In this document: piece by piece, positions 1 to 18,739 of the stretch
Layout of the letters: every line of letters begins with the position of its first letter
Position numbering within the stretch: position 1 is the first letter of the stretch
Source of the DNA: Pseudobdellovibrionaceae bacterium
GTDB taxonomy: Bacteria > Bdellovibrionota > Bdellovibrionia > Bdellovibrionales > Bdellovibrionaceae
Length of the DNA: 18,739 bases
NCBI GenBank assembly: GCA_041288045.1
Contig: JBGGMM010000093.1
Coordinates: 1-18,739 of the forward strand
Reading direction: 5' to 3'
Notes under the pieces: model-generated
What the model was told of the DNA's origin: nothing
The model's database searches: none
What the model saw: the letters and a program-made list of their open reading frames with translations, nothing else
Program-made: the position numbers and the translations under genes

Positions 1-4
1 TTTT

Positions 5-562
5 TTAACCGCCAGTTGATGATCCGCCAGTTGATGATCCGCCAGTTGATGATCCGCCAGTTGATGATCCGCCAGTTGATGATCCGCCAGTTGATGATCC
101 GCCAGTTGATGATCCGCCACCATTACATGGGTGGAGGGGGCCGTTGGGGCATGTTCCATTTGAAGAGCCGCCAATGCTAGAGCCTCCAGTGGTGCTTCCT
201 CCGACATTGGAGCCACCAGTGGTGCCGCCGCCATTCGAATTGCCGTTGGCATTTCCGTTTGAGTTTCCATTGGCGTTGCCATTCGCATTTCCATTTGATG
301 AGCCACCATTATTGGAGCCACCGGTGCTGCTTCCGCCTGTAGAGCCACCGCCGGCATTGCCGTTGGAGCCTTCATTTCCTTGATTGCCGGGGCCGGTGTT
401 GCCGTTTCCGTTGCCATTATTTCCAGTGCAGAGCTTGGGGTTCTTGCTGCAATCAAATGGTTTGCCATTGTTGTCATTGCTGGTTTTGGCGTAACCAGGC
501 TGAGAAGCCAAAAAGGCCATGATGGCCAGCCAACGGGCAATTTGAAGAGAAAAGGATTTCAT
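5..562 (-). CDS. Secreted low-complexity Gly/Ser/Asn/Thr-rich protein (185 aa; 3' end possibly artefactual at window edge)
   Basis: Start moved from ORF-track 628 to ATG at 562, preceded by AGGAG (CCCAGGAGCCGTTC-ATG). Signal-peptide-like N-terminus MKSFSLQIARWLAIMAFLASQPGYA; two Cys pairs (CSKNPKLC, CPNGPLHPC) flank NG/GGSS low-complexity tracts; ends in (GSSTG)n. Confidence 0.75.
   Translation of the reverse strand: MKSFSLQIARWLAIMAFLASQPGYAKTSNDNNGKPFDCSKNPKLCTGNNGNGNGNTGPGNQGNEGSNGNAGGGSTGGSSTGGSNNGGSSNGNANGNANGNSNGNANGNSNGGGTTGGSNVGGSTTGGSSIGGSSNGTCPNGPLHPCNGGGSSTGGSSTGGSSTGGSSTGGSSTGGSSTGGSSTGG
11..115. repeat. Perfect tandem repeat, 7 x 15 bp (GCCAGTTGATGATCC), coding GSSTG on the minus strand
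   Basis: Exact copies start at 11, 26, 41, 56, 71, 86 and 101, plus partial copies on each side; no synonymous variation between copies. Confidence 0.97.
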
Positions 563-829
563 GAACGGCTCCTGGGATTTAAATCCGCGGTCAGAGGGTG
601 AGAGATCAGTTTCGCTGATCACTTGCAATTTCTGGAATCAGGTCGATCTTCTTTCATGGCTTCAAAAAGAGATCAAGTTCTGCTTCAAAGATGTCTTTCT
701 TTTGTGCAGTTTCATGAGGAAGAAACGAAATCCAAAAGATTCCAGTGCTGTTTAAATTTGGTTTTGGCTTCAAAGCCTCTAAAGAAATTTCTCAAGGCCG
801 GCGAGAATTGTCAGTCGATATGAGGAAGC

Positions 830-851
830 CGACAGGAAATTTTTCCTGTCG
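830..851. promoter_or_regulatory. 22-bp inverted repeat CGACAGGAAA-TT-TTTCCTGTCG (operator-like site or hairpin)
   Basis: 10-bp arms at 830-839 and 842-851 are exact reverse complements; lies ~50 bp downstream of the 911-aa gene stop, with no clear U-tract on the minus strand. Confidence 0.45.
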
Positions 852-902
852 AACTTTTCAAAGAGTGACGGCGTTGGGCAGTCTCCAGGAGATCTGGACG
901 GC

Positions 903-3638
903 TCAATCTGCCGAGTAAGCGGAGCTGGGGGGAGTGAAATTCGAAGTCCAGCGGAGAACTTGGCTGATGCGGATTTCGTCGATGGACCCAGAAAGAAATC
1001 GTTGGCCATTGGTGGCTCCAATGGTCAGTGGCGTGTTGCTATTATCGAATAAACTCACGGCGCCAGAGCCTAAAACGGCGGAGCCGATCAATTGGCCGGC
1101 GAAATAAATTTTCACAGTTCCCTGATCCCAAGTGAAGGCGACATGAGTGTAACCAGTCTGCAAAGCTGTTTTTTGTGAAGTGGTGAGATTGGCAGAGTCG
1201 ACTTTCGTCACACTGGTTCCATTGAGGCTTCCCTCGAAATACAAACGGTAATTCACACCTAATTTTTTTATTCCGAATTCCCAGCCCATCTGGTTTTTAG
1301 CCCCCATTCGAGCCAGGATCACTGAGTTGGAAGTGGTCAGGGTGGGAGTTTTCACAAAAGCTTCCACTGTCATTCGGGTCAGTGTCTGGGCCAATGAGGC
1401 GCTGGGCGCAGCTGAAAGAAACTGAGTGCTGCCATTGAAACTTCGAGCTTGAGAAAAAGCGCCCTGAGAGTTGTTGGTCGTTCCATTGTTGGTCAGAGGA
1501 TTGTTATTGGGAGCTGCAAAGCCACCGCTATCCAAATTGGGATTGGCCGAATCCAAATGATAAAGAGCGACCGTTTTCGCCGCCGATTGGCTCCAATTGA
1601 AATTGGCAGGAGTGAGGTCAGAATTTCCGGCTTCATCACGAGCGCGAACACTGACGCTGTGAGAGCCAAGCGAAAGGCCACTCAAGGTCAGTGGTGAACT
1701 GCAACTCGTAAAAGCGGCGCCATCCACCTGGCATTCAAAGCTTCCGGTTTCTGTCGAAGCGAAAGCAAAGGTGGCTGAATTGCCAAAATTGGGATTGGTT
1801 GGAGTCTGGCTCAGATTTGTTTCAGGTGCCAGGCGATCCAGAATCCATTGCAAATGGGTGGCGCTTGATTCAAGCCCAGCCAAAGAGGATTGTTTCAAGT
1901 TCAACTGAAAAATTCCATCCGTTGTTTTTTGCACTGAAAACAGAAAACTTGAATTGGCGCAAATTTGATTCCATTTTCCCGCAGGTTCAAGAATTTCATC
2001 TGCAGAAAGATCACCACCTAAGACCACTTTCATACCATTGATGCAACCGCCAGATAGAGTCAATTGAGTCGAGTTCGACAGATAAGGTGAAGAGGCCGGG
2101 GCGCTCAAAGTAGGCGAAGCCGGGATGACGGAATCTCGCACCCAAGTGAAAGCAAGGCTTCCAGAGGTGTTTTGGGCTTCGTCTTTCTGGTGGATTTGGA
2201 ATTGGTAAGTGGCATCTTGATCTGCAGTCACTTGAAATTGAAATGCTGATTCCAGGCAAGGAGTGTTGAGCTCACGATCTCCTGTCAGAAAAACTTGAGC
2301 TCCGCTTTCGCATTGACCCGTCAAGCTGAGATTTCCGGAGGAGTGAAATGGGGAGCTGACGGGCGAAAGCAGGGTTGGAGCCAAAGGAGCCTGAGTGTCT
2401 CGAACCCAAGTCATTGAAACAGGTGAAGAGCTGAGCATGGTGGCTGGATTTCGCTGAGATAAAGAATAGCTGTAAGTGCCGTCTGTGCTCTGTGAATCAG
2501 TGAATGAAAATCCAGAAGCCACACAAGTCGCTGTTTGAATGCTGCTGCCAGAAAGAAGCACAGTGAATCCCGTTTGGCAACTTCCGCTCAAAGTAAGAGA
2601 GCTTTGATTGGAGGGAAAGGGAGAGATTGAAGGAGAACTCAAAACTGGTGGCAGAGGGAGAGCTGTGTCTCGGATCCACAGAAAGTTCGTCAGCGCCGAT
2701 AAATTGCCGGCAGCATCGGTTTGCAAAAGTGAGTAGGAGTAAGTTCCATCGCTTGTTTGGCTCAATGAAAAGTCAAATTGCGACTCTTGGCAGATCTTGG
2801 AACTGGTTGCATCTCCAGAAATCTGAACATTGGCGCCAGCTTCGCATTCACCCAAAAGGTGCAATTGGTTTTCTGAAGAAGTGTAGGGACTGCTGATGGG
2901 ACTTTGCAGAGTGGGAGCCGCAGGGGCCACAGTGTCTCGTCGCCAAATCAAGGAAACAGAAGCTGAAGTGGCCCCATTGGCATCCTCTTGAATTAAATTG
3001 TAAGTTTTTTGCCCGTCGATCACCTGGGACACTGTCAGTGAGAACGACGATGATTCACAGCTTACTTTTTGCGTGCTATCGCCAGAAAGACGAATTTGAT
3101 TTCCATTGAGGCAAGTGCCTGTGAGCGTGAGAGAATCGGTTTTGGACTCGTAGGGAGAGTGAGTGGGGAAATTTAAAACCGGGGCAGGCACGAAGGAATT
3201 TCGAACCCAGATCAAGGACACTGGGCTTGAGCTATTGCCGGCGGCATCCGTTTGCTTGATTTGAAAAGTGTAGCTCGCATCGCTCGTTTTTGAGACTGCG
3301 AATGAAAAAGCACCCAACTCGGAGCAAACTGTGGCCTGGCTGTCGTCTCCGCTGAGTTCCACTTGGGCTGTGGGCTCGCAGCTTCCGCCGAGGAGCAATT
3401 GGCTGCCACTGAAATGATAGGGGTTGGTGGCCGGGTTGATCAGTGTGATGGTCTCTGGAGCTGTGGTGTCAGGCAAAGTAGTTGTGGTCGTCGTTGTTGT
3501 TGTTGTGGACTCGCTGGCTTCTTCTTCAGCCAGTTTTTCAATCATTTCATCGGGAGTTTTGGCCCCACAGCCTGAAAGCAAAAGGACACAAAACAAAGCT
3601 TGAAAAAGACGGTGACATTTTGAAAATTTGAAAGTCAT
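903..3638 (-). CDS. Large surface lipoprotein/adhesin: Thr linker, tandem Ig-like repeats, C-terminal LamG-like (concanavalin A jellyroll) domain (911 aa)
   Basis: Lipobox LLLSGC (Cys24); poly-Thr linker; six ~90-aa repeats ending in W(V/R/I)xD/N; a seventh Ig-like unit (FECQVDGAAFTSCSSP...VRARDEAGN); LamG-type motifs TVEAFVK, THVAFTWD, GSIDEIRIS. Confidence 0.9.
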   Translation of the reverse strand: MTFKFSKCHRLFQALFCVLLLSGCGAKTPDEMIEKLAEEEASESTTTTTTTTTTLPDTTAPETITLINPATNPYHFSGSQLLLGGSCEPTAQVELSGDDSQATVCSELGAFSFAVSKTSDASYTFQIKQTDAAGNSSSPVSLIWVRNSFVPAPVLNFPTHSPYESKTDSLTLTGTCLNGNQIRLSGDSTQKVSCESSSFSLTVSQVIDGQKTYNLIQEDANGATSASVSLIWRRDTVAPAAPTLQSPISSPYTSSENQLHLLGECEAGANVQISGDATSSKICQESQFDFSLSQTSDGTYSYSLLQTDAAGNLSALTNFLWIRDTALPLPPVLSSPSISPFPSNQSSLTLSGSCQTGFTVLLSGSSIQTATCVASGFSFTDSQSTDGTYSYSLSQRNPATMLSSSPVSMTWVRDTQAPLAPTLLSPVSSPFHSSGNLSLTGQCESGAQVFLTGDRELNTPCLESAFQFQVTADQDATYQFQIHQKDEAQNTSGSLAFTWVRDSVIPASPTLSAPASSPYLSNSTQLTLSGGCINGMKVVLGGDLSADEILEPAGKWNQICANSSFLFSVQKTTDGIFQLNLKQSSLAGLESSATHLQWILDRLAPETNLSQTPTNPNFGNSATFAFASTETGSFECQVDGAAFTSCSSPLTLSGLSLGSHSVSVRARDEAGNSDLTPANFNWSQSAAKTVALYHLDSANPNLDSGGFAAPNNNPLTNNGTTNNSQGAFSQARSFNGSTQFLSAAPSASLAQTLTRMTVEAFVKTPTLTTSNSVILARMGAKNQMGWEFGIKKLGVNYRLYFEGSLNGTSVTKVDSANLTTSQKTALQTGYTHVAFTWDQGTVKIYFAGQLIGSAVLGSGAVSLFDNSNTPLTIGATNGQRFLSGSIDEIRISQVLRWTSNFTPPSSAYSAD
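1833..3470 (-). repeat. Six diverged protein-level Ig-like repeats, each with a conserved Cys pair
   Basis: Consensus PxLxSPxxSPYxSxxxxLxLxGxC...VxLSGD...C....F.F......DGxY.Y...Q.D.AGN.S......W.RD is visible six times in the translation. Confidence 0.85.
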
Positions 3639-3896
3639 TACGTAGGTCCTATCTTCTCTTCAGATTTTTGATTCGGCGCTGGAAAATTTTTGGAGGTTTT
3701 ATGACTTTCAGTATCGCATTTCATGAAGAGAGTTTGAAGATTTCCGCCTCGAAAATAGGCTTTTCTGGGTGGCAAATTGGACTTTAGCCAAGAAATGGAA
3801 CCGACAGGTTTATTCACTGGTGACTGGCAGAGTCATTGAGTGTATTTGAGCCGCTTACGGGTTGATTCCAGAAGTGATTCTGACAATCATGAAGCC

Positions 3897-5072
3897 ATGC
3901 GAATCGCGCCCTGCCATTTGGCAAATGCATTCTTGTTTTTAACTCTTCAGTTTTTTTGTTCGCTTGGTTTTGGCTACGCCTCTTTTATTGGCTATGGCTA
4001 CAGCAACTGCATGACCTGCCATTACAATCCCCATGGCAACGGTCAGCTCAATGATTACGGCCGGGCCCTTTTCGCCAGCGAAATCGCCGCTCGTCCTTTT
4101 TGGAATAAAAAAATCAGCGATGAGGAGCTTGCCAAACGTTCCAGCTTTACTTTTCAAGAGCCAACTCCTCGAGCGATTCATCCCTCTTTCAAATACCGAG
4201 ATCTGTATTTAACCGCAAACCCCGGAGGCGGTGGGACGCAAAGACGGATTCTCATGCAAGCCGACGCCGGGTTGGCCTGGCATTTTGACGAGAAAGACAA
4301 ATACATTCTTGTCTTATCGGCTGGCTACACTCCGGAGCCGGTGAATGCGAGCATTGAGAAGGAAGCTTGGAACTACCATCTGATTTCCCGTGAGCATTAC
4401 CTTCGAATGCAACTTTCTGAGGGGCATTTTCTCTCTGTCGGCTTGATTGATATTCCCTATGGGATTCGCATCGTCGATCACACCGCTTTAAGCCGAGTGG
4501 GAATTGGCTTGGATCAAAACTCGCAAGTGCACGGAGTTCTCTACAATTACGTTGAAGATAAAATTCTTTTTGGACTGCATGGTTTTGTCGGCAATCAAAT
4601 GCGTAATGAAATTGACAGAGTCAATGGCGGCAGCGCCACTTTTGAATACGAAGTCGGCGAAAAAATCACTCTCGGAGCTTCGGCTTTTCATGGAGTTCGA
4701 GACACTGGCAAACAGAGCCTTCTGGGTTTTCACACTCGGGTGGGAGTTGGGAAGGGATCAAGCCTCATGGCCGAATGGGGACTCAATCGCTTGGAGCCTA
4801 AAATGGGTGATGCCACAACCGGAAATTATGGCCTTGTGGTGGGAACCATGCGTTTGGTTCGCGGGCTTGATTTTGAAACTCAGTTTGAAATGTTGAAAAG
4901 TTCTTTTCAGGAAAGCTCTGATGAGCTCTATCGCACTTCTGTCGGTCTGATTTATTTTCCATTTCAAAGATTAGAGCTTCGCAGTCGTGTGGTTGACGGT
5001 CGAAGCCTTTCACCCAACGAAGTGAAAGGAGACACATGGTCCATCCAAAGCCAATTGCATCTCTCCTTGTGA
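3897..5072 (+). CDS. Monohaem cytochrome c / outer-membrane beta-barrel fusion (Cyc2-like architecture), 391 aa
   Basis: Likely start ATG at 3897 gives signal peptide MRIAPCHLANAFLFLTLQFFCSLGFG; CMTCH at 4008-4022 about 11 residues after the predicted cleavage site, followed by GNGQLNDYGR; the rest has alternating amphipathic beta-strands and ends WSIQSQLHLSL. Confidence 0.8.
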   Translation: MRIAPCHLANAFLFLTLQFFCSLGFGYASFIGYGYSNCMTCHYNPHGNGQLNDYGRALFASEIAARPFWNKKISDEELAKRSSFTFQEPTPRAIHPSFKYRDLYLTANPGGGGTQRRILMQADAGLAWHFDEKDKYILVLSAGYTPEPVNASIEKEAWNYHLISREHYLRMQLSEGHFLSVGLIDIPYGIRIVDHTALSRVGIGLDQNSQVHGVLYNYVEDKILFGLHGFVGNQMRNEIDRVNGGSATFEYEVGEKITLGASAFHGVRDTGKQSLLGFHTRVGVGKGSSLMAEWGLNRLEPKMGDATTGNYGLVVGTMRLVRGLDFETQFEMLKSSFQESSDELYRTSVGLIYFPFQRLELRSRVVDGRSLSPNEVKGDTWSIQSQLHLSL

Positions 5073-5614
5073 TCGGACTGATTGTTTTTTCTTCCTGGGC
5101 CCAAGCTGAAATTCAGCGCTCGGTGGGAGTTGGATTTATGAGTTGGCCCGAGCAGGTGGATGTCACAGACAGCACCAAAAGAAGCTTTCCTTCCACTGCA
5201 CAATTCTACACTCCGTCTTTTCATTACGGACACCGGGATTATCGCAATCGCGATGGTTATCTTTATGAAGGCTATGCTTTTTTCGGAAGCGCCGACATTG
5301 AATCCGGCGGAGGACTGACCTATTTTCAGCGACGAGTTCCTGTTTATGGATTTGGCGGAGCCGTGGGTTGGTATTTCAGACCCAACAGCCGACAAGTGAA
5401 CATCGGCTTTTCTTTGCCAATGCAAATTCGCCATGCCCAGTGGACAGACCCTCCAGGCGGCGGAGAAGTCAGCAATAAAAATCTGATCGCCATCGGCGCC
5501 GTCATCGATGCCCGTTGGCGCCTCACTCGAGATTTCGCCATCAACCAAAGATTCGGCGGCTTTCTGGGTTACAAAAGCGCCCTGTGGATGATGAACGTGG
5601 AGTGGACTCTCTGA
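5036..5614 (+). CDS. Small outer-membrane beta-barrel protein (192 aa)
   Basis: RBS AAGGAG 5 nt before ATG; signal peptide ending WAQA; Gly/aromatic alternating strands (YLYEGYAFFG, GFGGAVGWYF, VNIGFSLPM); C-terminal WMMNVEWTL; overlaps the upstream gene by 37 bp. Confidence 0.8.
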   Translation: MVHPKPIASLLVIGLIVFSSWAQAEIQRSVGVGFMSWPEQVDVTDSTKRSFPSTAQFYTPSFHYGHRDYRNRDGYLYEGYAFFGSADIESGGGLTYFQRRVPVYGFGGAVGWYFRPNSRQVNIGFSLPMQIRHAQWTDPPGGGEVSNKNLIAIGAVIDARWRLTRDFAINQRFGGFLGYKSALWMMNVEWTL

Positions 5615-5617
5615 TTT

Positions 5618-6289
5618 TCAATTGTCCATGGCGCCGGCGTTGATCCAGTCGCGGATAGCTTGGATTTGGGCTGAGCTGAGGGCTCCGCCTTGTGGCATTC
5701 GGCCGGCGTTGGGGACTCCGACGGTGACGGCTCGGTAAAGAAGACTGTTGTCGGCGTTTCCGGCAGTGACGGCTCTCATGACTTCGGCATAAGAATTAAA
5801 TCGCTGTTGAGAGTTTCTGGTGTTGTGGCAATTGGCGCAGATGGGGGTGAAGACTCGGTCTCGAAGCACAGAGAAGCGGGGCTCGATCATGCCGCCACCA
5901 GGAGCACCTGGGCTCGTCGGATCTTCAGCCAATCCCACAATCCACAATTTTAATATTTCAAGTTCCATTTCATCCAAGCTGGGTCGAAGCTGCGGCATCA
6001 AGCCCTGACTGGTCTGTTGATAAATGGGGGACAGCTCGGGTTCGCCGGGAACCACCAAGCGGGAGTAAATCAAATAATCCACATTGGCGATATCACTGAT
6101 GTTGCCGTTGACGTTTTCTGGATTGTGGCATTCCACGCAGTGCTTATTCAAAATCACCACAGCCGAACTTTGCAAGCTCTCTTGGCTATTGAGATCGGTT
6201 GAAGCTTCATACACCAGCTCCGACGGCTTTCCGCAATTTTGGAACAGAAGCAGAGTCAGAATGGAAAGTCCTAAAACCCAATACTTCAA
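5618..6289 (-). CDS. Dihaem c-type cytochrome lipoprotein with two planctomycete-cytochrome-C-like domains (223 aa)
   Basis: Probable TTG start at 6289 behind GAGG (ORF track starts at 6328); lipobox LLLFQNC; CVECH (6125-6139) and CANCH (5825-5839), each followed by a V(P/T)(x)G...S.(I/L)Y segment, an MPQ distal-ligand candidate and a W-I closing helix. Confidence 0.88.
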   Translation of the reverse strand: MKYWVLGLSILTLLLFQNCGKPSELVYEASTDLNSQESLQSSAVVILNKHCVECHNPENVNGNISDIANVDYLIYSRLVVPGEPELSPIYQQTSQGLMPQLRPSLDEMELEILKLWIVGLAEDPTSPGAPGGGMIEPRFSVLRDRVFTPICANCHNTRNSQQRFNSYAEVMRAVTAGNADNSLLYRAVTVGVPNAGRMPQGGALSSAQIQAIRDWINAGAMDN

Positions 6290-6297
6290 ATCACACC

Positions 6298-7962
6298 TCA
6301 GTTGTTTTGTGCCCCAGCAGCGAGCCATTCAGTGATCAAATCAATCTCATTTTGGGGTCGATATCCATCCAGTGGCATGGATTGAAGGCCTTCTAGCTCG
6401 GCCAGATCAGCCCGAATCCGCCTGTACATTTTGTGCTGCAAAAGATTGGGATTGCCAGGAACGATGATTCCCTTGCTGACCATCTCTCGGTAATCGGTCA
6501 TGTCGTAACCGCCCTGGCGCTGGACCGAGTTGTGGCATTTCACGCAGTTCACTCCTAAAATGCCTGATTTCGGATTCATCAATTGGGCAAATGTCGGAGC
6601 CGATCCTGTGTAGGCCGGATTGTAATCAGGAAGTGAAATGCGCAAAGTCTTATTTGTTCCCAGCACCGCACCCAATGGATCGCCCAGTTCCAGTCGCAAA
6701 ACCTTGTCCGGGTCATTGCGAAGATCGTCAGAAAAAATAACGTTAAAGGAAACAGTTTTTTGTGAGGGATTGATGTTCAACGAAGTCGATGTGCTGGGAT
6801 CAAACTGATAGTCCCAGTCAAAACGATTTCGCCCTTCGCCGACAATGCCAACAGCTGGGATTTCGCCACTGGGATAAGTCGAGGCGACTTGCACTGGGAC
6901 AGAAATCGGATCCACCATGTCGCCATCGACTTGCACTGTGATTGTGACTTTATTGGCAATTCCCAACTGAGTGGGCTGAATGGTCAAATTCGAAAGAGTG
7001 AATCTCACGCTCGGAGGTGGCGGTGGCGCCGGCAGGTCAATGATTTCAATATTGTTCAATTGAACAGCCAAAGTGTCACTGGCACCCAGGGGCCCGACAG
7101 AAACCAAAGATCCCGGCGAGAGCAAGGCTGTCGTTCCCATGTAAGCATTGATATCCAGATTCTTAAATGTCGTCGCATAACTGATCGGAAAACCGTTCAG
7201 CCGAAAATTCAGACCCTTGACGTGAAGACTCGAAGTTCCGACTTTCAAAGTGGGAAGAGAAAACACATAAGCTGTTTCACCAGAGGGAATCAGCATCCCG
7301 GTCACAGTCACGGAAAGCTGCACTCCAGTCAGATTGGGAATGGTTTTGCCATTGAGTGAGACCAAAGAAGAATTGAGATTCCAAGTCAGCACTCGACGAT
7401 CAAAGTTGGTGATGGTGACATTGGCTCCATTCACCCGAGTGGTTGTTGTGGTTCCATTGATTTTTGGAATCAGCTGAGAAGCAGTTTCAAATTCAGGTTT
7501 GTAAACTTCGGCCACAGGCGTGGTCGTCCCGCATTGGGCCTTGTCTCTTTGATAGGTCTGCCATTGCAAGCGAAAGGAGCTGATCACTTCGGTGTTTTGG
7601 CTCCCGGTGTAGGGTGGGTTGTGAGAGCCGCTGACTGCGTACTGTGAAATTTTCGAATATCCCACCTGCATAAATCCGGCAAAGGCCGTTTTCACATCTG
7701 GAGAAGCAAAAGTTCCCTTTCCGGGTCCATCGACATGGCAGTTTTTGCAAGTGTAGCTCAGGAAGGGATGAAAGCCCCGAGAAAAAACGGTGATGTCTTC
7801 TTCGCTGCAGATATCAGCTGCATTGTAAGTGACAATGCCACTGCTGCTAAAGCTTGTGAAATTTTCGGCAGTTTGACCTTTTCCACAATTGTTATAGAAA
7901 ACGACAAGGCCTAAGCCCAAGCCGAATACTCCTAACAAGCGGAAAAGTTTTTTTGTTCTCAC
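6298..7962 (-). CDS. Dihaem cytochrome c lipoprotein with central beta-rich and Calx-beta-like domains (554 aa)
   Basis: Probable GTG start at 7962 behind AAGGAAG; lipobox VFYNNC; CKNCH (7735-7749); poly-Pro hinge then Calx-beta-like segment (SVRF...VSFNVIFSDDLRNDPDKVLRLEL); C-terminal CVKCH (6532-6546)...IVPGNP...SMP...EWLAAGAQNN. Confidence 0.88.
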   Translation of the reverse strand: MRTKKLFRLLGVFGLGLGLVVFYNNCGKGQTAENFTSFSSSGIVTYNAADICSEEDITVFSRGFHPFLSYTCKNCHVDGPGKGTFASPDVKTAFAGFMQVGYSKISQYAVSGSHNPPYTGSQNTEVISSFRLQWQTYQRDKAQCGTTTPVAEVYKPEFETASQLIPKINGTTTTTRVNGANVTITNFDRRVLTWNLNSSLVSLNGKTIPNLTGVQLSVTVTGMLIPSGETAYVFSLPTLKVGTSSLHVKGLNFRLNGFPISYATTFKNLDINAYMGTTALLSPGSLVSVGPLGASDTLAVQLNNIEIIDLPAPPPPPSVRFTLSNLTIQPTQLGIANKVTITVQVDGDMVDPISVPVQVASTYPSGEIPAVGIVGEGRNRFDWDYQFDPSTSTSLNINPSQKTVSFNVIFSDDLRNDPDKVLRLELGDPLGAVLGTNKTLRISLPDYNPAYTGSAPTFAQLMNPKSGILGVNCVKCHNSVQRQGGYDMTDYREMVSKGIIVPGNPNLLQHKMYRRIRADLAELEGLQSMPLDGYRPQNEIDLITEWLAAGAQNN

Positions 7963-7972
7963 GTCATCTTCC

Positions 7973-9469
7973 TTAAGCAATCTTTTTCATGCGATCAATT
8001 TCAGTGGACGAAAAGGTTCGCGGCAGAACTTTATCGATTTGACTCATTTGACCATTGAAAGAAAGCCAGTTGATGAAAGCAGCAGCTGCAGCCCGATCCG
8101 GAGAAGAAATCAACGGATCGGCAGCTCCCTGGCCAGCATTCATGTAACCCAACTGGGAGCCAGCAGCGCTGGGTGCCGCCGCAGGATTAATGGCAATCAT
8201 GTACATGGCACCACGAACTCCGCCATCACTGGTCCATTCAGCGCCAGCCAAATCCGATTCAGGTGAAGTGGTAGAGCCATCTGTCGAAACAACAATGAAA
8301 GCTTTTTTGCCGAGAGCCATGGCTGTCTGTAAAATCTGGCCAATGATTCGCCCGGCAGTCAGATCGCGGCCATCACCCGTGGTGCGAGTTCCATCATGGT
8401 AATCATATCCACCCATGTTCAAATTGGCGGATCCAGCATTGCCATTCAGGGCATTGAAAACAAGCGAACTAAAAACATAATCTCTTGAATTCATCGCCGT
8501 GTTGTTTTGCAAATTCCAAATGGCGGCGACTTGAGCATTGCCTCTGGGATCGGTGTTGTTGCCGTTGGCAGAACCCACCAAGGCCGTGTTGTCTTGAGTG
8601 CGACAAGTGATCACGCTCTGGAGAAGGTTTCCACTGTTCAGACCGACGTATTTGCTAGCCTGATAGGCTGAGAGCTGTTGAATCGTTTGAAACAGAGTTC
8701 CAGCCCGCTTCGCAGCCACCAGTGGATCTAGACTTCCGCCGACGCCGAGAGCTCCGGTGATGTCTTGGTAATTCGCAACAACCAAAGGTGCCGGAGGAGG
8801 CAAAAAGGCAGGCATTTGTCCAATGCCAGTGGCCGTGTTGGAAGTTCCAAGATTGGCCAAAATTTTTCCGTTCAAGCCCATGCCGCGAGCAAGGCCCGTG
8901 ATATCAAAATTATTTGTCGAAGTGTCATCCTGTGAAGTCACTGAAATTCCCACAAACACACTGGATGAAAGAGTGGAGGCAGCGGCCGTAGCGCGAATTC
9001 CACTCAAGAGGGTGGAACCGCCAAAAAAAGGAGCGCGATTGGCAAATTCAGCATCCGCAGTGAAGGCGTTGGCTTTTCCCCAACCCATTTTTGAATAGGA
9101 GGGGAGCAGATTTCCACCTTGATCCAAAGGCAGCCAGTGAGAGGAAAGATTGGCACCACCAGAAAGATTCAAAGTGATCAGTGGCACCCAGCCACCGGTC
9201 CCGGCGGCGCAGTTGATGGCATTTTGAGCCACTGCAGATTTCGAAAGAAACATCGAAAAAAGAGGCTGACTGAGAAGTGTGCCAGTGAATGAAATCACTC
9301 CAGTCGCCAACAGATCGCGGCGGGTGAGAAGCTTTCCGCCATGGGCCTCTTGATGGGCATTGAGCTTTTGCTGATTTTCAAAAGCCTTTGCTTCCACTTC
9401 TTCTTTGCTCAACGCGGTTTCAATGAGATTCTCTTTGAGATTTTCGTTTTGTTTTTTATTTTTCCCCAT
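7973..9469 (-). CDS. Tat-exported DUF1501-like protein (498 aa)
   Basis: Twin-arginine motif LTRRDLL then a hydrophobic stretch and AVA cleavage-like site; ITLNLSGGAN, GGYDYHDG (compare GGWDTH of DUF1501 proteins) and IVVSTDG motifs; RBS AAGGGG. Confidence 0.75.
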   Translation of the reverse strand: MGKNKKQNENLKENLIETALSKEEVEAKAFENQQKLNAHQEAHGGKLLTRRDLLATGVISFTGTLLSQPLFSMFLSKSAVAQNAINCAAGTGGWVPLITLNLSGGANLSSHWLPLDQGGNLLPSYSKMGWGKANAFTADAEFANRAPFFGGSTLLSGIRATAAASTLSSSVFVGISVTSQDDTSTNNFDITGLARGMGLNGKILANLGTSNTATGIGQMPAFLPPPAPLVVANYQDITGALGVGGSLDPLVAAKRAGTLFQTIQQLSAYQASKYVGLNSGNLLQSVITCRTQDNTALVGSANGNNTDPRGNAQVAAIWNLQNNTAMNSRDYVFSSLVFNALNGNAGSANLNMGGYDYHDGTRTTGDGRDLTAGRIIGQILQTAMALGKKAFIVVSTDGSTTSPESDLAGAEWTSDGGVRGAMYMIAINPAAAPSAAGSQLGYMNAGQGAADPLISSPDRAAAAAFINWLSFNGQMSQIDKVLPRTFSSTEIDRMKKIA

Positions 9470-9490
9470 GGAACTAACCCCTTTTCAATC

Positions 9491-10129
9491 TTAAAGCACC
9501 AATGTGTCCAAAGACGCCAACATGGATGTGCACATAAAAAGTGCTGCATCATGAGCCGTATTGGCCGCATTGGCATTGCCGAAAGACGAGTGAAGTGCGC
9601 CTAAAACAATATCGGCCTCTGCTGAATCCGCATCCCGTGACCAACAAGATCTGGAGATTCGAGACAGAACGTCGCGAAGAGCTGTGTCCGCTGGGAGAGT
9701 GGTGGATGTCAGATTGTAGCCGATGAAAATTCTGGGAGTTCCAGATCTTTCTGCATCAATCAGATCTCTGCAAACTTCACCAGCAATCGAAGCTGAGGCC
9801 ATGAGCATCGGAGCAGTCACAGTTTTCACTGCTCCTGTTTCGGACACAGTTCCGGCTTTTGCCGCGTACATTTGCAAAGTTCGATCCGAAGGAAGGCCTG
9901 ATCCCAGGCAAGTGGTGTAATGATCTAGAATCTGCTTGGAATAGACCGTCGCCACAGTTTTGGTATCCGGAAGCAGAGTGGGATCATCTTCACTCGCTAA
10001 AGAGAATTCGCCTCCGACTGATTTCATGTCCACCAGTTCCCAGCGCCCGCAGCCTTGTCCGAGACCCAGAATGATCAAAGCGCCAGAAGCCAGAGCCGCT
10101 GTGAGTCTGACAATTGTTTTCTTTGTCAT
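9491..10129 (-). CDS. Cys-containing helical lipoprotein of unknown function (212 aa)
   Basis: ATG at 10129 behind GGAGA, overlapping the upstream stop (ATGA); lipobox LGQGC; four further Cys (TTCL, EVCR, RSCW, FMCT). Confidence 0.85.
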   Translation of the reverse strand: MTKKTIVRLTAALASGALIILGLGQGCGRWELVDMKSVGGEFSLASEDDPTLLPDTKTVATVYSKQILDHYTTCLGSGLPSDRTLQMYAAKAGTVSETGAVKTVTAPMLMASASIAGEVCRDLIDAERSGTPRIFIGYNLTSTTLPADTALRDVLSRISRSCWSRDADSAEADIVLGALHSSFGNANAANTAHDAALFMCTSMLASLDTLVL

Positions 10130-12393
10130 CGCAATTCTCCCAGGCAATTGGTGGTGGTGACGATTTTCTTAAAGAGATAATCCAATTTGTACTGTCCGTC
10201 GGTTTCAAATTCTTTGGCGGCCGTGGTGATCAGCGATTGATCAAAGCTCTGCGGTTCGCGTTTGCAAACACTGGCAAAAACTCTCTGAGCCAAACACTTT
10301 GAGTACTGAGCGGATTCGGAAACCATGCGACCGAACTCTTTCACTCCTCGGCCAGCCGTTGGGCCTCTCCAGCCAAAATAGCCCATGCCCCAAGTGTCAA
10401 TGGTGGCATTTTGAAATGAGTTGTCAGTGATCACTCGGCCATTGGGAAAGACCTGCTCATTGTGATTCATCTTGGTCGCTACAAAAGAAACGTTTCCGAG
10501 ATTTGGCAGATTGGTCAGTGCCGGATCATTGTTTTTAAGACCTGCCAACATTCCCATGGAAGTGTCTTCGTTATTGGCGTTGGCAGGAAGCCTTGGCACC
10601 ATGAACGAATGCTTGGCAAATCCATTTGAAAAAGTGAAGTAGGCAAAGGCCCCTCGCAGCGGATCCATTTGCGAATGGCAAGACCTGCAGTTGGAAGTGA
10701 ATTTCGTGTGGCTGCCGCCAGGGAAGCGATCCACATCACGACCAATCATGGCGTCACTGCCCGAAGAATTGGACCAGCGATCAATCGGAGTGCAAAGAAA
10801 TTCGCGGAAAGTGTATTCGACAAGCCGTCGGTTGGTTCCAGCCACAGCATGTGCGGCCATAAAAGCTCTTGAAGTCAGAAGGCCGGCCGGGTCGGGATGG
10901 GCAACATCGACAGTGCCGTTAAAGACCCTTTGGCCGTCTTTTCGAACCAACACTTTGGCAAGATCAAAGCCCCCAGCTTGCAAAGATTCATAGTGACGAT
11001 TGGATGTGAGCAGATCGCGCACAGCATGCGAAGGGACGGCCGCTTTGGTTGGATCGGCCATATAAAAGTAGTTTCCAGTGAGAAGTGTTCTGGCGTCCAA
11101 TTTGTCTCTGACAGCGCCAATCATGGTGGCTGTGAAATCATTGAGAGAAGTCGAAATCGTCTCTTCACGGGTTGACATTTTCGCTGCCATATCGCGAACA
11201 GTGATATTGAGAAATCCCGGATTTTGAGTGGCAATTCCTGCAGCCGCAAAAGAATTTCCCTGATCAATCAATTCAGCCATTTGTTGAATGACTGGATCGG
11301 TGACCGGAGTTCGAAGCCCGACAATGCGCTCATAAATTGTCTGTGCCTGCTGCATTGAAGTTGTGATGCGTGAATTGATATCAATCGAAAGAAGATTCGG
11401 CGGCACCAGGCGAGGGGCGCCAGAGCCTAGGATTTCGGCTTCAGTCAAAGCCCGACAGTAAATGGCCATCATATAGATTTTTCCCACCCAGGGCCAGTGA
11501 CGGCTGTGCTTGGAGGCGCTTTCCCCACCAGCTGTGGGCTTTGAAATATCCAAGAGTCCGCTGGGCTCATTGCCGATGGCCAGGCGCATATCCAAGGCTC
11601 TGGTTACAGATCCCGAAGAATCGTCTGGAGTGTCATAAGTGACATTGGTGCCGGAAGAATGCCAGTTGGAAAAATTGCCGTTAAAGCCATCATTCGCCAC
11701 AAAGGGGCCTGTGTCATTGCCATTTTCATCCGAGTTGTAAAGTCGGGCTACGCCGCCAGCTGTGCGTACCAGGTAGACGTGTTGTTTTTTTCCAAGCAGG
11801 AAATTTTCTCTCGGCGAGAGGAGGTAATTCACATAATCACCATTGCGGTTCTCTAAGTTATTGGAGTTTCCAGTGGTGCGAGTGGTGCCGCGGTAAGCGT
11901 CTCCCATATTGTAAAACTGCTGCAATGAAAAATTGTGGAATTCTTTAAAGTAAGTATCGGCCAAAGAGACAAAGCGAAGCCCCTGCTTGAAAGTTCCAGC
12001 TGCCAGGTCGTCATCTTCGTGATTGGCCAACTTTTCAGAAGGTGTTCGGCTTTCCACCCACATTTCAATCGTCATGGCATTGGAGGCTTTGCAGGCATTG
12101 ATGATCTTATCTGCTGAAGCCACCGAGCGGATGATATTGGGCTCAACAATTTCTAAATGGTCAGCTTGGATGTTGTAAAGAGCATTGGGTCTTAAGATTT
12201 GCAAATTCAGAGGATTCGGTGCCAGATCCCGGATGATTCCTGTAGCCGCTTCAATATTGGCTGGTTGAAAAACGTAGAGAGAAATCGCCGAATCACGAGT
12301 CGACCCGTTGCCATTTGAATCCAATGCCAAAGCGGCGCTGGGGACTGTCACTGTCAGACAAAATGTCAGAAGCCTTTGAAATCTTGGCATCAT
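10126..12393 (-). CDS. Secreted LamG-like + monohaem DUF1588/DUF1585-like protein (755 aa)
   Basis: Signal peptide ending AALA; N-terminal LamG-like motifs (MTIEMWV; WVGKIYMMAIYCRALTEAEI); C-terminal half has AGLLTSRAF...NRR...FREFLC...CRSCHSQMDPL (CxxCH at 10675-10689) and GVKEFGRMV...CLAQRVF...LFKKIV, resembling PSCyt3/DUF1588 and DUF1585. Confidence 0.82.
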   Translation of the reverse strand: MMPRFQRLLTFCLTVTVPSAALALDSNGNGSTRDSAISLYVFQPANIEAATGIIRDLAPNPLNLQILRPNALYNIQADHLEIVEPNIIRSVASADKIINACKASNAMTIEMWVESRTPSEKLANHEDDDLAAGTFKQGLRFVSLADTYFKEFHNFSLQQFYNMGDAYRGTTRTTGNSNNLENRNGDYVNYLLSPRENFLLGKKQHVYLVRTAGGVARLYNSDENGNDTGPFVANDGFNGNFSNWHSSGTNVTYDTPDDSSGSVTRALDMRLAIGNEPSGLLDISKPTAGGESASKHSRHWPWVGKIYMMAIYCRALTEAEILGSGAPRLVPPNLLSIDINSRITTSMQQAQTIYERIVGLRTPVTDPVIQQMAELIDQGNSFAAAGIATQNPGFLNITVRDMAAKMSTREETISTSLNDFTATMIGAVRDKLDARTLLTGNYFYMADPTKAAVPSHAVRDLLTSNRHYESLQAGGFDLAKVLVRKDGQRVFNGTVDVAHPDPAGLLTSRAFMAAHAVAGTNRRLVEYTFREFLCTPIDRWSNSSGSDAMIGRDVDRFPGGSHTKFTSNCRSCHSQMDPLRGAFAYFTFSNGFAKHSFMVPRLPANANNEDTSMGMLAGLKNNDPALTNLPNLGNVSFVATKMNHNEQVFPNGRVITDNSFQNATIDTWGMGYFGWRGPTAGRGVKEFGRMVSESAQYSKCLAQRVFASVCKREPQSFDQSLITTAAKEFETDGQYKLDYLFKKIVTTTNCLGELR

Positions 12394-12408
12394 TCCCCCA
12401 AAAAAACT

Positions 12409-14220
12409 TTAGGGAATCACTGTTGACAGCAAGCTCGCAGAGCCTGAGTTGTTCAGTGGTTCCGCATTGATCCTGGCGCCGACAGCAAAGAAATTTCCGG
12501 ATGTCGAGACACTGGATCCAAATCGATCATTCGCCGCTCCCTTTAAAGAGACCACGCGACGAGAGAAAACATGATTTGCGCCACTTGCTTTGAAGTGGTC
12601 CACGGCACCGGCTTGAGTCCTAGCGTCCGGTGCACCGATGAAAATTCCGGCAGTGCCCATGGCAACCGAAGAGCCAAATCGGCTGAGATTGGTGTTGGTT
12701 GGATCATCCAGCATTTGCAGACTGCGATCGGCTTTAACGACAATTGCCAGACCCGGTCGGCTGGTGGCGCTTCGCTCGTAGCCCGGAGCTCCGACAACGA
12801 CGATGCCATTGTGAATGGCAACAGCAGCTCCCAATTCAGATCCCAATCCCACAGTCAGCATAGCTGTTCCTGTGCCGGCTGAATTGGTGACTGTCAGATT
12901 GGATTTGGTGCTTGAAGTGCGAAGCGCCGTGGTGACTTCGCTGCCACTTTGATAAAGGAAAATTTCTCCACTGAGAGTGTCCCGGTAAAGCGGACTTCCG
13001 GGAGCTCCGACAGCCAAAAGAGTTCCTTGAACAGCCACAGCAGCCCCAAAATAAATTCGATTGCTGATCGGACTTGCGATTCGAGCTGTTTGATTCAGAC
13101 TGGCGAGATCATACAGGTACACAGCTCCGGCATCGGTGTTTTCACCGGGCGCGCCGACAGCCAATTGAGTGGCATCGACAGACACTGACCAGCCGAAGCG
13201 GCCGCTGGCTACGCTCCCTGAAATCTTTCGCACTTGCGAGAAAGTGGCGCCGCTTCGGCGAAAGACATGCACAGCTCCCATATTGGAATTATTTTTTGCA
13301 GAGCCAATCACCAGGACATCGCCCTTCAAAGCCAAAGCTTGAGGCGAATCCTCAGGAGCGCCGCGATCCGAAGTGACAGAAGTGTCTTCAGTGCGAAGGA
13401 TCTGGGTGCGAGTCCAAGTGTTCGCACCAGAGAGCTGGTAAATGTGCACGGCTCCCGTGTTGCCATTGCCGTTGGTGACTCCGTCATCACCAGAAGCTAG
13501 AAGAGCTGCTGTCGATCCGTCAATGGCCACGGCCGAACCGAGCTGATCGAAAGCGTCCAAGGATTCAGCAACAATCTGTTCAGGGTAGCAGTTGTTTTTA
13601 AATGTCACTGTCAGTGTTTGTGCCGGTGAACGTTTGCTGGCATCTGCCACACTTTGTAAAAAGACGCTGAAAGTTTCAGTGCCTTCATAGCATTTCATTG
13701 TGGTGTCGTTGTCATTGGCGCCAAAAGTGATGTTGGTGCTTTGTCCAGGAGCCAAAGTTCCGTTCGGTGCTCGCAGAATGTTAATGCCGTTCATGTCCAC
13801 AGCGACTCGATTGCCCGAATCATCAAGAGCGCGAAGAGTGCCGCCGGTTCGTCTTTGAAAAACGACGGTTGCGCCTTGGTTGCAATTGGCACCGACCGAA
13901 GCTGAAAGGTACTGAAGAGAAATTTGCGCTGAATTGCTTCGGCCGCCATTGGCTCCGGTTCCGGAAAGCACAGTCAGTGAAGCGCCAGAAAGTGGGCCTG
14001 CACTGGGAGGGTTGACTGTGCTGAGATTGCAAGTGGGAACTCCGCCTGGAGGAATTGTAGTTGGGGGAGTGCTGCCAGTGCCTGAGCCATCATTCGAGCC
14101 CAGGCTGCTACTTCCGGAAGAGGGAGAAGAAGTCTCCCAATTTTGTCCAATGCAGTTTTGAAATGCTAAGAGCAGAAGTGATGTGAGCGCGATCCACTTG
14201 ATGCGGTCCCTGTTCTTCAA
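12409..14220 (-). CDS. Lipoprotein with a seven-bladed FG-GAP (integrin-alpha-like) beta-propeller (603 aa; 612 aa if ATG 14247 is used)
   Basis: Lipobox LAFQNC; Ser/Gly/Pro linker; four-Cys N-terminal domain; seven repeats of (F/L)GxxVA.....L.VGAP....GAV. TTG at 14220 has AGGGGG 6 nt upstream, while ATG 14247 has no SD. Confidence 0.88.
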   Translation of the reverse strand: MKNRDRIKWIALTSLLLLAFQNCIGQNWETSSPSSGSSSLGSNDGSGTGSTPPTTIPPGGVPTCNLSTVNPPSAGPLSGASLTVLSGTGANGGRSNSAQISLQYLSASVGANCNQGATVVFQRRTGGTLRALDDSGNRVAVDMNGINILRAPNGTLAPGQSTNITFGANDNDTTMKCYEGTETFSVFLQSVADASKRSPAQTLTVTFKNNCYPEQIVAESLDAFDQLGSAVAIDGSTAALLASGDDGVTNGNGNTGAVHIYQLSGANTWTRTQILRTEDTSVTSDRGAPEDSPQALALKGDVLVIGSAKNNSNMGAVHVFRRSGATFSQVRKISGSVASGRFGWSVSVDATQLAVGAPGENTDAGAVYLYDLASLNQTARIASPISNRIYFGAAVAVQGTLLAVGAPGSPLYRDTLSGEIFLYQSGSEVTTALRTSSTKSNLTVTNSAGTGTAMLTVGLGSELGAAVAIHNGIVVVGAPGYERSATSRPGLAIVVKADRSLQMLDDPTNTNLSRFGSSVAMGTAGIFIGAPDARTQAGAVDHFKASGANHVFSRRVVSLKGAANDRFGSSVSTSGNFFAVGARINAEPLNNSGSASLLSTVIP

Positions 14221-14243
14221 ACCATTCCCCCTGGACAAAAGAC

Positions 14244-14270
14244 TCATCGGACAATTCCGCGAAATCCCTA
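14244..14270 (-). promoter_or_regulatory. Candidate sigma28 (FliA)-type promoter for the six-gene operon
   Basis: Minus strand TAGG-N15-TCCGATGA versus consensus TAAA-N15-GCCGATAA; its -10 covers ATG 14247, consistent with the TTG 14220 start. Confidence 0.4.
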
Positions 14271-14288
14271 AGCCTTTGGGCTAGAAAA

Positions 14289-14304
14289 TGCAAAGCCCAG
14301 GCCC
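14289..14304 (-). promoter_or_regulatory. Candidate sigma54 -24/-12 promoter
   Basis: Minus strand GGGCCTGGGCTTTGCA has the GG-N10-GC spacing and a TTGCA -12 element (consensus TGGCACGNNNNTTGCW); the -24 box is imperfect. Confidence 0.35.
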
Positions 14305-14354
14305 TCTCAGCTTCCGAGTGCGAGGGCCGGCTGGTCGGTGTTTGAAGAGATTTT

Positions 14355-14371
14355 TGTTTCAGAATGAAACA
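14355..14371. promoter_or_regulatory. Perfect palindrome TGTTTCA-GAA-TGAAACA (TGT-N11-ACA), probable regulator binding site
   Basis: 7-3-7 dyad in the intergenic region upstream of the operon; a related 17-mer TGTC-N9-GACA lies at 15193-15209 upstream of the next gene. Confidence 0.5.
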
Positions 14372-14442
14372 GTCTTGAGACCGAAAAACTGGCTAGAGTT
14401 CGGTCGGTGGATAGAGCTTGGGCAGAGCTCATCAATTTCGCT

Positions 14443-15123
14443 TTAGAAACTAGCGCCTAAATAAAAACGCAGTCCCTGACCTGTCAGATCAGTGACCAAT
14501 GTCTTTTTGTCTTTTTCCAATCGATTGCGATCGATTTGATCGATATTTCCACCCAATTCTTCATTCTTAATTGTGTGAGTCAGAGGTTGAGTGGCGCCAA
14601 TCCAATCGCAACCCATGGTGAAATTCTCCCATTGCCACTGATTTCCAATGACGATGGATGCGCCCAGTGAGTCAGCAGTGAATTTCATTGAGCTGTCGTA
14701 GTCCGATACAAAAATGCCATCGTAATTGTATTTATAGTCTATGTGGCGTTGATCCAATCCAACCCGAGCGTAAAAGCTGTTTCCAAAAAATCGTTTGTAA
14801 TGAAGGCCAAAGGAAGTCCCTGTCACGTCATAATTATCTAAAAATAAATTATTATCGCCGGTTCTTCCGCTGGTGACATCAGCCATGATCATGGAATTCC
14901 GATCCAAGAAATAACCAACTGACAAACCGCCCCCAGTCGTTGCTGTGGGATTCGCCCCAAAGAGCTGAGCTGAAATTTGATAGGATTTGTTCATTCGATT
15001 GTATTCAGAGGAATCTTCGTAAATCGCCTTTGGTTTGGCAATGATGGAAAGATTTTCCTCAGCCGCCGCTGCGAAGGTTAATTGGGCGGCAAGAAGGGTC
15101 AGGGTTAGGCTCATGAGTTTCAT
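14443..15123 (-). CDS. Outer-membrane beta-barrel protein (226 aa)
   Basis: RBS AGAGGA; signal peptide MKLMSLTLTLLAAQLTFA; amphipathic strands (GLSVGYFL, FGLHYKRF, FYARVGLD, IGNQWQW); C-terminal LRFYLGASF with terminal Phe. Confidence 0.85.
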   Translation of the reverse strand: MKLMSLTLTLLAAQLTFAAAAEENLSIIAKPKAIYEDSSEYNRMNKSYQISAQLFGANPTATTGGGLSVGYFLDRNSMIMADVTSGRTGDNNLFLDNYDVTGTSFGLHYKRFFGNSFYARVGLDQRHIDYKYNYDGIFVSDYDSSMKFTADSLGASIVIGNQWQWENFTMGCDWIGATQPLTHTIKNEELGGNIDQIDRNRLEKDKKTLVTDLTGQGLRFYLGASF

Positions 15124-15243
15124 ACTGTGATTTCCTCTCTGGATTTAAAATCGAAAGAGCAGACTTTACCAGAGCTTGATGATATTGGCCTCTGTCAGAA
15201 AAATAGACACTAAAAATTTCCTGTTGAACTTTTTGTTGGAAAA

Positions 15244-15504
15244 TTATTCCTTCGGATCGTGCTCGATTCGCTGTTCAACCGGCTTTCCGCCCTTGATACT
15301 AATCACAGCCGCAAGTCCAATGGTCAGAAGAATCGTTAGGCTGATGTGGAATTGAAAAGAATAAAAGAGAGAAAAAAGTCCGCAGAACAAAGGGTATCCG
15401 CCGATGATAAATCCATAACCTAAAATCGTCGCCCAACCTTTGTTGTTGATCGGAGTCCATAGCCAACTGTTTTTCTTTGCTTTGAACCAGAGCTCATTGT
15501 TCAT
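15244..15504 (-). CDS. Small two-TM membrane protein with Trp-rich N-terminus (86 aa)
   Basis: ATG at 15504 behind AGGAAGG; WFKAKKNSWLWTPINNKGW motif followed by two hydrophobic segments. Confidence 0.7.
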   Translation of the reverse strand: MNNELWFKAKKNSWLWTPINNKGWATILGYGFIIGGYPLFCGLFSLFYSFQFHISLTILLTIGLAAVISIKGGKPVEQRIEHDPKE

Positions 15505-15617
15505 CGTTTGACCTTCCTGGGTTTTGCTGATGAATTGCAGAAGGATGGTGAGAGCAACAGCAGCTGAGCGAAAGTGAGACCAGAAAGATGTTCCCACTTC
15601 AGTTGATGTGGCAACAT
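15501..15617 (-). CDS. Possible 38-aa leader ORF coupled (ATGA) to the 86-aa gene
   Basis: AAGGA 4 nt before ATG 15617; MLPHQLKWEHLSGLTFAQLLLLSPSFCNSSAKPRKVKR; its stop overlaps the downstream start. Confidence 0.3.
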   Translation of the reverse strand: MLPHQLKWEHLSGLTFAQLLLLSPSFCNSSAKPRKVKR

Positions 15618-15851
15618 CTCATCCTTTTTGAACTTTTTTACTTTATAAGGTTCTCGTATTCTTTTTGAAATGGCCAGAGGCAAATGCAGGCTAACGACAT
15701 AAATCGATGAATGGGTGCTCTGAAGAATTTCTTGACTTGAATGATGTCAAAAAATCCAGTTGGAAAATGAAAGTTTGCTCAGAATCAAAGTTTCAAATGC
15801 TAGACAGGGAACCAGTGATTTGCGAAGCTAGTGAATTCCAGAGGGGGATAA

Positions 15852-16184
15852 ATGTCATTGATTCGTTCCATTTTCGTTGTTGCTTGTTTGTTGATGGCTT
15901 GTGGTTTTGCGGGTGCTTCGCTAACGGAAGGGATGGAAATCAAAGCTGAGCAAATTGATAAAAACGAATTCACAAATGTGACGACCCTGAAAAAGGGTCG
16001 AATTGTTCAAGCTGATAATCAGCTTTCGGCTGATGAAATTGTTTTGATGCCTCAAACAAGCTCGATCATTGCCAGTGGCAACTGTCAGTACCAGGACGGA
16101 AAGAAAAATATCAAAGCGCCCAAAATGGTTTTTAAAATCCAAAATGGGCAGTGGATCTACATGAAAGAAACAGGCAAACTTTAA
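15852..16184 (+). CDS. Small periplasmic OstA/LptA-like beta-jellyroll protein (110 aa)
   Basis: RBS GAGGGGG; signal peptide; repeats IKAEQI, LSADEI, IKAPKM and IIASGN, typical of the OstA (LptA / LptD N-terminal) fold. Confidence 0.7.
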   Translation: MSLIRSIFVVACLLMACGFAGASLTEGMEIKAEQIDKNEFTNVTTLKKGRIVQADNQLSADEIVLMPQTSSIIASGNCQYQDGKKNIKAPKMVFKIQNGQWIYMKETGKL

Positions 16185-16239
16185 AACAGATAGCCTAAAG
16201 TCAAACCGGTCAGGCCCGTGGTGGTGGCAAGTGCAGGCC

Positions 16240-17709
16240 TCAATCCCATTCTTTCTTGCACTGATAATTCTGCCGGCTTTGCAAGTAGCGATAGCCGGTG
16301 TAGAGCTGGTGGGCTCCCATGAGGGTGCCCATCACGTAGGATTCTTTTTTTGAAAAAGCGCGAAGATCGCCAGAGCCTCGGGAGTCCATTCCGCCCGAGG
16401 CGTAAGAGCGTGAACCCTTGGCACCATTTTTTCCAGCCCAATCTTTGCCGAAATAGGAAACGGTGTTGAACATATTCCAGAAGAGCCAGCCTTTTTGAAA
16501 TTGGCTGTCAGGACTGAAATTTTGCGCGATCACTTCGGAGCCGACGCTATGAGAAGCTAGGCCGGCAATGGCAATGGCTCGGTGCTTGTTCGGAGTTGTG
16601 TGACTTCGCCAAGTTCCAGTTTTTGAGTCCCAATCCAGTTTTTCTCCTTGAACTCGGGCCACAGCTTCATGGGAGAGCTCGTGAGTGAGAAAGCTTCCGA
16701 CTCCGCCAGCGGCCATTCGTAAAAGCCCTCCGGCTGTGAAATCTTCAGGACAAGCCACATTCCAGCGAAATCGATCGCTTTTGGCTTCAGCTTCTGTGGG
16801 TCTTTCACCTGGTCCCTCAGTCACCAAATCGCCGGCAGCAGAGGGGATTTCCAGACGAATGGGATTGAGTTCAGAGGCGGTGTTGGGAAAAAGGTGTCGA
16901 AGAGTGCAGAGCTGAAATTCAAATTCATCTTCAAAATGTCGAGTTTGTTTAGCTGCTTTCATTTTGCAGCTTTGGTCTTGAGTTTTCAGTGGACAGGAGT
17001 CGATGGCTTTTTTCACTTCCGAAGCTCGCATTTGAGCCAGCAGAGTTTTTTTAAAATGATAAGTTCTGGGCGAATCGCTTTTCGACGAATCAAACAAAAG
17101 TTGAAGTGGTAAAGAGGCTTTCTGGCAAGCTTGAGAAATTCTTGAGGCTTCGTTCATTTCGGATGAAATGTCTTTTGGAAATTCCTTTTGCTTGAGGCCC
17201 TGACTGATGAGGCCCATTTCATTTTTGATCGGAGAGGGAATCTGCTTGGGGTGCCAAAGCGTTTCTTTTTGCACGGCATGTGTCAGGGCTTTGGAATCCT
17301 CCAAGTCGGAAAGCAGTGAGCTGTCTTTGAGGATTTTTTCCAGTTGATCAAGATCTGAGATTTCTTGAATTCCTGCCAGACGCCGACCTTCTCGCAAAGC
17401 TTGGATTTTCTGCAGCCACTGCGCTTGCCGAGTGGTTTCGATCTGGACGAAATCATCAAATTTGGTCTCTTTGGATTGAACACCAAGATCACAAAGAGAT
17501 TTTTTCTCCACTTTCAATTTCAAGGGTAAGATTTTTCCGAGCTCGCCAAGGTCTTTTTGATTTTTCACTGGTGCACTTTTTATTTCGGGACAGACAATTT
17601 GCTTTTCGGAAAGCGAGCAGTCTTCAGATCGAGCCTGCCAAGGGATCAATGAAATGAAAAAAAGAAGAGTGAGGGTCTGTTTCACAGAGTCACTGATCGG
17701 CGTTTTCAT
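16240..17709 (-). CDS. Secreted protein with C-terminal HExxH, M50-like metallopeptidase-type domain (489 aa)
   Basis: Signal-like N-terminus; charged helical, Cys-containing N-terminal two thirds; GSFLTHELSH (HExxH at 16669-16683) followed by IAIAG, WLFWNMFN and a GD motif. Confidence 0.7.
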   Translation of the reverse strand: MKTPISDSVKQTLTLLFFISLIPWQARSEDCSLSEKQIVCPEIKSAPVKNQKDLGELGKILPLKLKVEKKSLCDLGVQSKETKFDDFVQIETTRQAQWLQKIQALREGRRLAGIQEISDLDQLEKILKDSSLLSDLEDSKALTHAVQKETLWHPKQIPSPIKNEMGLISQGLKQKEFPKDISSEMNEASRISQACQKASLPLQLLFDSSKSDSPRTYHFKKTLLAQMRASEVKKAIDSCPLKTQDQSCKMKAAKQTRHFEDEFEFQLCTLRHLFPNTASELNPIRLEIPSAAGDLVTEGPGERPTEAEAKSDRFRWNVACPEDFTAGGLLRMAAGGVGSFLTHELSHEAVARVQGEKLDWDSKTGTWRSHTTPNKHRAIAIAGLASHSVGSEVIAQNFSPDSQFQKGWLFWNMFNTVSYFGKDWAGKNGAKGSRSYASGGMDSRGSGDLRAFSKKESYVMGTLMGAHQLYTGYRYLQSRQNYQCKKEWD

Positions 17710-17796
17710 CAGATTTTTTGAGCTTGCCCCAGCCCGTGCCGAACTCCGGACTCATTTTCATTCAACAAATTCCAGCGTGGGTTTAAATCAGGTCTT

Positions 17797-17830
17797 AAAA
17801 ATGCAAATGGCAGGTTTTTGGTCCTGCCAT
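17797..17830 (-). terminator. Candidate intrinsic terminator of a minus-strand antisense RNA
   Basis: Minus strand ATGGCAGG-ACCAAAAA-CCTGCCAT (perfect 8-bp stem, arms 17807-17814 and 17823-17830) followed by TTGCATTTTT. Confidence 0.55.
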
Positions 17831-17886
17831 CTGTGACTTTGGAAAGTCGCCTCCTCTAACCAGGAGGTGTTTATGTCCAACCGACA
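17797..17886 (-). ncRNA. Putative cis-antisense antitoxin RNA (~85-90 nt) covering the SD and 5' UTR of the 33-aa ORF
   Basis: Bounded by a sigma28-like promoter (17893-17919) and the terminator hairpin; contains three consecutive hairpins. Ends are inferred. Confidence 0.45.
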
Positions 17887-17974
17887 TAAACCTTATCGGA
17901 AGATTCTGGGAGTGCTTGAGAGGATTTTAAGGCTTTTACTTTTGATCCTCCGCATTCTCAAAGAACTGATCTAG
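17873..17974 (+). CDS. 33-aa cationic amphipathic peptide, candidate type I toxin (MSNRHKPYRKILGVLERILRLLLLILRILKELI)
   Basis: Below the ORF-track length cut-off. Strong SD AGGAGGT 4 nt before ATG; 8 K/R versus 2 E; 16 of the last 23 residues are L/I/V, with polar residues at helical spacing. Confidence 0.7.
   Translation: MSNRHKPYRKILGVLERILRLLLLILRILKELI
17893..17919 (-). promoter_or_regulatory. Sigma28 (FliA)-type promoter inside and antisense to the 33-aa ORF
   Basis: Minus strand TCAA-GCACTCCCAGAATCT-TCCGATAA: exact 15-nt spacer, 3/4 and 7/8 matches to TAAA-N15-GCCGATAA. Confidence 0.6.
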
Positions 17975-18068
17975 AATTTTTGGAAGTCAGGGCTTAATGA
18001 GGTTGTAACACGAGGCTTAAAACCTTGGAGGTTTCAACGGATTTGAGAAGATGGTAGGACCACCTTGA

Positions 18069-18739
18069 TTATTCGAAAACATCAATGGCGAGATTGGAAA
18101 GAAATCCTTCGTCACCAGCTTCTGCTTCGGCCAGCCAAACAAGTTCTGCGGGAAGTCCCTCTGATGAAAACCGCAAACGATAAATCACAAGATCAAGGCC
18201 CACGTGGTTTGGAGTGAGCACCAAAGTTTGACCGTCCGCCAGAAGCTTCAGCGACCTGGGTTCTGATTGATCAATTGGAAAGGGCAGGCCGGTTTTGCTT
18301 GAATCGATTTCTCCGCTCGCAGTCAGTGGCAGAGCAACGATATTTTCTCGGTCCTTTTCGCGCACGGCAGTCACCAGCACTCGAGTTTTGAAACTGACTT
18401 GCAAATCACTGCCGGAAAGGCCGATCTCGTGAGAACTCGTCTCTTGAAATTGCAGATCCCCTTGGGGATTCTGACTGAAACTCAGAACTTTTACAAAGCC
18501 TGGGCTCTGCAAAGCTTCAGTGGTGATGTACAGGCGATCAAATTGCGAATCAAAAACCACGGTGCGGGGGGATGGGACAGAGTAAAAGCCTTTTTCGACA
18601 GGTCCCTGGTTTGTCATTTGGTAGAAGCGAACTTTGTTTTCGCCCAAATTGGCGACGTGAAGGATTTTTCTTTTCTCATCGAAGCTGGACGAATGGGTTT
18701 TGCTGCCTGTGGGGTAGCTGAGGCTTGCGGTTTCGGTCG
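18069..18739 (-). CDS. Lactonase-family (Pgl/YbhE-like) beta-propeller protein, 5'-truncated by the window
   Basis: Frame stays open from 18647 to the window end (...GSKTHSSSFDEKRKILHVANLGENKVRFY...); blades PSPRTVVFDSQFDRLYITTE and EPRSLKLLADGQTLVL match the lactonase propeller pattern. Confidence 0.75.
   Translation of the reverse strand, partial: TETASLSYPTGSKTHSSSFDEKRKILHVANLGENKVRFYQMTNQGPVEKGFYSVPSPRTVVFDSQFDRLYITTEALQSPGFVKVLSFSQNPQGDLQFQETSSHEIGLSGSDLQVSFKTRVLVTAVREKDRENIVALPLTASGEIDSSKTGLPFPIDQSEPRSLKLLADGQTLVLTPNHVGLDLVIYRLRFSSEGLPAELVWLAEAEAGDEGFLSNLAIDVFE

Follow-up and report, generated by a model that had tools for sequence, protein, structure and literature searches.

An apparently split PSCyt3-like haem protein operon with its own Tat partner family and a linked, predicted cytochrome-porin module in Bdellovibrionota

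The window, the whole 18,739-nt stretch of DNA analysed here (GCA_041288045.1, contig JBGGMM010000093.1, from a Pseudobdellovibrionaceae bacterium), contains a run of six minus-strand genes with intergenic gaps of 15, -4, 21, 10 and 8 bp, the starts being TTG 14220, ATG 12393, ATG 10129, ATG 9469, GTG 7962 and TTG 6289. Two plus-strand genes, at 3897-5072 (391 aa) and 5036-5614 (192 aa), are oriented towards this run, and the facing stops lie 3 bp apart. Six CxxCH motifs are spread over four of the encoded proteins, i.e., a 755-aa protein (C569), a 554-aa lipoprotein (C72 and C473), a 236/223-aa lipoprotein (C64 and C164) and the larger plus-strand product (C57 in a 410-aa reading). Rereading with these starts reproduced the gap sizes, gene directions and motif count of the original prediction. 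That prediction had also named conservation of the motifs as a point on which it could fail; they proved invariant in the aligned homologues of all four proteins (35/35, 26/26, 17/17 and 11/11) and are therefore not chance occurrences. The motif is kept in 116 of 120 homologues of the larger plus-strand product. All six minus-strand products appear to be exported, as had been proposed and as judged from sequence patterns: 99% of 151 sequences retain the twin arginine (R50-R51) of the putative Tat substrate, and the lipobox cysteines of the lipoproteins are conserved (C27, 0.98; C26, 0.92; N31-C32, invariant). Genes for TatC and for a cytochrome c assembly protein are present in the same genome. 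An upstream OMP gene (14443-15123) was considered as part of the cassette and set aside, no homologue of it being flagged among 40 loci.

The first gene of the minus-strand run (12409-14220) encodes an FG-GAP beta-propeller lipoprotein of 603 aa, or 612 aa when read from ATG 14247 (PF14312, E 5e-33), and is an optional add-on of the long form of the locus. The second (10126-12393) encodes the Sec-type 755-aa protein, in which a LamG-like region (residues ~25-330) precedes a monohaem core of the PSD4/PSCyt3/PSD2 type (~341-755) with CRSCH at 569. LamG and FG-GAP domains can bind proteins as well as sugars. The Pfam scores of this protein lie under the cut-offs (PSD2, 20.4 vs. 25.8; PSCyt3, 14.5 vs. 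27), as does its LamG match; PSD2 is matched by 22 of 35 homologues and the LamG family PF13385 by 15 of 24 (best 1.7e-7). Alignment with 23 canonical PSCyt3 proteins by hhalign (97%, E 3e-11) covered canonical residues 360-620 and placed a PSCyt3 haem domain ahead of PSD2. Residues H467, H515, R522, R523, D553, R556 and K641 are conserved. No PSD3/PSD5 region was found within this polypeptide; the region corresponds instead to the separate lipoprotein of 212 aa encoded downstream (minus strand, 9491-10129), residues 50-212 of which match canonical PSCyt3 residues 60-251 (hhalign 84.7%, E 7e-6; reversed control, 0.3%). None of 37 members of the lipoprotein family gave an informative Pfam match. 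The 212-aa lipoprotein probably represents the N-terminal (PSD3/PSD5) half of a canonical PSCyt3 protein, split off as a gene of its own, with the order of the two genes swapped. Sequence searches of solved structures found no relative of the PSD and LamG parts.

The fourth gene (minus strand, 7973-9469) encodes a 498-aa Tat protein that is distantly DUF1501-like. Among 151 sequences, D182, D356 and H358 are invariant, D397 and D415 are near-invariant and position 183 is T or S in 86%; from motif position, D182, D356, H358, D397 and D415 form a candidate metal site. The structural model (pLDDT 80) has the predicted core alpha/beta fold of the alkaline phosphatase superfamily. Comparison by VIA with NPP, EptC, MCR-1 and sulfatases gave a Z of 12.1 (rmsd 3.9, 216 residues aligned), and all 50 matches listed belong to this superfamily (Z 11-12.1). 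Foldseek against the PDB gave no match at E <= 0.001, only matches at E >= 0.02, and sequence searches of solved structures found no relative. The automatic Atlas name of the look-alike clusters, "general secretion pathway protein GspF," was rejected, the clusters having no common Pfam family and the model being of the alkaline-phosphatase fold; their commonest phylum is Pseudomonadota.

The kinship with PSCyt/PSD plus Tat-partner modules that had been proposed for this locus holds for the haem protein, and extends to the Tat protein through predicted structure (TM 0.63/0.62 over 349 residues against Atlas DUF1501 clusters, both sides being predicted models), but not to membership of the two Pfam families. 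DUF1501 (PF07394) was matched by none of 38 Tat homologues at E <= 0.1 and by nothing in the genome, and DUF1552 (PF07586, HXXSHH) by none of the same 38; hhalign against the DUF1552 protein of the same genome gave 8%. An 84% match to a full-length DUF1501 profile was discounted as largely driven by the signal peptide, since the mature region alone gave 1.3% (E 0.04). Alignment with DUF1501 shows that three residues of DUF1501 are lost from the Tat family, namely the Asp that follows the GG motif, the SEFGR Arg and the TDHG His.

The last two genes of the minus-strand run encode dihaem lipoproteins. The 554-aa protein (6298-7962) carries haem 1 at C72 with a conserved H114, a beta-rich middle with Calx-beta, and a FoxE/PSCyt1-type haem 2 at C473 with a conserved M529. 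It matches PSCyt1 above the Pfam cut-off, and its profile matches FoxE (5MAB) at E 4e-10 and, in the Calx-beta part, CBD1 of the Na/Ca exchanger (NCX) at E 4e-9; FG-GAP, LamG (through homologues) and Calx-beta folds were all recovered as first described. The optional 223-aa protein (5618-6289; 236 aa from ATG 6328) has two FoxE/PSCyt1/LIC11213-like domains, matching PSCyt1 above the cut-off, NF047812 at E 1e-18, yet under that model's own cut-off, and FoxE at E 2e-12. Its invariant M211-P212 supplies the Met ligand candidate expected of FoxE-homologous c-type domains.

Facing these genes, the larger plus-strand gene (3897-5072) encodes a fused cytochrome-porin of 391 aa, with an N-terminal CxxCH domain and a predicted 16-strand barrel. 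The model (pLDDT 64 overall, <50 for residues 18-91) matches Omp38, OmpT and OprP by Foldseek (E 1e-11 to 2e-10), and M120, H195 and H388 are invariant. As modelled, it combines one N-terminal CxxCH with a 16-strand porin in at least 365 aa, as described for Cyc2 (10.1101/228056). The haem domain aligned with 56 Cyc2-motif proteins at 94%, in exact register with the Cyc2 motif, whereas the barrel part alone gave 0.4%; a profile of the 56 proteins constructed for this work scored the barrels at ~11 bits at best. Among 116 barrels, none has the Cyc2 motif AXPXFAR[Q/K][T/Y] upstream of CxxCH or PXL downstream; its A, P and F positions are kept in 88, 93 and 113. The Cyc2-motif pattern was not found in viral contigs, and sequence searches of solved structures found no relative of the barrel. 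The second plus-strand gene (5036-5614) encodes a 192-aa protein with no Pfam match, predicted from its sequence pattern to be a small outer-membrane barrel; among core loci it occurs only alongside the large barrel (26/26).

Comparison across genomes indicates that the locus has three layers: a four-gene core, the barrel module, and optional LamG, FG-GAP and Calx-beta add-ons. The original picture of one fixed eight-gene unit gives way to a core accompanied by a separately mobile barrel module, often with YceI. The core order (PSD protein, lipoprotein, Tat protein, dihaem lipoprotein) is the same in 100 of 101 loci with all four genes. The core was found in 87 of 201 genomes of the phylum, mostly in one or two copies, with no match in the other 114; 12 of the 14 genomes from genus g10 have it, as does one of seven from genus g3 of the same family. 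Among named Bdellovibrio genomes, HCB274, HCB290, HCB209 and HCB185ZH have both core and barrel. LamG is absent from 79 of 113 core loci, and the FG-GAP gene is accompanied by a LamG-fused core protein wherever it occurs (29/29 loci). A canonical PSCyt3 + DUF1552 pair sits separately in the genome studied here (contig C24). Plasmids gave no match, and searches of the openly accessible literature found no published description of the cassette.

The predicted linkage between operon and barrel pair recurs in other genomes: of 113 distinct loci, 35 have the barrel next to the core (24 of 68 clusters at 60% identity), with examples of all four side and orientation classes, and so do 10 of 20 distant loci representing deep lineages. 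Adjacency by chance would be ~1% by our estimate for a 20-kb interval, a ~3-Mb genome and about two barrel genes. The remaining 78 core loci have no barrel in the fetched DNA, some of them being truncated by contig ends, and many barrels lie far from any core, often flanking a second, divergent PSD2/DUF1501-like module (loci L176 and L177). Of 35 genomes with the Tat gene, 30 have barrel matches, as do 11 of 26 without it, these genomes including kin that are not independent. YceI occurs in core loci only where the barrel is present (10/10), and all 11 hand-picked barrel-neighbouring genes tested were YceI. The window itself contains no YceI; the YceI gene of the same genome adjoins a second barrel pair (contig C108). 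At another locus (L180), an FN3 plus cytochrome gene adjoins YceI and a barrel.

Core and cytochrome-porin module probably constitute a functionally linked envelope redox system. What that system does is a more tentative matter, and the following mechanism, a membrane-tethered redox enzyme of the envelope whose likely action is to oxidise or remodel a substrate of carbohydrate type, is offered as possible though somewhat doubtful in its entirety. The PSCyt3-type haem protein and the split-off lipoprotein half would reassemble into one lipid-anchored PSCyt3-like unit. The Tat protein, exported folded, would dock on this unit and bring its candidate metal site near the haem, the two together forming the catalytic centre. 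Electrons, probably drawn from the quinone pool through YceI in the way suggested for Cbp2D/E of Cellvibrio, could pass along the His/Met haems of the FoxE-type lipoproteins, while the cytochrome-porin would act as an outer-membrane gate whose periplasmic haem plug links this chain with the exterior or with substrate on its way in. Selection or positioning of the substrate may fall to the LamG, FG-GAP and Calx-beta domains. Published precedents are that carbohydrate-binding modules, PF13385 among them, occur in PSCyt proteins, which are enriched in epilimnion (upper-layer) genomes (PMC5615132), that DUF1501 loci have been proposed as electron-transfer modules (PMC3542564), and that the YceI plus c-type cytochrome proteins Cbp2D/E are required for growth on insoluble cellulose (PMC8981238; PMC12542752). 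Weighing against the mechanism are the near-absent sequence signal to DUF1501 in the mature Tat region, the lack of a Foldseek PDB match at E <= 0.001, the many core loci with no barrel in the fetched DNA or no LamG, the barrels far from any core, the location of YceI outside the window, the ability of LamG and FG-GAP to bind proteins, and the low-confidence model of the barrel haem domain. A broader and more speculative extension, to which we give rather little credence, is that the eight families form one phylum-wide machine, in which a metal centre of haem plus alkaline-phosphatase fold is connected to a Cyc2-type cytochrome-porin, a quinone carrier and relays of FoxE type; the chemistry of the fold would then be redox and not hydrolytic, and the missing electron and substrate route of the whole PSCyt/DUF1501 class would be revealed by the porin link.

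The same parts could instead serve metal oxidation, with dissolved Fe(II) or Mn(II) as electron donor to the Cyc2-like porin, FoxE-type cytochromes conveying the electrons inward to respiration or detoxifying the metal, and the Tat/PSD core dealing with the oxidised metal. The exact Cyc2 register of the haem domain, the 16 strands shared with Cyc2 (10.1101/228056), the standing of FoxE as best solved relative of both lipoprotein cytochromes and the acidic candidate site of the Tat protein are all consistent with this proposal. It is nevertheless unlikely, given that no barrel has PxFAR[QK][TY] or the downstream PxL, that the barrel part lacks detectable homology to Cyc2-motif proteins, that the FoxE-type domain is the widespread PSCyt1 domain, and that a search with consensus motifs revealed no Fur- or FNR-like box upstream of the two units. 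Bdellovibrio-like bacteria are heterotrophs and are not known as iron oxidisers. An MtrCAB-type respiratory conduit to solid electron acceptors, suggested by porin genes adjoining several cytochromes, is highly improbable: the barrel has 16 predicted strands and one haem, against 26 strands with a decahaem insert (comparison in 10.1101/228056), and no protein of the locus has more than two CxxCH motifs.

Two further proposals concern the coupling and the catalysis. Core and barrel might be independent modules that have only regulation or haem supply in common: the PSD/Tat part would be a periplasmic enzyme, the barrel, YceI and cytochrome would form a unit with a separate task, and there would be no trans-membrane complex. 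Most core loci lack a barrel, its side and strand vary, it occurs in genomes without the Tat family, and the two units are transcribed convergently here; against this, the linkage recurs in deep lineages and with the second PSD/Tat module, and barrels are commoner in genomes with the Tat gene even if kin among these are not independent; we regard separate functions as improbable. A non-catalytic scaffold or sensor, in which the cation bound by the Tat protein (Ca2+ or another) has a structural role and the haem proteins signal redox state or contact with a surface, possibly that of prey, would fit the loss of the three DUF1501 residues, and Calx-beta and FG-GAP are calcium-binding adhesive folds. 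This reading is quite improbable: no kinase, chemoreceptor or sigma factor was noticed as a constant neighbour when screened with our own profiles, and both the patchy distribution (no match in more than half of the phylum genomes, and one of seven in g3) and the predominance of Pseudomonadota among look-alike clusters argue against it, as they do against the prey-directed role raised originally.

Planctomycetes, verrucomicrobia and other groups have PSCyt/PSD plus Tat-partner modules in abundance and in many paralogues, and the literature searched gives these modules no function. The module described here is compact, occurs mostly in one or two copies and is present in named Bdellovibrio genomes, and is therefore directly testable by knockout. 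That a Cyc2-like porin, YceI and FoxE-type cytochromes are repeatedly linked with it provides a concrete wiring hypothesis, and Cyc2-like and FoxE-like parts outside known iron oxidisers matter for metagenomic annotation of iron cycling.

The closest described systems are the PSCyt3 module of PVC bacteria and myxobacteria and its sister, the PSCyt1/2-PSD1 + DUF1501 module (PMC3542564, PMC5615132). As in the PSCyt3 module, which pairs a PSD3-PSD5-PSD4-PSCyt3-PSD2 protein with a DUF1552 Tat partner, a monohaem PSD protein adjoins a Tat-exported partner and may carry a LamG domain of carbohydrate-binding type. Read at the level of sequence, the cassette nevertheless differs from described PSCyt/DUF1501 modules in its apparently split PSCyt3 protein, encoded by two genes in swapped order with one half lipid-anchored, in a Tat family outside both the DUF1552 and the DUF1501 Pfam families, in a dihaem lipoprotein as fixed fourth gene, and in the linked cytochrome-porin module. 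With Cyc2 the barrel shares a lone N-terminal CxxCH that is preceded, at equal spacing, by A-x-P-x-F and followed by L-x-x-x-G-R, together with a predicted 16-strand porin; in contrast to Cyc2, it has IGYGY in place of AR[QK][TY]G, and it travels with the small barrel, YceI and PSCyt modules rather than with rus/cyc1 genes. FoxE of Rhodobacter ferrooxidans (PDB 5MAB) shares with both lipoprotein cytochromes a conserved Met-Pro that is a candidate distal ligand, whereas the domains here lie within predicted lipoproteins with Calx-beta or other inserts, and no foxYZ genes were noticed around them. The Tat model resembles the alkaline phosphatase superfamily in its predicted core fold (Z ~12) and in a D-x-H motif and strand-end Asp where metal ligands are expected, but identity is ~10-12%, its partners are haem proteins, and motif spacing suggests that the invariant D182, not Ser, Thr or Cys, lies near the nucleophile position. 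Finally, Cbp2D and Cbp2E of Cellvibrio japonicus offer, by analogy only, a shared parts list of a YceI quinone binder, c-type cytochromes and a substrate-binding or FN3 module, although those are fused secreted proteins without the PSD/Tat core or the porin.

The cassette is a real, conserved and uncharacterised system, akin to PSCyt/DUF1501 modules. The six minus-strand and two plus-strand genes of the original prediction held up, with re-measured intergenic gaps of 15, -4, 21, 10 and 8 bp, and the converging units have stops 3 bp apart. The six CxxCH motifs claimed for four proteins were likewise recovered and are invariant across homologue alignments. Export signals were judged from sequence patterns only; genes for a cytochrome c assembly protein and TatC are present in the genome, which makes haem attachment and Tat export possible. 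Close relatives of the window genes occur in Bdellovibrio, Pseudobdellovibrionaceae or Bdellovibrionales records.

The Tat protein had matches in 35 of 61 relatives. Of 201 genomes from the phylum, 87 gave a match to the PSD core and 114 did not. This patchy distribution, together with look-alikes in other phyla, leaves the prey-directed role proposed earlier without support. The core loci inspected (40 regions around Tat matches, the best 80 of 171 confirmed PSD loci and 20 distant loci picked by hand) were similarity-ranked or hand-picked rather than random; among them, the order PSD, lipoprotein, Tat, dihaem was kept in 100 of 101 loci with all four genes, duplicates removed. LamG is fused to PSD in 34 of 113 distinct PSD + Tat loci, and an FG-GAP gene is found in 29, every one with LamG. 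The core has two forms, the window carrying the long one; in L024 (G007:C1), long and short forms lie back to back and divergent within one genome. In two loci (L277:2226-13889 and L281:10577-14541), the lipoprotein and cytochrome parts seem to have merged into proteins of 916-1801 aa, encoded between PSD and Tat.

Within the core, a canonical PSCyt3 protein has likely been divided between two genes, with their order swapped and one half lipid-anchored, since both halves align to separate regions of canonical PSD5-PSD4-PSCyt3-PSD2 proteins (n = 23): the C-terminal part of the 755-aa protein (10126..12393) to residues 360-620 (97%), and the 212-aa lipoprotein (9491..10129), without an informative Pfam match, to residues 60-251 (84.7%; reversed control, 0.3%). 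The same genome encodes an ordinary PSD5-PSD4-PSCyt3-PSD2 lipoprotein and a DUF1552 Tat protein at G000:C24:16595-20336 (L172).

The Tat protein (498 aa, 7973..9469) matched no informative Pfam family among 38 members, and its sequence kinship to DUF1501 is weak, the profile match falling from 84% at full length to 1.3% once the signal peptide was removed. Its model (pLDDT 80) had structural matches in the alkaline-phosphatase superfamily only, weak by Foldseek (E at least 0.02) and with Z 12.1 and rmsd 3.9 over 216 residues by VIA. Comparison of predicted models gave TM 0.63 with DUF1501 clusters and 0.84-0.87 with unnamed Bdellovibrionota and Pseudomonadota clusters. Across 151 sequences, conservation is complete at D182, D356 and H358 and reaches 96-98% at D397 and D415; the motif positions of these residues suggest a candidate metal site. 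Both lipoprotein cytochromes (554 aa, 6298..7962; 223 aa, 5618..6289) contain PSCyt1 domains, the larger also a Calx-beta domain, and FoxE is the best solved relative of these domains in both (E 4e-10 and 2e-12).

The 391-aa cytochrome-porin (3897..5072) was modelled as a 16-strand porin resembling Omp38, OmpT and OprP, its haem domain being poorly modelled. Against 56 metagenomic proteins chosen by the published Cyc2 motif (10.1101/228056), the haem domain aligned in exact register at 94%, CxxCH itself accounting for part, whereas the barrel part alone reached 0.4%. Neither PxFAR[QK][TY] nor PxL of Cyc2 was present in any of 116 barrels. The protein is therefore built like Cyc2 yet, failing the published motif test, was not accepted as a member.

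The predicted synteny of barrel and operon was borne out in part: the linkage recurs, the barrel lying within the fetched DNA of 35 of 113 core loci (four being larger two-haem variants), but most core loci have no barrel nearby. Grouped at 60% identity, the barrel-bearing loci are spread over 24 of 68 clusters, and at 50% over 7 of 31; the barrel occurs on either side and either strand of the core (14, 11, 7 and 3 loci per arrangement). It was found in 10 of the 20 distant hand-picked loci, with YceI in 8 of those 10. In core loci, the small barrel (192 aa, 5036..5614 in the window) and YceI were always accompanied by the large barrel (26 of 26 and 10 of 10) and neither was found otherwise. 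Away from the core, barrels had a YceI neighbour in 11 of 11 cases, the neighbours having been picked for testing; PSCyt1-type lipoproteins also lie alongside and, in some loci, a second, divergent PSD2/DUF1501-like module. At L176:7681-11622, L177:10732-13130 and L180:1835-4262, this module comprises a PSD2-like monohaem protein, a weakly DUF1501-like Tat protein of ~560 aa and a small lipoprotein, flanked by cytochrome barrels. A second cytochrome-barrel and small-barrel pair, its cytochrome barrel 36% identical to that of the window, converges on a YceI gene at G000:C108:31010-33451 (L173).

Other neighbours lie on the minus strand. One gene (903-3638), transcribed divergently from that of the barrel, encodes a lipoprotein of 911 aa that combines Ig-like repeats with a C-terminal LamG domain. 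In another locus, L059, a homologue (E 2e-33) adjoins the PSD gene, and the protein may be an occasional accessory. Upstream of the operon, on its strand, lies a gene for a 226-aa outer-membrane beta-barrel (14443-15123; PF13505, E 3e-6, just under the cut-off), with a paralogue on contig C157. The 489-aa product of 16240-17709, predicted to be secreted, matched no informative Pfam family; it contains HELSH, which resembles HExxH, a zinc-peptidase signature. At the contig edge (5-628), a predicted secreted protein has C-terminal Gly/Ser/Thr/Asn low-complexity repeats (GGSST).

A linked envelope redox system is quite probable. That barrel and core are independent modules is unlikely given the recurring linkage; the lack of a nearby barrel in most core loci, barrels in 11 of 26 genomes without the Tat family, and a barrel unit and core operon that face each other in the window argue against a fixed complex. 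Metal oxidation is similarly improbable. A scaffold or sensor is more doubtful, and an Mtr-type conduit is very improbable. The favoured reading, tentative in its full mechanism, is of a redox enzyme tethered in the envelope. Its catalytic centre, combining haem and metal, would arise from the Tat metalloprotein together with a PSCyt3 unit whose halves have rejoined. Electrons, likely drawn from quinone through YceI, would pass along the His/Met cytochromes; the cytochrome-porin would serve as outer-membrane gate, and the LamG domain and that of the FG-GAP lipoprotein (603 aa, 12409..14220) would select a glycan-type substrate.

No account of the cassette, and no paper treating Bdellovibrio together with YceI, was found in open full-text literature; expression or mutant data may exist in subscription papers or supplements. 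Published work lends the favoured reading contextual support: PSCyt proteins bear carbohydrate-binding modules and occur more often in genomes from the epilimnion (PMC5615132), DUF1501 loci have been proposed as electron-transfer modules (PMC3542564), DUF1501/DUF1800 travel with chitin synthases (PMC5122149), and growth on insoluble cellulose depends on Cbp2D/E, proteins that join YceI and cytochrome parts (PMC8981238; PMC12542752). PMC10654088, PMC13741234, PMC12981691 and PMC11495043 serve for further comparison. New beside these are a PSCyt3 architecture probably split in two, putative relays of the FoxE type, and the deep link to a Cyc2-like porin, a small barrel and YceI.

Follow-up and report, generated by a model that had tools for sequence, protein, structure and literature searches.

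A locus built around a short open reading frame in the window (the whole 18,739-nt stretch of DNA analyzed here) is probably a chromosomal type I toxin-antitoxin module, one that belongs to a new family restricted to the Bdellovibrionales and whose toxicity and transcripts are predicted. Sequence comparison reveals a conserved coding peptide, a Shine-Dalgarno (SD) sequence and AUG held in hairpins, an mRNA whose predicted ends pair with each other, and an overlapping antisense unit. On this evidence the family is a previously unnamed, type I toxin-antitoxin-like one, new in its host range and in the wiring of its promoters. The features of the locus are as follows; the start-codon hairpin, the 14-bp 5′–3′ helix, the sigma-54-like signature and the upstream palindrome go further than the initial annotation did.

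17738–17750, no strand assigned: imperfect palindrome of the TCCG-N5-CGGA type, centered at −72, candidate activator site
17791–17804, plus strand: sigma-54-like −24/−12 signature, with GG at 17791–17792 and GC at 17803–17804, predicted start 17816
17797–17833, minus strand: intrinsic terminator of the antisense RNA, with a stem at 17833–17804 followed by a U tract
17797–17885, minus strand: predicted 89-nt antisense RNA, candidate antitoxin, over the 5′ UTR, SD and first codons (start inferred)
17816–18065, plus strand: predicted toxin mRNA of about 250 nt, its ends placed from the promoter signature and the 5′–3′ helix
17819–17832, plus strand: 5′ arm of a long-distance 14-bp 5′–3′ helix, with 14 of 14 pairs kept in a second copy on contig C60
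17835–17848, plus strand: small 5′-UTR hairpin, identical in the three copies of the window's genome that keep the 5′ end
17849–17868, plus strand: anti-SD/SD hairpin, SD at 17862–17868 (folding; RNAalifold in two other subfamilies)
17869–17891, plus strand: AUG-burying hairpin (folding, changes in C60, RNAalifold)
17873–17974, plus strand: ORF for a 33-aa basic, Leu/Ile-rich, amphipathic helical peptide, candidate toxin (translation, charge, model, dN/dS)
17894–17919, minus strand: FliA/sigma-28-type antisense promoter in codons 8–16, with the −35 box at 17919–17915, a 15-nt spacer and the −10 box at 17899–17894
18049–18062, plus strand: 3′ arm of the long-distance helix (folding and covariation)

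A small basic peptide and its relatives

The initial annotation of this DNA had described the ORF as encoding an amphipathic peptide with a net charge of +6, and re-reading gives the same charge and a hydrophobic moment of 0.77. AlphaFold models the 33 residues as a single helix spanning residues 6–32 (mean pLDDT 83.7). Likewise, family peptides are 32–46 amino acids long with a median charge of +6 (75 members), within the range of the small hydrophobic or amphipathic coded peptides (20–60 aa) by which type I toxins are recognized. By the comparisons available, the family peptide is really coded and under purifying selection: dN/dS is 0.25 in codons beyond the overlap with the antisense promoter (23 non-overlapping pairs), and 77 of 79 members have a properly spaced SD. 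Beyond the hydrophobic pattern, residues are weakly conserved, the mean column identity of the peptide alignment being 39%. No signal peptide or export gene was seen beside the ORF in the window.

Several copies had been expected in the same genome, and this proved correct. A second full copy lies on contig C60 of the window's genome (G000), with 90% nucleotide and 85% amino-acid identity over about 17797–18064 of the window; a partial copy on C46 is alike through the 5′ region and the first 21 codons and diverges thereafter; and a fragment on C107 is without its 5′ end. A fifth match, on C180, was judged to be noise. The broken copies C46, L018, L086 and L209 all retain the 5′ control region. 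The fragment on C107 (positions 1–340) directly follows the 3′ end of a gene that we take to be HNH-like from its motif. In other genomes, tandem arrays of two to four copies, 0.4–3.3 kb apart, occur on G286 C33 and C24, G074 C10, G330 C8 and G353 C517, and in five single- or two-contig genomes a copy occupies a shared site at about 11.5–12.7 kb of contig 1.

Iterated profiles found family matches in 42 of 384 genomes of the order at an E-value of 0.01; at 0.001, 108 of 182 genomes of the window's bacterial family were positive, with 1–14 matches each and at least 365 in total. Within one genus 30 of 44 genomes were positive, and the same query found none in the other 14, several of which are single-contig. 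A search across the phylum returned 16 positive genomes of 301, all within the window's order. A start-codon pattern matched 12 loci in named genomes, nine of them in Bdellovibrio or other Bdellovibrionales and encoding related peptides; the remaining three were set aside as chance matches. These homologues in named records agree with the Bdellovibrionota-type host that had been expected. Loose terminator patterns returned mostly unrelated taxa, and among 189 loci scanned, peptides above noise were confined to Bdellovibrionales where titles were shown. The family, to judge from these searches, is multi-copy, patchily distributed and restricted to the Bdellovibrionales. It is mostly overlooked by gene callers. 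A search of 1.84 billion representative proteins with the first profile gave 22 matches, and five family peptides checked in protein records were unnamed or absent.

For the statistics that follow, 79 ORFs scoring at least 25 bits were reduced to 75 by dropping four (three broken, one at a contig end), and 37 further members were held out; both sets are part of the 365 matches. Because the members are kin, their counts are not independent.

A predicted mRNA with paired ends and a hidden initiation region

The predicted mRNA has an SD that is sequestered and a 5′ end that pairs with its 3′ end, as is characteristic of type I toxin messages, and its fold is better than 200 of 200 shuffles (z −5.9). 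The SD had been described as locked in a hairpin; it lies in one at 17849–17868, where its probability of being unpaired is 0.02–0.06 in every fold tried. Between the window locus and the C60 copy, 35 of 35 tested pairs are kept, two of the 14 pairs in the long helix having changed on both sides, and the start-codon hairpin has undergone two U-A to U-G changes that keep the sense-strand pairing. This two-copy covariation is not significant by itself (109 of 500 shuffles). Across the family, the strongest ungapped pairing of the leader with the 3′ region outscores every one of 50 shuffles in 49 of 75 members, compared with none of 75 for a distant-upstream control, and a member's own leader and 3′ region score 32 as opposed to 21 for crossed pairs. 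The held-out members behave similarly (26 of 37 versus 3 of 37 for the control); an energy-based form of the test is weaker, with z below −3 in 15 of 75. Furthermore, RNAalifold applied to two other subfamilies recovers all three elements (long helix, SD hairpin and start-codon hairpin); of the pairs in the long helix, 6 of 12 in one subfamily and 8 of 14 in the other show two-sided changes. Homologues had been expected to keep both the ORF and a covarying structure, and the family ORFs and these two-sided changes match that expectation.

In equilibrium models of 44 members, removing the 3′ arm leaves the SD closed, its mean unpaired probability moving from 0.10 to 0.12, with a gain above 0.2 in only three; shuffled leaders give 0.26, as against 0.10–0.12 for the real ones. 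In the window mRNA, loss of the 3′ arm opens the 5′ arm (unpaired probability 0.02 to 0.41–0.46). Since the SD stays closed after 3′ trimming in these models, the activation step is unproven; the freed 5′ arm may act as a ribosome standby site, by analogy with the one described for tisB.

A FliA-type antisense promoter within the coding sequence

The proposal of an antisense RNA of roughly 85–90 nt, transcribed from within the ORF and terminated in the 5′ UTR, held up on each count, and the type of promoter, left unnamed in that proposal, can be specified. A minus-strand intrinsic terminator with a U tract is found at 17833→17804, and a hairpin with an A-rich flank occupies this position family-wide. 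A scan for sigma-70 promoters inside the ORF was empty, and that type was rejected; the promoter is present as a FliA type, TCAAG-N15-CCGATA. With the start placed 9 nt past the −10 box, following a by-eye reading of mapped Bdellovibrio FliA promoters, the predicted RNA runs from 17885 to 17797 (89 nt) and folds better than 200 of 200 shuffles (z −4.8). The unit thus lies within or flush with 17816–18065 and overlaps the ORF start. An antisense unit complementary to the translation initiation region, as is typical of type I systems, is therefore present in the form of conserved DNA signals, the RNA itself being predicted.

FliA is the attack-phase sigma factor of Bdellovibrio, and Karunker et al. 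report the box TTAAG-N16-CCGATA in 92 of 140 attack-phase promoters, with mapped starts in their Table S2 lying 9 nt past the box at a pyrimidine-purine step (PMC3627812). In the family under study, a pyrimidine-purine step at this same distance past the −10 box is conserved. In the codons beneath the promoter, a nearly invariant Arg is encoded by CGG or CGA in 70 of 74 members, compared with 71 of 232 other Arg codons and a genome-wide share of 38%, and third-position T beneath the −10 and −35 boxes reaches 95% and 87% against a background of 29%. Because this conservation falls on synonymous positions, the constraint from the FliA box acts at the DNA level. A loose FliA pattern matches the antisense strand in 64 of 75 members and 33 of 37 held-out members, and the sense strand in 14 of 75 and 3 of 37, counts in which a few matches may sit away from the canonical position. 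The window's genome has a fliA gene, and its upstream regions contain the FliA box only at spacings of 16 (nine cases) and 15 (three cases), so that the 15-nt spacing of the window promoter is the minority form. The antisense promoter thus has the box and start spacing of FliA (sigma-28) promoters, and FliA dependence is predicted.

The sense promoter and an upstream palindrome

A sigma-54-like signature, which overlaps the U tract of the antisense terminator, precedes the predicted mRNA. When members are anchored on a conserved TGCA that precedes the terminator hairpin, GG stands exactly 10 nt before GC, at −25/−24, in 38 of 74 and at any other offset in at most nine; after re-anchoring the count is 40 of 73, and among held-out members it is 26 of 31, with at most four elsewhere (some held-out loci were chosen by the TGCA motif, none by GG). 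GG-N10-GC is the spacing of sigma-54 −24/−12 promoters. In addition, the 5′ helix arm follows the predicted start by 1–3 nt in 35 of 48 members and by 1–2 nt in 19 of 22 held-out members, a coincidence that constitutes independent agreement between two predictions.

The genomic context of this call is mixed. The gene rpoN is absent from the window-genome assembly, which is 83% complete, and present in four of five relatives; the window's genome encodes 10 strong full-length activator domains for sigma-54, and canonical sigma-54 sites are enriched in its upstream regions (39 versus at most 17). No such enrichment is seen there for the −12 box in its ATGCA form (2 versus 1–6), an A-rich variant that the antisense U tract, which overlaps it, may impose. 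We lean towards sigma-54 as the factor that would transcribe the toxin mRNA, a weaker call than that for FliA.

The palindrome TCCG-N5-CGGA lies upstream in 25 of 75 members, with other spacers in 1–5 of 75, and its centers fall at −63, −71 to −74 and −82/−83, one helical turn apart. In the window's genome it is enriched neither genome-wide nor between genes, and it precedes none of 27 canonical sigma-54 sites. It was also considered as a repair-gene or SOS element and rejected, having no consistent place before the repair genes located; a perfect copy lies about 150 nt upstream of ssb (C81:9025), with none before the others. Elsewhere, the palindrome followed 40 or 50 nt on by TTGCA and a short leader stands before two transposase-like ORFs, presumably of the REP-associated tyrosine transposase type, and a pilin-like small gene (C10, about 1–420; C164, about 1–210; C118, about 1250–1770; all minus strand), hinting at a shared promoter class.

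Comparison with known type I systems

The family had been thought to match no known one by sequence, and no Pfam, NCBIfam, Rfam, PADLOC or PDB family match was found. An E-value scan of Rfam gave nine weak matches, all far below the gathering score; against Pfam and NCBIfam (54 members), PADLOC (30 members) and PDB sequences there was nothing beyond scattered matches from one or two members, and the window peptide had none. The ESM Atlas returned no match of at least 0.9, the nearest named clusters being TisB (0.83) and DinQ (0.80), which are below the counting level and serve as leads only. A phage origin was rejected: viral contigs contained no pattern match, and phage records no tblastn match.

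With regard to architecture, the locus had been likened to both hok/Sok and Helicobacter aapA/IsoA. The second comparison stands, in that the antisense RNA lies inside the mRNA and over the ORF start; the first does not, the hok/Sok antisense lying 5′ of the ORF (PMC8594479). Further similarities to aapA/IsoA of Helicobacter pylori include an mRNA of about 250 nt with long-distance 5′–3′ pairing, a basic amphipathic peptide on the 30-aa scale, several chromosomal copies, and an antisense promoter inside the coding sequence (PMC5416894). However, AapA and IsoA belong to another phylum, and no sequence match to them was found through Rfam, Pfam, NCBIfam or PDB sequences. IsoA1 has a constitutive TATAAT promoter, whereas that of the window family is of the FliA type, and 3′ processing of AapA1 frees its SD, whereas models of the window family keep SD and AUG in local hairpins (PMC5416894).

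The peptide is a short, amphipathic helix of Leu and Ile that bears a charged stripe, and in this it resembles those of tisB/IstR-1, dinQ/AgrB, zorO/OrzO and shoB/OhsC (PMC8309996, PMC8594479). As in tisB, the SD sits in a stable local hairpin, and tisB is described as being read through an upstream standby site (PMC8309996, PMC8594479). The antitoxins of tisB, dinQ, zorO and shoB are encoded 5′ of the mRNA without overlap (PMC8309996, PMC8594479), whereas here the antisense RNA would overlap the SD and ORF start. The Pfam models for TisB, DinQ, ZorO and ShoB matched none of 54 members at E-values up to 1. Control by the SOS response was rejected: the motif that we take to be the Bdellovibrio LexA box occurs before lexA in the window's genome and in none of 112 toxin promoters. 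In this the family differs from tisB and dinQ, which are LexA-controlled (PMC8309996, PMC8594479).

With hok/Sok and ldr/Rdl, the family shares an overlapping cis-antisense RNA and a predicted full-length mRNA kept silent by 5′–3′ pairing, and hok is activated by 3′ processing (PMC8594479). Their antisense RNAs are situated 5′ of the toxin ORF and work by way of a leader ORF (PMC8594479), and no profile match to them was found; the window antisense RNA is instead predicted to lie over the SD and first codons of the toxin itself. By these comparisons the family works like aapA/IsoA in its layout and resembles TisB, DinQ and ZorO in its type of peptide, and it is a member of none of aapA/IsoA, TisB/DinQ/ZorO/ShoB, hok/Sok or ldr/Rdl.

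The antisense promoter resembles those of the FliA regulon and the attack-phase small RNAs of B. bacteriovorus HD100 in consensus, spacing and a start 9 nt past the −10 box (PMC3627812). The eight HD100 attack-phase small RNAs are intergenic and, compared by eye, unlike the window antisense RNA, and none is linked to a toxin in that report (PMC3627812). One of them, APsRNA5 (Figure S1 of PMC3627812), contains by eye an SD and an ORF of 29 codons, and has no relation to the window family.

At the level of titles and abstracts, no account of the family, or of any type I system in the group, was found among papers on toxin-antitoxin systems, antisense RNAs and small RNAs of Bdellovibrio and Bdellovibrionota, and none of such wiring among papers that deal with type I systems under sigma-28 or sigma-54. 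For HD100, the survey of Fozo et al. (2010) records no type I locus and a single candidate ORF, Bd3114 (PMC2887945).

Proposed mechanism and alternative explanations

A type I module of this design might operate as follows. An mRNA of about 250 nt would be made from the weak sigma-54-like promoter and kept as a stable, silent fold; trimming of its 3′ end would release the 5′ end, which could serve both as a ribosome standby site and as the target of the antisense RNA. In the attack phase, FliA would produce the 89-nt antisense RNA, and pairing over the initiation region would stop translation. When FliA output falls, on prey entry or loss of motility, the antisense RNA would decay, and the peptide could then insert into the inner membrane of the predator that made it, which would be slowed or killed. 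Four RNA-library runs at the homologue in strain Bd5 gave contigs that include neighboring genes, with neither strand nor ends and with RNA and DNA inseparable.

Supplement rows for HD100, with columns assigned from a partial header, list fliA at about 990 RPKM in the attack phase versus 104 in growth, and rpoN at 169 versus 271. On those values, the supply of antitoxin would drop roughly tenfold once prey has been entered, and the mRNA could still be supplied. It is conceivable, though we hold it only tentatively, that the module is a developmental timer, with the antitoxin on the attack-phase sigma factor, the toxin mRNA on one that persists into the growth phase, and the switch between them as its trigger. 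Were this true, FliA shut-off at prey entry would play the role that plasmid loss plays in hok/Sok, and the resulting pulse of peptide could be a checkpoint that arrests predators with lost motility or unsuitable prey or, alternatively, could permeabilize the prey membrane. In any case, an antitoxin promoter of the type that governs the hunting phase as its master switch offers a concrete, testable proposal for what releases the toxin, a trigger that is still sought for most type I systems on chromosomes.

The same RNA switch could instead time a predation effector, freeing the peptide at prey entry to act against the inner membrane of the prey. An antisense promoter of the attack-phase type, with fliA and rpoN expressed as above, would suit such a role, as would cationic, amphipathic peptides (median charge +6) found only in a predatory order. 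We nonetheless consider it unlikely. A weapon needed for predation sits poorly with genomes that the query leaves unmatched (14 of 44 in one genus, several single-contig) and with 0–14 copies per genome, decayed remnants among them; the absence of a signal peptide or neighboring export gene lowers the standing of secretion further, and multiple layers of silencing suit self-protection. An accessory module that is toxic to its own cell would account for the patchiness, the varying copy number and the decayed copies better than an indispensable weapon would.

It is likewise improbable that the peptide is a non-toxic small membrane protein, such as one that regulates a transporter or motor complex, with its production gated by phase through the cis-antisense RNA. 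Purifying selection and FliA wiring would suit any phase-specific small protein, and the Atlas likenesses to TisB and DinQ are below the counting level. However, the whole 270-bp unit has been multiplied, both dispersed and in tandem, and its presence is patchy; residue conservation is low past the hydrophobic pattern; and the 5′–3′ lock is typical of type I toxin mRNAs as reviewed in PMC8594479. A reading in which the functional product is a small RNA that FliA transcribes and that acts in trans, with the ORF incidental, is very improbable: the conserved His5, Arg9 and Lys-Thr position can indeed be read as shadows of the antisense promoter and start site, but dN/dS is 0.25 in codons past the promoter, the SD is well spaced in 77 of 79 members, and the 3′ helix arm covaries with the small RNA while lying far outside it.

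A self-acting type I module, which remains our preferred reading, may matter for how predators survive, become dormant or grow without a host. Named records place copies in cultured B. bacteriovorus strains (Bd5, kdesi and YOA24) and in several HCB isolates; carriage by Bd5, kdesi and YOA24 makes the family testable.

Genomic neighborhood

On the upstream side, a minus-strand gene at 16240–17709 encodes a 489-aa secreted-looking protein with no Pfam match, its start 29 nt from the palindrome. Downstream, a lactonase-type propeller gene (18069–18737, minus) ends 7 nt beyond the 3′ helix arm; it was sought in five relatives for an empty-site comparison and not found in them. Farther upstream, an operon-like run at 5618–14247 (minus) contains lipoproteins with planctomycete-type cytochrome c motifs, together with a DUF1585-like protein and an FG-GAP repeat protein. 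The beginning of the window holds, likewise on the minus strand, a Gly/Ser/Asn-rich repeat protein (5–628) and a 911-aa surface lipoprotein with Ig repeats and laminin-G (903–3638).

Follow-up and report, generated by a model that had tools for sequence, protein, structure and literature searches.

Fold-back inhibition of the toxin mRNA and tandem repeats are known traits of the Hok/Sok, Ldr/Rdl and Ibs/Sib group of toxin-antitoxin (TA) systems of type I. In the available parts of the literature, type I systems are defined by an mRNA of 150-400 nt coding for a protein of 20-60 aa and by an antisense RNA of 60-200 nt, which lies 5' of the ORF in Hok/Sok and Ldr/Rdl, spans the whole ORF in the case of Sib and, in the case of IstR, does not overlap the tisB mRNA (PMC8594479). 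For the AapA/IsoA systems of Helicobacter pylori, the published excerpts describe peptides of about 30 aa encoded in several chromosomal copies, an antisense RNA that lies wholly within the mRNA, over the start of the ORF, and is transcribed from a promoter in the coding sequence, and a toxin mRNA that combines a 5'-3' long-distance interaction with a nascent hairpin sequestering the Shine-Dalgarno (SD) motif and is activated by 3' processing (PMC5416894, PMC6733600, PMC8594479); the -10 boxes of aapA1 and IsoA1 are given as TAAAAT and TATAAT (PMC5416894). In Campylobacter, the small RNAs CjNC1 and CjNC4 are, in the portion of the report available, σ28-dependent and predicted to repress σ54-dependent mRNAs at the 5'UTR, acting in trans on flagellar genes (PMC4626219). 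With regard to Bdellovibrio, a 2010 survey counts, in its accessible text, no type I system for B. bacteriovorus HD100 and names a single candidate there, Bd3114, of 54 aa (PMC2887945), and the available portion of the T1TAdb paper does not mention the genus.

The locus presented here belongs to a stretch of 18,739 nt from a Pseudobdellovibrionaceae contig, here termed the window. Between a divergent gene of 489 aa and a convergent lactonase-like gene, a folded region encloses a 33-codon ORF that is preceded by AGGAGGT (Table 1). The original prediction had compared this arrangement with the structured mRNAs of type I TA systems, a likeness that the present analysis supports. Elsewhere in the window, the minus-strand genes that follow one another at 5618-12393 carry CxxCH haem motifs, have starts like those of lipoproteins and lie beside a twin-arginine-like protein, and an ORF with long Gly/Ser/Asn/Thr tandem repeats (1-628) runs off the contig end.

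Table 1. Coordinates, strand and supporting evidence of the observed and predicted features of the module in the window.
Feature	Position	Strand	Evidence
Putative type I toxin ORF; 33-aa cationic (+6) amphipathic single-helix peptide	17873..17974	+	Helix model, alignment
Predicted σ54-type -24/-12 promoter: GG 17791-92, 10-nt spacer, GC 17803-04; +1 ~17816	17791..17804	+	Spacing counts
Predicted mRNA, ~248 nt, closed by 5'-3' helix	17816..18063	+	z=-5.59; helix start near predicted +1
Terminal long-distance helix, 5' arm	17819..17832	+	Pairing, covariation
Terminal long-distance helix, 3' arm	18049..18062	+	Pairing, covariation, wobble count
Segment with two fates: local hairpin or pairing with 17976-17989	17834..17848	+	Folding
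Post-stop partner of 17834-17847	17976..17989	+	Folding
Anti-SD (17849-55)/SD (17862-68) hairpin	17849..17868	+	P=0.96
GGAGGT, possible anti-anti-SD, weak in window copy	18027..18032	+	P=0.01; family-level pairing
Predicted antisense RNA, ~89 nt, over first 4-5 codons, AUG, SD and whole 5'UTR	17885 to ~17797	-	Start-site, promoter and terminator signals
Predicted FliA/σ28 promoter inside ORF: -35 TCAAG (17919-17915), N15, -10 TCCGATAA (17900-17893)	17893..17919	-	Conserved motifs
Intrinsic terminator of predicted antisense RNA: hairpin 17833-17804 and U-rich tail	17797..17833	-	Terminator scan, wobble count

The window peptide has a charge of +6 and a hydrophobic moment of 0.77, and is modelled as a single helix over residues 6-32 (predicted structure, pLDDT 83.7). 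Among the 139 copies analyzed, family peptides are 33-42 aa long, with a median length of 39 and a median charge of +5, and an alignment of 81 peptides reveals a conserved ORF in which an Arg is the sole invariant residue besides Met. By its physico-chemical likeness the peptide may be toxic, and it would most likely harm the inner membrane. The family has no match in Pfam, NCBIfam or the PDB sequences and none among the PHROGs families, where one member reached 0.001; phages and plasmids searched with a single peptide gave no match either, and Rfam returned 0 matches for the window and four chance matches, all below threshold, for 10 homologous loci. Language-model features yielded only leads below 0.9, the level set by the tool; the TisB cluster (PF13939), likewise a short amphipathic helix, ranks third at 0.83, a value of low recognition that, with no Pfam match beside it, is a lead only. 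The family profile finds at least 335 protein clusters at 50% identity, and among the 10 members listed for nine of these the one that bears a name is a 'hypothetical protein'. The gene, unannotated and often present in several copies, would thus encode a small membrane peptide in predatory bacteria of the Bdellovibrio type, and it resembles a toxin restrained by an antisense RNA.

The genome of the window (G000, 83% complete) also holds a full paralogue that is 89% identical (C60), a copy of the 5' half (C46) and a decayed fragment (C107). The full paralogue has a tRNA-Leu gene at a distance of about 260 nt; in the 5'-half copy (11946-12085) promoter and 5'UTR are intact and the sequence breaks off in the middle of the ORF, and the fragment (254-356) is a remnant of the ORF. 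A search with the single peptide matched 23 of the 150 genomes of the family, and a profile search at E<=1e-3 matched 67 of the 251 genomes of the class, the largest number of matches in one genome being 14. Across the phylum, the profile matched 25 of 301 genomes (E<=1e-5), all of them from four families of the window's order, and the module was found only in this order. Named collections were covered by one DNA pattern scan, built of non-coding motifs only, which matched 68 named loci; of the 42 whose titles point to Bdellovibrionota, 38 encode the peptide (one of them weak and later dropped), as do 0 of the remaining 26, and a metagenome scan with the pattern gave 48 loci, with the peptide in 0. 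B. bacteriovorus YOA24 is among the named carriers, as are Bdellovibrio sp. HCB strains. For the family set, 60 regions were fetched around the better profile matches, not around all matches; 115 ORFs were extracted, 113 after collapsing at 97%, and the 26 new ORFs contributed by the DNA pattern bring the total to 139.

Copy number varies from 0 to 14, tandem arrays and decayed copies occur, and in several complete genomes within the genus the profile finds no copy; this multi-copy, patchy distribution with filled and empty sites resembles that of type I loci. For the exact locus of the window, no orthologous flank was found in seven genomes of the same genus that encode the lactonase-like protein, and hence no empty site. 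A syntenic copy with all motifs lies near 12 kb in five complete genomes (L293-L297), suggesting a stable inherited locus. In L277 (G114), a deletion of about 116 nt takes the end of the ORF and most of the 3'UTR, and both promoter motifs remain. Near position 1500 of L008 and L012, from the same genus, small minus-strand ORFs share the SD context and the first six codons with the window peptide, have a different hydrophobic tail and flanking hairpins, and are left unscored by the family profile; they are possibly a sister family. Among contigs assembled from RNA runs at locus L196 of B. bacteriovorus YOA24, one run provides a 32-kb contig across the whole stretch, which may be DNA, and three contigs end at the edge of the module.

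All the helices listed in the original prediction are present: the terminal helix (17819-32/18049-62) pairs at 14 of 14 positions with one G-U, 17807-14/17823-30 at 8 of 8, 17834-47/17976-89 at 13 of 14 with three G-U, 17835-40/17843-48 at 6 of 6 and 17849-54/18027-32 at 6 of 6, and, inside the ORF, 17907-15/17952-60 pairs at 9 of 9 with two G-U and 17920-26/17944-50 at 7 of 7. Folding of 17800-18065 was better than that of dinucleotide-shuffled sequences on both strands (z=-4.79 on the plus and z=-3.93 on the minus strand; 0/200 shuffles each), as anticipated, and that of 17816-18063 was also equalled by 0/200 shuffles (z=-5.59). The terminal helix has a pairing probability of 1.0 in the full-length RNA. 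Compared with the window, the C60 paralogue is altered on both sides at two of the 14 terminal pairs, and the G-U has become G-C. In an alignment of 30 sequences from one clade, 96.9% of the cells pair, against 37-47% in slid controls, over which the helix holds an advantage in that the structure was derived from the same alignment; 7 of the 14 pairs show two-sided changes (34 cells versus 10.9 after shuffling, 0/500). Among the 121 of 139 members that have an anchor and enough 3' flank, 87 reach a helix score of at least 13, as opposed to 26 of 605 shuffles, and wobbles across the family are G-T in 68 cases and A-C in 10. The terminal helix thus forms in RNA, on the plus strand, and both the long-distance pairing around the small ORF and its assignment to RNA, which had been predicted from the window copy alone, hold for the family.

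The two pairings proposed for 17834-17847 both occur in the computed folds, in unequal measure: in the full-length RNA the local hairpin has a probability of 0.71 and the pairing with the segment after the stop codon one of 0.29; the latter (taken at 17837-17986) rises to 0.89-0.99 once the RNA is cut back to 18048 or to 17992. Both segments are identical in the C60 copy, and the local hairpin covaries in a six-sequence alignment. In the same region, three segments of 18 nt (17781-17798, 17980-17997 and 18003-18020) are loose repeats with GG(T/G)CTTAA at their end, one of which overlaps the predicted promoter, and a related motif, GG.CT.AAA..CC, occurs in 41 of the 139 3'UTRs.

The local hairpin at the 5' end shows the opposite wobble bias to the terminal helix, with A-C in 37 cases and G-T in 6 (a strand-neutral count), and its minus-strand version is the more stable in 91 of 121 members; when both are present, the long helix wins over it. 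On this comparison of sequences, by which the module, its ORF, its helices, the strand of each hairpin and both promoter motifs are established, the local hairpin is one that acts on the minus strand, and the combination of minus-strand wobbles, a U-rich tail and a terminator prediction implies an antisense transcript. The original reading of the ATGGCAGG hairpin as a metastable structure of the mRNA is contradicted by these wobbles, by the U-tract on the minus strand and by the position of its left arm, upstream of the predicted mRNA start. The terminator hairpin overlaps the -12 box of the predicted mRNA promoter, and the A-tract, used below as an anchor, may double as the U-tail of the antisense RNA.

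The hallmark dinucleotides of σ54 promoters are GG at -24 and GC at -12. When the family is anchored on the A-tract alone (115 of 137 members anchored), a GC is found in 108 of 115 and a GG exactly 10 nt earlier in 88 of 115; GG precedes GC by 10 nt in 73 of 97 members, with 0-7 at other spacings, and GG-N10-GC recurs in 19 of 26 in the second set. Four of 16 members without the anchor still present GG-N10-GC, separated from the ATG by 85-88 nt. Among pattern loci without the peptide GG occurs in 5 of 31, three of which are Bdellovibrionota, and among the non-Bdellovibrionota pattern matches in 2 of 26. Upstream regions of G000 show a peak of TGGCA..TGC at spacer 10 (22 versus 3-10), and rpoN is present in 145 of the 150 family genomes; it was not found in G000, which is 83% complete. 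Given that σ54 binds at -24/-12, as stated in the accessible part of a published account (PMC11704786), the mRNA is predicted to start at 17816, in coincidence with the point where the long helix begins; in 58 of the 87 members with a strong helix, the helix begins at +1 to +4 of the predicted start, 38 of them at +2. It is likely that the mRNA promoter is of the σ54 type; the -24 box of the window is non-canonical (GGTCTT, not GGCAY), both other copies with a full 5' end in G000 (C60 and C46) carry AG in place of GG, and no conserved upstream enhancer was seen in the family, so that the assignment is likely and not certain. The copies at L049, L299 and L302 are devoid of the GG-N10-GC box, and each is preceded by the same GC-rich element of about 45 nt, perhaps another promoter or an RNA.

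Inside the ORF, on the opposite strand, the family shows the profile (G)CCGA(T/A)A, preceded at a distance of 16 nt by (C/T)T(T/C)A(A/G). In the available portion of the transcription map of B. bacteriovorus, FliA is the regulator of the attack phase, its consensus is TTAAG-N16-CCGATA (92 of 140 mapped promoters) and transcription usually starts 9 nt after CCGATA (PMC3627812); counted by eye, the mapped promoters of Bd2102, Bd2109 and Bd0688 are of the N15 type (PMC3627812). The invariant Arg codon is CGN in 139 of 139 members and never CGC, with AGR used in 141 of 283 other Arg codons, and the -35 codon carries a synonymous T in 93 of 107, among N-terminal codons that are T-rich in general, as are many third positions. 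At least 6 of 8 positions match GCCGATAA, the FliA -10 profile, in 94 of 139 members, and -35 matches to T[TAC]AAG across the 139 lie at N15 in 76 cases and at N16 in 51, with 0-8 at 13, 14 and 17-19 and with 19 at N12. The predominant family spacer, N15, is one base below the commonest; in upstream regions of G000, a genome in which fliA is present, the FliA motif peaks at N16 (23) and N15 (14), with 4-7 elsewhere. Spacing counts for FliA and σ54 over the whole genome are flat, and the peaks appear only within upstream regions. An N16 spacing with TTAAG or TCAAG would create an in-frame stop codon in the peptide gene. A purine occupies the predicted antisense +1 in 129 of 139 members and is preceded by T in 102 of 139, and a pyrimidine-purine step occurs there in 112 of 139, as opposed to 11-34 at neighbouring codons; the predicted antisense RNAs are 85-115 nt long across the family. 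Counts over the family are non-independent and inflated by the kinship of its members, and on 55 peptides less than 50% identical the signals are GG in 34 of 47, CGN in 55 of 55 and a purine at +1 in 53 of 55. While the motif itself is a result of sequence comparison, its assignment to FliA/σ28 is one that we infer. Two other codons, +12 and +13 after the invariant Arg, show across the family a strong third-position bias (A in 59 of 80 and T in 82 of 100) that neither promoter explains. None of the eight published attack-phase sRNAs, inspected by eye in the available figures, fits the predicted antisense layout (PMC3627812); in four of them, APsRNA2, 5, 6 and 7 (PMC3627812, Fig S1), inspection by eye shows an ATG behind an SD, so that they may code for small proteins.

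With regard to translation, the SD is computed to spend 84-86% of the time paired to the 5'UTR in nascent forms and 48% in full-length RNAs (34 members, drawn from 55). The original prediction envisaged 3' trimming as the activating step, and equilibrium folding, which leaves trimming in vivo possible, indicates the reverse: in 41 of 53 members the SD is cheaper to open in the full-length RNA than after removal of 45 nt from the 3' end, and in 44 of 53 cheaper than with the inner 3' segment shuffled (median costs of 5.9, 7.2 and 7.3 kcal/mol for full, trimmed and shuffled forms). In the window, opening the SD core costs 11.6 kcal/mol in the nascent, 6.1 in the full-length and 7.2 in the trimmed RNA, and in all 3' truncations tried the ribosome-binding site stays closed (11-19 kcal/mol). 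Even at full length the SD is still costly to open, as the family median indicates. The role of GGAGGT as an anti-anti-SD, also proposed beforehand, finds support at the level of the family, where in 72 of 75 cases the 3'UTR of the same member is a better partner for the inner 5'UTR than those of other members, and is weak in the window copy, where pairing of the anti-SD with GGAGGT has P=0.01 and the constrained ensemble lies about 3 kcal/mol above the free one. This family-level pairing and the opening costs together favour activity of the full-length rather than of the trimmed RNA. A second anti-SD just after the stop codon was considered and rejected as a general feature, being seen in one clade and not family-wide (better than non-cognate in 32 of 75).

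These data bear on several other explanations of the locus. One of them, which takes up the original prediction, is that a housekeeping promoter of the σ70 type, with a -10 like xAAAAT, starts the mRNA at about 17807-09, that the metastable 5' hairpin is then replaced by the long helix and that 3' trimming activates the RNA, as for hok and aapA. The TAAAAT box and the activation by processing reported for aapA1 in the available text (PMC5416894) speak for this proposal, as do a start 7 nt after AAAAT that would sit at the foot of the hairpin and the dominance of the long helix over the hairpin; against it, the hairpin wobbles favour the minus strand 37 to 6, the hexamer begins with T in only 26% of members, no conserved -35 signal was found (15 of 108, versus 11-14 at control offsets), the GG at a fixed distance finds no explanation in it, the long helix ends at +2/+3 of the σ54 start and trimming raises the opening cost of the SD, which together make it unlikely. 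A miniature transposable element (MITE) with 14-bp terminal inverted repeats at 17819-18062, which the original prediction itself named as the alternative, would account for multiple copies, a patchy distribution and a right boundary that coincides with a repeat arm; however, copies share sequence to about 21 nt left of the left repeat, the repeat varies with compensatory and G-U changes, the ORF is conserved, and the empty site of a related genus lacks the promoter as well and shows no clear target duplication (one 6-nt match), so that we regard a MITE as extremely improbable. It could also be argued that there is no antisense RNA and that the motifs reflect mRNA folding and peptide constraints in a cis-regulated small gene. 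A CGA near the AUG, present in 91 of 139 members, can pair with TCGG, and RNA pairing can therefore also constrain TCGG, and in the window the LE/LK codons pair inside the ORF; yet a terminator on the minus strand with minus-strand wobbles needs a minus-strand transcript, TCG is kept, with its CG invariant, in the 48 of 139 members that have no CGA partner near the AUG, and the pyrimidine-purine step at the predicted +1 stands well above neighbouring codons, so that this explanation has little probability.

A further reading retains the same wiring and takes the peptide to be a membrane-active effector of the predator life cycle and not a self-toxin, produced during a σ54 window at a late point of intraperiplasmic growth for the breakdown of the prey membrane, septation or exit, and silenced by the FliA antisense RNA in the attack phase. 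The restriction of the module to the window's order, the syntenic copy near 12 kb in five complete genomes, the strongly amphipathic and cationic peptide and the published role of FliA in the attack phase are all congruent with such an effector. On the other hand, the profile finds no copy in several complete genomes within the genus, a selfish TA module fits the copy numbers of 0-14, the tandem arrays and the decay of copies, and neither a signal peptide nor an export gene was seen beside the module, and we consider an effector role rather unlikely on balance. Our preferred reading, held with moderate confidence, is that of a type I TA-like family of the Bdellovibrionales, similar to AapA/IsoA and wired as σ54 versus σ28.

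The comparison with described systems is in line with this preferred reading. The predicted mRNA of 248 nt, the ends of which are predicted, and the 33-aa peptide fall within the size definition of type I systems, and computed folding and covariation provide the cis-sequestered SD and the 5'-3' interaction by which such systems are recognized. The resemblance to AapA/IsoA extends to peptide length, chromosomal copies, a predicted antisense RNA wholly within the mRNA over the ORF start, an antisense promoter in the coding sequence and the coupling of a long-distance interaction to a nascent SD-sequestering hairpin. The module differs in phylum, in the lack of any Rfam, Pfam, NCBIfam or PDB match and in its σ54- and FliA-type motifs; the in silico trend is opposite to activation by 3' processing, and the opening of the ribosome-binding site by 3' truncation that is known from AapA/IsoA and Hok/Sok was not reproduced in silico. 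On the sequence evidence, the module is one that would work like the AapA/IsoA class and is not a member of that family. From Hok/Sok, Ldr/Rdl and Ibs/Sib it is set apart by an antisense RNA predicted to cover only the 5'UTR and the first codons, by the absence of a family match and by no leader ORF having been seen, and from TisB by the overlap of the two predicted RNAs. The pairing of a σ28-dependent RNA with the 5'UTR of a σ54-dependent mRNA recalls CjNC1 and CjNC4, although here the antisense RNA would be encoded in cis, against a small peptide ORF. In the literature covered, which includes few subscription papers and leaves aside the T1TAdb data, no description of the module was found. 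We conclude that it is a real, order-wide and, on this coverage, undescribed peptide module under predicted antisense control.

A mechanism can be outlined in which the sigma assignments, the transcript ends, the participation of RNase III, the toxicity and the timing are inferred. RNA polymerase with σ54 would start an mRNA of about 250 nt near 17816, and in the nascent RNA the SD would at once be locked by the 5' anti-SD hairpin. The completed 3' end would then pair onto the first nucleotides, protecting both ends of the mRNA, and in most members it would also draw the anti-SD away, rendering the finished RNA more translatable. The product would be the cationic amphipathic helix of 33 aa, most likely damaging the inner membrane. 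From the FliA (σ28) promoter inside the ORF, an antisense RNA of about 89 nt would cover the AUG, the SD and the 5'UTR and block translation, and the duplex would go to RNase III. The peptide would escape when FliA output drops or when σ54 output leads. In B. bacteriovorus, FliA is the driver of the attack phase, and the antitoxin should therefore be linked to that phase.

On a more speculative note, we put forward as a tentative possibility that these order-wide, membrane-active peptide genes are timed by the flagellar sigma cascade, with a self-closing σ54 mRNA that becomes translatable only once complete, a FliA antisense RNA and a peptide produced at one set point in the predatory cycle, be it the exit from prey or the culling of cells that fail to enter the attack phase. 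The family also provides short peptides of cationic amphipathic character as a natural series, and the module is testable in cultured carriers. If true, a toxin and antitoxin pair set as σ54 versus σ28 would couple a TA module with a developmental switch, and would offer a direct test of what a chromosomal type I locus does.
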